Shown here: positions 1 through 64,000 of the stretch, in pieces
Numbering within the stretch: the stretch's first letter is position 1
Layout: the number at the start of each line of letters is the position of its first letter
Assembly: GCA_020184695.1 (NCBI GenBank)
Contig: JAANOX010000096.1
Location: 64,882-128,881 of the forward strand
Direction: 5' to 3'
Length of the DNA: 64,000 bases
From: Histomonas meleagridis 2922-C6/04-290x
Taxonomy: Eukaryota > Protista > Parabasalia
The notes under the pieces: model-generated
The model's database searches: none
The model's input: the letters and a program-made list of their open reading frames with translations, nothing else
Told to the model about the DNA's origin: nothing
Translations under genes and position numbers: made by a program

Positions 1-3000
1 AATCGTAAGAAAGAATTAATAATTTCATTTATAAATTCATTCTTAAAAGAAGTTAAATCTTCATTTAATATACAAATTGGTATTTTTTATATATCATTAT
101 TACAAAACATTGAAGAAAAAGATTTTTATTCTAATGATTTAATGAACGGATTAATTTCATCCGAAATATTTTCTTATTCAAGAAATGTTTTTGTTGAAGA
201 AGAAAATGAATTTATACAATTAAATTATTTACGTAATTTAATATTTCAATTTTTATGTACTGAAGTTATAACATTTAAAGATTCATTAGATCAAATCTTT
301 ATTAATTCAAGTGATTATCCTTTTTTATTTACGGAACATATTGGTCGAGTTATGAACATTATAGCACCCGCTAATTTAATATTAATAATCAATGAAACAT
401 TTATTTCATTATTAAGTAAAAACCTTCATTTATTGGTTGTTAAATTAAAAGAACCAGGTAATAACATATATAGAGCTTGGTCGACATTAATAATATTTTG
501 TTTTAATATATTAAATAATTATCAAATCGCAAATTTATGTTTTAAATCATTTGAATTCACAAATATATATTTGAAACATTTGTTTCATCCATATTTAAAA
601 CAAAATATTTCAGATACATTAAAACAATATTTAACTCATCAACATGAAACAAATGATTTTGTCTTAAACTCAATAGCTCAATTTTGTTATGGAGTATTTA
701 GTCATGCAATTTATAAATCAGATGAATATCATGAATTAGCTATTGAGTTATTAAGTTATCTTGAAGATTCAATGAAACATAATCAAGAAATTGTTAAATA
801 TTTATCTATTTTAGCACCAACAATTTTATCATTTTTTTTACATTATCCTTCAGTCGAATTACTTAAATATACATTAGATTTCCATTTAAATGTATCGTTT
901 AATTGTGATGAATTTAAATTCTCAAGTGATGAAATGGTTAAATTAGGTAATACTATTAAAACAATGGAATCAAATGGTTTATCAAAAACTACTTTCGATA
1001 CTTTATTATCTTTATTAGCAGGTACTAAAGTTTCTTCATTAAATTCAACTTTTGTAATACGAAATTCTTCATATATATTATTAATATTAATATCTGCTTC
1101 TGATGATATATTACCAATCATTAAATTTTTTTGGGATTTATGTAAATATTCTGTTTATAATTGTATACAATGTAATAAAGGTGAACTTGATTTATTTTTA
1201 ATTGAATTATTATTAAAGTTTCCAAAAGATTTTAAGTTTATGGATTGTAATTTTAAATCGAATTTAACAGTAGAACAAATTAATAATATTATAATTCCTT
1301 TATTATCATTAATATTTACTTATCAATGTTCACCACAATCAGCAGAACGATTTATTAAATTAGCTATACCTAGAAAATCAGAAAACGAAGAAATTTCAAA
1401 TGAAAATAAGAAAAATTTATTCCAAAAATTATTATATGAAAATAAAGTTATTTTCCCAATATTTTCTAATACGATTATTGATCAAATTATTCGAGCATTA
1501 ACTGATAAAAATCAATTAAGTTATGTATATACTAAAAACTCACAACCATTAATATTTAAAAATGTTAAAATCGATAATATCGAAAATGGATTTACATTTT
1601 GTTGTTATATAATGTTAGATAAAGCATTAACACAAAATGCTAATAATGATAAACCATTAATTTTTGAAATTGTTGATCAAAATGGTAAAACGATTTCATT
1701 ATATACGAATGGATTATCATTATTATGTGAATTATGTTCATATGAAGGTACTACATCTATATCATTATCATCTACAATGCCTTCATGTGAATGGTTAATG
1801 ATTACATTATCATTTAATTATAAGCCGAACATATTAGAAATATTATTTTCATTTAATAATGATCAATTTTTAACATTTAAAGTAAAGAATCCTGAATTAA
1901 CTGGACCTTTATATACTGTACAAATCGGAGGATTCTTTAGAGATGTTTTACCTAATGGTAATATTTATTGTTTCTTAGGTTCGTTTTATTTATATCCAAT
2001 AACTTTCGATGAAACAATGGTTAATAATTTATATTCTTGTGGCGATAAAATATTTAATGATTTAATTAATTTGATTAAATATGATAAATGTTCATGTCAA
2101 AATTATATCAAAACTTTCCCTTATGTATTTAATGAATATCATTTAATTGATTCGATTTTGCCATTTTTTTCTTTTGCTAATTATGCGCCTGAGTTTTTCA
2201 TTGATCGAATTATCGATTTATTTAGTTATATAGATAATGTTCAATGTGAGAAATATTATAAAATTATTTCACAATATATGTTACAATTTAATTCATCGAT
2301 TTTAAATTATTCGATTTATTTACGATTTTTTAAGTTGTTTGCTGAGAATAATTCATTGATTTTGTTTAAATATATTTTGTTTAATTTCGAAATTTGGTGT
2401 AATTCACCAAATTTTAAATCTATTGTTTCACATTATAATCAAGTTTTATTACCTAATTTCCCAAATATTTTTATGTCGGAAACTTCATTTTCCGAAATAT
2501 TTAATCAAATTCGAATATATTTATGGTTTACTGATATTGAAAATGAATATATATGTACGAAACGATTTAAAGATATTGATATTGAATCAATTCGTGAAAT
2601 AATAAATCGATTTTTAGTACAATTTGCGACATTAACTTTAACAAAGAATGATATTAATAATTTATTATCACATATATATACACTTCGAGATATAAAACAA
2701 AAAATTTCATTATTAAATTTATTATTAAATATAATACCATTAATAAATGATAAAAAAGAAGTTCTTGAAATCATTTTCCCAATGTTAACTAATTCACGTT
2801 GTGATATCTTTTCATTATTATTAGAAATCATTTTAAGATTATCAGAAGATAATTTATCGAAAATTATCGAATATATATTTCCTATAATGAATGAGTTATA
2901 TTATACTATACCTATCTTAAAAGCTCTTTTAAATATTTCGAATGAATTTCCCGAAGTTATTCCAATTTGTTGTTTAATTTCAGTGAATTTAACATTTAAA

Positions 3001-5919
3001 GAACAGAAAAAAACATTAAAACAATTTAAAGTCATAATAAAAAATAATGAAAATTGTAAAAGAATATCGAAAATATTAACTTGGTATATATGGCCAATAG
3101 TATTAACATTAAAATTAAAAGATGATTTACAAAACGAAATGATAAATATAATATTCCAAATAATGATACAAAGAACGGAATTAATTGATGATATTTTAGC
3201 ATTTTTAGATTTGTTTTATATTCATTATCATATAAATGTATCATTAATCCAATTTAAATTAATTGAGAAAATTATGGAACATATCTCATTAAAACCAAAT
3301 AATGAAAAAGTTATTTCGTATATGTTTTATAGATGTGCAAGATATCTTTTATTTAATTATAATGTTAAAACTCATTCAAATGAATTAATGAATTTATATA
3401 TAAATTCTGTTTTTTATGATCAAGATAATTCATTTGAAATATTTAATAATGAATTAAATATATCATCGATAATAGAAATTGAAGAAATGATAAATAAACC
3501 TATAAAAAATACTTTAATATTTCGATATGAAGTTGATTATAAAACTTTAAATGTTATGCAAATTATTACAAATTATATTATTGAGTTAGAAAAATATGTT
3601 GTTAATGAAGATCAAACTATAAAAAACTTATTTTTGTATTTAAAATATATTAATAATCGTCAAAGTTATGATAATATTAAACGATATACTGAATTAAATA
3701 AGATTTCACGATTAATCTTTAATTATATTCAAGTGATGAAAATCTCATTTAAATCATTTATAATAAATTTCACAAACAATTTCAAGAAAATCCTTATTAC
3801 ACATAATAATAAATCACAAGAATTATTATCAAATGTTAAAGATGAAATTATACAAATATCATTAAAATCAATTTCAACATATATCCAACAAATTATAAAT
3901 AATTCTACTAATCAAGCAAATTATTATTTACATTTTTCTTATCAAAATATGAACAATTATTCAATCTGGAAAAACTTTTCACAACCAAATCCATTATTTA
4001 TTAAGAAGTTTGGTATGAATGGAAACTTTTATTCCACATTACTAAAGCCAAAACTTTCCATTTCATCAATAGAAATCGAACAAAATAATACAAATATAAA
4101 TCCAATATATACATCACAAGGAACTTTAATTAAATTATATTCTCATATCGAATGTACATTTATATTATTACAATTAAAACTTTTAATAATTTCACAAAAT
4201 AAAAAACGTGAAATATCAATTGATGATATTAAATATATATTATATAAAAACTCAAATTGTTTCGAAATATGTTTAAATTCAGGTAAAAGTTATTTAATAC
4301 ATTTCCATAAAGATCAACCGAATCGTATCTTAAAAGCATTTAATAATATACATTATAATACAAATCAAATTCCATTAATACAAAATTTAATATTTTCTTC
4401 TTTTATTAATCAATTAAATATTACAAATGATTGGATCGAAGGGAAATTAAGTAACTTCGAATATATCTCAAAATTAAACTTCTTCGGTGGTAAAAGTATT
4501 TGTTCGATTAAGAATTATCCGATTTTCCCATTTTTGGAATTAAAAGATCATAAAATACGTGACTTTAATAAAATCGATATTGGATATAATATCAATCCAA
4601 AGATTTGGCTTGAAATGTTTGGCGATATTATACCATTAGGAAAAGAAAATAATATAATTCCAAATAATAATAATAATTATCATTTACAATCAAATGATTT
4701 AAGTCAATTAGATTCAGAATTTACTGATTCGATAATTGATGAAAATAATGATGAAATTGTTACTGCGGAATATTTCCAATCTATAATTGACTTAAATCAT
4801 TATGAACTTACTTATGAATTCTTTTCTTCGCCTGAATGTTTTTCTTCAATTAACTTCGTAAATACAAATAAATTTAAATTCGTGTATAACAATCGAAAAT
4901 TATTGGAAAGTAAAGAAGTAACTGAAAATATTAACATTTGGATAGATAACATTTTCGGCTTTAAGAAAATGGGTAAAAATCAATTGTTTAATCATCCACA
5001 TCCACAAAAAATTTTGGAACAACGAAAAAAAGAAAATATTATTCGACATTTCTCTTTAACAACTATTAACGTTTTAAATGGTGAAATTTGCTCATTCTTT
5101 GATGATAAAATTATTGTTAAAATAGTCTCTAATGAAAGTGAATATTTAGTAATTGCTATTGATTTAGAAAACCCAAATAATTATGAAACAAAACTTAAAA
5201 CTAAAATTCCTTTCTCAGAAAAAACGGTCGTCGATTTTGATCGTACTGCTGTACTTTTGGCTGAAACCGACAACGCTGAAATAACTGTTGTAAAGGACAA
5301 CGGTTATACATTCACACAAAAAGTTTCGCATTCAATAGACTTCTGCGGTTATCGTAACGTGTTCGGGGCAGCCCACGGTACGGTTTTTTCTACTGAAATC
5401 AAAAATAATTCTTGTGAATTATTCGGATTTTGTAAGGTATCTCCAGAAATAGCTTTATGTGCTTATTCAAGTTATAGATTTAATATAACAGTAGTTGGAA
5501 TACAAAGTAATAAGATTTTAATTTTCGATAGATTGAAAGGTTTATTTATCCGCGAAATTGACGGTTTAAAGGGTGCCCCAAAGCACGTTATAATTACACC
5601 AATTTTTGGTTTCATAGTTGTACATACAATTAAAATGTTAAGTGTGTATAGTATTAATGGAGAATTAATATGTCAACATGATATAGATTTTGATATTTCT
5701 TGTTGGTCTGCATTTAGATCAGCAGATGCATTTGATTATGTTTTAATTGCTGATACTATTGGAAGAGTTTTCGTTTGTGAGGCGTTCAATTTGGATACAT
5801 CATTAAGAATTTTATATCAACATAGAAGTAGTGTGATTTCGATGAAAATTAATAATACATGGGATGAAATTGCAATATTAACACAAGAAGGAAAAGGAAC
5901 TATTCTTCCTTTTGATTAA
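1..5919 (+). CDS. Large Beige/BEACH-domain-type protein (ARM-like N-terminus, ConA-like region, PH, shortened BEACH, WD40-like C-terminus); 5'-partial
   Basis: 1925-aa ORF from 142. Frame 1 is also open from base 1 (NRKKELIISF...), so the start lies outside the window. BEACH-like motifs WIEGKLSNFEYISKLNFFGGKS..NYPIFP, ELTYEFFSSPE, INIWIDNIFG; C-terminal ITPIFGFIVV / FRSADAFDYVLI typical of trichomonad BEACH proteins. Confidence 0.85.
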   Translation, partial: NRKKELIISFINSFLKEVKSSFNIQIGIFYISLLQNIEEKDFYSNDLMNGLISSEIFSYSRNVFVEEENEFIQLNYLRNLIFQFLCTEVITFKDSLDQIFINSSDYPFLFTEHIGRVMNIIAPANLILIINETFISLLSKNLHLLVVKLKEPGNNIYRAWSTLIIFCFNILNNYQIANLCFKSFEFTNIYLKHLFHPYLKQNISDTLKQYLTHQHETNDFVLNSIAQFCYGVFSHAIYKSDEYHELAIELLSYLEDSMKHNQEIVKYLSILAPTILSFFLHYPSVELLKYTLDFHLNVSFNCDEFKFSSDEMVKLGNTIKTMESNGLSKTTFDTLLSLLAGTKVSSLNSTFVIRNSSYILLILISASDDILPIIKFFWDLCKYSVYNCIQCNKGELDLFLIELLLKFPKDFKFMDCNFKSNLTVEQINNIIIPLLSLIFTYQCSPQSAERFIKLAIPRKSENEEISNENKKNLFQKLLYENKVIFPIFSNTIIDQIIRALTDKNQLSYVYTKNSQPLIFKNVKIDNIENGFTFCCYIMLDKALTQNANNDKPLIFEIVDQNGKTISLYTNGLSLLCELCSYEGTTSISLSSTMPSCEWLMITLSFNYKPNILEILFSFNNDQFLTFKVKNPELTGPLYTVQIGGFFRDVLPNGNIYCFLGSFYLYPITFDETMVNNLYSCGDKIFNDLINLIKYDKCSCQNYIKTFPYVFNEYHLIDSILPFFSFANYAPEFFIDRIIDLFSYIDNVQCEKYYKIISQYMLQFNSSILNYSIYLRFFKLFAENNSLILFKYILFNFEIWCNSPNFKSIVSHYNQVLLPNFPNIFMSETSFSEIFNQIRIYLWFTDIENEYICTKRFKDIDIESIREIINRFLVQFATLTLTKNDINNLLSHIYTLRDIKQKISLLNLLLNIIPLINDKKEVLEIIFPMLTNSRCDIFSLLLEIILRLSEDNLSKIIEYIFPIMNELYYTIPILKALLNISNEFPEVIPICCLISVNLTFKEQKKTLKQFKVIIKNNENCKRISKILTWYIWPIVLTLKLKDDLQNEMINIIFQIMIQRTELIDDILAFLDLFYIHYHINVSLIQFKLIEKIMEHISLKPNNEKVISYMFYRCARYLLFNYNVKTHSNELMNLYINSVFYDQDNSFEIFNNELNISSIIEIEEMINKPIKNTLIFRYEVDYKTLNVMQIITNYIIELEKYVVNEDQTIKNLFLYLKYINNRQSYDNIKRYTELNKISRLIFNYIQVMKISFKSFIINFTNNFKKILITHNNKSQELLSNVKDEIIQISLKSISTYIQQIINNSTNQANYYLHFSYQNMNNYSIWKNFSQPNPLFIKKFGMNGNFYSTLLKPKLSISSIEIEQNNTNINPIYTSQGTLIKLYSHIECTFILLQLKLLIISQNKKREISIDDIKYILYKNSNCFEICLNSGKSYLIHFHKDQPNRILKAFNNIHYNTNQIPLIQNLIFSSFINQLNITNDWIEGKLSNFEYISKLNFFGGKSICSIKNYPIFPFLELKDHKIRDFNKIDIGYNINPKIWLEMFGDIIPLGKENNIIPNNNNNYHLQSNDLSQLDSEFTDSIIDENNDEIVTAEYFQSIIDLNHYELTYEFFSSPECFSSINFVNTNKFKFVYNNRKLLESKEVTENINIWIDNIFGFKKMGKNQLFNHPHPQKILEQRKKENIIRHFSLTTINVLNGEICSFFDDKIIVKIVSNESEYLVIAIDLENPNNYETKLKTKIPFSEKTVVDFDRTAVLLAETDNAEITVVKDNGYTFTQKVSHSIDFCGYRNVFGAAHGTVFSTEIKNNSCELFGFCKVSPEIALCAYSSYRFNITVVGIQSNKILIFDRLKGLFIREIDGLKGAPKHVIITPIFGFIVVHTIKMLSVYSINGELICQHDIDFDISCWSAFRSADAFDYVLIADTIGRVFVCEAFNLDTSLRILYQHRSSVISMKINNTWDEIAILTQEGKGTILPFD

Positions 5920-6032
5920 AAATTGTATAATATACTATTTTAAGTTTTAAAGTTTGTGAATTGTACTTTAAAAATTCCAATCAAACAATATAAAGATAAT
6001 TACATTTTATAAAATTGATTTCTATTTCTGTG

Positions 6033-7292
6033 TTAATTAGCTTTTGGTCCTATTACAATCTTTGGAGGACCATTTCGTATAATGGATCGTTGTTTTTGGC
6101 GTAACTCAGGAGATGGAAGTTGATTTGCCATTGAACGAACTCTTGCTCTATGAACTTTTCTTTTCTTTTGTGCTCTACTTATCCTTCTTAGCATCTTTCG
6201 GAAGCCTATTGCTGGTTCAGATATATTTTTTTCAAGTATTATATTTACATCACTTGTCATATCCCTACCAAAGAACTCATCTATTTTCCTCAAGCTCACA
6301 AATGAGTTTTGGTAAATAGAAACAGATTCAAGAGGGATTGTTGCATCACTTAAAAACGGATGATGAAGTGCTTGCGTGGCCGATAGCCTATTTCTGTAGT
6401 TTACACACATCAAACCTGTGATGAAATCAGCGCAAAGAGGAGTTATAAAACTAGGAATCTTATAATCGCCTTGCCTGATTTGTTCGAAAAGCTGGGTCTG
6501 TTTACGTTTTGTCCATGGAAGTTCTCCTGTTATCATTGTATAAAATATAACTCCAACGCTCCAACAATCACTGGCTTTTCCATCGTAAGGATTACCACTA
6601 ATACATTCAGGAGATGCATAACATGGAGAACCACATGGCGTAAATCCGAGACCATCTTTGGTGAGAAAACGAGATAATCCAAAATCTGATATTTTTGTGT
6701 GACCAAGATGGTCAAGAAGAAGGTTTTCTGGCTTTAAATCACGATGTGCAACATTCATACTGTGTATGTACTCAACAGCACTAAGTACTTGTTTGATTAT
6801 TGGTTTGGCTTGTTGTTCGGATAAACGTTTGTTGTCAACTATGTGCTGAAAAATTTCACCGCCTGGACAGAATTCAAGAAATACATAATAAAAATATTCA
6901 TCCTTAAGAATATCAACAAGTTCAACTATTCCTGGGTGATGAAGTTGTTGATGTACGCGTATTTCTGACTCGAAGCGAGATTCTAAATCGTTTTCTTTCA
7001 ACCGAAGACGTTCAATAATCTTGCATGCATGATATTTATTTGTATTTCGATTATAAGATAACTTTACAATTGAAAATGCTCCTTCTCCAACTGTACCACG
7101 AATTTCGTATGGACCTATTTCATTTGGAATAAGATGAAATGTAGTAAATTCTTCTGATTTCTCATTTCCAGATGAATTTTCTGACCCATATTTAATTTGA
7201 GAGTCTGAGTGATAACGTGTAATTTTCGATGCTGTTTCAAGAGCCTCAGTTGTTGCTGTTAGCTTTGGATCAGCATCCAAAGCAGAAGTCAT
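6033..7292 (-). CDS. CAMK-group Ser/Thr protein kinase
   Basis: GEGAFSIV, ACK, HRDLKPEN, DFG and TPCGSPCYASPE motifs all intact; 419 aa. Confidence 0.95.
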   Translation of the reverse strand: MTSALDADPKLTATTEALETASKITRYHSDSQIKYGSENSSGNEKSEEFTTFHLIPNEIGPYEIRGTVGEGAFSIVKLSYNRNTNKYHACKIIERLRLKENDLESRFESEIRVHQQLHHPGIVELVDILKDEYFYYVFLEFCPGGEIFQHIVDNKRLSEQQAKPIIKQVLSAVEYIHSMNVAHRDLKPENLLLDHLGHTKISDFGLSRFLTKDGLGFTPCGSPCYASPECISGNPYDGKASDCWSVGVIFYTMITGELPWTKRKQTQLFEQIRQGDYKIPSFITPLCADFITGLMCVNYRNRLSATQALHHPFLSDATIPLESVSIYQNSFVSLRKIDEFFGRDMTSDVNIILEKNISEPAIGFRKMLRRISRAQKKRKVHRARVRSMANQLPSPELRQKQRSIIRNGPPKIVIGPKAN

Positions 7293-7445
7293 TAGATTAC
7301 AAAAGTGTTATCGGTACTTTATCACACTTAATTATAACTTTTTGACGTAATTGAAATTTGAATTGGATTCCAACCGATATTTGCCAATTCAAATTTCAAT
7401 GGTGAGCTTTTTCCATTGGTGGTTATTTGATTGATTTACATATAA

Positions 7446-7903
7446 ATGAGAGAACGTTTATTGTGGCGTTACTTATCAGTTGCCAGAAAAACTGATTTAT
7501 CGGCGGATACTTTCAGAAGGAACACTCAATTTCAGACGAACCTAAGTCAATTTTGTGTTAAATGGCGCCAAAAAATCGATATTGTTTTGATTCACAAATT
7601 TGAGGAAATCGTTTTCATTGTCAAACATGTTAACATTAAAGATATATATTTGTTTAATTTAATATTTATTTTGTTGGTTTCTAATTTCAAAATAATATTT
7701 GGAATTTATTAATTTAACAAAAAACACCGCTTATGTTAGCAAAATCAAGTGGTAAAACTGAAATTGTTAAGCTGATTCTCGAAAAAGAAGGAATAAATTC
7801 GAACCAACAAACTGAAAGTAAAATAAATGAATTTGGTCTACCTTCGAATGAACCACCAAATGCCAAAAAGTCATATAGCTTTGGATTACCTTCTAATAAG
7901 TAA
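7446..7903 (+). CDS. Small ankyrin-motif protein interrupted by one 77-nt spacer (four 17-nt units); 129 aa after removal
   Basis: GAT 7641-43 | unit 7644-60 | AAT | unit 7664-80 | CTA | unit 7684-7700 | GGA | unit 7704-20 | AAA ACA CCG CTT gives KD-N-L-G-KTPLMLAKSSGKTEIVKLILEKEG, open to TAA 7901-03. The N-terminal part and start codon are uncertain. Confidence 0.6.
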
Positions 7904-8016
7904 AAATAAAAATATAATAAAAATTGTTGTTAGCAGTATAACTTTAAGAAGTATAAATCTAATAAAAATATTAGAACAAAGATTTTTATTAACAATGAGT
8001 ATTATTCTAATATATA

Positions 8017-9300
8017 TTATTTCATGTATATTAAATGTCCGCATTCATTAAATATCGATGATTTGTACTTTTTGTTTTTCTTTATATGACAAGCAAAGTT
8101 AATCCAATTACCCAAAAAAGAACTCGGCTGTATGTCTACAAATCTCTGATGATTTTTATTAGTATAAATCACTTCAGAAAATCCATTTCCTTTATAAGTC
8201 AAATTTAGCGATTTCTCTATTATTTCAACTGCTTCATTTTCTTTTCCGTTATATATAAATTGACGGAGTTTAGTCGCATCAAAAGAAACCGATTTTTCCA
8301 GTGAAAAAGTGGGATTTTCGTCGATTAGACAAGAAAATTTAGAAGAGTTATAGCACAATAAGGAATCAACTGATGCCATCAAACGTATGTTTTTGATACA
8401 GTACTTGCTTTCAATAATATTAGAAATTCTATCGTAAATCAATTTCTCAGGAAATATAGAATATGCACGAATAAATAGGGTATTAATATCAGATTGTTCA
8501 TCACGACTCCTTTTAAGTGATGTTGAGTTGGTTCCATTTGTTGAAAAATAAAACATGAAATCATTATTTGGGAGTTTTGCCATAAGGTTTTGAATATATT
8601 TAATGTATTTATTATTGTTTGTTAGCTTGTAGAGAGAAATCAGTTCTGGGATTCCTGAAACCATATCTAATAGCGAGGTACCACCTTCCCAATCTCTTCC
8701 AAAACCTTTTCGACCTGTAAAGGATAAAATTGGTTTTGGAAGATAAGAAGATGTATCTAATTCAATAATAGAATTTACACATTTTTCAGCAATTTTGATA
8801 AAATCAACATCTCCTGAAAGTTGATAAATTGCAAGTAAGGCTGCAATACCTCTCTCAAATAGGTCTTTTCGGTTGATTGGATTTTTAAACGTTGAGCATT
8901 TAAAATTCTTTTTTAAAAAGTCTTTTGCAAATAAGTAATTATGTGATAAATTTAACATAAACATTGGTTCTAGAGATTCAACAATTGACAAGTGAAATCC
9001 ATAGTTCCTTGAACAGCTATTTGAAAGTGGACGAAATTCATCAAAATCTAAACATTCTGATACATAAGAATTAAACGCTACATTAGCTGCATTTTGAATT
9101 TTATCAGCATATGTTTCTTTGTTGACAAAAATTGTTTCTTTTTTTGATTTTTCAGAATCTGAAAAAGAATCCAATGGTAATGGATTTGGTAAGTGAGCAA
9201 GTAAAAAAAATTGTGTTAATGTTAGAAAAAATAATATGGTAAATCCCAGTAAATATGATCCTGGTAAAACAAACCTTTGGACAGGGCTGTTTGTCTTCAT
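8017..9300 (-). CDS. Glycoside hydrolase family 47 (alpha-1,2-mannosidase-like), divergent, type II membrane anchor
   Basis: N-terminal hydrophobic anchor; AFNSYV...FDEFRPLS, SIVESLEPMFMLNL, FERGIAALLAIYQLSGD and C-terminal FNECGHL resemble GH47 motifs. Confidence 0.8.
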   Translation of the reverse strand: MKTNSPVQRFVLPGSYLLGFTILFFLTLTQFFLLAHLPNPLPLDSFSDSEKSKKETIFVNKETYADKIQNAANVAFNSYVSECLDFDEFRPLSNSCSRNYGFHLSIVESLEPMFMLNLSHNYLFAKDFLKKNFKCSTFKNPINRKDLFERGIAALLAIYQLSGDVDFIKIAEKCVNSIIELDTSSYLPKPILSFTGRKGFGRDWEGGTSLLDMVSGIPELISLYKLTNNNKYIKYIQNLMAKLPNNDFMFYFSTNGTNSTSLKRSRDEQSDINTLFIRAYSIFPEKLIYDRISNIIESKYCIKNIRLMASVDSLLCYNSSKFSCLIDENPTFSLEKSVSFDATKLRQFIYNGKENEAVEIIEKSLNLTYKGNGFSEVIYTNKNHQRFVDIQPSSFLGNWINFACHIKKNKKYKSSIFNECGHLIYMK

Positions 9301-9363
9301 TTAGCCCTTGACGATCGCTATCGACTTTTTCATAAAAAAACGATATTATTTAATTCAATTTAC

Positions 9364-10011
9364 TCAACACGAACATTTTCTTTTTTTTTCTATATTTAAA
9401 TTTAATTTAACTGGATCCTGGTTATTTTCACCTTTTTCATAATTCTGTCGGATTGCTTGAATGATATCTTTTGAAACTTCAACAAATAATTTTTCTACAG
9501 ATTCAAATCGTGTTGCAGTAGTTGAGAAAAATCTAATTTTTTTGTCTTTCGCCCAAGATTCTGCATCATCAATTGAAACTTTAGCTTCCAAATCATTTTT
9601 ATTTCCGACAAGATATATAAGACACCCTCCATTTATATTTTCGCGAAGGGAAGTATACCATTGATCTAATCCATTAAAACTTTCTGGTTCGTTAAAATCA
9701 AAAACAAGAACTGCAGCAGATGCTCCTCTTGAATACATTGGAATTAAGCTTCTATATCTTTCTTGACCAGCTGTGTCCCACAAATGTAGACAAAGAACAT
9801 ATCCATCAATGTTTATGTCTTTTGTTGTATAATATGAACCAATTGTAGGTATGGAATCCTGACCAAAAACATGGCTTACGTATTGTGTGATAATACTTGT
9901 TTTGCCTACTTGAGAATCCCCAAGTAAAACAACTTTGGCTTCAGTGGGGATTCTACCAAGCGTGTTATTCGCCATTGAAGCAATTTCCAATAACGGTTTT
10001 TTATAAACCAT
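9364..10011 (-). CDS. Rab-family small GTPase
   Basis: GDSQVGKTS, PTIG, WDTAGQERYRSLIPMYSRGA, NKND, C-terminal CSC prenylation motif. Confidence 0.95.
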   Translation of the reverse strand: MVYKKPLLEIASMANNTLGRIPTEAKVVLLGDSQVGKTSIITQYVSHVFGQDSIPTIGSYYTTKDINIDGYVLCLHLWDTAGQERYRSLIPMYSRGASAAVLVFDFNEPESFNGLDQWYTSLRENINGGCLIYLVGNKNDLEAKVSIDDAESWAKDKKIRFFSTTATRFESVEKLFVEVSKDIIQAIRQNYEKGENNQDPVKLNLNIEKKRKCSC

Positions 10012-10364
10012 TGAAAAAAGAACTTTTTGTGTTAGAAAAATTTTTCAACGAGAAGCAAAATTAAAAACTTATTGGATTCTATCACAACAATATCTTTTAT
10101 CAAATATACAACAAGCACGCCAATAACATTTCCCAAAACAATCATGTCTCCTCAAGATCATTATTTTCATAATGAACTTATTTCTTCTAAATTTCCCTAA
10201 AGTTATTTGCATTACCGAAAATGAACATATTCATAATGTTTTATCATTGTAAAAAAATAGTTGTGCTTTTAGCATTAAAAATATGTGCATTTTCAATGGT
10301 TTTCTCTGAGTTTTTTCTTTTTTTATATTGAGTTCAATCGAAAAACTTTAAATTTAAAACTTCT

Positions 10365-10370
10365 TCATTT
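10365..10370 (+). promoter_or_regulatory. Trichomonad initiator (Inr)-like TCATTT
   Basis: Lies 4-9 nt upstream of ATG 10374. Confidence 0.5.
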
Positions 10371-10373
10371 TCA

Positions 10374-10664
10374 ATGTTAATCATCTTTATTTTTAGTCTC
10401 CTCCTACACAAAAGTCAAGCACCAAAGGTAGAGTTACTTGATAAAGAAGAAGTTATAGTTACAAATATCATTCCAGAAGGAATTAAGACGCCTGAAGGAT
10501 TTGCACATGGATTTATTGGTGCTATTTGCATTAGTTCTATATTTGGAATTGTTGCACTGATAATAGGGCTGGTTTCCACATGTTTCTGTGTGAAACCTCT
10601 TGTGCTAACTCACAAGAGAATTGAAGAATTTGATCAGGATGATTTTGATGAGATGTCTGAATAA
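10374..10664 (+). CDS. Small single-pass membrane protein
   Basis: 96 aa: signal-like N-terminus, one long hydrophobic segment, acidic tail; Inr upstream. Confidence 0.7.
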   Translation: MLIIFIFSLLLHKSQAPKVELLDKEEVIVTNIIPEGIKTPEGFAHGFIGAICISSIFGIVALIIGLVSTCFCVKPLVLTHKRIEEFDQDDFDEMSE

Positions 10665-11221
10665 AATGCCATAATTAAAAATTTAAAATTGCTTCTTTTT
10701 AAAATGAACTAATTCTTGTGTACAAAATAAAAAGAATTTTTTTTTACATAAGAATTAAACAAATTATAATGTTTCTGCCCTAAGAAATTAAGTATTCTAT
10801 TGATAAATTTAAATGGAATATTTTTTATAATGTTAATATGAAGCAGCTTTTAATTTCATATTGCTTAACAATAATTGGAATAAAAAATATCTATTATTGT
10901 TCAAACAATATCTTCACGTTCATGAAACTAATACCAACAATTTATATTATGAAAATTAATATTAATTAAAATCATATCAACACCTTCATACTAATTACTT
11001 TCAATATTTCACAAGTGGAAACACTTTATTTTACAAGATCTTTTCATGAATAAAAGTTCTACATTGCTGCTTGCTCAACAATTATCAACGCTTTGATTCA
11101 TCAAACATTTTGTTTCCGTTTTCTACAATTTGTAACTATTTACAAAATACAAAAAAGTATAAATAATCCTTTAATAATTATTATCAAAGAGAAACAACAA
11201 CAATAACAACACAATGCGCAT

Positions 11222-14200
11222 TTACACATTAGATTCGCTCTTTTCCGTAGTTTCTTCTTCTTCGCAACCTTTGACTGACAAATCATCGCCATCTTCGACA
11301 TTAACATTTTCAAAATCATTCAACACAAATGATTTCGATGTTAATTTCCCACTGTCAGAAATTATGAACAAAGAATTTAATTTCTTTATGTAACTTATCG
11401 AAATTGGCTTATGCCGAGAAATTGATCCCAAATTCTTTAAGTTCAAGTAAAAAACTTCGCACCAAAAAGTAAACCCCTTTGCATCAATAAAGGCCATGTA
11501 ATCGAATCCTTTCGTTGATGACCAACACGTCCAAATAATAATTTTATCTTTTATTTTACATCTTCGTATTAAGATTCCGTTGATAGTATAAACACTTATA
11601 TGGTAATTTGATAAGTTATTTATGGTCAAACATACGATGAAACCCCAAGAAGGAGTAATGATAACTTTAAGTGGCTTCATTTCATTTAGACTTATAACTC
11701 GAATTGTTTTACCATTTGCTAATGATGTTAATACTAGAGAAGAATCATTTGTACAACAAATATGAATTTTAAATTTTTCAGAAATATAACTATCGATAAT
11801 TTCTGTTAATGTTTTAAATTTCAACATAGGTTCCATTGTTATAGGTGATATTATATACGTATTAAAATCTTTACATGAATAAGAATACCAATGTTTCGAA
11901 ACCGAAGTCGATAGGATTATTTGGTCGGCGGCTACCACTTTTTGTATGGAAAGCGTTGGAATATTCAAAATGAATATACTTTTTGAATTGCAAATAACGA
12001 TTTTATTTTTTGTAAACGACTGAATCATAACGTTCTCCTCCTGTAATATTTCGTTATTTAAAAGTTGATTTTTTGTGATTGTATGAGAGAAATCGGACAA
12101 ATTTATCATTACTATATTAAACACTCCATTTTTTTCTATTATATAAATTCTAATTTTATTTTTAATGAAATCTATTCTTGAGAAAACTATTGAGAAAATG
12201 TTCTCTAACATGATTTGAGGCATTTGGAATAAATTTTCATTATTTTTAGTGAACAAATTCTTTTGCGGATGTTTCACAGTGAAAATCTTTGAGGGAACTT
12301 CACCGAACGTATCCAAATAATATGACACTTCAAGGAAATTTGAGTTTGAGAAATTATTTTCCCAAATGTTCTCATATAACATATAAAAATAGACATTTAA
12401 CGCTTCGATATTATTTTGGTTTATACCCCAAATCAAATCTATCCATTCATTTAAATGATTTGAAACGTAATCACATTCCAAAGCCTTTCTATTTAAGTAA
12501 ATGAATTCTATTGGTGAATTATGACACCAATTTGGTAATTTTATATTGAATTTCGGGTTTATAAATATTTCCGGCATATAAAAAAACTCGGGAATTAATT
12601 CACTATTTTCATTTAATGCTAATTCCCAAGCGTTTTCTAATGAGTTAAAATGTTTATTATTTTCTTCTTTTAAATCTAAGTTATACTCGTAATGTAAAGT
12701 AGTGAATGGCTCGAATCTAAATAAATAATTTAATACCATTGAAGGTGATATAGGTCCTGAAGAATATAAATAAAAGTCTTTATCATGAGATTTTTGTTGT
12801 AATAATTCGATGATTTGTTCATTTAATGAACCAATTGGAATACTTAATGATCGGAAGATACTTATATTGTTTAAATCTAATTTATCACTTTGATAATCTT
12901 GTAATATCCATGGGAATATTGGATATTTATGAATGTCATTAAATGTACGTCCACTAAATAAATTTAATTGCATTAAATATTTGAAATTCGAAATTTTTTG
13001 GTTACGCCATTTATCAACTAATGATAATTCTTTAATGTTTTGTGAATATGATAAATATAATTTAATGTTTGGCATTAAGTTATAAATGTTTTGTGCAATA
13101 ATTTTAGGATCAATTTGTAAGAAATTAATGAAATATGTTTTTCCATTATATGTAAAGATTTCTATTGCTGTATACATGTGTGTACTTGAACGAATAAATA
13201 TTTTTGTGATTTGTTGAATTGGAATTATTTTCGTTTTCGAATTTTTAGATGTTAATTCAATGAATTTCTTATGTAATACAAATTCATATTTAATACGTTT
13301 CGTTACTGTTATTAATTCGATTTCGAAAACATTATTTAAATATTCTTCATTATTACTTGTATTAGAGAATCTACGTAATAATAAATGTGTTTTATTATTA
13401 ATATTTATTTTAGACTTAAAGTTTCGTTTCATTATATATGGACAATAATTAGAACAATATGTTATATCTCTTTGATATTTGTTATTATTATTGTTTAATG
13501 ATAATGAATATGATAATTGTTCCCAATTCGATTGATATTTAATGTTTTTGGTATAAATTTCATTGATAATTTTCGTTTTGATTTCTTCAGTATTAATTTC
13601 ATTGTCTTGTTTACTATTAGTAAACTTCGGCATAATTTCATTTAATAATAAATTCATATAAACACAAATATCATTTTTAATTGTATTTGGAATATCTTTC
13701 TTTATTAATAAAATACAATCATTAATACAATTCAAGTCATTAATAGTAAATATATTTATATCTCTTGTTCGTTTATATATTATATGTTCAATTGTAATTA
13801 AATAATTTTGTGTAAATTTGAAATTTCCTAAAATCGAATATACTGAAGAAGGATCAAATATCGCAAAATAATATAAATATATAAATGAAAACTTTTTAGG
13901 TATACAATCAGGATTTTCTTGTAATAATGTTATACAAAAACTTACAATCGAATAATCTTTCCATTGTAACTTTTTAGATAATTTTATTCCGAATTTTAAT
14001 TCTTTTGGTTGATAAATGTTCGGATCTTTTAATGTTGTATATAAACGAATTGGTTCAAAACTATTTATATGTTTTTCATTTTTATTTTTATTATTATCGA
14101 ATAATTTATTCTTTTCCGTTATCGGTCTAAAGAAGATGAAATAAAACGCATGAATTAAATAAATCGAAATTTTTTCTTTATTTAAATCATCCGAATTCTT

Positions 14201-17200
14201 TAAACTTATAAAAACTTGTAATAAAAAAGAAGCCTTTAATTTATATGATTTAACATTTGCACCATTTTCATTTAATGCATTACATATTATATCAATTATA
14301 TCGAATATTTCATACCATTTATCACCTGATTGTTTTATAATGAATTTAATCATTTTCGAACTTGCATTAATATTTGCATAAAAACAAAATATTAATGGCC
14401 ATAAATACCATAACTTAATATTATTAAATGAATGATTTGAGTTTAATAAGAAATTAACAAAATAATTTTGAATTTCAACATTTTTCTTATTCATTACATA
14501 CCAACATGAAATAGATATTAATATAGGCATATCTGGTAATAGAACAGTAATAATATGTTTAAAGTTTTTCGTTTTTATTATCATTGATGATAATGATAAT
14601 AATATTATATCAACATGAGTAGAGATTAAATCGGATGAAAATATTCCATGTTTACTATAATTAAAGATGATTTCGATTACATAATGTACAAAGTTTTTCG
14701 ATGTACTTGTCGAAAAGATTACATGTAAAAATGAAACATCATTTAATGACTTTAATACATCTGGAATTTCACATATAATTGATTTCATGATAATTGATAA
14801 ATTATTTTTTAATTCTTTATCATGTGATTCAAAAATAGTTGTAAATAATAAATTATAATCATTAATCGAAAAACTTATTTTTGCAATTTTGATCATTATA
14901 TCATTTAAATAACTTAAACATTCTTCTAAATTTAAATCATTCACTTTCTTACGTACAAAATTATTATCATTTTCATTATTTAAATAATATATTTCAATAT
15001 AATTTAAAAATTGTTCAAAGTTTCGAACTTGAATAAAATCAGGTGAAAAAGAAGGAAACAAAATTAAGTTCCAATGTTTTAATATATTTAAATGATCTTC
15101 TTTCTTACATATTATCCATAAATCTAAATTAGCTAAAATCACATCAAACATTTGAAGTTTTAAATCAATGTTTGTTAATACTTTAAATAATGAATAAAAT
15201 TGTAAATATAAATCATAAGTTATAAATTCATTTGAATATTTATATAAAATTCCAACAATTGAATAAAAATGTTTTGATGAATAAAAATTCTTTTGAATTT
15301 CATCCGAATAAATTAATGTTTTTAATAAAATAGATAATGAAAATGTTATTGAATTCTTCCAACATTTATTATCCTCAAATTTAATCTCATTCATATTAAA
15401 CAAAGGAATTATTAAATCTAAATTCCATAAATAGTTTAAACAATATGAAAATGATTTATGTGATAAATACGTTTTCAATTTTGTAGAATTTAAAAAAAAT
15501 AAATAATCATTTCGTGTTTCATTATCTAAAAATAATGGGTTCTTAAACATAATTTCTTGATCTGTAATAATATTATTTTCATCATATGAAAATATTTTAC
15601 CGAATTCTGCATATGAATTTTTATTAATATTTTGCATCTTAAATTCGATATAAAGATTTTGGATATTATTAAATTGTGTTATATGATTTAATGAACATTG
15701 AATTAAATCTTTTTTCGATATAATAAAATCATTATGAAAGATAAATGTTAATAAATACCATCTTTCATTTATTAAATTAATTTTAGTATCATAAAGTTTA
15801 TCATTAGTTTTTATATAAATCGTTTTATCTTGATTAATAATGAAATCAATTAATACTTTGTTATTATTAATATTTAAGTTAAATAATTGTAAATTATCAT
15901 TAAATGAATGTAATATCATCCAAAATGAAATAGTTAAATTATGAATCTCATTTTCGATTTTATTCTTTGGCTCTAAAAGATAATTAAAACTACCAACTCG
16001 TAAACTTAATGTTCTTATAGCATATTCTTCATATATAATATTATATAAAGTCTCAGAAAAAAGTTCTTCGAATTTACAAAAATATTTTTTATTATTATTT
16101 TCAATTGGTAATAACAAAGAAATGAAATTTTTTACTACTATAGGAGATGATATAAAATAAGAAATTTGTTGAATAAATTCTAAAATTGTTTTTATTGTTA
16201 ATATATTTATGTCATCGTTTAGTTTAAATTCTTGTAATAATTTTATTAAATATAAATCAAAATCTAAATTATGACAAATCATAAAATTATTTTCATTTTT
16301 CTCACAAATATTTTTTAAAATATCGAAAAATGTTATGAAATAATTCGTATTAATAAATAACTCAACTAAAATATTTAATAATTTCGGATGTATAATTTGA
16401 TCATTTGAAAATGTTAATGATATTAATTCATCAAATAAAATTTGTGGATAATTTTTATTGGGAAATATTTTATTTATAATTTTTGTGAAGTTTTTCATTT
16501 CATCAGTATTAAACTTAATAATCATTGAAGTAACTTTTAAACATTGTATCCATTCGATTAATAAATTTTGTAATGATTTCGTTAATTGTATTATTTCAGT
16601 ATTTAATATTGATATAAATAAAATATGAAATTCTTTAATTAATTCATCAGATGAAATAGTTTTCGGATAAATTTCAATAATTAAACTCAAGATTTTAGTA
16701 CATAAATCATAATAAAAGTCATTAAAATTAGTTTTAATTCGTCTTTGAATTGACATTAATAAGTTTAATAATGACAACAAAATATTATCAATTGATTTCT
16801 CATTATTTTCTTTAAAATAATTTATAATATGTTGAAAAATAAACGACTGAACATTTTTCTCAAAGATATATGAAAAAAACAAATGTAAAAATGTTAAATT
16901 ATTATATAAACTTGAATTAAACTTTGGATTTAATAAAAGTGTATCGATAAATGATAATTGTGCAATTCGAACTATTTCGATTTCTTTTTTATATAGTTCA
17001 CCATCTTTCGAATGATGAACTATAGTATAGTAAAAAAAATGTCCCGAATTTGTGCAATTAAATTAGTGTTAACAAAGAATAATGCTGGAACCAAATTAAT
17101 CGAATTAATTAATCGATATAATGTCTCAGCAAATAATAATGGCGTTAAATATATCGATTGAATGATTTTCGTTAATGAATTTTCATCATTAAACGTCGAA

Positions 17201-18474
17201 AGTATTACAATTTCTCGTAATGAATTCATTGTATCGAAGTTATGTAAATTCTCCATGAATATGGTGATCTTTGGATTAAAGATCCTTGATCTAGTTAATA
17301 ACATGATTGTATTAGGAACAATTGACTTAAATTTTAAACAAAATGTGACAAAGACTGTATAATATATTGGAAATTTTCGTGGATCATCACAATGTTCTAA
17401 ATTTATAAACATCTCATTAAGAAAAATCGATGCAAAATATTCATGAGTTTCTAATATTTTCGCTAATAAAGAAATTGTGGTTTCAATCGAAATTTGTGGT
17501 TTTGTCACTTTTGCCGATATGTCCGGGAACCGTTTAGGTGTAAAGTTGTCATTAAACGAGTCATAAAATTGATGTATGTCAGACATGTCAAAATTAGTTT
17601 GAGTCAATTTAACGGCTTCAATATCAGGAATATCAGGCCATGTATATGATTCATCGAGTTTTTGTTGGCCTGTTAAATCTATTACACCTTTAGCAAGTTG
17701 AGATAATAATGAAATAAATGGTTGACATTCAGGTGTAACAAATTTTATGATTTTAAAAAGACACATTAATGAATCTTTATTAAAACTAAGGATAAATGGC
17801 TTAAGAATAGTAATGAATTCACTCGAAATAGAGTTAGAAAATAAATCTGGAAAACATTGTGCAAGTTCAATTATGAAATGTAAAATAGTGTCAAATACAG
17901 GTGATTTTGAGTTACAATCTTTTGGAGTTACTCGCTTAAATATGGGTATGATTAAATCAAAACAATTTTCTTTTCGAACATCTCTGATGAAATTAATTAA
18001 AATTTCTATAAATTCTGTTGTAATAGGGAAGTCTTCATCGTCACGAAAAAGATCTAACATAATTAAAAAAGCATTTGTAGCTTGAGATTTTGGAAATTTA
18101 ACTGAGACTTGATATAATATATTGAAAATTTTGAGTGAATGTCCAAGGTTCTTCATGTTTTCATTGATACAAATCCATGAAAGAAATGAAAATAAAGCAA
18201 AATATTGTGAAATAATATCATCAAATTGAATTTCATCAAGAAGCTTTGGGAAAAATGGAAAATTATAAGAAGACAAATAAAGTATATTCCCAATAGATCT
18301 CGTTTCATTAGCTGTATTAAAACTTTTGAATTTTTGAAAATTAAATTTACAATATTGTTCAGTTAGAATTTCATAGATTTCTTTATTTGTGTCTGAAACA
18401 AAATCTTGAAGCGCAGTTAAATCAATGTTATTGAGTTCTTGAAGTATGGCTTCAATAGAAGAAAAAATTTTCAT
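11222..18474 (-). CDS. Beige/BEACH-domain protein of about 2410 aa, split by one frameshift near 17024-17040
   Basis: The frame of ORF 11222..16882 (TTG-called start) stays open upstream to about 17060 and overlaps the end of ORF 17020..18474. BEACH core WRNQKISNFKYLMQLNLFSGRTFNDIHKYPIFPWIL, ELIPEFFYMPE, LNEWIDLIWG; WD-like C-terminus. Confidence 0.85.
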
Positions 18475-18682
18475 TTTGTTTGATCTATATGCGGTTATTT
18501 GACACTTTTACTATCAAAATCAATCTTGAATCACTTTGATTTGTCCAAAATGTTAAAATTTTAACATTAAAAGAATTAGAACCTAAGTAATTTTCTTGTA
18601 AAAGAAAAAATCAAATAATAATCAGTTGTATGTTTATTCTGATATTATTTAATATGTCATTTAGATCATCTTTAAATTGTTA

Positions 18683-21600
18683 TTATTTTATTATACTTAA
18701 CTTTAATATTTTCCATATATTATTTTAAATCTTTAAAATGTTATAATAAATATCAAATAAATTAAATAAATATTTTTAGCATTAATATCAATTCCTTCTT
18801 GTTCAAGAAGTAATTTAACAATTTCTGTATAACCTTTTTCAGATGCAAACATGAGTGCTGTTTTAAATAATTTAAATAATTTCCAAATATTATTTTGAAA
18901 TAGAAAATTATCAATATAAATATTATCTTTAGCATTAATATCTATTCCTTCTTGTTTAAGAAGTAATTTAACTATTTCTGTGCGACCATTTAAAGATGCA
19001 ATCACAAGTGCTGTTCTAAATATTTTATATCATTTTCAAATATTATTTTGGGATATAAAATTATTGAATTAAATTTTAAGTTAAACAATTAAATATCTTT
19101 AAGATTAACATCAATTCCTTCTTTTTCAAGAAGTAATTTAACGATATCTGTTTTACCATTTTGAGATGCAATTATGAGTGCTGCTTTAATTAATTTAAAT
19201 ATTTTCCACATATTATTTTTAAATATAAAATATTCAAAATAAAATATATCTTTATGATTAACATCAATTCCCTCTTTTCCAAGAAGTAATTTAACAATTT
19301 CTGGATAATTATAATCGGATGCATAAATAAGTGCTGTATCAAATTCTTTAAATAATTTCCAAATATTATTTTGAAATCCAGAATTATTCAAATAAATTTT
19401 AAACAAAACAAATAAATATCTTTAGCATTAATATCAATTCCTTTTTGTTTAAGAAGTAATTTAACTATTTCTGTGTGACCTTCTGAAGATGCTAAAATAA
19501 GTGCTGTATAAAATATATTAAATAATTTTCAAATATTATTTTGAAATCCAGAATTATTCAAATAAATTTTAAACAAAACAAATAAATATCTTTAGCATTA
19601 AAATCAATTCCTTCTTGTTTAAGAAGTAATTTAACTATATCAACATTACCTTTTGAAGATGCCCATATAAGTGCTGTTTGAAATCTTTTAAATAATTTTC
19701 AAATATTATTTTGAAATATCAAATTATTTTTAAAAAATTCATTTTTTGTATTAATATCAATTCCTTCTTGCTCAAGAAGTAATTTAACTATTTCTGTATA
19801 ACCTCCTTCAGATGCAAACATAAGTAATGTTTGAAGAAATTTAAATAAATTCCAAATATTATTTTGAAATATAAAATTATTAAAATAAATTTTAAATTAA
19901 GTAGGTAAATATCTTTTGAATTAATATCAATTCCTTCTTTTTCAAGAAGTAATTTAAATATTTCTATATGCTCATTTTCAGATGCTTTAATAAGTGCTGT
20001 TCTAAATATTTTTTATAATTTCCAACAATTATATTGAAATATTAAATTATTAAAATAATTTATATCTTTAGCATTAATATCAATTCCTTCTTGTTCAAGA
20101 AGTAACTTAACAGTTTCTATATAACCATTTCCAGATGCTATCATAAGTGCTGTCCATAATATTTTAAATAATTTCCAAATATTATTTTAAATCTTTAAAA
20201 TGTTATAATAAATATCAAATAAAACAAATAAATATCTTTAGCATTAATATCAATTCCTTCATGTTCAAGAAGTAATTTAACTATATCAGTATAACCTTTT
20301 TCAGATGCTAAAATAAGTGCTGTCCAAAATATTTTAAGTTATCTCCAAATATTATATTGAAACATTAAATTATTAAAATAAATCCAAAATAGAACAAATA
20401 AATATTTTTAGTATTAATATCAATTTTTCCATCTTTTAAAATAAATTCAACAAGTTCTTCATTTCCTTGTTCTAAAGAAAAGAATAAATGTTTTTTTTGA
20501 AGTTGATTTCCTTTCAAAAATTGTTGGATGAGAAATATATTTCCATTTATAGCTAATTCATATATAATGGAATCATTAATCCTCAATCCTTTTTCTTGTA
20601 AGTAAAATAAAATTTGGTAGTTATGATATTTGACACATTTCCTTCCCAACTTTTCAAATTTTTCAATTTCTATAATTTTATTTTCATAAAGATATTTAAA
20701 GATATCATTACGATGGAATTCAATTGCTGCTTCATATGCACCTTCAAATGATGAATAATTTTGTTCACATAAATGAATGATTTCTAGATTTCCATTTGCA
20801 ACTGCATATTTACCTGTGTTATCTAATTTTGCACCATTCATAAGTAAATATTTAAAACATTTGATTGATCCAAAAAATGCTGCATAATCAATCAATGTAG
20901 CATTGTTTTGATTAATAAATGAATATCTTTCATAAAGTGATGGTTCAATTTTTTGATTAAAATCAAAATATGGTTGTGATGATATAACTTGAAGTTTTTC
21001 TACTTCATCATTTCGAATTATTTTTGCTATTTCATTCGGATTATGTCCTTCTTTAATTAATTTCTTATGAAGTTCCCAATTGTTTTCTGAAAGTTCTTCA
21101 AAATTATCAAAGAATTCATCACCAAATAAACAATTGAAAGTGATACGTCCAGCAATTTTCATAGAAACTTTTTTCTTATATTTTTCAACTTTTCGGATTG
21201 AAGTATGATGCGCAAAAAATAATGAATTTTCAATTTTTAACAAAAAAGGACTTACTAAATTTTGCTCAAGCATTTTTTCAAGAAGATAACATGATTCTTG
21301 GCTATTGAACCATATAAGAAATCGTATAAATATATCAGTAATTTTAAATACATTTTTATGAATTTTTCCTTCTTCATCTTCTAGTAATTGTATAATATTA
21401 AGATAAAATTTAAAGTCCTCCTTGTTTGAAACAAAACGTGCATAAAGAAAATGACAAATAATTAGATTTGATGAGTACATTAAATTTTTATCAAGTATTG
21501 AAATTATTTTATGAATATATGATTCAATGTTGTTGGTTGTTGATCCCATAGTTTGATCATTTGCATAAGGTATTTCAAATATAATCTGTTCAAGAGGTAA

Positions 21601-21693
21601 AATAATTGTATCCATTTTGATAAAATGAGCTGACGGCATATTTGAAAGGAAAACGATTAAAGGGGTCCACCCTGTTTTGAATATGTAAAACAT
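18683..21693 (-). CDS. DUF3447-type ankyrin protein plus 10 further ankyrin repeats interrupted by 11 spacers (40 x 17-nt units); 776 aa after removal (array A)
   Basis: N-terminal ORF has LIDYAAFFGSIKCFKYLLMNGA / AVANGNLEIIHLCEQ. Spacers: 20327-20403, 20157-20233, 20004-20063, 19834-19910, 19681-19740, 19511-19587, 19341-19417, 19188-19247, 19018-19094, 18865-18924, 18695-18771. 3011 - 680 = 2331 nt = 777 codons with no internal stop. Confidence 0.75.
18695..20403 (-). repeat. Tandem ankyrin array, 170-nt and 153-nt units (93 nt contiguous coding + 77- or 60-nt spacer)
   Basis: Direct reading of the repeated ACAGCACTT...GAAGGAATTGATATTAATGCTAAAGAT blocks. Confidence 0.95.
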
Positions 21694-21975
21694 TCAAATG
21701 AACAACTTTTACAATTATTTTACAATTAGATTCTAATTGTAGATTTAACTTTTAGTTTTGTACAAAATGTAAAACAATGTCATAAAACCCACCATAACTT
21801 TTTATTCTAGTTACTTTTATAATAACACGTTTCCTTACTAATTATCTATTAAATGAGCATGCACAATTAAAAATATTTTAGATAATCGTGATATAATTTA
21901 ATTTTTTTTAATGGGAAACGACCGTTTAGAGAACGGGAACCGTTTATTATTCTGCTGTTTTATATAAAAAGTGGA

Positions 21976-23109
21976 ATGCTGAAACAAAGGAATTATTCTT
22001 ATTTCAAGAAGAAAATTAAATCATCTCTTTGGTTGATTATTTATTTCAGCATGGTTTCATTGATTTTTTCTTTATATAGAACCTCACCATTTCCAAATAT
22101 TTTCATAGAAAAATCGAAATTCTCACGTAAAAAATTTTATAAAGATGTACTCAAGTGTATGAATCAGCCTCCTGATGCTCGTTACATAACAGATGCAAAG
22201 TCAAGAAATGAGCAATATCAGATAATTGAAGAATATATCAAAAACAATTATCCCAATGTCAGTGGTACTTGCTATGCATACTATTGCGGTAAGCAACTCG
22301 AAGAACTATGGTATGACGAATTTCATAATAAGCCCATTGAAGATTTTGGTATTTTTGTACCCATATTTGTCAAGTACGTCAATCTTTACTTTGGCCTCCC
22401 CGATCAATATGGCTCGTTTGTTAATGGATTGTTCAAAATTTTAAATCCAAATTTTTTATACATCACGGTCAGTAGTTATTCCGATGGAATCGAGACTGTT
22501 AATAACCTCAAAGTACCAGAAAATGTATTTATAGTGTCTGGCGGTGGCTTAGGCCATGTTCCATTTCATATTTTTTTAAAAGAACAACCAGCACTTAATG
22601 TTTCCAAAGAGCCGAAGTACACCACAGTCTTTATGGGCGACAAAGGACGTCATGATGTCCGTAAAAAGATGATAGACATCTGTAAACAAAAGCTCGGAGA
22701 AAAGTTTTACACCGGATTTAATGATCGGTGGGTCAAAACATATCAAGACACGAAAGTTATATTAACTCCGCGAGGCTATGGACGAAACTCATTTCGTTTT
22801 ACCGAAGTGTTACAGATGAGAATGATACCAATTAACATTTATAGCGATATTCCTTGGGTTCCATATTATGATTCGATAAATTGGAGCGAAATCGCTTTCA
22901 TCATAAAAATAGAACAGCTGAATCAGACATTGGATAAAATAGAAAAAATGAGTTACGAAGAATTGGAAAAAATGAGAAGAAAAATCTTGTTGCTAAGAGA
23001 TACACATTTCACAGTAAAAGGCGCATTAGGTCAATTGGCTAATTTCATGAAATATGGTTTCGAGGGAACTGATTTAAGATGTGGAACTAGAAAATATAAA
23101 AGAACATAA
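21976..23109 (+). CDS. Exostosin-like (GT47) glycosyltransferase
   Basis: N-terminal membrane anchor; LTPRGYGRNSFRFTEVLQMRMIPINI matches the GT47 L.PRG.G..S.R..E.L...CIP motif. Confidence 0.8.
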   Translation: MLKQRNYSYFKKKIKSSLWLIIYFSMVSLIFSLYRTSPFPNIFIEKSKFSRKKFYKDVLKCMNQPPDARYITDAKSRNEQYQIIEEYIKNNYPNVSGTCYAYYCGKQLEELWYDEFHNKPIEDFGIFVPIFVKYVNLYFGLPDQYGSFVNGLFKILNPNFLYITVSSYSDGIETVNNLKVPENVFIVSGGGLGHVPFHIFLKEQPALNVSKEPKYTTVFMGDKGRHDVRKKMIDICKQKLGEKFYTGFNDRWVKTYQDTKVILTPRGYGRNSFRFTEVLQMRMIPINIYSDIPWVPYYDSINWSEIAFIIKIEQLNQTLDKIEKMSYEELEKMRRKILLLRDTHFTVKGALGQLANFMKYGFEGTDLRCGTRKYKRT

Positions 23110-23689
23110 CATTATGTTATAAATATAACCAATAATTTTGTTGTTTATATCTTCAAAGTCAAATTAAGTTAATAAATTTTATATTTCAAAAGAATATTTG
23201 AAAATTATTTATATCATTTTGTAAAGGAAATATGTTAGCATCTATATATGGTCATAATGATTGGTTCGGAACGAGCTGTTCGAAAATTTAACCCTTTACC
23301 AAATTTGTAATGTTGAGTGCAAGATTGCAAATCAAGTGACATAAATAACTTTTTCATTCTATGTTTGGCTATTGAATGCGTATACAAATTTTTGAATGAG
23401 ATGATTTTAAAAAATAAGAATTTTTTGGTTGCTTTATTTTTTTCGTTAATGCAAAATTGAATGGTAGAAATTGTGTAATACACAAAACAATGTTTTTTCT
23501 GTGGCGACCGTTTGGGGTACAATTTTTTCTTTGAAATATCTTTTGAGCAAATTTACCTAATGGGTTAAACAGCATACAACAGAAGTTAAGTGATTTAACA
23601 CAGAAATTAAATCATCGACAACATTACGTTATCAATTTTTTCTTAACGTTAACATTGCTACAAACACCAAGCACAGAAAATTATGATAT

Positions 23690-24370
23690 GGAATAGTTTC
23701 TGACCAGAAGTTGCTGGAGCATTAAAAGGACAATCAAAAATATGTGAAGTAGCTAGTGAATGGATAAAAACGATTACGAGTGATTTCATAAAACGAGGTT
23801 AATTATTAACACCATTTTCACTACATATATCATTTGGAATAACATCTAATTCAAGAAATTTTGTAAGTGATACAATTGATGCTATTGAATGTATAATTAA
23901 CAAATTTGCAGAAAATAATACCCTGAAGACCTCGGCCATTTTTGTATAATGTGCTTCAAGGCTACTGATTCTAATCCTACACGTATTTCGTAGTGCAAAA
24001 ATAGATTTCCGATGACAGAAATTTGTTGAATCTTCAACTTGGTATATGGTAATACATTAAATTAACTCTAATAAAAAGACAAATTGCCAAATTAAAGGCG
24101 AAGGCCATACATAAATGTATATCAATGCTGCATAGAAAGTTACTAAATGTTTCGCACTCAACGAAGAGAAGCTTTTACATGAAGACAATAAGAACTTAAG
24201 GCGTTAAAATAATAAAACAGATGAAACGCAAGGTTTTGCTAATATTTATATCGAATTAGATGATCTAAGTGAAAATGTACAATTAATAAGGAAATAACCT
24301 CAGAATCTAGAGGAAGGAGGACTCGAATTCGATAAAAGGGCTATCACAAGGGAAATTGATTATCTATCTG
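23690..24370 (+). mobile_element. Degraded DNA-transposase-like relic (hAT-like)
   Basis: Stop- and frameshift-riddled frames ...SDTIDAIECIINKF...ATDSNPT...MTEIC*IFNLVYGN resemble hAT motifs (I.EVL..F, TDNA.N, C..H.LNL). No terminal repeats identified. Confidence 0.35.
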
Positions 24371-25075
24371 ATCAGATAGATTAAACATAAGTTTGTGAAA
24401 TTAATTTCCCCAAAAATAAACAAGTGGAAAATTTGCAATAAAAAATAAAAATAAAAGTTTTTAAACTATAGCTCGCCTTAAGGCTCACAAAAAAATATTT
24501 GGGCTTAAAGAAAAGTGACATTTTGGGGTGCCCTAGAGAAGTGATCACTTTTAATGTTATTTTTTGCCAAAATATAAAAATATCTCACGAAACCCTTGTT
24601 TTATTTGAACCAAATTATAAGAATCTCATTAATTTCATCTATAGGTCTTTTATATCTATATATTATCTTGTTCATCAAATTTTGTTACAATATGAACCTT
24701 GAAAACATGATTTTGTCCCCAAATGAAAACTTTATTTCTCTTATTATTTGAGATATTTATATTTTGTCTATAAAAATTTTATTTTTAGAAAAAATTTGAT
24801 TATTCTATCAGATAAATTTTTGAAATATTTTTTGATGTGGAGATATAAAGAATATTCAAACTAAAAATTGTGTGTAATCTTTAAACAAATTTAAAAAACC
24901 TATGTAAATAAAGCCAAGCCATTCTGATGGTTATAACATAACATGTGTGCCGCTTTCTGATTGGTGTATTTTTTATCGTTGTTGGCAAAATTTTATTCAA
25001 TTGGCATAAATTAATTAATCGAAAGGTAACACAATTCAAGAATTTAATGAATTTGCAAATAATACTTCAAGTATT

Positions 25076-26368
25076 ATGAAAAAACAATCTCGTTATACAC
25101 ATATGACTGAAAAATACATTTGATAGGAATATTTAATGTTTTAATGTAAATTTTGAAATTATTATCTTTAATTTAGGAAAGCACTTGAGCTTGCAGAAGC
25201 TTATGGTAACACCAATGTTATTAATATACTTCTTGAAGGAACAAATATTAATGGTAAAGATATTACTTTATTTCAATCAAAATTTGATTTAGTTATTTGA
25301 TAAATATTCAAAATATTTGGAATTTTTTTAATATATTTGTACCATTACTTATATGGGCATGCATGGAAAATAAAGTCAAAGTGTTTAAAGCTCTTCTTGA
25401 ACAAAAAAGAATAGATGTTAATATTAGAAATGTTTTATTATCTATACCAATGTTTGTATAAGTAATTGAATTTTTTATTATTAATCCCAAAGATATTTAT
25501 TTGTACTATTTAATTTTTATTTCAATAATTTTGTATTTTAAAACAATATTTGGAAATTATTTAGAATATTTAATACAGTACTTATGTATGCATCTGGAAA
25601 TAATAAAATAAATATAGTTAAATTACTTCTTGAACACGAAGGAATTGATATTAATGCTAAAAATATTTATTTGTTTTATTCGAAATTCATATTAATAATT
25701 TTATATTTTAAAATAATATTTGGAAATTATGTAAATTATTTAAAACAGCACTTATGTGTGCATCTGAAAAAGGTTATACAGAAACAGTTAAATTACTTCT
25801 TAAACAAGAAGGAATTGATATTAATGCTAAAGATATTTATTTGTTTTATTTAAAATTTATTTTAATAATTTTATATTTCAAAATAATATTCGAAAATGAT
25901 ATAAAATATTTAGAACAGCACTTATTGAAGCATCTTATAATGGTCATACAGAAACAGTTAAATTACTTCTTGAACAAGAAGGAATTGATATTAATGATAA
26001 AGATATTTATTTGTTTTGTTTAAAATTTATTTGAATAATTCTGGATTTCAAAATAATATTTGGAAATTATTTAAATCATTTAAAACAGCACTTATGGCAG
26101 CATCTAGATGTGGTTACATAGAAATAGTTAAATTACTTCTTGAACAAGAAGGAATTGATATTAATTTTACATCTATTCATTTGTTTTATTTAAAATTTAT
26201 TTTAATAATTTGATATTTCAAAATAATATATGGAAATTATTTATATTATTTGATTCAGCACTCGCCAATTTGTATTGGGAAGACGCCATGAAAATTTTTA
26301 AATTGATTGCTGAGCGCGCAGAAAAAAGGAACACACAAACGGGAATTAAGCGATACAACGAACAGTAA
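25076..26368 (+). CDS. Ankyrin-repeat protein interrupted by 30 x 17-nt units; 260 aa after removal (array B)
   Basis: Spacers 25115-25174, 25262-25338, 25432-25488 (truncated), 25495-25571, 25665-25741, 25835-25911, 26005-26081, 26175-26251. 1293 - 510 = 783 nt = 261 codons ending at TAA 26366-68 after a unique tail (DSALANLYWEDAMK...YNEQ). Start codon uncertain. Confidence 0.65.
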
Positions 26369-26422
26369 CAGGAATAAACGACACATCAACATTTTTATGT
26401 ATATATCTTAGCATTTAATAAA

Positions 26423-26860
26423 TTACTTCTTTGGAGCAGGTTCTGATGCTGAATCTTCTTCCTTCTTTTTTTTAGATAGGTTTATCAGCTTCGAGTTACG
26501 ATTCCTTTTGGAAGCTCATGGAATTTACTTGGTTTGATGCTGATGTTTGTATGCTCTGATCGTGCCGGGAAGACTTCACTGTGCTTTAATTGCTTCTGGT
26601 GTATTCTTCTTCTGCGCGGAGTACTGCGATTTCATCCATTCATCGCAAAGCCAAGAAGACTTTGGCAACGTGTCTTTGGAAGTGTTGCATTAACTTGTGC
26701 TGGCTTGTTAAATGGATGAACTTCATAGCTCCAGATGATGCATTAGATATTTGCTTTTATGATTGTGTAACTTTCTTGTTCGCATAGAGTTCATCAAGAT
26801 ATTGGAAGCAGACTCTCTTCAAATGATAAGATGACCCATTTTACAGGCTGGTGCAAGTTG
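26423..26860 (-). pseudogene. Pseudogene fragment of an unknown protein
   Basis: GC-richer, codon-like frame HLKRVCFQYLDELYANKKVTQS*...KKKKEEDSASEPAPKK* with several in-frame stops. Confidence 0.45.
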
Positions 26861-27134
26861 ATAAATTGATAGATCTTGAACACTTTATAATTTCATTTAA
26901 GATCTTCATTATTCTCTTTCTATCCTATCCTAATATTAAATAATCACATATTTCGATGAATTTAATGTTTTACCATAAATAATCGCAATTGTTGCATCTG
27001 ATCCTTTTTAAATTTTTACAATATTTCGTTGGGTCAAATTTCTAGATAGTATGTAAATTACATACAATTTTAAAATAAATTTGGCTATATTAATTTTTTT
27101 CTATGCAATCATTGTTGGTTGGTTTCTGTTTTGT

Positions 27135-27543
27135 TTAATATATATTATTTTTCCCTTGAAGTATGTTCAAATATACATTTCTAGATGCAATAATAAATTC
27201 TGGATCAAACATTTAAGATAGCTTCCGAATGTTATTTTGTATTTATTTTTGTCTTTATATTCTAAAGTTTTAACTTCGTTTAGAAAATCCAGATATCAAA
27301 ATCTTTAATTCTTATAACAAAAGATGAGTACATCATTTCACTAATCATCAAATATAATGTTAATGAGTAATTTTCAAAATCGATTTTGTACTTTATAAAA
27401 TTTAATGCAAGAGATATATTTTCTTTTTTCAAACCGAAAATTATTTGATTAAGTGATATTAAAGTTTCCAATTCACTGTGAATATTTTGATTTGATTTTA
27501 TTATTTTAGAAGACATGTTTTGGAAAATACGATCGAACACCAT
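27135..27543 (-). pseudogene. N-terminal remnant of the same DUF3447-ankyrin family
   Basis: ISLNQIIFGLKKENISLALNF...YLMISEMMY parallels LEEVIFNLNSKNLNESI...YLIICRLLY of 48561; frameshift near 27280, then decays. Confidence 0.45.
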
Positions 27544-28302
27544 CTCTGTTTGGTTAGAGATAACAATAAAAGTGTAATTTTTGGATAAAATTTATTTGTT
27601 TTTGACTTTCCTATGATAAACTTAGCAATTCAAATTGGTTAATATAATGATTAAAATTTCATTCGAAATAAAGGAATAAAAATTTATAAAAAGAATCGAC
27701 AAACATTTTGTCAAGCCTTTTTCATGATGAATATCTAACAATACTTCATAAAATTTATGACAAATATATTTAATATATTGTGAAGTGCTTCTGACTTGAC
27801 ACTAAAGTTATGTTATCAACTAAATAAAAACAATTATTGTTTTTCTCATTAGAACATTTATAGGCAAATAGTGATTTTTTTTTATGTACAGTAGAATATA
27901 TGCATATTAAATGGAATACTATTTTATTAACAAAATATATGGTTGTAGATTTTTAAATTCATTTTAATTAAGATTACAATCATTTCATATATAAATGTCA
28001 TTATTACTTTCTAAGTTAAGCTTATATCCAAAAAGATATTTACGCACAGTTTACTTTTTTAGCCTTAACATATAAATAACATTTTATTGTTTAATAAAAA
28101 AAGAAAATACCTTTGGTTGTCTCTGTGATTAATTTCATTGAAATTATTAATTGATTTTATGAATATCATAAAATTATCCAATGAATTATTTGTAAAGTGT
28201 GGTTTAAAATGAATGAAAAGAGATCTCTTTCGGAGATAAAAACTGTACAATTTCAAGCAGTTTGAAATTTTTTGGGTATTCATTTTTTCTTTGATTATTC
28301 GG

Positions 28303-28313
28303 TCATTTCACTT
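28303..28313 (+). promoter_or_regulatory. Tandem Inr-like TCATTTCACTT
   Basis: 9-19 nt upstream of ATG 28322; supports that ATG over the TTG at 28313. Confidence 0.6.
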
Positions 28314-28321
28314 TGAGGGCG

Positions 28322-31300
28322 ATGTCAAACAGCGGGAATCTCCAAGAACAAGAAGCCCTTCAACAGTGGGGTGACATTGATGAAAAACCAGTAACTGGGA
28401 GTGTTCCTCGAGCTGTTCCTTTAATAAATTTAATTTCTTATCCAAAAGAAGATGAGTACAATTATAAAGTTGCAATCGGAACAGGCCTTTCATCAACGCT
28501 ATCTATCATGCAAATTTATCAGCTAGATTATTTAATTGAAATTATCGATAAACACATATCTTACATTTATCCGTTAAGATCTACAACTCGTGGCTTAGAG
28601 GAAGCCTTAAAAAAGACAAATCCTCCTCAAACCAAAATTAATCCAATTGCAACATCAATGTTAAAAAAGTTAATGAATAATTTTAAAACAATCAAACAAC
28701 ATTGTGATGAAACAATTAGTCAAATTTCAGCAGTATTCCATCAACAAGATTTTTGGTTCAATGGTTATTATAGTGATGTTTTTCTTGATAAATTATTTTA
28801 TCTTATTTACCGACTAATTTCTCTTGGTAAGCTTTGCCCAACGAGATCAGCTCTTTCTGATGATATTTCAACTCTTCATAAACTTATAAAGCCCGTTGAT
28901 AATAGTTTAGTTCCAATGGAAACTCGTATGTGGATGAACACGCCAAATGCCATCAAAATGTCACTTCTAGACCAGCTTAGTAATCTTCCTTATTCACTTG
29001 TTCTTCATATCTTCAACATATTTATCAGACGAATAACAGAATTACTTAATGAAGAACGTTTTATATATCCAAACATGGAAACAGCGGCCATTATTTCACT
29101 TCTTTTTATCATAGACTTTTTCACGAAGATGCAACAAAAAGAAAAATCAGATGCATCTGCCAAAAAGAAAGTCCTTAGAGAAATTCCAAAGACTGTCATA
29201 CCTCTAATTACTAAGGAGCGTGCTAAGCATCCGGCTCTTGTCTTAGTTTTTGAATTTGGAGTAGATTTTGATCAATTTATTACTGTTGCAACAGACATTA
29301 CGCAAAAACTTGGTGGTAAGCCACGCTTAAACGTCAACCTATTTTCAACCCTTAATGAGCTTAGCGAATGCTTTACAAGTGTTTCGCAAGTGATTTCGAG
29401 AATAACCGCCAACGATACGCCAAGTAAAGAAACCGTCGACCGAATCATAACACTTTTACCAAAGGCATTTCGTTTAATCGGGAACTCTATCCATCTTTTA
29501 ACCGAATTTGTTATTGATAAACATGACCATGCGCCGCCTGCTCCAACTACAACAGAATCTGAAGAAGAAGGAAATACTAATAACAAAATGCCAATGAGTA
29601 AGTACGAATTAGCAATGAGATATGGCTTAAGTGATGACGAACGTGAGAATATAATGCAAATCTTAGCTTTATGTCGTGCATTTCGTGAAATGCTAACAAG
29701 TGATTTACCACGATTAAACTCAATTATATCCAATTACATCCAAGAAGAGATCCAAATCTTTGTTAAAAACGAACTCGAATCAGCATTAATCAAGCTCAAG
29801 ACGAAAATGAAAGATAATACATTAAGTAATGAACTTGAGAAACTTCGAGCCACAATGGGCTATTTCAAAAGCGACGACGAGATGGTACTTAAGATACGTA
29901 ATAAAGAGACACCACCGTTAGTTACCTATGAAGCACATTCGCCACCACATATATCATTATTACAATTATTACGTAGCCAATTACAAATGATCATTAATCC
30001 AGAAAGTTCTATAATGTCGAAAGGCATTTTTTTCTCATCATTAGACAAAGCCACAATTGAGAGCTTTACGAAATTTGTCAAGCAGTCAGAATTTTATTAT
30101 GATTTATTACAATTAGAGAAAACATTAAATATTGTTAGTGATCAATCCTCATTATTCTTTAAGGAATTCTTCTTAGATATGTATCGAAAGTCATCGGAAA
30201 TGAAAAGTCATGCCAAAAGTGAAACAGCAGTACATTTTCCTATTACTACATCATTACCATATGTATTAATTGATTATGCGATTACACATCCAGAGAAACA
30301 AGAATTAATTGGATCATTATATTATCCATTAAGTATTTATGATGATGCCGCAAGCAAAGCATTACGTTATTTAGATTCACGTTATTTATTTGAAGAAATT
30401 CGTGCAGAAAGTGAAATTTGTTTATTAACTATATCCAAAATGATTGTTGACTTTGTCTTTGAGAAATTAAAGAATTTCTTTAATCAACAATTCATTGATC
30501 AATATAATAATCAATTATTAAAGAATGGATTTGATAAGATCATCAACACGAATAATAATGATTCATTACGAATTATTCGAATCTTACAACAAAATCAACT
30601 TTTCTTATTAGGTAATCATATTGATATTAAGTCTATATATGTATCACGACTTAATGAAATGTTCTTTAATAACATATCGAATAATTTAAAGATTATTACT
30701 AATTATGGTATCTTAGGGTTAATGATATTTTCTAAATCGAATTCGATATTAGAAGAAATGCATAAAACATTTGTTAATTATGGATTGCAACTTACACCAT
30801 TTAATGATATCATTAAGACATGTTTAGCCATTACTAAGCCTGATAGTTTCCGTAGTAAAATTCTCGAATATATAATAACACATATGATACGTAAGTTAAT
30901 ACCACAATTCTTCTTACATTCAAACCCTCATAGATTAGTTCCACCATTAACAGGTGAATCAACAATAAGTAAATTCTTAAAGTCACATAAAATATCAATA
31001 CCTTCAACACTTAAACAAACAGCATCATTTGTAACTGTTGAACATTTCCGTGAATTATTTAAATATATTGATGACGCTTCAATAGTTATTATCATTCAAG
31101 AGATTAAGAATTATATTCGTGAATTATTTAAAGAATTTGTTTCTATTTATAGTGAAACGCATGGAAAAATACGTCGAATTTCAAACGTATCAATTGCAAC
31201 AAGTTGTCATAAGGCATATGATATGTTCGAAGGCGCATATCGATCATTTATGTATGAGAAACAAATCGATGAATTGTTTGGTGTAATGCGTTCAATAGGT

Positions 31301-31987
31301 AACGCTATAGCTATATCGGAAATGTTTGATTACGCATTTTGTTTAAGGCGTTCATCATCACAACAAATATCAAGTTATATATATCAAATTAACCCGGGTA
31401 ACATTGAAGAGCCTTTAAATGATTCATTTTTCTCGACTTTCGATATAAATTTTAGTGAATATAAGAAATATTTTAATGGTATTAATGTAATACCAAACAA
31501 ATCTGAAATTGCGCCCCCTTTCATGCAAGAAATTATATCAGAAATAGCAAAAATTTGTACTGATAAATGGGAATTATTCGATGAAACTTCGGGAAATTTA
31601 TTCGATTTCCAGTCGTATCGAGGATTCGCTTCTGTTTGGAGTGTTTTGGAATATGTTTTCATACTAAAAGAAGTGTATAGTAAAGAAAGTAATAACGAAA
31701 ATGAAGAAGAAAATATTAAGAAAGTAAACAGAGGCGCATTCGCACAGTTCGGAGAAGGCGTTTTGATTTGCGCTGCTGCAATTCTTTGCGTAACAAAACA
31801 ACAGAACTTGGCAAAGATGTTGTCAATAGGTGGAAGAATTTCACAAATGAGAAAGACTGACTTGGCAATACTGGAGGAGGACGTGATGCCGAAGTTTTTG
31901 GCAGTAGAACAATTGGTGGAAGAGGCAATGAGCTACTCGACCTCGTCAATAGCACCAACAGTTGAAGCGATTTATGGAAGAAAATAA
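28322..31987 (+). CDS. CYFIP: CYFIP/Sra-1 (WAVE complex subunit) homolog
   Basis: HFPITTSLPYVLIDYAI, LYYPLSIYDDAASKALRYLDSRYLFEEIRAES and FGEGVLICAAAILCV parallel CYFIP motifs; about 1220 aa. Confidence 0.85.
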   Translation: MSNSGNLQEQEALQQWGDIDEKPVTGSVPRAVPLINLISYPKEDEYNYKVAIGTGLSSTLSIMQIYQLDYLIEIIDKHISYIYPLRSTTRGLEEALKKTNPPQTKINPIATSMLKKLMNNFKTIKQHCDETISQISAVFHQQDFWFNGYYSDVFLDKLFYLIYRLISLGKLCPTRSALSDDISTLHKLIKPVDNSLVPMETRMWMNTPNAIKMSLLDQLSNLPYSLVLHIFNIFIRRITELLNEERFIYPNMETAAIISLLFIIDFFTKMQQKEKSDASAKKKVLREIPKTVIPLITKERAKHPALVLVFEFGVDFDQFITVATDITQKLGGKPRLNVNLFSTLNELSECFTSVSQVISRITANDTPSKETVDRIITLLPKAFRLIGNSIHLLTEFVIDKHDHAPPAPTTTESEEEGNTNNKMPMSKYELAMRYGLSDDERENIMQILALCRAFREMLTSDLPRLNSIISNYIQEEIQIFVKNELESALIKLKTKMKDNTLSNELEKLRATMGYFKSDDEMVLKIRNKETPPLVTYEAHSPPHISLLQLLRSQLQMIINPESSIMSKGIFFSSLDKATIESFTKFVKQSEFYYDLLQLEKTLNIVSDQSSLFFKEFFLDMYRKSSEMKSHAKSETAVHFPITTSLPYVLIDYAITHPEKQELIGSLYYPLSIYDDAASKALRYLDSRYLFEEIRAESEICLLTISKMIVDFVFEKLKNFFNQQFIDQYNNQLLKNGFDKIINTNNNDSLRIIRILQQNQLFLLGNHIDIKSIYVSRLNEMFFNNISNNLKIITNYGILGLMIFSKSNSILEEMHKTFVNYGLQLTPFNDIIKTCLAITKPDSFRSKILEYIITHMIRKLIPQFFLHSNPHRLVPPLTGESTISKFLKSHKISIPSTLKQTASFVTVEHFRELFKYIDDASIVIIIQEIKNYIRELFKEFVSIYSETHGKIRRISNVSIATSCHKAYDMFEGAYRSFMYEKQIDELFGVMRSIGNAIAISEMFDYAFCLRRSSSQQISSYIYQINPGNIEEPLNDSFFSTFDINFSEYKKYFNGINVIPNKSEIAPPFMQEIISEIAKICTDKWELFDETSGNLFDFQSYRGFASVWSVLEYVFILKEVYSKESNNENEEENIKKVNRGAFAQFGEGVLICAAAILCVTKQQNLAKMLSIGGRISQMRKTDLAILEEDVMPKFLAVEQLVEEAMSYSTSSIAPTVEAIYGRK

Positions 31988-32053
31988 TAAAAATGAAATT
32001 ATCGAACAAATTAATTCGTTATAAATTTTGTGACTATTTAACTCGTAAAGAGT

Positions 32054-32210
32054 TCACAAGATGTGTCGTGCGATCTAATCAGCATTTCGATATGTTATGA
32101 AATTTATTACACATTTCGATATGTTATGTGATATAATTATAATTTTGATATGTGGTGTGATCTAATCCACATTTCGTTATGTCATAAGGTCGAATCCGCA
32201 TTGCGATATC
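32054..32210. repeat. Degenerate 29-bp minisatellite, about 5.5 copies
   Basis: CATTTCGATATG-like cores at 32083, 32112, 32141, 32170, 32199 (exact 29-bp spacing). Confidence 0.8.
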
Positions 32211-32396
32211 TGAAAAAATATTTTTTCATAATGTATAATCGATTACAATTTGGAAGTTATCAAAGAAAACATTGATGTTCCATTTCGAAAACTCAGTTAA
32301 TATATCTTAGAGAAACGAGTTACAGAAGAAGAAGAAGCACTTTTTTTATTTGGTGGTTAAAAGTGGCAAAAGATTGGCACTTTTCATAAGAGGGGA

Positions 32397-32891
32397 ATGC
32401 AAGAACAAGAAAAACAAGTTTGTATTAATGTAATGGGTAAATTAATGTCGAAACCTCTTGCAAGAAGCTTCGTTGATATTCAATATTTTACTTCTCAATT
32501 TCCTCAATTAAACCCGAATTTCGAATTTTTTCCTTCAATTCTAGAAAGAGTTAAAAACGATCAATTTACATCTATTGCTCAATTTTCCTCTTACTTCGAA
32601 AAAAATTTAAATTTGGTTATTAATTCCATTGCCATGTCGGAACATGTTGACCATAATTTGATTGCATTGGATGGTGTGGCCAGGTCATTTATATCATATT
32701 TCGGGAAGACGCTTAAAAAACAAATGATGAGTGATTTTGAGAGATATAAAGCAAAAATCATTAAATGTAATAATAAAGTAGAAGAAATTAAACAAATCAG
32801 ACCGCGTGATTACTATGAAGATGAAGCTATATTTTTACAAGTTTCCTCTTTTAATCCAGATCCAATTCCTCAAAAGGTTTTTCCTACATAA
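32397..32891 (+). CDS. Bromodomain-like small protein
   Basis: LMSKPLARSFVD...ILERVKNDQFTSIAQFSSYFEKNLNLVINS resembles trichomonad single-bromodomain proteins. Confidence 0.55.
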   Translation: MQEQEKQVCINVMGKLMSKPLARSFVDIQYFTSQFPQLNPNFEFFPSILERVKNDQFTSIAQFSSYFEKNLNLVINSIAMSEHVDHNLIALDGVARSFISYFGKTLKKQMMSDFERYKAKIIKCNNKVEEIKQIRPRDYYEDEAIFLQVSSFNPDPIPQKVFPT

Positions 32892-33581
32892 ATATGATTC
32901 CCAAATAATATCAACAGATAAATGTTTCACAAAGCGAATTAACATAGAAAAACAACAACTGAATAAAAGTTATTACTTATTGTAATTTATTTTTCTAATC
33001 TTCATTTGCAAATAGGAATTATGTTTGCAATAAAAAATATTTACAATAATACTTTTAATGTTTGAAATAAGAATATTTATATTTACAATTTTTTTCCCTT
33101 TCTATTGGTCATGCTGTTTCAGTATAAATTTATGTATACATAATTTTCTCATGTTGAAATTGTTGAATTTGTTAATATAATATATTGATAAAATCTTATT
33201 AGAAGCACAAAAAATTTGTTCCATGAATTTCGGGATACTATAGTTTTGCTATTTCGCTACTTTACAACTCTTAAAATATCAGTTTTTTGATGCTGATGAA
33301 AACATTCCTGTATATCATAATTTTAAAGATAATTTTATTAAAAAATTTATCATTTTTGCTTAAAATAAAAATTATATCAATTATTCATGCTTTACATTAA
33401 TTTATTTAATAATTTTAGAGGTATTCCTATTTTATATTTTAATATAAATTAAGACTTTATTATTTGAATGTGGGAGGATAGAATAACCGTTTTAAAACAT
33501 TTTGAATTAAAAATAATCGTGTTTGAATTTCAGAAGTTTTTTGATTTTTTGAATGCTATTTGATCGTATTTCATCAAACCA

Positions 33582-34499
33582 ATGGATAAAGTGATTTTAA
33601 AATACAAAAATTCGAACTTTAAAGTAACAAAAGACACGCTGTTTATAAACTCAAAAAAACTTCAAAATATAAAAAGCACTTATGAATTTGAAGAAGATGA
33701 TTTAGTATCTAATGAATCTTTTTTAAACTTTCTAGGAGCTTTAACAGGAAACAAATATACAGTAAATTGCAGCAATGTTTACGAGCTCAAGTATCTTGCA
33801 AATAAATGGGGATTTAATCGCTTGAAGAATGAAGCTATTTCATTTATAACTCAATGTAATTCCCCAGAACTCGCTTTATCCAAATTTTTTTACAAAACCA
33901 AGTTCAATAAAAATACATCTGAAATCATCAGAATTATTTCTTCGAATTTTGATCATTATCTTAAATTCAAGAAGATCGATGACATCAATTTTGAAACCTT
34001 CAATAAGATAATTACATGTTCTTCATTCAAATGCTCTGATCAGTTCAGTCTCAAAAATTACATTTTTAACAGATATCAAAAAGACCCAAAATTTTCTACA
34101 TTTTTTAAATACATAGATCCATCACTTTTCACAGATAGCGAAAAGAAGTCATTAAAATCAGATCCTAGCATTGATATCAAAATCAATCAATCGATCACAT
34201 TTGGAGAGCAAATCAAAGAACAGCAGAAACAACTTCAACAACTTGAACAAAAGTTACGGGAGTTGTCTGTTTCAAAGGATTCTGATGAATATATCACTTC
34301 TCGGTTGGAAAAACTTCGCAAAAAATTCGACGAAAACATCAAACAAAAGGAAAACCAAAAAGAAACAGAACTACCCGTCGAAGGCTTCTTGCTTTCCCTT
34401 AACACAATCAAAGAGTCATTGGAGGGAATCGATCTGCGTACACAGGATCTTGAGTATAAGTTTGGTCAAGCGATAAGATTTGCTGAAAGATATAAATAA
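33582..34499 (+). CDS. BTB/POZ-like domain plus coiled-coil protein
   Basis: N-terminal VILKYKNSNFKV...SNVYELKYLANKWG (BTB-like); C-terminal heptad-rich region. Confidence 0.55.
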   Translation: MDKVILKYKNSNFKVTKDTLFINSKKLQNIKSTYEFEEDDLVSNESFLNFLGALTGNKYTVNCSNVYELKYLANKWGFNRLKNEAISFITQCNSPELALSKFFYKTKFNKNTSEIIRIISSNFDHYLKFKKIDDINFETFNKIITCSSFKCSDQFSLKNYIFNRYQKDPKFSTFFKYIDPSLFTDSEKKSLKSDPSIDIKINQSITFGEQIKEQQKQLQQLEQKLRELSVSKDSDEYITSRLEKLRKKFDENIKQKENQKETELPVEGFLLSLNTIKESLEGIDLRTQDLEYKFGQAIRFAERYK

Positions 34500-35080
34500 A
34501 CTTTTTTGTTAATATTTTTTTATTTCAACTTGTTAACAAAATATTTTACAAAATTATTTACAAGTTCGATAATAAGTAAAACGTATGCAATATCTATCAT
34601 TGTTCTTGAATAATTGTTACTTTTTTATCTTTAATAGTAAATAATTTTATAGTTTTCTGTATTTATCTATGATTCACAATATGGTTTAAGTGATATTTCA
34701 TTACTTGTTGAAGGCATAGTCACTATTGAGTCAGTGAAAAACAGTATCCTGACAACTGGAATCATTGCAATTAATAAAAAAATTTTGTGTCATCATTGAA
34801 TTTATCCAAATAAAGTGATTGTAACTATAAGCAAATTCTCTTGAGTTTAATATATATTTGCAAAAGAATGTTAAATAACATTAATGACTGTTTTAATATG
34901 CATCAACGCAAAATGATAAAATTACATTCTATGAGCGTTAAATTCCAAACGACAATAATTTGCGCAAACCCAAAGTTAATATAGAGTTGAAAATGATTTT
35001 TCTGACTGCTTTAAAATGCATCGACGCAAAATGAATTCCAAAAATATGTAATTACATTTTATTAGACAACAATTTCATAT

Positions 35081-38000
35081 TTAATTCGACAATATATATG
35101 TCACTACCTTACCGAACTTCAGCAGTTGCACTTCACCTCTTTCTCTAATTTGGTATTTTCCACCGTATATCAGTTCATATACCGATCTCGTTATGTGCAA
35201 CATTCCGTTCACTCCCATCAAAGCCATTTCGGATGCCAGCGCGATCACGTTTCCATTCACTTCGAACAGCGGCTTATCCAAATTCAGCAGACAGCAGACG
35301 ACAGGTCCACCAGTTGCGATTCCTATCGAGAACTTAAAGTTATCACCGAATTCGTCTTTAATTTTCTTATTAACATCGACGCCGAAGTCGACCAATTCTT
35401 TACAATGCGCATCGCTTATGAATTCATCGTTAAATATTCCGGAGATTACATTAAAAGTATTACCGAATCCATCGATTAAGTTTATTGTTGATTTATTACG
35501 AGATAATTCATGAAGTATATTATATATTCGATTTAAGTTTTGTTGATTACAATTTTCATCGTTAATAAATAATGTTAACGTTGATATCGTTGGAACAAGA
35601 AATGAAACATTTTCATTATTCATTTTCCGTTCAATGAATTTCGTTGGTATTAATTTACTTAATAATTGTTCAAGTTTCATTTGCTCATCTTTAATTTTGT
35701 TGTTTAATTCGATCTTTTTACCAATGTCATAAATGATTGCTATGTTTTCGATTTCAGTAATGTTTTGGATTTGAATATTTAAATGATATTGATTTAGATA
35801 ATATAAATCGGAATTATTTTGTGTTAATTCATTTGGTATATATATATTATCTCCGATTATGTTTTTAGCTTTTTTATTCATTTTTATTATTTTGTTCTTT
35901 TTATTATATATTATGATTCCATCAATTAAATTATTTAATGCTTCGATATAAATTTTGGAATTTATCGAAAATTTATTATTTTCCGAATTAGAGAAATCGC
36001 CGGACATTATATTCATTATTTCATTTGATTGTATTAAAAGTTTCGGTGGTACATAAAGTAAACATTTTAACATTGATAATATTTGTGAGTTAATTTTATT
36101 TAAGAATATTATTACTAATATTAAAAAGATAACACCAAAAATTTCATATAATATAATTTGGATATAATACGAATTTAAATTATTGTCTTTAATTTCTGAT
36201 ATGATATTAGTAAATGAATTAAATACCCTTAAAAAGAAATCATTATATATCGATGTAGTTAATATAATCCATGCGCCACAAAAGTCTTCTGTATTAAAAT
36301 CGATTTTTTCTAAATTTAAAATCGAACTTTCATAAATTTGTATTATATAATTCATTGTCATTATAAATAATGAACTTGATGTATAACATTGGATTACATT
36401 ATCAAATGATATAAATGATTCATTTTCACATAAACTTTCTTCATATGTTTCAATTAAATTAAGTCCATAAGTATTAAATGGTTCGGAATAATTAGTACCA
36501 AAAAAGAAATCATAATAATAATTTTGTGTTTGTTTAAATAAATTTGGTAAATAATTTGTGTCATCAGTAAATGTATAAAAATGAAATATGTCTTCATATC
36601 CATTTTCAATTGATGCTTGTAATAACTCAATATTAAATGAATAAATTAATGATTTAAATGCTAATGAAAACAAATTTAATTGTGTATATGTAATTTGATA
36701 ACTTTTGAAGGTATTTGACATTAATAAAAATTGACTTATTAAGTTTAATATTGCAATACTTAATACAATGATTACAAATATTGTTAAAATGACAAATATT
36801 ATATTCGTTTTAGATGTACTTCCACTACGTAATAAAGCTATAGCTTTTTGTTCTTGTTTTTGTTTTAATGTATTATAATCATAAGTTTCTTCTATTTCGA
36901 CATTTTGTGTAATTTTCTTGTCGTCAAGGTTTTCAATCATTTTAGATATATCTGATTTAGATATATAATTAAAACAATTTAATACATATTTCTCATTCTT
37001 TAATACCCATTTAATAATAATAATAATGATAATAATTATAATAATAATAATCAAAACAATTAATGATATCATTATCATCTTAAATTCAAATGTCATTTTG
37101 TTTGATCGATTAGTAATATATTGGATGATATCATTTGTTATATTATCCATTAAACTTGATAAATGTATAAAATTATTATTAATCGAATGAAAGATTCCAT
37201 TTTCTATAACTTCATTCATATCATTTGATTCAACAATTTCGATAAAACGTTTCGAAGTCTCAATTAACATTTTTTGGATACTTGTTTTTATATCATTTCT
37301 TTCATTATTTAAAAAATATTTATACGAATCAATTGAATCATCGATATATAAATTTAAAGCTTCATTTATATCTTCAGAAGTATTTTGATATTCCAATAAA
37401 TAATATAAATTATCAGAATCAATTAATTCTAATGATATATTATTTAATTGTATATTAGTATCACAAGTATTTGATATATAATTATAATTATTACCAAATG
37501 TATTACATTGACTTTGAATTATATTTTGTTTCTCTAAATATGTTCGATATGATAAACTAAAACCAATTTGTAAATCAACTTGTTTCTTAGTTAAACTCTT
37601 TAAAAATTCGCCTGGATTTGATAATGATTTCTCTGATGATGGATATATAACAAAAATAGATATTAATGGAAATAATGATATAATTATAAACACAATTATT
37701 ATGAAATAATTTAAACAAACTATTGATGGTACTCTAAGATTTTCAATCGTTTGTTTAAATCGTGTAATAATTTTTCGATCATTTTCTTCTTCTAAATCTT
37801 CTTCTAAATTCTGTGAATGTGTTGATGATATAGAACATGTATCTGTTTGAATGGAATTCCCAGAATCAATTTTCCGTATGTTTCGATTCGGTGATACATG
37901 TGGTAAATAAGGGAATTGGATGAAAGCTGCAATTTGGATTTCATCATTTGATGTAAACATTCCATTACTTAATTGCTTAGATAAAAGTGTTAACTCTTCT

Positions 38001-39610
38001 GATAATTGATAATCACAATATATTTCAAGTGCAATTTTCGCACATAATTTTGCAGCATATTGTGAATTAGGATGATATATTCGGAAATATGAATACATTC
38101 GATCAATGTTAGCTAAAGGTTCTTGGAATTTACGTAATAAAGGACCTAAATCACTTGTAGATTCTTGTAATATACTTTTCCAAATTGCTTGAAGTCGGAT
38201 TTTAGCTGTTTGGATATAATGATTACATACTTCAATGCTTTTCTTTAATTCGGGTCGTAATGATGGATCTCTTTTCATTAATATCATTTGGATTTGTTTA
38301 ACTGTCGATTTATAAAATATCGTTTTAGTTCGATTATCTTTTAATGATTGATATATCCATTGAAGTTGTGGCGTTTCTTCAGGATAAATAGCAACAAAAC
38401 GTGAAAATAATGATAATACTTTAATATCATTTGGATGTATTTGAATATAATCTTTAAAGATTTGGAAATTTAAACAATATGGATGATTATCTTGAAATCC
38501 AATTAAAAAAATTCGTGACAAATCATAAAAACTTTTAATGTTTTCAATCTCTTCATTTTGTAATTGTATCTTTTCTAATTTTTCTAATATTTTACCTTTA
38601 GTGAAATTAGCTGTTATTAAATTCACAAAATAAAATAATAAAAAGAAAATTACATCAATGAAATATATATAAACTTCAATTTGCTTATTAATCGCAATAA
38701 ATATAATTGAGATAATAGTGTTGATTAATGATGTCGTCATTATACCATTAAATAATGCTGTTGCTTTCGTTGTAAGTAATATTCCATTTCGATGTGTAAC
38801 TAACAAGAAAAATAAATATGTTAATACATTAATACATAAAATTATGATTTTCGGGATTTTAGGTAAATATCCGGATAAATTGGATATTAATAAGTTTAAT
38901 GAGAATAATGTTATAAGCCAACTTTGAAAGCCAAAATGTAAAAGTGGTATTGATGTTTGATAAAATGAAATTCGATTACTATTCATTAAAAAATGATTAG
39001 TAATATTGGAAATTAAGAAAATAATACTAATAACTAATAAGATAATGTTGACAACAGTGCCATTGAATTGTGGATTATTAATAATAATGCCGAGAAAATA
39101 CCCAACAAATGATCCTAACATTGGATAAAATGTATATTCTACAATACTGGAATAAATGGACCAGAAAGTTACAAAACGTGGTGGCAATGTGCCTTTGTTT
39201 CGAAATCGAATGCTTGTAAAAAATTCCATTGGAAATGTTATCAAATTAAAAAAAAGTACAATACAAAAAAAAACTATGGATACAATATATGAACAAGATG
39301 CTGGACAGCCTACTGCGAAAACAGATAATATATTCATGATTTTAAATTCATAAGTATCTCTGGGCCATAATGAAGAGTTGGAAATATAGAATGAAGAAAA
39401 AAGAATTTGGAAATAACGGTAATATGTCATGAATTTTTGTATGCTAAGGAATTGAGGCATAACAGAATATAAGTAAGCATAAAGATTAATGAAATTATTG
39501 ATCCATTTCTTGGCTACGGACTCTTTCTTGAACATCTGCTTAATAGCTTTTAGTCTGTTGTTGGATGTAGAATTGGAGGCTGATGTGCTTTCTCCAATTT
39601 CTTCTTTCAT
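35081..39610 (-). CDS. Multi-pass transmembrane adenylate/guanylate cyclase-family protein with a degenerate catalytic domain
   Basis: Several TM clusters; C-terminal SIGIATGGPVVCCLL..KPLFEVNGNVIALASEM...LHITRSVY...ERGEVQLLKFGKVVTY is a class III cyclase fold. Confidence 0.85.
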   Translation of the reverse strand: MKEEIGESTSASNSTSNNRLKAIKQMFKKESVAKKWINNFINLYAYLYSVMPQFLSIQKFMTYYRYFQILFSSFYISNSSLWPRDTYEFKIMNILSVFAVGCPASCSYIVSIVFFCIVLFFNLITFPMEFFTSIRFRNKGTLPPRFVTFWSIYSSIVEYTFYPMLGSFVGYFLGIIINNPQFNGTVVNIILLVISIIFLISNITNHFLMNSNRISFYQTSIPLLHFGFQSWLITLFSLNLLISNLSGYLPKIPKIIILCINVLTYLFFLLVTHRNGILLTTKATALFNGIMTTSLINTIISIIFIAINKQIEVYIYFIDVIFFLLFYFVNLITANFTKGKILEKLEKIQLQNEEIENIKSFYDLSRIFLIGFQDNHPYCLNFQIFKDYIQIHPNDIKVLSLFSRFVAIYPEETPQLQWIYQSLKDNRTKTIFYKSTVKQIQMILMKRDPSLRPELKKSIEVCNHYIQTAKIRLQAIWKSILQESTSDLGPLLRKFQEPLANIDRMYSYFRIYHPNSQYAAKLCAKIALEIYCDYQLSEELTLLSKQLSNGMFTSNDEIQIAAFIQFPYLPHVSPNRNIRKIDSGNSIQTDTCSISSTHSQNLEEDLEEENDRKIITRFKQTIENLRVPSIVCLNYFIIIVFIIISLFPLISIFVIYPSSEKSLSNPGEFLKSLTKKQVDLQIGFSLSYRTYLEKQNIIQSQCNTFGNNYNYISNTCDTNIQLNNISLELIDSDNLYYLLEYQNTSEDINEALNLYIDDSIDSYKYFLNNERNDIKTSIQKMLIETSKRFIEIVESNDMNEVIENGIFHSINNNFIHLSSLMDNITNDIIQYITNRSNKMTFEFKMIMISLIVLIIIIIIIIIIIIIKWVLKNEKYVLNCFNYISKSDISKMIENLDDKKITQNVEIEETYDYNTLKQKQEQKAIALLRSGSTSKTNIIFVILTIFVIIVLSIAILNLISQFLLMSNTFKSYQITYTQLNLFSLAFKSLIYSFNIELLQASIENGYEDIFHFYTFTDDTNYLPNLFKQTQNYYYDFFFGTNYSEPFNTYGLNLIETYEESLCENESFISFDNVIQCYTSSSLFIMTMNYIIQIYESSILNLEKIDFNTEDFCGAWIILTTSIYNDFFLRVFNSFTNIISEIKDNNLNSYYIQIILYEIFGVIFLILVIIFLNKINSQILSMLKCLLYVPPKLLIQSNEIMNIMSGDFSNSENNKFSINSKIYIEALNNLIDGIIIYNKKNKIIKMNKKAKNIIGDNIYIPNELTQNNSDLYYLNQYHLNIQIQNITEIENIAIIYDIGKKIELNNKIKDEQMKLEQLLSKLIPTKFIERKMNNENVSFLVPTISTLTLFINDENCNQQNLNRIYNILHELSRNKSTINLIDGFGNTFNVISGIFNDEFISDAHCKELVDFGVDVNKKIKDEFGDNFKFSIGIATGGPVVCCLLNLDKPLFEVNGNVIALASEMALMGVNGMLHITRSVYELIYGGKYQIRERGEVQLLKFGKVVTYILSN

Positions 39611-40192
39611 TTAAAATCTGGGCACCCCACAAATATTCGTTATTTTGTTGACAAAAAAACAATGCTTGCCAACAATTGTACGAATTGAATTTTGGAGTTT
39701 TTGAAAGGTCAAACATTTTGGTTATTGATTCTTTATTTCAATTTTCAAAACGCAGTTAATTAACTGTTAGCAACAATTTACAACCATATTTGAATGTAAC
39801 ATTTTTAAAAAGTGGATTTGTGTAAAATGTAAATTTATACGAAATTTGATTTTTTCGACGTGGTTAACCTGTTTTAGGAAATAAAAATCTATGTAGTTTA
39901 AATATTACATTTGATAGATGCTAAATTAAATTGTGTTGACTAAACTTTATTTATATAAGTATTATTTTCTGGATTTTATCGATGATTATAACTGAATTTT
40001 TGGTTCGTTTAACGTATTACTGTAAAAATCATCGACCGTTTATAATATCAATGCTTACTGTAAAAATAGATTTTCTCATCTGATATTTTATTATTATAAT
40101 TCTTGTATAACAAGATTTTACAGATATTAAGTTATTTCATTTTAAAATAATATTAGTGTATATTTTATTTAATTCTAAATATAAACAAAAAA

Positions 40193-42739
40193 TTAATTCA
40201 TATTTGGAGAAGCATGGATAGTCTGTGCAATGAATGCTTTTACATCTTCATTAATCTGTTGAAATCTTGGATCTGACATCATTATTTCCAAAATTCTTTC
40301 CTTTGTAATTAATTGATCGAAAGGCATTATATAATCCCTTTCTATTTGATCCTCATCTTCTTCGTTATGGAAAATCATACAAAACAATTGTACAGCTGCA
40401 TTATATGCATCATTGTTTGGGTATTTTGCAAGGGTTAGTAAACCATTGACAGCCCAAAACGAAAACTTTGGTACATTTGAAGCCGAAATTTTTTCGATTC
40501 CTTTGCACCAATTCATAAAAACAGTATCATTCATCATTTTTATTGTTTGTTCTTCATTAACAATCAATGAAGAAGTTAATAATGCAACAGATGCAATTAA
40601 AACTCCTGCTTTTATTTTATTTTGTGATAATATTATTATTGATCTTGAAGCTAAACTTGAAAAATTAGCTCCACCACATTGTACAAGACAAGTTAAAATT
40701 AAAATAGTCGAAGTAATAACAGAAGGCACATCACAATTATTTAGAACCATATCACATATTTCAATTATTTCATTTTGTGTATTACTCTCAAAGAAGTTAT
40801 TTCTTCTTATTAAAGAAGTAAAAATTTCTCCGATTGAACCCATATCAAAGAAATGTTTTACTTTGATCAAATATGATTTGATAAAAGGAATCAGAGAAAA
40901 AATAATTAAAGGTGGATTATCTAATTGTTCAGATATTGAAGTACAAATATCAATTAATTGTTCGAATGAATTAGATTTATAATATTTCATAATCGAATTC
41001 ATGCAAAACGTTAAAATTGGTTCACAAATCGATAAAATTATTTCACTATTCTTAGGAAGTTCATCAATAATTCTTGAAACAGAAAGTAACAATGAATTTG
41101 ATTCACTACAATGTTTGTCATATAAAACGGATTTCTCCCAAAGATTAAAAACATTAGTAATTAATTCATTTGCAATTCCATAAAATTCATTTGATATCGA
41201 AATTAAGAGTTCAAGCATTTCACCTATTTTTTTGTTTTGTATTTTTGTTGCTAAATTTATTAAAGAAATATAAACTTGTACTAAAGGTTCAGTTATAGTC
41301 ATAGACTTTGGATCCATTGAACTTAAAAATAAATCAACTGCTGCAATTTGTACAACAGGAATATCACAATTCTTAATGAAAAACAACGCAATTTGTACAC
41401 ATTCGAAATGTGAATATGTATTCATTACTGATAATAATGATAATAATGATGCAACTATAAAAGGTGGAGGTTGCATATTTAGAAAGTTTTGAACTTCTTG
41501 AAAGAAATCAATTGGAATTTTATGATGTGAATATGAACATGTAAGTAAAAAAATTTTGGCCTCGAAATCAATCACATTTGAAATAGTTAAATGTGAAATT
41601 AGAAATTGAACAAGTGATGGAACAAATTCATATGGAGTTTTTTTAATGATTTTCGATATGATAAATCGTGGAACATCTTTTGGTGTATCTATATCTAATA
41701 GTAAACAAAACGCTATATATTGTTCAGGTATTTCAGAAAATGCTTGAAGATCTTCGGGTTTTAAATAAGTCTTTGGTATTATGATAGATGAAAAAAAGTT
41801 ATCCGAAAAAATTGTATTGATTTGGATTTTCCTTTCAATACAATTGGAAATGATTTCAAGACATGAATTACATAATGAAAAATTATCAAATTGAAGTAGA
41901 CAATTCGTAGTTGTTTGTAATAAAAATGGTGAAAATTGTTCAATAAATCCATATGAAAAAGGTTTTTTGTTTGGTGATATAGCACTTAAATTAGAATATT
42001 TTAATATCCAAAAGTGAATATTATATAAAATAGATGATTTTTGTTGAAATACATTGTTATTATTAGATGGAAAAGAAAGTGACGTAACAATTAATTTCAT
42101 AAAATTTGATGAACATGGAATTGTATATGTAATATCAAGTGTTCTATCTAAAATTGTAAAAATATCGGCTGAGTCAGAAAATATTGAATAAAAATTTTCT
42201 ATTTGAAGTGAATCTTGAGTAATTAATATTTGTAAAATTGTATTTAAAATTGGAATAACAGATATAGCAAAATCAGTTAAATATTGCTTACTCGTATGGA
42301 TATAATATACCCATAAATCAATTATTTTAGTTGCTGTTAAAATATCGACAGGATTATTATGTTCTTTTAAAATTTCACAACAATACGAAATTTTGTCAGA
42401 AAAATTACATACACCTGACATAAAAAAGAATTTTATACATTCTATTAAATGATATCGAATTTCAAGTGGTAATTTAAATACTAGATTAAATAATTGAAAT
42501 TCTAAATATTGTATTTGTTCTTGAGAAAGCAGCACCTTTTTTAACATTTTCAATTTAACAAACTTATAAATAATTATTGATAATAATTTTGCTAATTCAA
42601 TATTTTCTGTCGTTGCAAGTGTTTCCCCTAAAAAAACGATATAAGATGGATTTTCAAACTCATTTATTATCTTAGTTGTAGCCTCTTGCCGTAGATTTTC
42701 ATTTGGTGATAAAATTTGGGAAATAAGCTGAAGGTCCAT
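40193..42739 (-). CDS. Importin-beta family (importin-7/8-like) HEAT-repeat protein
   Basis: N-terminal LSPNENLRQEATTKI...LAKLLSIIIYKFVK; 848-aa helical repeat composition. Confidence 0.6.
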   Translation of the reverse strand: MDLQLISQILSPNENLRQEATTKIINEFENPSYIVFLGETLATTENIELAKLLSIIIYKFVKLKMLKKVLLSQEQIQYLEFQLFNLVFKLPLEIRYHLIECIKFFFMSGVCNFSDKISYCCEILKEHNNPVDILTATKIIDLWVYYIHTSKQYLTDFAISVIPILNTILQILITQDSLQIENFYSIFSDSADIFTILDRTLDITYTIPCSSNFMKLIVTSLSFPSNNNNVFQQKSSILYNIHFWILKYSNLSAISPNKKPFSYGFIEQFSPFLLQTTTNCLLQFDNFSLCNSCLEIISNCIERKIQINTIFSDNFFSSIIIPKTYLKPEDLQAFSEIPEQYIAFCLLLDIDTPKDVPRFIISKIIKKTPYEFVPSLVQFLISHLTISNVIDFEAKIFLLTCSYSHHKIPIDFFQEVQNFLNMQPPPFIVASLLSLLSVMNTYSHFECVQIALFFIKNCDIPVVQIAAVDLFLSSMDPKSMTITEPLVQVYISLINLATKIQNKKIGEMLELLISISNEFYGIANELITNVFNLWEKSVLYDKHCSESNSLLLSVSRIIDELPKNSEIILSICEPILTFCMNSIMKYYKSNSFEQLIDICTSISEQLDNPPLIIFSLIPFIKSYLIKVKHFFDMGSIGEIFTSLIRRNNFFESNTQNEIIEICDMVLNNCDVPSVITSTILILTCLVQCGGANFSSLASRSIIILSQNKIKAGVLIASVALLTSSLIVNEEQTIKMMNDTVFMNWCKGIEKISASNVPKFSFWAVNGLLTLAKYPNNDAYNAAVQLFCMIFHNEEDEDQIERDYIMPFDQLITKERILEIMMSDPRFQQINEDVKAFIAQTIHASPNMN

Positions 42740-42860
42740 TTTTTAAACGGCCTCAAAAGCGAATAAAGTCCCTCAAAATCACCGACCAACTTCAACTTTA
42801 ACGTTCTTTAGAAAGTTGGTTGGAAATCAAACAAAGTTCTCAAATAAGCATAAGAACAAA

Positions 42861-43967
42861 ATGGAACAGTTAGTGAACGTAAATCCACAACTATTTACAG
42901 CGCCAGCCGAAGAAATCAAATCTTACATCAATACAAAGCGTTGGTATGAATTAGGTTTAGAACTTTTGAAACTTTTTTCAAATGAAGCAACACTCGGATA
43001 TAGAATGGGAGTTTTCGAAGAAATAGTCAAAGATTGCTCGCTCTTTTTAGATCCATTCCATTATGCTAATTTAGCCTTACTTGTTTCAGACGAAATTCAA
43101 GATTTTTCACATGGAATTGATTTCCTTAATCAAGTTTTAGACAACAAAAGACTTGATCAATACCCTGAGCCAAGGGATTTAATTATTCTTCGAATAATTG
43201 AGCTTCATACCAAAAATTCTAATTTTGAAAGTGCACTTCAATTACTTAACGAAGTTGAAAAACGAATCGGTGAATCTACAGCATTAGTTGTTCGCTCATC
43301 ATTCCACAAAACACAAGCTAATTTAGACAAAGCCCGTGGAGATTTTGATGCTTTTTATGAACATGCATTTTTATATTTATCCACATCCAAATCCACTAAT
43401 GATCCCATACTTGCCTATGACATGTGTGTAGCAGCTTTATTTTCATCCAACATTTGTTCATTTGGCGAACTTGCATCACATCCTATCTTAAACTCCTTAA
43501 AGGGTGGTGAAAACCAATGGCTCTATGACCTTATCATGCTTCTCGATAGAGGAGATTCATCTATTATACCAGAGTTTGAGGAAAAGTTTGCTCCCATAAT
43601 TAGCCAGACGGAACCGTTTAGTGGCTATTTGACAACTATACAACAAAAACTGGCATTAGCGGTTTTCCTTCAAATTATATTCAAGCAACCGTTTGACTCA
43701 CGTGTTTTCACTTTCGATGAGATCACTGAAGGATGTCATTTGAGGAAGGATCAGGTAGAGCTACTTGTGATGAAGGCCCTTTCCTCTGAGATAATAAAAG
43801 GCGTTATAGATGAGGTCGAAGAAAAGATTACAGTTACATGGTGCAAACCAAAGGCACTTAGTAAAGAAAGATTGGAACACTTGAAGAAGGAAATCGACAA
43901 ATGGATTAACATTGTTCATAAGCAAAGGTTAGCCCTAGAATCGAGGGCTCAACCTGTAATTGGGTAA
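42861..43967 (+). CDS. RPN9: 26S proteasome lid subunit Rpn9/PSMD13
   Basis: KRWYELG, FGELASHPILNSL, VELLVMKALSSEIIKGVIDEVEEKITVTWCKPKAL (PCI domain). First ATG at 42861. Confidence 0.9.
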   Translation: MEQLVNVNPQLFTAPAEEIKSYINTKRWYELGLELLKLFSNEATLGYRMGVFEEIVKDCSLFLDPFHYANLALLVSDEIQDFSHGIDFLNQVLDNKRLDQYPEPRDLIILRIIELHTKNSNFESALQLLNEVEKRIGESTALVVRSSFHKTQANLDKARGDFDAFYEHAFLYLSTSKSTNDPILAYDMCVAALFSSNICSFGELASHPILNSLKGGENQWLYDLIMLLDRGDSSIIPEFEEKFAPIISQTEPFSGYLTTIQQKLALAVFLQIIFKQPFDSRVFTFDEITEGCHLRKDQVELLVMKALSSEIIKGVIDEVEEKITVTWCKPKALSKERLEHLKKEIDKWINIVHKQRLALESRAQPVIG

Positions 43968-44125
43968 ACGTCATTTCATCTTATTTTTGTTATTTGCTAA
44001 GAAATACATCAGAATCTATGTGCAGAGCGGAATGAACTGTGGAATCAAGTAAAATTATTTTTTCTTTATTTGACAAATTGCATGAAGATATTTATGTCAA
44101 TTTTTTAACAGCACTGTCAATTCTT

Positions 44126-44767
44126 ATGGATGAAGTAATTATTAGAACAGAAAAAAAAGAAGATTATGAAAAAACTGAAAATGTTACAAGAGAAGCATTT
44201 TGGAACGTATATTGCCCAGGATGTACCGAACATTATATGATTCATATAATGAGGGAAAATCCAATGTTTATTCCAGATTTAGATTTTGTTGCTGTTATTA
44301 ATGACGAAATTGTTGGGAATGTAATGTGTACACAAGGGCATATTATAACTGATCATGGACAAATAAATGTTGTCTCTTTGGGTCCAATTTCAGTTATTCC
44401 TTCCTGCCAAAGAAAAGGTATTGGTGGACTTTTAATTAAAAGCGTTCAGAAAGCAGCTACCGCTATGGGGTTTCCAGCCATTCTTTTATGTGGTGATCCA
44501 AATTATTATTCACGCCATGGATTTTTGCAAGCAGCAAAATTTGGTATTCGCACGGAGAATGGAAAGTATGCAGCGGCTCTTCATGTGTTGCAGCTGAAAG
44601 AAGGATTTTTAAATGAAGCTTCTGGAAGATATATTGAGCCTCAGGTATACCAAATCGACGAAAAGGATGCTGAAGCTTTTGATAAAAACTTCCCAAGAAA
44701 AGAAAAGCTAGAAGGAACAGCATCGCAAGGGAGATTTAATGAAATCCAATCAATGACATGGGATTAG
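44126..44767 (+). CDS. GNAT-family N-acetyltransferase, bacterial type
   Basis: IIRTEKKEDY..ENVTREAFWNVYCPGCTEHY, LGPISVIPSCQRKGIGGLLI, LCGDPNYYSRHGF; ATG at 44126. Confidence 0.9.
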   Translation: MDEVIIRTEKKEDYEKTENVTREAFWNVYCPGCTEHYMIHIMRENPMFIPDLDFVAVINDEIVGNVMCTQGHIITDHGQINVVSLGPISVIPSCQRKGIGGLLIKSVQKAATAMGFPAILLCGDPNYYSRHGFLQAAKFGIRTENGKYAAALHVLQLKEGFLNEASGRYIEPQVYQIDEKDAEAFDKNFPRKEKLEGTASQGRFNEIQSMTWD

Positions 44768-45319
44768 GAACCACAAATTATTTAAAGTAAAATATATCTA
44801 AAAGAAACTTTTAAATGAATAATAAAAATATTTATTGAGAAAATATATTATCTAAATTATGTGATGTTAAATTATTTTCATGAAAATTATTTTAAGATTA
44901 GAATTTTTTGAGTGAATTTTTTTACCAATTGTTCAGAAAACAAATGATTATAGGAACACTCATTCAAAAATGTTTGTTATTAGATTTATATAACAAAAAT
45001 ATAAACTTTTTTACTACTTTTTAAGCTATTAAGAATTTATCTTTTGTTACATCTTCTATCAATTTAATAATTTCAAAATTATTATGATTCATTATAATAA
45101 AAATTGTTTTATATATATATATATATATCATCGCCAGTATCAATAAACATCAATAGCTTAAATATTAGCTTAATTTCTAGCAATTAACCACATTTTAATG
45201 AACCAAAAATATGTAAAACAAGAAGAATTTTTGAAAAAAAATGAACATCTTGTCTACTCTATGTAGAGTGAATATTTTTAAAATAATATACTTTATATGA
45301 AAAACAAGTCAAACATTTA

Positions 45320-48300
45320 TTATACATTAAATATTGAGAATTTGGGATATTTTCCCAAACGTTCCACAGAAACCTTCTTTGCCTTATGATTTTTTGCCGG
45401 TGAGCTGCTACTAATAGATGAAGGTGCATTTTTGTTGATGAACAAGCTACCTGAAAGCTTCATCAACTTGCAACAACAAATTATTACCGCCATTGTTGAA
45501 TTCCAACTTGGTTGAACATTTTCTTTATGTTTCATTAAATCCTTATCAAATTTTAACAAAAGGTTTTTTTGTTGTCTTAAAGAAATTAATCTTAAAAGTA
45601 CTTTTTTATTTGATGTTGATGAAAGAATTGCTTCTTCCAAAGAAAGTCGAAGTTGATTTGATGAATAAGTTGTACAACTTACATCTAATAACACATTATG
45701 TAATTTTCTTCCCCAATTTTCCCATTGATTTAAAGAATAAATTTTTCCTTCTGCTTTTCTTATTTCTTTGTATAAATCTTGTATTTGTTTTGTAGTTTCT
45801 TCATAATTATTTTTGTATTTTTTAATAGATTTTTTTAATTGCTTATAATCTAATAACAATTTATTTATTGGCTCAAATATTTCATCTGATTCATCTAATT
45901 TTAGAAGTTTTTGAACTTTTAATAAATCAGTAACAGTATTTTCATATATTTCTTGTGTATGTGATTTTTTATTCAGTTCATCAGTTAAATTATTTAAGAA
46001 TATTTTAATATTTAAAGGAGATAAATCAATATAAGAAAGTTGCATCCTTAAATTCATATTTGCATTATCTATAAACTCATTTATTAATTTAGTTTCTTCT
46101 TCATTATTATAATTTATTTTGTCTTGATATTGAGATTCAATTGATTTTAACTTTGTTGCATATTGCATAATAATTGTTTGTTTTTGACCTTCAAATTTAT
46201 CTTCTTGAGATTTAAGTTTTAATTCTGTTGATTTTTTAGATATATTAAGATTATGAAGCTTTAATGTTAATTCTTCAATTGTTGCTTGCATTGATCTTTT
46301 CTCATTTTTGAAGTTTTCATTTTCTTGTTGTGTTATTTCAAATTTAGCTTGCATTTGATGTATTTCACGTTCATATTGTTCACGTAAAGCTTTTGATTTT
46401 TCTCTAAGTGATTCGATTGATTTCAAATTAATATTTTCAAGAAGTTCGATTCTATTTTTATGTTCTTTTTTCTCTTTTCTTAAATTTTCTATTATATTTG
46501 TTGCTTTTTCAATATTTTTTTCAAGTTCTTGGCATTTATTTTTTGTTGATTGTAATTGAGAAAGCTGATTTTCATAATTCTCTTTATATTGTTGAATAGA
46601 AGAATCAAATATTTCCTTTTGTTGCTTTAATTCATTAGTTGTATTTTCAAGTTGTGTTTTTGTATCTTGAATTAAATTTTGTAATTCTTCATTATGTTTA
46701 TTTTTATCTTCTAAATCATTTGTAAGTTGATTAATTTTTGTATTTAGATCATTTATTGTTTGTTGATAGGCTTGGGCTGAATTTGATATTGCTTCTTCTG
46801 TTTTTTCTAATTGATAATTTAATTCATCTGTCATTTTCTCTTTTTCTGTAACAATTTCGTTTAATTGTTTTTGTAAATGTTTTGCTTCTGGATGTTGGAT
46901 ATTATTTTGTTCAATATTTTCCATTAATTTCTTAGCAAAAGATAAAATATTTGTATCATCATTAATATTAAAATATTTTGATAGAATTCGTATTGCTTTA
47001 TTTTGTTGATGTTGTAAATGTTTAATAATTTTCTTCATTGATTTGATTGTATCAATGTTTTGTTCTTCATCAAGATTTTTTTGCTTTATTTCTCTTATGA
47101 TATAATCATATTTTGTCCTTAGTTCAATTGCATGATTTTGTAAAATATCATTTATAAATGCTTGTGCAGAAAAAATGTAAAAAAGCTCATAAAAATCTTG
47201 TGATTCATTTGATTCCATTCTTTTAAGAAATTCATTTAATTTCTTTTCAAGTTTATTCGCTGACATTAAATCAAATATTTCAGTTGGATCGATTTTTTCG
47301 AATTGTTCAAAAGCATTTGAAATTTCATTAATATTTAATTCTGGAATTGTTTCTTCAATATAATTACTGACTCTAATACAATGTTGTATTAATTCATTTT
47401 TAGTATCTTTATCCATTTGTATTGTAGTCGCTGTTTCTGGTCTATAAAATATACAACTTTGAAGATCATTACTATGTGCAATTGATTGCAAAAATTTAAT
47501 TTCTTCGGAATACATTGATAAAATTCGAAGACATTTAGTTTGAATTTCAGATAATTTTTCATTAAGATTTTCTTTTTCTGTAATTAAATCTTTCTTTTCT
47601 TGTTCATATTGATTCAATGAATCACATATAAATGTTATTATTTTATTGATTCTTTCTAAAAATGTTATATTTGAATCATTTATAATTTTTTCTATTGATG
47701 AACTAAATTTAGAATAAAGATTATTACAAATTTTTACGATTGATATTAATGCAATAGGAATATCAGATTCTGTTGTAATGTTTCCTTGGTTTTTGTTTTG
47801 TCTTTTAAGATTTTTGTGACTTTCTAAAAAGTTTGATAATTGACTTTCATACGTTTGAATTACAAGATTTTGTTTGTTAATGATGTTAACTAATTCATTT
47901 CTTTGATCCATAAGTTTGGAAGAATCTTCGATTTGAGATTGTAATAAATCACTAAGACTGGTTAGGGAATCATTAAGTGCTTTTCTTGAATCAGATAAAT
48001 TATTTTGTTGCTTTTTCAAATCGCTTATTTCTTGATGCGCTGTTGTTAGCCTCTTTTCCATGCTTAATAAAGCTTCTTGATTTCTTTGTTTTTCAATTGA
48101 AAGTTGATCAATAGAATTTTGTAATGAGCTATTAATTGATTCACTTTTTTGAAGTTGTGCAATTAAATTGTGATTTTTTTTCTTTAGGTTACTTATTTTG
48201 ACTTTGAGTTTATTATTTTCTTCATTGGGATCAGAAACCTGATTTTTTTTTGCGAATTGCGCTTGTGACAAAACGTCTACTATTTCTAGTACATCCTTTA

Positions 48301-48475
48301 AAGAATCTGTTGAAACGCCAACAATTTCATTAAATTTTTGAATAAATTTTTCAATTTCTTCAGGACGAGAATCTTTAATTTCATTGTCACTGAATTGTTC
48401 CCCATCTGTTTGCATATTAAAATCTGATGATCTCACTTGAGATGTAGAGGAAAAGTCGGATGGAGATTCATCCAT
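45320..48475 (-). CDS. Long coiled-coil protein
   Basis: About 1050-aa heptad-rich ORF; first ATG (MDESPSDF) at 48475. Confidence 0.8.
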   Translation of the reverse strand: MDESPSDFSSTSQVRSSDFNMQTDGEQFSDNEIKDSRPEEIEKFIQKFNEIVGVSTDSLKDVLEIVDVLSQAQFAKKNQVSDPNEENNKLKVKISNLKKKNHNLIAQLQKSESINSSLQNSIDQLSIEKQRNQEALLSMEKRLTTAHQEISDLKKQQNNLSDSRKALNDSLTSLSDLLQSQIEDSSKLMDQRNELVNIINKQNLVIQTYESQLSNFLESHKNLKRQNKNQGNITTESDIPIALISIVKICNNLYSKFSSSIEKIINDSNITFLERINKIITFICDSLNQYEQEKKDLITEKENLNEKLSEIQTKCLRILSMYSEEIKFLQSIAHSNDLQSCIFYRPETATTIQMDKDTKNELIQHCIRVSNYIEETIPELNINEISNAFEQFEKIDPTEIFDLMSANKLEKKLNEFLKRMESNESQDFYELFYIFSAQAFINDILQNHAIELRTKYDYIIREIKQKNLDEEQNIDTIKSMKKIIKHLQHQQNKAIRILSKYFNINDDTNILSFAKKLMENIEQNNIQHPEAKHLQKQLNEIVTEKEKMTDELNYQLEKTEEAISNSAQAYQQTINDLNTKINQLTNDLEDKNKHNEELQNLIQDTKTQLENTTNELKQQKEIFDSSIQQYKENYENQLSQLQSTKNKCQELEKNIEKATNIIENLRKEKKEHKNRIELLENINLKSIESLREKSKALREQYEREIHQMQAKFEITQQENENFKNEKRSMQATIEELTLKLHNLNISKKSTELKLKSQEDKFEGQKQTIIMQYATKLKSIESQYQDKINYNNEEETKLINEFIDNANMNLRMQLSYIDLSPLNIKIFLNNLTDELNKKSHTQEIYENTVTDLLKVQKLLKLDESDEIFEPINKLLLDYKQLKKSIKKYKNNYEETTKQIQDLYKEIRKAEGKIYSLNQWENWGRKLHNVLLDVSCTTYSSNQLRLSLEEAILSSTSNKKVLLRLISLRQQKNLLLKFDKDLMKHKENVQPSWNSTMAVIICCCKLMKLSGSLFINKNAPSSISSSSPAKNHKAKKVSVERLGKYPKFSIFNV

Positions 48476-48560
48476 TCTTTTTAACGTCTTTTCAGAAAAA
48501 CGTTTTTTGGCGGTAAACAAGAACGTTTAAATTGCACTTTTTGGATAAAATATAAATGAG

Positions 48561-50621
48561 ATGGGAAGCAATCAAAGTACTCAAAACCAGAAAGGACTTC
48601 AAAAATTGAAACAACTTGAGGAAGTTATATTTAATTTAAATTCAAAGAATCTAAATGAATCAATTGTATCATCCTTTACCTATTTCGATCAAGAATATCC
48701 ATATTCATTCTATCTCATTATTTGTCGACTTTTATATTCATATTTTATTTCTAAAGGTTGTGGTGATATATGTTTAGAATATATTAAAAAGCTTGAAATA
48801 AAAGAAAAAGAAATATTTAATAACAATTTCAGAATTGATAATAAAACAAACAATAAAGTAATCCGAATATTTGCAAAATTTCTCTTATCTATTGACACAC
48901 AAGAATCGAATTATCTTCTTGAAAAAATGATAGAAGAACATTTGATTGATCCAAAAATTTATAAATTGATTTATAAACAAAAAAGGCCATATTTTGCTCA
49001 TTTAATTTCAATCAAAGAAATTTGGTGGTATAATCAATATAGTAAATTTTATAATAACTTTCATGCAAATTATGAAGAACTTTCAAAGAATAATTGGAAA
49101 CTTCATAAGCAATTAATTAAAGAAGGACATAATCCAAATGAAATTGCAAAAATCATTCGAAAAGATGAAATCGAAAAACTTCAAGAAATATCATCACAAA
49201 CAAATTTAGATTTTAATCAAAAAATTAGGCCATCACTTTATGAAAGATGTTCATTTATTAATGAAGAAAATGTTTCATTAATTGATTATGCAGCATTTTT
49301 TGGATCAGTTAAATGTTTTAAATATTTACTTATGAATAATGCTAATGTACATAACACAGGTAAATATGCAGTTGCAGGTGGAAATCTTGAAATTATTCAT
49401 TTGTGTGAACAGAATCATTCATCATTTGAAAATGCATTTAAAACAGCAATTATGTTTCATCGAAATGATATCTTTAAATATCTTTATGACAATAATTTCG
49501 ATAACTATTATTTGCCTCCATTAGCATGGGAATGTGTTTCATTTGATAACTATAAAATTCTTTCATATATGGAAAGAAAAGAAGGGATGGAATTTGATGA
49601 ATCTTTCATTAAAGATTCACTAAAAACTGATAATTTGTTCCTTATACAATATCTTCTTGAAAAGAATCCAGTCACATTAAATATTTTCAACCCCAAATTA
49701 TTTTCTAATTTTTGTAATATTGAACTCTTTAAATATCTTAATAAAAATGGACATATAATATATAAAAATATAAATTAGTTTTATTTAATGTTTTTTATAT
49801 TGATTGTATATTTTAATATATTAATTGGATTTTATTCAAATTGTTTAAAACATCACTTATGAATGCATCTGATATTGGAAATATTTCATTAGTTAAAATA
49901 CTTTTAAAACAAAAAGATTTTAATATTAATGCTAAAGATTTTTTTATAATTTCATTTAAAATTTATTTTAACAATTTGATATTAATAAATAATATTTGGA
50001 AATATTTTAAATAATAATGGACAGCACTTATGTATGCATCACGATATTCTAACCCAAAAATAGTTAAATTGCTTCTTGAACAAGAAGGAATTGATATTAA
50101 TGCTAAAAATATTTATTTATTATGGCTAATGTTTATTATAAAATATTTAATGTTTTGAAATAATATTTGGAAATTATTGAAATTATTTGATACAGCACTT
50201 ATGCTTGCTTCCGAGTATGGATTTATTAAAAGAGCTAAATTACTTTTAGATAAAGGAATTGATATTAATGTTAAAAACCTTTTTTTGTTGAATATAAAAC
50301 TTATTATAATAACTTGATATTTAAAAATAATAATTGGTAGTTATCTATATCATTTAAAACAGCTCTTAATCTAGCAACTGAAAATGGTCATAAGGAAATA
50401 GTTAAATTGCTTCTTGAACAAAAAAGGATAAATACAAACATTCAAGATGTTAGTATAATAAAATCAATGCTTATATCTTTGATTTAATCTTTTAAAATAT
50501 TATATGGAATTAATTAAAATAATATAATACAGCATTTACATCTGATTCTAATGTAAAGAAAATTGTAAAAGTTACAGGGTTAGCATTTCTTGTATTTGCT
50601 ATAGTCAAGAATATTAAATGA
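48561..50621 (+). CDS. DUF3447-type ankyrin protein plus 4 ankyrin repeats and a hydrophobic tail, interrupted by 5 spacers (18 x 17 nt + 2 x 18 nt); 572 aa after removal (array C)
   Basis: Spacers 49770-49846, 49940-50017, 50111-50188, 50279-50355, 50449-50525. 2061 - 342 = 1719 nt = 573 codons ending at TGA 50619-21. Confidence 0.75.
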
Positions 50622-50948
50622 ACTATATATATATTTGTTAGAATCTTGTTGAAAAAAAGTACAAAATTTGTTTTAAATTTAGGATTTAATCATCATCAAA
50701 CCAAAATCATTGCTCACATACAATTGTTTTGTTATATTTTTGGCTTAACAATTTTTTATATTTTAAAACAGAAAATTTTAATTAATAAAAAACCTTTTTT
50801 TTTTTCTTAAAGATTCAAGTAATATCGCATAGTATTTTACTACAAATATAAGAATTGTTAAAATATTTAAAATTAAATAAGAAAAATATATAAATTTCTT
50901 ATTAAATAAGAAAAATATATAAATTATTTTGATGATAAAATCGATAAT

Positions 50949-51572
50949 TTAATAAACTTCGCATCCTCCCTTTTTGCTCTTTGATTTCTTCTTATGATGC
51001 TTTTTTAGTGAAGGAGGAACATTTTCGCTTGCTGACTTCCCTCCGACTTCTCCGCATTCTGAAATGATGATGTTGGCGGTTGTCGCTCCTTTTCCTTCTG
51101 TTCCATACTTTTCAATATCTCGAATTACTTCCATACCCTCAACAACACGTCCGAAAACGACATGCTTTCCATCCAAATGTGGCTTTGGTGAATATGTAAT
51201 GAAAAATTGTGATCGATTTTTGTTTGGTCCAGAATTGGCCATTGAAAGTACTCCTTCTCCATCGTGTTTCAATGTGAAATTTTCATCATCAAAGAATTGA
51301 GGTCCATAAATGGATTCACCGCCAGTTCCATTTCCATTAACAAAATCACCTCCTTGTGCAACAAAACCAGGGATAATTCTATGAATTTTACATCCTTTAT
51401 AGCACAGCCATTTCCCACAATTACCAATGCCTTTTTCTCCAGTGCAAAGACATCTAAAATTTTCAGCTGTCTTCGGCACAACATCCGCCCTTAACTCCAT
51501 AATAACTTTTCCAACATCTTTCCCATTGACACTGATTTCAAAATAAACTTTCGGATTTTCCTTTGTTTCCAT
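50949..51572 (-). CDS. Cyclophilin-type peptidyl-prolyl isomerase with a basic C-terminal extension
   Basis: [61 protein letters not shown]. Confidence 0.95.
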
Positions 51573-51581
51573 TTTTCAAAA

Positions 51582-51587
51582 AAGTGA
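51582..51587 (-). promoter_or_regulatory. Inr-like TCACTT
   Basis: 10-15 nt upstream of the cyclophilin ATG on the minus strand. Confidence 0.55.
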
Positions 51588-51665
51588 CAAAATAACGATA
51601 TTTCGAAAAAAGAAACAGAACCAAAATGCATCAAAAGCAACAACAATCAGAAATCTCAAAACAAA

Positions 51666-52480
51666 TGGAAAACAATTACAACTCTCAAAAACATAATCTT
51701 TGGTTTGGATATAGATAATTTTGCTCAATCATCGAATTTTATTATCAATATATTAATAGTAATAATTTTGATATATATTTGAGATTATTACAAGAAATTG
51801 AAAAATATGAAGAAAATAATAAAATCAACACAAAAATAATAAATTTATTTTCTCAATTTCTACTTAAAGAAAACACACAAGAATCATTTTATTTACTTGA
51901 TCATGTAATTAAGTATAATTTACTTGAATCAAAAATCATTCAAAATATATTTAAACCATTTTTTGTTCATATTAATCAAGATAAATCAGATAAATATGAA
52001 TCTTTATTTGATCAAGAAAATATTTCTTATGACGAACTTTCAAAGAATGATTTTGAACTTCATAAGCAATCAATTAAAGAAGTACATAATCCAAAAGAAA
52101 TTGTAAAAATAATTCGAAATGATGAAATAGAAAAACTTCAAGAAATATCATCACAAAATGAATTCGATTTTAATCAAATAATTCCAAAATCACTTTATGA
52201 AAGATGCTCATTTATAAATGAAGAAAATGTTACATTAATTGATTATGCAGCATTTTTTTCTTCTGTTAAATGTTTTAAATATTTACTTATGAATGGCTCT
52301 AAAGTAAATAATACAGGTAAATATGCAATTGCAGGTGGAAATCTTGAAATTATTCATCTATGTGAACAGAATCATTCATCATTTAAAGATGCATATGAAG
52401 CAGCAATTATATTCCATCGAAATAAAATTTTTCAATATCTTTATGAAAATAAAATTAAACATACTTCTCCATCTCTATGA
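51666..52480 (+). pseudogene. Truncated, frameshifted paralog of the DUF3447-ankyrin genes
   Basis: Closely similar to 48561 (EIVKIIRNDEIEKLQEISSQ...SLYERCSFINEENVTLIDYAAFF). The 5' part is in other frames with an apparent deletion; the 3' end stops at KIKHTSPSL* with no ankyrin array. Confidence 0.75.
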
Positions 52481-53132
52481 ATACTTTTGGTACAACCTTG
52501 AAACCTTAGACAAACTATTATCATTACGCAGAATAACATATAATTTTTTAAAAATTTCTCTCGATATCGAATTGGTTGAAAGCATTAATAAATTCGAATT
52601 AGATACAGAAAGCACATGAGTAATGAATTGTGACTAAAATTGTTCCACTTTGTATCTATAAAATTTATCAATAGTTTCCAACCATTTACACAATATTTGA
52701 ATGAACACATAATATTTTAACTTTTTATTTCATTTTCTAAAATAAAATAATTATTCGAGTTTTTGTTTTTTCAAAGCTTTATTTAAAAGTGAAAATTCCC
52801 ATCACTTCAAACCGTTCATGAAAACATAGAATAAGATGGTTATATATAAATATTTAAACCTATGTGCAGATTGGTTAAGTTCATATGAATCTAAAATATG
52901 TTACAATAAGAAACCAATACAACATTCATACACATACAAAGCAGATGGATTTTTCTATTTTTCCAAATTTAAAATGATATGAATTTTTTTTTCATTTAAA
53001 TATTTTTACTATAAAATCCACAAAAGAGCAAATACGTAAACTTAACATTGTTCATGTGTGAACTAAAATGAAAAAATTAACTCCACGCCAGAAACAAATA
53101 TTTCCCGTGAACCAGAGAGCTAAAAAAATAAT

Positions 53133-53660
53133 TTAATATGTTGTGCATATTTTTTTTGGTTTTTCATCTTTAGGAGATCTCATCATTCTGATTAAAGTAG
53201 AAAACATTACATAGATATTTATGTTTTCCTTAGCAGAAGTTTCAAAGAAGTTTGCCCCAAATTTTTTTGCAAGTATTTTACCTTGAAATTGAGATATTAT
53301 CCTTTGATCTTCGAGATCACACTTGTTTCCACATATAACAAGTGGTATTTGATTTCCTCTTTCTTTAACAATATCTGTACATAGACGTTCTGCATTTTCG
53401 AACGAATAGGGAAAATCTATCGAGTACATTACGATAAAACCATTAGCTTCCGAAAACATCTTTTTCCTGAACTCAAAATAATCATCGCTTCTATCACCAA
53501 AATAAAAGAAAAGTTTCGTATTTACATTATCAACCAATAAAGTATGCTCATATATATAATCATCAATTGTAGGATCAAAAACATCATATTTAAGTTTTCT
53601 TAGGATTGATCTTGCGCCAGATACACTTTGTCCACGAATGACAACTAGATATTCCTCCAT
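53133..53660 (-). CDS. Ras/Rap-like small GTPase with degenerate G1/G3 motifs
   Basis: FDPTIDD (G2), GNKCD (G4), ETSAK (G5) present; P-loop reads GQSVSGARS and DTAG is replaced by FGDR. Confidence 0.85.
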   Translation of the reverse strand: MEEYLVVIRGQSVSGARSILRKLKYDVFDPTIDDYIYEHTLLVDNVNTKLFFYFGDRSDDYFEFRKKMFSEANGFIVMYSIDFPYSFENAERLCTDIVKERGNQIPLVICGNKCDLEDQRIISQFQGKILAKKFGANFFETSAKENINIYVMFSTLIRMMRSPKDEKPKKICTTY

Positions 53661-54800
53661 GCTGTGTCAGTCATAACGGTTTTTTAAGTTCTGTTTCTAT
53701 CGAAAAAAATGGCTTTTTGAATACTTTTGATCGGTAAATGAGCTTTAACAAACACAAATATCTTGGACAAAAATCGGAGTTCAAAAGTAAAACATTGATC
53801 TTTGAAATTTAATATTATATATAAAATTTAAACAAATTTGAGGAAATATTTAAAATATCTTGAAATTAATTTGATACTCATATTGGAAAACATCATCTAC
53901 ATAACTACAACACAATGGCTAACCTAATACCCTCGCTTAGTATTGGTATATAAATATATATATATATATAAATATCGCATTATTTAATTTCTTTGGTTTT
54001 TTCCTTATTATTACATTCACTTATGAAACATGACGAAAGGCATTTCATATAGTTTTGCTCAAATGCTCAAAAAAATTCAAGAAATTATTCATTTTTTTTT
54101 CTGATTATTTAATGCCTTCCATCATCAAAGTTAATGCTAAAATCTCATGAGAAGAATTTGTTACCCAAAAAAATATCTGGAAATTAATTTAATGCTCATT
54201 TTGATAAAAATCGACTACATCAATAAACCACAATGAAGAGTGGTATGTATATATTTTTTGTATTCGAATTAAAAAAAAACATATAGAGAAATGAAAAAAC
54301 CATGTAAAGCTCAGTCAGAAGGGCTCATTAGCTAATCAAATGTAGATAACATTTACTGAATTTTATTATGGGATCAACTTTGATTTTAAGGAGTTTTTCA
54401 AAATTAATCAAGATTATAAAAATGGATAATTTTTGAATTTAAAACCCAATGTTTATTATTGATTTATTCTATAAATTAACATCGAAGTCTCTTGTGATTT
54501 TCCTGTATTCACATTTATAATTTTGTATACATTACAAAATAAACCATTCAATAAATATCAATTTCATACCATTATTAGATATTATATTATTATAAAAATA
54601 TTATAAGATACAGCATGAACAAATTCAATCAATATAGAAACATTATCTTAAGTGAAAAAAGCTTAAAGAGCGTTGATGCCTTTTATCAATTATTCTTTTT
54701 ACTAAATAAATTCAAGTGTGCAAGAAAGACAAAAAATAATATTTGGTAAACGTTTACCTCTTTCTTAACAAAGCTTGTCAATTTCCTTAAACAAGAAGAA

Positions 54801-56252
54801 ATGTCTATGACAGCAGACGAAGTAAACTTTCTTATTAGACGTTATCTTCAAGAGTCAGGCTACCAACACACTGCTTTTATGTTTGGTAGTGAAGCCATGT
54901 TAGATCAAACAAATTTTAGTAATATTGATCTCCCACCACAAGCTCTTATCACCATTCTCAAGAAAGGTATGTTATACATGCAACTTGAGAAAGGCATTAA
55001 TGAACGTGCACGTACCGAAGATTCACCTGAAAACATCATAATTTCAATAATAGATGCAATCAAAAATAAAGAGCCCATACGTCCACCTTCACGTCAAGCG
55101 CCCAAATCCCGTCAATCCAGTCAACAATCCCAGCATTCGGCGCCTCAAACACAAACTCTTGAAATCAAGCCCAGCTCCATAATATCACTTCGCGGGCATT
55201 ATGGCGAAGTATTTTGTGGTTCCTGGAGTCCGGATGGCCAATACTTTGCCTCAGGCTCATCTGATGCCACAGCCATTATCTGGGAGTTTCAAAATAATCA
55301 TTATCAATCACACACAGTATTAGATCATGCCTCTCAACAAAGCCGTTCAGACAAAGACATCGCTGCGCTTTGCTGGAACTCCACCGGTACGCTTTTAGCC
55401 ACCGGTTGTTTCGATGGTACATCTCGCATCTGGACCAACCATGGCGAACTTAAGTTTGTTCTTCAGCGCCACACGGACTCCATCTTCACAGTGCAATTCT
55501 CACCCAACGACGAGTATCTAGCGACGGGTTCTAGCGATACGAAAGTCATCATATGGCAAGTCAGCAGCGGGGAAATTGTCCAAACGTTTACACATCACAC
55601 GTCGCGTGTCACTGACATCTCGTGGCTCGACAACAAAACGTTTGCGACTTCCTCGAGCGACTTAAAAATCTGCGTCTGTAACATTGGGAACCAAAAGCCG
55701 ATTTTCACATTGCAAGGACACACTAACGACATCAATAAAATATGCTGGGACCCTACGAAGCGTTTGTTAGCTTCGTGTTCCGATGATACCACGATACGTA
55801 TTTGGCGGCCGTATGATCGAATGATGCCAATACTTTTGCAAGGGCATACTGATCATGTATATTCTATCTGTTGGTTACCTAATAATAATAATTTTAATAG
55901 TAATAATGGAGGTAATAATAATCGAATTATTGCTTCCGCTTCTTTTGATTTTACAATTAGGATTTGGGATATACAAAACCATTCGTGTGTAATGTGCTTG
56001 AATAGACATAAGGCGGCTGTTTATACTTTGTCGTTTTCACCAAATGGTAAATATTTGGTGTCTGGTGGATCTGATAGCAAATTGTGCTTCTGGAGAATGA
56101 ACGACGGGAATTTGGTCGCTGAATGTACAATGAGCGGTGGTGTCTTCGAGGCGCAATGGAATAATAGTGGAAATTGCGTGGCTGCTTGTCTGTCCGATGC
56201 AACCGTGGCGATAATTCCAGATGATGTTATTAAGGAATTGGATAAAAAATAA
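54801..56252 (+). CDS. TBL1XR1: TBL1/TBL1XR1-like LisH + WD40 protein
   Basis: ADEVNFLIRRYLQESGYQHTAFMFGSE, PPQALITILKKGMLYMQLE, followed by multiple GH...WD repeats. Confidence 0.85.
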   Translation: MSMTADEVNFLIRRYLQESGYQHTAFMFGSEAMLDQTNFSNIDLPPQALITILKKGMLYMQLEKGINERARTEDSPENIIISIIDAIKNKEPIRPPSRQAPKSRQSSQQSQHSAPQTQTLEIKPSSIISLRGHYGEVFCGSWSPDGQYFASGSSDATAIIWEFQNNHYQSHTVLDHASQQSRSDKDIAALCWNSTGTLLATGCFDGTSRIWTNHGELKFVLQRHTDSIFTVQFSPNDEYLATGSSDTKVIIWQVSSGEIVQTFTHHTSRVTDISWLDNKTFATSSSDLKICVCNIGNQKPIFTLQGHTNDINKICWDPTKRLLASCSDDTTIRIWRPYDRMMPILLQGHTDHVYSICWLPNNNNFNSNNGGNNNRIIASASFDFTIRIWDIQNHSCVMCLNRHKAAVYTLSFSPNGKYLVSGGSDSKLCFWRMNDGNLVAECTMSGGVFEAQWNNSGNCVAACLSDATVAIIPDDVIKELDKK

Positions 56253-56738
56253 AATATTTGTATGTTAAGAAATCTAAAAAATGTATTGTTTTGGAAAGGA
56301 TTGAAATTCATTAAATGTTTATGATGAAATTTTATTGTAATCAGAAGTGTTATAATCGAATACAGGATAATTATAAAGGAAGAACTTTAACATATAATTT
56401 TATTTTATGTATTTGTTATTAACTGAATGATTTAAAGATAAGAAAAAGATATTTGTATATGAATCAAAATTTCCTTATATTCATGTTGTTATAAAAACAG
56501 TTTATGAACTATTATTTTTATGTTTGTAGAAGATCTTTAACAAATTTCATCATGATCAAATGTATAATATTAGAATCAATAGGATACAATTTTATACCTA
56601 AATCGGATCTATTTTCGAATCTTTCTTTCATTCTTTATATAAATCCTTTGAACAAACAATAGTAAAAAATTTTAGAAAATGATTTCATTTTATTGAAAAA
56701 AACAATTATATAACAATAACATTTATTCGATTTATTTT

Positions 56739-57785
56739 TCATTCGGCGTCTATATCAAACTTATGTAAAATGGACAGTAACTTTCTATTGAATTCAGGTG
56801 ATTCTTTTGGTTTAACTTTTTTCATTTTTTTCATTTCGATTTCGATTTTCTTTTTTTCTTTTTCCTCTTTTTCTTTTTTCCTTTTGCTCACTAATTCCTT
56901 TGCGTTTTCCCGTAACTTTGGGTCCGATTGAAACTTAGGATGGAACGTGAACACTTCTTCGTTCGTATTATTTTTAGGTTTTGCGCGTGGTTTGTTTCCG
57001 ATTTCTTTTAATATTTGTTTACTTCGCTTCGACACGTACGATTTGATGACAAATATTTTCTCTGTTTTAGGAGGAGGTGGTGTTAATGCCTTTGTGTAAT
57101 TACTTTTTTCTTGGCGCGCAAGAAATTCGTTGTATTCTTGCGAATGAATTTTTTTGGTTTCGTTCGACGAAATCAAATTATCAAATGAGCGATTTTTGTA
57201 TGCAGGTACACTAGACTCGATATAATGAACAAGTTCATTGTTGTTTCGTGGAGGAGTCGTAGTTAACATTTCTTTTTTGGTATCTGTTGCTGTTTTGGAT
57301 TTGTGAATTTGTTGATGTGGTTCGTCATTTTTGGTTGTGTCATCTTGATTCGTTGTAACTAAGTTGTCAAATGAATGTTCTTGATATTTTGGAATATTTG
57401 TTTCGATAAATTGAACAAGTTCATTACTATTTGATGAAGCAGACGATGATAAAGAATTTTGTTTTTCAAATACCTCAGAACCACCAGATATTTGGAGTTT
57501 TGTTTTTGGTTTAGAAGGAGTTTCTTTTTGTTCATTATTTTTATTAGATGGAACTAAATTATCTAATGAATGGTCTTGATATGTTGGAACACTTTCTTCA
57601 ATAAATTGAGCAAGTTCACTACTATTTGAAGATGAAAACTCTTGATCTTCGTTTAATTCATAATCTCCTGAAATCTGTAGTTTAACTTTTTTCTTTGGAA
57701 TGTCTGAATATGCCTCTTCTTCTTCGTCGTCAAATGAAAGTGAAATTGCTTCACTAACATCATCCAGACTTTCTTTAGATGACAT
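56739..57785 (-). CDS. Hypothetical protein with three internal ~27-aa repeats
   Basis: S/N-ELxxFIExxxPxYxxxSxDNL occurs three times; acidic N-terminus, basic C-terminus. Confidence 0.7.
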   Translation of the reverse strand: MSSKESLDDVSEAISLSFDDEEEEAYSDIPKKKVKLQISGDYELNEDQEFSSSNSSELAQFIEESVPTYQDHSLDNLVPSNKNNEQKETPSKPKTKLQISGGSEVFEKQNSLSSSASSNSNELVQFIETNIPKYQEHSFDNLVTTNQDDTTKNDEPHQQIHKSKTATDTKKEMLTTTPPRNNNELVHYIESSVPAYKNRSFDNLISSNETKKIHSQEYNEFLARQEKSNYTKALTPPPPKTEKIFVIKSYVSKRSKQILKEIGNKPRAKPKNNTNEEVFTFHPKFQSDPKLRENAKELVSKRKKEKEEKEKKKIEIEMKKMKKVKPKESPEFNRKLLSILHKFDIDAE

Positions 57786-57884
57786 TATTTTCCGCTAAAC
57801 GGCGGATTGGCAAAAAAGAAACAGTTCAAAAAATATGACATATTTACTTTTATTCAAATCTAAATTTAGTTCAGATCAAAAATT

Positions 57885-58925
57885 TCATTTTGAAGGGCTA
57901 TCTGCAAGCGTTGTTTGGATTGCGGCGACTTGTTTCTCCAATTTCTTTGTTGCAGTCTCCAATGTATTTAATGCCTTGAAGTTACATTCGAGAATTTTTG
58001 TAATTGATGACAATGAATTCTTATCAATTGACATGTGGTTAACATTTCTACTCTGATTTGCTCTTTTGGCTTTGTTTTTAAGGTCTTCTATCTTTGATTT
58101 CAATCTTGGTTCATCCATCTGTCTTTTTTTGAGTAACTGATTCATCTCTTCTTCAGTTTGGTTTAACTCTGGATATTGGTGGAGAACGTCCTCCATCTCA
58201 ACAACTTCCATCAAGAGCTGGTTGATAGTATTTGAGTTCTGTCGAAGTTTTTCAAATGATCCTTGTAATTCTGTTGAGTAAAAAGAAGACATTTCTCGAA
58301 GTTTTGTTTGGACAAGCTTCATCCTTTCTGTAAGGGCATCACCAATTGCTTTTTGAGTTTCGTATCGATTGTGTAATTCTGTAAACCCATATACTGGATG
58401 TGGCGCTAAATGTTCTGGATCAGGAGCTTCACGGCAGATGTTGGTCCAATCTTGCTGCATGATATTTTCTGGACATGTGGGATAATTTTGACCTGCTTTG
58501 TTATAGAATATAAAACAAAATTTGTAAGAAGGAGAATCCTTAGTATATGAATTAAGTAATTTCCAGATGCGCTTGAAGAGATCATCGTCTTGAATTACTG
58601 ATGCATTTTGGGTTTTGGTTTGTGTGCCAGTAAAACTACCCCAACTAGTTTTTTGTTGTGAACCAAACGCTCCTTTGTTTGTACCAAATCCACCTGTATT
58701 ACTTGTACCAAATCCACCTATATTACTTGTACCAAATCCACCTGTATTACTTGTACCAAATCCACCTGTATTACTTGTACCAAATGCACCTGTACTACTT
58801 GTACCAAATCCACCTGTATTACTTGTACCAAACCCACCTGTATTACTTGTACCAAATCCACCTGTATTACTTGTACCAAATCCACCTGTATTACTTGTAC
58901 CAAATCCACTTGTGCTACCAAACAT
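57885..58925 (-). CDS. FG nucleoporin, Nup54/Nup57-like
   Basis: N-terminal GFGTSNTG repeats, then FCFIFYN...DWTNICREAPDPEHLAPHPVYGFTELHNRYETQ and coiled coil as in Nup54. Confidence 0.75.
   Translation of the reverse strand: MFGSTSGFGTSNTGGFGTSNTGGFGTSNTGGFGTSNTGGFGTSSTGAFGTSNTGGFGTSNTGGFGTSNIGGFGTSNTGGFGTNKGAFGSQQKTSWGSFTGTQTKTQNASVIQDDDLFKRIWKLLNSYTKDSPSYKFCFIFYNKAGQNYPTCPENIMQQDWTNICREAPDPEHLAPHPVYGFTELHNRYETQKAIGDALTERMKLVQTKLREMSSFYSTELQGSFEKLRQNSNTINQLLMEVVEMEDVLHQYPELNQTEEEMNQLLKKRQMDEPRLKSKIEDLKNKAKRANQSRNVNHMSIDKNSLSSITKILECNFKALNTLETATKKLEKQVAAIQTTLADSPSK
58680..58915 (-). repeat. 24-bp coding tandem repeat (GFGTSNTG), about 9-10 copies
   Basis: ACCAAATCCACCTGTATTACTTGT repeated on the + strand. 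Confidence 0.95.
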
Positions 58926-59094
58926 TGTTTATTGGAGGGCTTCCTGTTTCTTAAGAATTTTTTTCAATGTATACCTGGTCAAATCATCTCGAGTTTTTTT
59001 TGAGTTTTGAGTGATGTTCACAAAAAGTTTATTCTGATACAAAAGTTTATTCTGACAAAAAAATTTGAAAGGCAACAGTTATCGTTAACAAACG

Positions 59095-59889
59095 ATGGTG
59101 ATAAGCGCCAGAAGAAAGGTTCAGGAAAAACATTTCTTCCTTCAAGGGAAGCAAATATTTCCGGGTGGCCATGCAGAAGCAACTGGTAAACGTCCAACAA
59201 TGGAAGATGCAGCAACAATTATTGGAGAATTTTCTGGACCAAACACTCAATTTTATGGCGTTTTTGATGGACACGGAAGTGCAGAGCCATCACGTTTTGC
59301 TGCACAAAAACTCCCCTCATTAATTTCTGATAAGTTATCAAAGAACATCGACATTAAAGAATCCATCGTAAGTTCAATTAAAGAACTCAACGAAACTGCT
59401 GTTGAAAAATGGCGAACCAGTGGTACTACAGTTGCTATAGTTATCATCATGAATAATAAATTATATACAGCCAATGTTGGCGACACGAGAATCATCTTAG
59501 TTCAAAACGGTATTGCCAAACGACTCTCTCAAGATCATAAAATCTCTGATCCTAATGAACAAAAATCTGTATGTGATCGAGGTGGAGTCATTTTCCAAGA
59601 TCGAGTGAATGGAATCCTTGCCTTAAGCCGTGCAGTTGGAGATGGCAACATTGCAGACTGTATTTCTTGCGAACCTTTCATTAACGAATCTGATTTTGAC
59701 GATAACTGTAGTTTGATCATTGCATGTGATGGCGTTTGGGACGTAATGGAGGACCAAGAAGCAGCCGAGATCCTTTGCAGTGCTTCTGATGCAGCAGCGG
59801 CGGCTCGAGCAATCAAGGAAAAAGCAATTCAAAAAGGTACACAAGATAATGTAACTGTAATCTGCGTTACTCTCAAGCCAAAAGAATAA
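59095..59889 (+). CDS. PP2C-family protein phosphatase
   Basis: GKRPTMED, GVFDGHG, ANVGDTR, LALSRAVGD, ACDGVWDV, DNVTV. Confidence 0.95.
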   Translation: MVISARRKVQEKHFFLQGKQIFPGGHAEATGKRPTMEDAATIIGEFSGPNTQFYGVFDGHGSAEPSRFAAQKLPSLISDKLSKNIDIKESIVSSIKELNETAVEKWRTSGTTVAIVIIMNNKLYTANVGDTRIILVQNGIAKRLSQDHKISDPNEQKSVCDRGGVIFQDRVNGILALSRAVGDGNIADCISCEPFINESDFDDNCSLIIACDGVWDVMEDQEAAEILCSASDAAAAARAIKEKAIQKGTQDNVTVICVTLKPKE

Positions 59890-60484
59890 AATACCATTAT
59901 ATTGGTTAAGCTTTTATTTACTACAACACCAAAATGAACCTTTTACGAAATAGGTTCAACTAAGTAATTATTATTGAGATGGCGTAGAAGTTTATGTGTT
60001 ATACCTTCAAAACAATCAGAGCTAAGATGTAATGGACTGATGTTATAGTAGCTGATTTAAATCATCAATTGGTGGAAATTAAATGGTACAAATCTTCTTT
60101 TTAGCTTGATAAAGTTGTATATTTGTTGAATGAATATACGATTAATTTGAATGTTTAACATGGCAAAATGCTTTGTTTATTTGTCATTACTATTGCAACT
60201 TAAAGGTTGCAATGATTTGGAAGAAATACATTTCCATAAAAATCATTGAAATAAAAAATTATTATTCTTAAAAGAAAACGAATCCCATGAAAACAAAAAG
60301 AAATTAAGCAAATGTTTGGAAACCAAATAAGAATTTTATTATCTAAATGAGTAATTCTTTTTTTCCAAAGTTGAAAAAGACAGTTTTTATCACTTCATCT
60401 CACAACCGTCACATTGTGCATCGTTCCTGACAATTTTGATTCAATTTCCCATTGTTCAACAACCGTTGACTGCCAACCGACATT

Positions 60485-62524
60485 ATGAAAGCCAGCCTCT
60501 TCATTCTGTCACTCGTGATGACATTAACATCCAGTGCAGGCGTCCTGACACCCGAGATCCTTTGGTCAATGGGTCGTCTTGGAGATGTAGCAGTTTCACC
60601 CGATAATACAAAAATTGCATATGCTATTAGTAATTATAGCGTCGCAGAGAACAGTGGTCGTAGCTCTATCTACGTTATGAATGCTGATGGTACAGGTAAT
60701 GTACAAATTACTGATGGAACATATTCAGAAAGCACACCTAGATGGATTAAACAAGGAACTAAGATTGCCTATCTTTCCAGCGAAAGTGGTCAATCACAAG
60801 TATGGGAAATGAATCCAGATGGTACAGAACGTAAGCAACTTTCTCATCATGAAGGAGATATTGAAGGATATGCTTTTTCACCAGACGGCACCAAACTTCT
60901 TTACATCTCTCAAGTTAAGACAGTTCAAACCACCGTTGATAAATATCCAGATCTTCCTTTATCCAGTGGAAGAATTATCACAGATCTTGCGTATAAGCAT
61001 TGGGATGAATGGGTTACCACAGCTCCACATCCATTCATTGGTGATTTTGATGGCAACACCGTCACCAATGTTATTGATATAATGGAAGGTGAACCTTATG
61101 AAAGTCCAAACAAGCCATGGGGTGGCATTGAAATGCTTGGCTGGAGTCCAGCGTCTGACAAAGTTGCCTATACCAGCCGTAAGAAGACAGGTATGGCCTA
61201 TGCCTTTTCAACCAATTCCGACATTTACATTTATGACATTGCCACAAAGAAGACCACAGACATCACAACTGACAACAAAGGCTATGACACCAATCCACAA
61301 TATTCACCCGACGGCAAGTTCATTGCATGGCTCAGCATGGAACGCGACGGTTATGAAGCCGATCAAAACCGCCTCATGATCATGAACATTGAAACCAATG
61401 AAAAGCGCTTTGTCAGTAAGTCTTTTGAGTCCAATGTTGATCAATTTGTATGGAGTTCTGATAGCAGCAAGATTTATTTTGTTGGCGTATGGCATGGAGA
61501 AAGTCATATTTATATCATTGATCTCAAAGACAATGATAAACTTACCCAATTAACAGATGGGATGTATGATTATATATCCGTATCATTATTTGGTGACAAG
61601 TTACTTGCCAAACGTCAATCGATGAGTATGGCAGATGAATTTTATTCAGTAGAAACTACTCGTACCACCGAAGCATCTGCCAAAGTCACACAATTATCAT
61701 TCATTAACAAACATATCTATGATTCTTTAACCTTTGGTAAAGTCGAAGGCAAATGGATGACGACTACAGACAACAAGCAAATGTTAGTCTGGGTAATATA
61801 TCCACCAAACTTTGATCCCAAACTTAAATATCCGACATTACTCTTCTGTGAAGGCGGTCCACAAACGCCAGTTAGTCAAGCGTGGAGTTATCGCTGGAAT
61901 TACCAAATCATGGCCGCCAACAATTACATTGTTGTTGCACCAAATCGCCGCGGATTACCGGGCTTTGGAATGGAATGGTTAGAAGAGATCAGTGGCGATT
62001 ACGGAGGCCAATGCATGAGAGATTTATTAACAGCAATCGACACAATGGCGAAAGAGTCATATGTCGATTCGGATAAATTAGGTTGCGTTGGCGCAAGCTT
62101 CGGTGGTTACTCAGTGTATTGGTTAGCAGGGCATCACGAGAAACGATTCAAGGCATTCATCGCACACGACGGAATATTCAACGTGGAAATGCAATATTTG
62201 GAAACTGAAGAGAAATGGTTCGTGAATTGGGACTTAGGAGGTGCGTATTGGGAAAAGAATAATACAATTGCACAAAGATCTTACGAAAACTCGCCGCATA
62301 AATTCGTTGATAAATGGGATACGCCAATCCTTTGTATACATGGCGAAAAAGATTACCGAATATTGGCAAACCACGCGATGGCCGCATTCGACGCAGCAAT
62401 AATTAGAGGAGTTCCAGCAGAGCTACTCATATTCCCTGATGAAAATCATTGGGTGTTGAAGCCACAAAACGGAATGCTTTGGCAAAGAACATTCTTTGAA
62501 TGGTTGGATAAATGGCTCAAGTAA
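60485..62524 (+). CDS. S9-family serine peptidase (DPP5-like), bacterial type
   Basis: Signal peptide, PD40-type propeller, GASFGG nucleophile, HGEKDYR Asp, DENHW His. Confidence 0.95.
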   Translation: MKASLFILSLVMTLTSSAGVLTPEILWSMGRLGDVAVSPDNTKIAYAISNYSVAENSGRSSIYVMNADGTGNVQITDGTYSESTPRWIKQGTKIAYLSSESGQSQVWEMNPDGTERKQLSHHEGDIEGYAFSPDGTKLLYISQVKTVQTTVDKYPDLPLSSGRIITDLAYKHWDEWVTTAPHPFIGDFDGNTVTNVIDIMEGEPYESPNKPWGGIEMLGWSPASDKVAYTSRKKTGMAYAFSTNSDIYIYDIATKKTTDITTDNKGYDTNPQYSPDGKFIAWLSMERDGYEADQNRLMIMNIETNEKRFVSKSFESNVDQFVWSSDSSKIYFVGVWHGESHIYIIDLKDNDKLTQLTDGMYDYISVSLFGDKLLAKRQSMSMADEFYSVETTRTTEASAKVTQLSFINKHIYDSLTFGKVEGKWMTTTDNKQMLVWVIYPPNFDPKLKYPTLLFCEGGPQTPVSQAWSYRWNYQIMAANNYIVVAPNRRGLPGFGMEWLEEISGDYGGQCMRDLLTAIDTMAKESYVDSDKLGCVGASFGGYSVYWLAGHHEKRFKAFIAHDGIFNVEMQYLETEEKWFVNWDLGGAYWEKNNTIAQRSYENSPHKFVDKWDTPILCIHGEKDYRILANHAMAAFDAAIIRGVPAELLIFPDENHWVLKPQNGMLWQRTFFEWLDKWLK

Positions 62525-62610
62525 AAAGATGAAATTTTATATTTTTCGATATAGAAATTTATATAAATTTTAGATGAAGTACGAACAGATTCAAACAAAA
62601 ATTTAATTGG

Positions 62611-63038
62611 TTTGTTGTTTGTTTATTTGATCATTTACTTTGATGAAATGCTTATTCAGAGAAATTATTTTTCGTTATATAAGGAAATTTAATGAATTTG
62701 TTGTTTGTTTATTTGATCATTTACTTTGATGAAATGCTTATTTAGAGAAATTATTTTTCGTTATATAAGGAAATTTAATGAATTTGTTGTTTGTTTATTT
62801 GATCATTTACTTTGATGAAATGCTTATTTAGAGAAATTATTTTTCGTTATATAAGGAAATTTAATGAATTTGTTGTTTGTTTATTTGATCATTTACTTTG
62901 ATGAAATGCTTATTCAGAGAAATTATTTTTCGTTATATAAGGAAATTTAATGAATTTGTTGTTTGTTTATTTGATCATTTACTTTGATGAAATGCTTATT
63001 TAGAGAAATTATTTTTCGTTATATAAGGAAATTTACAT
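62611..63038. repeat. 86-bp tandem repeat, 5 near-identical copies
   Basis: Unit starts at 62611, 62697, 62783, 62869, 62955; one C/T variant in the order C,T,T,C,T. Confidence 0.95.
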
Positions 63039-63040
63039 TT

Positions 63041-63165
63041 ATATATTGAAATATGTAATTTTAATCGCAATCATAAGTGCTGTACCAAATTTTCAAACAA
63101 ACAGAATATCGAAACAAAAATAGTTAAAACAAATTTTAAATAGAATAAAATTCATGTAAACCAAA
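63041..63165 (-). pseudogene. Decayed ankyrin/spacer remnant
   Basis: Minus strand ...ATTT AAA ATTTGTTTTAACTATTT TTG ... GGT ACA GCA CTT ATG ATT GCG (GTALMIA); the last part of the spacer is 9 nt short. Confidence 0.45.
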
Positions 63166-63331
63166 ATTCTGCAAACCCAGTGAAACCAGAAAAGTTATAC
63201 CCCTTTCTAAATCAATGTTTCACTTTGTGGTTTTCATCATGAAGTGTTTCATATCTATTTCAATTCTTGCATGTTTATGTACAAAAATGATAAATATTTT
63301 GAATTTTAGAAAAACAGTTTATAAAAATTTT

Positions 63332-64000
63332 TTATTTATATTTTTCTAGTAAATTTATGATTTCACTATTTCCCTTTTTTAATGCATGTGTAAAAGTTGT
63401 TTCATTTAATCATAATAAATTCCAAATTATATTTTATGATTTTAATTATTTAAGAGCAAATAAAAATGAAATATTTTAATATCACATATATTTATATCAA
63501 GATTATCTTTTTTTAATAGTAATTTAATAACTTTTATTCTTTCATTTTCAATGGCTTTTATAAGTGCTGTTTTAATAAATATAAATAAATTCCAAATATT
63601 ATATCGAAATCCAAAATAATTTATATAAATATTATTTGAAAAATATATAAATTTTTAGCATTAATATCAATTCCTTCTTGTTCAAGAAGTAATTTAACTA
63701 TTTTTGTGTGACCATTTTCAGATGCATTAATAAGTGCTGTATCAAATTCTTTAAATAATTTCCAAATATTATTTTGAAATATAAAATTATTAAAATAAAT
63801 TTTAAATAAAACAGATAAATATCTTTAGCATTAATATCAATTCCTTCTTGTTCAAGAAGTAATTTAACTATTTTTGTGTGACCATTTTCAGATGCAAATA
63901 TAAGTGCTGTTTGAAATAATTTAAATAATTTCCAAATATTATTTTGAAATATAAAATTATTAAAATAAATTTTAAATAAAACAGATAAATATCTTTAGCA
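63332..64000 (-). CDS. 3' part of an ankyrin-repeat gene interrupted by 4 spacers (16 x 17-nt units); 5'-partial (array D)
   Basis: Spacers 63914-63990, 63744-63820, 63574-63650, 63404-63480. After removal: AKD-KYG-QTAL...KD-KYG-DTAL...KN-NWG-KTAL...ICD-LKG-ETTFTHALKKGNSEIINLLEKYK*, stop at 63332-34. Confidence 0.75.

Follow-up and report, generated by a model that had tools for sequence, protein, structure and literature searches.

Ankyrin-repeat genes of Histomonas meleagridis are interrupted between single codons by AT-rich 17-nucleotide units that are missing from RNA

In ankyrin genes of the poultry parasite Histomonas meleagridis, every repeat loop is interrupted by AT-rich inserts of 17 nt placed between single codons. 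Genomic DNA carries these units, whereas cDNA and RNA contigs lack them and keep the single codons. At the junction singled out by an earlier note, four 17-nt units lie at 25665–25741 of the window (the whole 64-kb stretch of DNA analysed), with the codons GAA, TAT and GGA between them. In order along the forward strand these are unit 1, ATTTATTTGTTTTATTC (25665–25681), whose boundary cannot slide; GAA (Glu, 25682–25684); unit 2, ATTCATATTAATAATTT (25685–25701); TAT (Tyr, 25702–25704), at a hypervariable loop position; unit 3, ATTTTAAAATAATATTT (25705–25721); GGA (25722–25724), the conserved Gly of the ankyrin D-x-x-G-x-T loop; and unit 4, AATTATGTAAATTATTT (25725–25741), followed by AAA ACA GCA CTT. 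A 31-codon ankyrin exon on the same strand (K-TALMCASEKGY...INAKD, 25742–25834) then matches the Pfam Ank profile from position 4 to 32 of 33 (E = 1.8e-08), and the repeat period of 170 nt consists of 102 coding nucleotides plus 68. The sequence confirms the 17-mers that the earlier note described here, and its four position-specific consensuses correspond to the majority bases in an alignment of 17 junctions. We interpret the units as minimal, intron-defined micro-introns of spliceosomal type, with relaxed ends (R-T-T-T ... A-T-T-T) and a fixed geometry, a reading to which we assign a probability of about 0.5.

The reported junction belongs to gene B (25076–26368, plus strand), which encodes a small ankyrin protein of seven repeats, carries about 30 units, forms an open reading frame only after their removal and is represented in cDNA (X9 record 29) and RNA (X3 record 14, X5 record 23). 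Gene A (18720–21693, minus strand) has a 442-aa DUF3447/ankyrin N-terminal ORF joined to 11 ankyrin repeats through 38 units, each of 17 nt; at four of its junctions, in repeats of 153 nt, unit 1 is precisely missing. Removal of the units in silico yields uninterrupted ankyrin ORFs of 11 repeats for gene A and 7 for gene B. Gene C (48561–50621, plus strand, 3' end uncertain) combines a DUF3447 N-terminal ORF with 4–5 diverged repeats and contains two 18-nt variants (49943–49960 and 50131–50148), which are in frame and stop-free if left in; no public protein of 223–709 aa matched it above 55% identity. The called-gene list of locus L003, considered as a sign that gene C is unannotated, lacks an evident GTPase ORF and was set aside as incomplete. 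Three repeats with the same kind of units form gene D (63446–64000, minus strand), cut by the window end. A solitary junction in a one-repeat ankyrin gene (7644–7720, plus strand) has four units at 7644–7660, 7664–7680, 7684–7700 and 7704–7720, and in a decayed fragment (23160–23224, plus strand) three unit-like 17-mers adjoin a remnant ankyrin exon. Outside the window, no such array was found downstream of another H. meleagridis DUF3447 gene (locus L004).

Evidence at the RNA level comes from assembled contigs (2013 cDNA and 2023 RNA), in which the letters between aligned pieces at gene B are known by number only. The cDNA record X9-29 (353 nt) matches gene B without a mismatch over 313 nt, its unique 5' end included, in four pieces (25057–25118, 25175–25262, 25339–25431 and 25551–25620) separated by 5, 8 and 17 letters. 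The corresponding genomic gaps of 56, 76 and 119 nt give net losses of 51, 68 and 102 nt, or 3, 4 and 6 times 17, and the letters kept (6, 9 and 18, one flank letter being shared) equal the number predicted from the single codons. All three junctions lie on the plus strand. The first, J1 (25118–25174), comprises units at 25118–25134, 25138–25154 and 25158–25174 with the codons AAT and GAA, and the cDNA lacks 51 nt; J2 (25262–25338) has four units with AAA, GAT and GGA, of which the cDNA omits 68 nt and keeps 9; and the first six units of J3 (25432–25551), the third placed ambiguously at 25469–25485 or 25472–25488, account for 102 nt absent and 18 kept. The lengths of X3-14 (195 nt = 87 + 9 + 93 + 6) and X5-23 (216 nt = 109 + 8 + 93 + 6) also fit the 17-nt model, and gene A shows RNA joints from 20003 to 20059 (net 51) and from 20153 to 20243 (net 68). 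The cDNA was also checked for a single long intron or for GT-AG sites elsewhere, either of which the earlier note would have taken as contrary; it retains the single codons, and what it lacks comes in multiples of 17 nt.

Comparison of RNA with DNA runs points the same way. Joints of 55–89 nt are listed for RNA runs only, with in-frame letters between them such as GAA GAA GGA, and none was listed for the DNA run X1, some joints of which were not counted. Sampled words are present at 0.37–0.54 in RNA runs against 0.86–0.89 in DNA runs, where an exon-only expectation is 0.40. X1 contigs run collinear with the window across J1–J3 (24499–25563), again with some joints not counted, and the long-read assemblies of both strains contain the units. 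Many RNA joints have short sides (19–26 nt) and clearly come from paralogues.

Removal is not all-or-none within a transcript. Unit 25158–25174 is retained beside a fully processed J2, contigs break exactly between 25468 and 25469, and a unit at 25555–25571 is retained downstream of six removed units; the mixtures of removed and retained units differ between RNA libraries. Because such partly processed molecules exist, the units are shown to leave the RNA one by one, independently. The unit at 25555–25571 is the seventh of J3 (AATTATTTAGAATATTT, plus strand), kept in cDNA and RNA contigs (the X9-29 piece 25551–25620, X3-16 and X5-24). It is well formed and apparently not removed, and the transcripts that keep it are partly processed or defective.

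To describe the grammar of the units we used 92 parsed units (69 unique) from the five ankyrin loci of the window, obtained with a PWM/codon Viterbi parser, with placement within 25417–25485 set from the cDNA piece ends. The fixed length that the earlier note had proposed is borne out, with 17 nt in 92 of 94 units and 18 nt in the two gene C variants. The first base is A in 88%, G in 8%, T in 3% and C in 1%; position 2 is T (75%) or A (23%); T occupies position 3 in 96%, position 4 in 89% and positions 15–17 in 88–92%; and A is found at position 11 in 73% and at position 14 in 87%. The weak end motifs reported earlier resolve into R-T-T-T at positions 1–4 and A-T-T-T at 14–17. The final dinucleotide is TT in 77 of the 92 and never AG, as had been noted, and no unit offers GT..AG in any register open to sliding. 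None ends in AC, and the starts are ATTT or AATT, not the U12-type ATATCC. Boundaries that cannot slide, another feature noted before, occur at 34 of 92 junctions, including the quoted GGA-AATTATTTAAAGAATTT-GAT (19357–19341 and 63760–63744, minus strand). Every window unit lies in phase 0, at a codon boundary, as stated previously, and in 97% of cases the middle base of the flanking codon is a purine.

Two claims of the earlier note hold in part. That the units lack GT is correct for the window, where 5 of 92 start with it, but not genome-wide: in L002, another H. meleagridis array, 13 of 26 model-parsed units begin with GT and 15 of 26 have G at position 1. The proposal of a ruler agrees with the almost invariant length, but sequence is constrained too. 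Since R-T-T-T, A-T-T-T and A11 stand at constant distances from one another and a middle purine is common in the flanking codons, the recognition rule is motifs plus spacing, like that of other minimal introns, and not length alone.

No stop codon directly follows any of the 92 units, a lack that exceeds chance (P of about 6e-4 given the triplet composition of the units themselves, or about 2e-3 with unique units only). RNAalifold on 17 junctions returned 0 pairs and an energy of 0, and scanning the window with Rfam models and for tRNA genes gave no matches and no snRNA gene. A free-position parser allowing skips of 15–20 nt could not separate 17 from other lengths, stop avoidance alone being too permissive, and window-wide joining of ORF pairs by deletion of L bases gave equal counts at every L = 2 mod 3, which is uninformative outside the ankyrin genes.

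The codons between the units follow ankyrin coding logic. The 31-aa exons match Pfam Ank (PF00023; E from 2e-8 to 2e-7) over profile positions 3 or 4 to 32 of 33, and the loop codons supply positions 33, 1, 2 and 3 (x-x-G-x), with one 17-nt unit before each; at the reported junction GAA falls on position 33. The GGA micro-exon corresponds to position 2, the 33-residue profile having G at 2 and T at 4. Identity per column is 0.44 and 0.40 for the hypervariable second and fourth loop codons and 0.86 for the third, which is Gly; for the units it is 0.73–0.84. An intron-free homologue has four residues between D and T, and paralogue mRNAs keep four loop codons. We read phase 0 and the four-in-a-row layout as history, that is, as duplication of modules of one unit plus one codon and of whole repeats within one family. 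Because every unit occupies a homologous position in an ankyrin loop, duplication explains phase 0 with no link to translation, and the coupling to reading frame suggested earlier is unneeded, common descent being sufficient.

How might such units be removed? Under the preferred spliceosomal reading, a spliceosome would act in intron-definition mode at minimal size, as in Mikrocytos (16–17 nt) and Stentor (15–16 nt), with RUUU as a degenerate 5' site, the A at position 11 or 14 as candidate branch, and the 3' cut placed by distance instead of by AG; the last of these would account for the stricter constraint on length than on sequence. The purine at position 1 speaks for a spliceosome. Among features of U2-type introns, removal from pre-mRNA with exact exon ligation is seen (contigs lack 3, 4 and 6 times 17 nt), and neither a 5' GU nor a 3' AG marks the window units; as in Stentor and Mikrocytos, only one or two lengths occur, all below 20 nt. 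Tiny fixed lengths are a known trait of minimal spliceosomal introns (PMC10245619, PMC9505925, PMC12316389). Against the spliceosome, the terminal pair is A-U, not G-G or A-C, and AG ends are lacking throughout (0/92); the Trichomonas-type GT-AG and CTAAC branch motif are both missing from the units; and units are so far found in one gene family only, as a dedicated system would also give. With A14 as the branch, the tail would measure 3 nt, less than in any described intron (5 nt in Stentor). We know of no spliceosome that takes AG-less, A-U-ended introns as a rule.

The rival that survives best, though we consider it rather unlikely, is non-spliceosomal excision and ligation, in which each 17-mer would be cut at both ends by an endonuclease, with or without a ruler made of protein or RNP, and the codons would be rejoined by an RtcB- or Trl1-type ligase. 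Such a system would resemble tRNA or HAC1/XBP1 splicing but follow a new recognition rule. It accommodates the A...U termini without GT-AG in any register, the almost invariant length with two AUUU-like motifs at fixed spacing, the confinement to one gene family so far and the independent removal of units. Known enzymes of this kind, however, read RNA structure (bulge-helix-bulge motifs, or paired stem-loops with G/C-containing loops); no conserved structure was found at the 17 junctions, which disfavours structure-guided endonucleases, and G or C is almost absent from the units. Moreover, the purine at position 1 and the frequent GT in L002 resemble a decayed 5' splice site. On the absence of structure and the frequent G1 and GT starts in L002, we lean towards the spliceosome over an endonuclease and ligase. 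A bolder form, which we put forward tentatively, is that this parabasalid possesses a dedicated non-spliceosomal excision-ligation machine that recognises AU-rich segments through two short motifs and a 17-nt measure, rejoins the single codons and possibly gates or diversifies binding loops across a large ankyrin family. Were this true, retention of a unit would shift the frame and the loops would act as sets of on/off switches.

Deletion of blocks by another RNA route, whether guide-RNA deletion editing or polymerase skipping of U-rich stretches, seems improbable. The U-rich units, weak rU:dA hybrids and loose sequence rules would suit it, as would the presence of units in DNA and their absence from RNA, but partly processed RNAs that keep some units imply post-transcriptional, unit-wise removal and not polymerase skipping, and the flanking codons are too variable for a small set of guide RNAs. 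Deletion of 17-nt blocks from nuclear mRNA has no known precedent.

It is very unlikely that the cDNA was copied from unit-free DNA, be it retrocopies, another allele or programmed DNA excision in some cells. The uncounted X1 joints mean that absence of such DNA is not absolute, yet X1 contigs are collinear over 24499–25563 with no 55–89-nt skip listed, both strains' long-read assemblies carry the units, and library-specific mixtures of removed and retained units fit processing intermediates. Still harder to sustain is the proposal that these are decaying pseudogene arrays whose grammar stems from recent duplication and whose RNA joints come from paralogues or from template switching by reverse transcriptase. 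The short-sided paralogous joints, the two 18-nt variants of gene C and the retained unit 25555–25571, which would truncate gene B, are in its favour; against it, X9-29 matches gene B over its full 313 aligned nucleotides up to the unique 5' end, 34 boundaries offer no microhomology for template switching, and stops are absent from 92 loop codons. Which of these codons vary and which are conserved also follows the ankyrin pattern, with the units more conserved than the variable codons, unlike neutral decay.

One long non-canonical intron of 77–80 nt per repeat has almost nothing left to recommend it: removal of 80, 81 or 63 nt from ...GAT to ACA... would also preserve the frame, but the 6, 9 and 18 letters that the cDNA keeps at J1, J2 and J3 align to neither flank and refute it, paralogue mRNAs have four loop codons, and the Ank profile requires 3–4 extra residues including Gly. 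Translational bypass, the ribosome hopping that the earlier note had listed among its candidates and that phase 0 and a short, constant length would suit, is refuted for processed molecules, as the RNA itself lacks the units and no unit's last triplet equals the preceding codon (0/92), in agreement with the earlier observation that the matched take-off and landing of T4 gene 60 are lacking; its probability is practically nil.

A literature search returned no paper describing 17-nt units. With a length at the lower size limit, no AG end and usually no GU start, they would form a large class of nuclear intervening sequences not seen before, and serial single-codon exons would likewise be without precedent. 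If spliceosomal, they would offer a natural experiment in which the 3' cut is set by distance, not sequence, and position 1 is a non-G purine; if not, they would represent a new RNA-processing pathway. The published H. meleagridis annotation has at most one intron per gene (PMC8529796) and cannot represent unit-bearing genes, so that a large ankyrin family of this poultry pathogen probably appears in truncated form, or not at all, in protein sets and in proteome searches. In related protists, genes of this kind will escape standard gene finders and spliced aligners.

Among known systems, tRNA/BHB introns and the IRE1-dependent introns of HAC1/XBP1 (26 nt in XBP1, handled by endonuclease and ligase) are likewise short and removed without GT-AG, but depend on defined helices, bulges and loop motifs, none of which is conserved at unit junctions. 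The bypassed inserts of T4 gene 60 and Magnusiomyces mitochondria (byps) are also short non-coding stretches within ORFs, yet they stay in the mRNA between matched codons, whereas the units are removed from RNA and show no such match. Ciliate IES resemble the units as many short AT-rich inserts that precisely interrupt coding sequence, but they are lost from somatic DNA and mostly TA-bounded; here the DNA keeps the inserts and the RNA loses them, and absence from expressed DNA was not found, units being carried by X1 contigs (some joints not counted) and two assemblies. Euglenid nonconventional introns and the non-GT-AG introns of the appendicularians Fritillaria and Oikopleura are precisely removed without GT-AG; they are longer and variable in length, unlike the fixed 17 nt here, and the end-to-end base pairing of euglenid introns has no counterpart in the RNAalifold results. 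Three-nucleotide micro-exons exist in animals and plants (PMC8831610, PMC7935315). These too are single-codon exons kept in frame, but they are isolated between long GT-AG introns and require special exon-definition factors, while those of H. meleagridis are serial with 17-nt units on both sides.

Within Parabasalia, the type B short introns of Trichomonas vaginalis measure 23–25 nt, run GT...AG with a (T)CTAAC branch motif and number about 24 per genome, with at most one per gene (PMC12316389). The units share their T-richness and very short length, and a few type B introns lie in ankyrin-repeat genes, but the units lack both motifs, are 6–8 nt shorter and occur by the dozens per gene. Nucleomorph introns of Bigelowiella measure 18–21 nt. 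Those of Mikrocytos mackini are 16–17 nt (PMC10245619) and those of Stentor coeruleus 15–16 nt (PMC9505925). With these minimal introns the units have in common removal at the RNA level, very short AU-rich sequence, a length held within one nucleotide, recognition across the intron and a conserved A that lies a few bases before the 3' end. Minimal introns, in contrast, start with GU, end with AG and occur in all phases and many kinds of genes, whereas the units mostly start with A, never end in AG, keep to phase 0 and to ankyrin genes so far, and stand three to seven in series with 3-nt exons between them.

The plus-strand junction at 25665-25741 consists of four 17-mers with the codons GAA, TAT and GGA between them; it is flanked by ...GCT AAA AAT (5') and AAA ACA GCA CTT (3') and sits within a tandem array of 170-nt period. 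BLAST with one repeat, together with a profile search of the window, located unit-bearing arrays at 18708-20472 (minus strand), 25221-26251, 49763-50521 and 63576-64000 (minus strand), a solitary junction at 7644-7720 and a decayed fragment at 23160-23224, and about 120 units were examined in total. The decayed fragment lies directly downstream of an unrelated gene and holds three unit-like 17-mers with intervening codons, then a remnant ankyrin exon terminating in a stop; it looks like a dead member of the ankyrin family. The window has 19-38% G+C; its ORFs are long and intron-free, as usual in a parabasalid, and include BEACH proteins, small GTPases, cyclophilin and DUF3447/ankyrin genes. 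The H. meleagridis genome (two strains, 43 Mb, 28.7% G+C) is reported to have few introns, with no gene carrying more than one (PMC8529796), and the 17-nt units are undescribed in the full-text literature searched. In the highest-G+C part of the window (37-38%), a 679-aa ORF at 60485-62524 with an N-terminal signal-like segment resembles, judged from its translation alone, a bacterial-type S9 enzyme (prolyl oligopeptidase/dipeptidyl peptidase), and is possibly a lateral gene transfer. At 57885-58925 an FG-nucleoporin-like protein carries about ten GFGTSNTG repeats, whose other strand creates a spurious 131-aa ORF.

We tallied the grammar over 92 units (69 unique). Position 1 is A in 88%, G in 8%, T in 3% and C in 1%, position 2 is T (75%) or A (23%), and T3 (96%), T4 (89%), A11 (73%), A14 (87%) and T15-17 (88-92%) follow. 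Units open with AT (60), AA (19) or GT (5) and close with TT in 77 cases and AG in none, nor does any of the 92 read GT..AG in a slide-permitted register. This sequence pattern is fairly summarised as R-T-T-T ... (A11) ... A-T-T-T, with the length fixed at 17 nt. The earlier note had proposed four position-specific consensuses, which a majority consensus of 17 aligned junctions reproduced; it was also right that no unit in the window ends in AG, that many junctions cannot slide (34/92) and that the last triplet does not match the preceding codon (identical in 0/92). A rule of no GT describes the window, with five GT starts, and fails genome-wide: in the predicted model parse of a more diverged array at another H. 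meleagridis locus (L002), 15 of 26 units start with G and 13 with GT, A14 and the T-rich end being retained, and AG closes one of the 26. At that locus a DUF3447 gene is separated from a diverged ankyrin array by a mariner/Tc1-like transposase ORF (L002:5300-6500). A metagenome scaffold (L001, ENA sample SAMEA6814352) shows the same layout in a DUF3447/ankyrin gene (2217-2373), so H. meleagridis or a close relative is present in that sample. The claimed conservation of length is borne out by 92 of 94 units and broken by two 18-nt variants in gene C (49943-49960 and 50131-50148). If kept, each would give six stop-free in-frame codons (FFIISF, VYYKIF), and the predicted frame is intact whether they are kept or removed; a 17-nt unit may have become coding sequence through the insertion of one base, leaving the gene unbroken.

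Units are missing from RNA contigs. Sampled words of 25150-26400 were present at 0.86-0.89 in public DNA runs and 0.37-0.54 in RNA runs of the same organism, 0.40 being expected in RNA if exons of at least 31 nt alone survive. Contigs assembled from three RNA runs, which constitute the RNA evidence, and from one DNA run were aligned to 19950-25949. A 353-nt contig from 2013 cDNA (X9-29) matches gene B with zero mismatches in the pieces 25057-25118, 25175-25262, 25339-25431 and 25551-25620, between which it has 5, 8 and 17 letters vs 56, 76 and 119 genomic nt, a net loss of 51, 68 and 102, or 3, 4 and 6 x 17. The letters kept (6, 9 and 18, including one flank letter shared by chance) agree by count with the predicted AAT GAA at the first junction (J1), AAA GAT GGA at the second (J2) and six codons at the third (J3). 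The same arithmetic holds for X3-14 (195 = 87 + 9 + 93 + 6), from a separate study, and for X5-23 (216 = 109 + 8 + 93 + 6), from the same study as X3-14. The joint 20003>20059, at a three-unit junction, loses a net 51 and 20153>20243 a net 68; joint letters, where spelled, are in-frame paralogue loop codons such as GAA GAA GGA. Joints of 55-89 nt were listed in RNA runs only: the DNA contigs (X1) are collinear with the window (24499-25563) and had none among the joints counted, some being uncounted. RNA-run depth was zero in intergenic bins, so DNA carry-over is small.

Some molecules are partly processed. Contigs from each of the three RNA runs (X9-29, X3-16 and X5-24) still carry unit 25555-25571, the seventh at J3 and a good match to the consensus (AATTATTTAGAATATTT), with its upstream neighbours removed; in X9-29 the six units ahead of it are gone. 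Unit 25158-25174 is kept in X5-23 beside a fully processed J2, and the first base of both X3-15 and X5-24 is 25469, right at the edge of unit 25452-25468, with later units kept. These varied mixtures indicate that units leave singly and in no strict order. Unit 25555-25571 may be defective, truncating the gene B product, which would end 19 codons later were it never excised. DNA-level excision or retrocopies are unlikely given collinear DNA and varied intermediates. Reverse-transcriptase template switching is excluded by the many units removed without microhomology and the concordance of three libraries, and one long intron per repeat, which the earlier note had set against its own reading, by interior letters kept in RNA and losses in multiples of 17. 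Ribosome hopping, one of its candidates, fails because the units are lacking from the RNA contigs themselves.

A two-state parser (codon vs 17-nt unit) returned uninterrupted ORFs for all four unit-bearing ankyrin genes; locus-specific RNA support is confined to gene B, and the other parses are predictions. Gene B (25076-26368) has 7 repeats and about 30 units. Gene A (18720-21693, minus strand) would encode a DUF3447/ankyrin head of 442 aa and 11 ankyrin repeats, with 38 units, and putative ORFs are likewise restored in genes C (48561-50621) and D (63446-64000, minus strand, cut at the window end); no public protein of 223-709 aa exceeded 55% identity to gene C. The single codons between units are truly coding, as four lines of evidence argue. 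First, no stop occurs among the 92 codons after units, vs 7.8% expected from the units' triplet composition (P ~6e-4, or ~2e-3 with unique units only). Second, no columns of the alignment vary more than codons 2 and 4 (pairwise identity 0.44 and 0.40), codon 3 is GGA or GGT with few exceptions (0.86), and the identity of the units is 0.73-0.84; this profile is the ankyrin D-x-x-G-x-T pattern. Third, the 31-codon exons match Pfam Ank (E 2e-8 to 2e-7) from profile position 3 or 4 to position 32, out of 33, and the single codons supply exactly the absent positions 33, 1, 2 (Gly) and 3. Lastly, D and T are separated by four residues in an intron-free homologue (P0021). The middle base is a purine in 89 of the 92 codons, which may be a recognition feature or merely loop chemistry.

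Every unit lies at the homologous ankyrin-repeat loop, including that of J1 ahead of the first repeat, and units 1 and 2 are related with a 20-nt period. We infer from these sequences that modules of unit plus codon, and whole repeats, were duplicated, which would account for phase 0 as well as for the serial arrangement. At four gene A junctions unit 1 is absent to the base with its codon kept, giving 153-nt repeats; speculatively, this clean loss is what recombination with a partly processed transcript might leave behind. The codons there fused to the exon (minus strand, 20063-20061, 19740-19738, 19247-19245 and 18924-18922) are ATA, with middle T, in two of four cases, vs 97% middle purine after units.

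We give a probability of about one half to removal by the spliceosome, the units being minimal introns. Such introns have a fixed length since one active site has to accommodate their 5' site, branch and 3' site together. The 'ruler' of the earlier note would then take spliceosomal form, the distance from the branch, not AG, placing the 3' cut, so that AG would be dispensable and length the constraint. Against this stand the total absence of AG, the A...U terminal pair, the missing trichomonad CTAAC motif and the very short tail expected from branching at A14. A novel endonuclease-ligase system seems rather improbable: RNAalifold found no conserved base pairs in 17 junctions, which weighs against helix- or bulge-reading enzymes of the tRNA endonuclease or IRE1 type. 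A different route of RNA-level deletion is a more distant prospect still. Splicing is favoured by what the units share with minimal spliceosomal introns, namely a purine as first base (with GT starts frequent elsewhere in the genome), a U-rich body and a conserved A close to the 3' end. In Mikrocytos, 217 of 224 introns measure 16 nt and the remainder 17 nt (PMC10245619); those of Stentor measure 15-16 nt, position 10 being the branch A and the tail 5 nt long (PMC9505925); the minimum in Trichomonas is 23 nt (PMC12316389).
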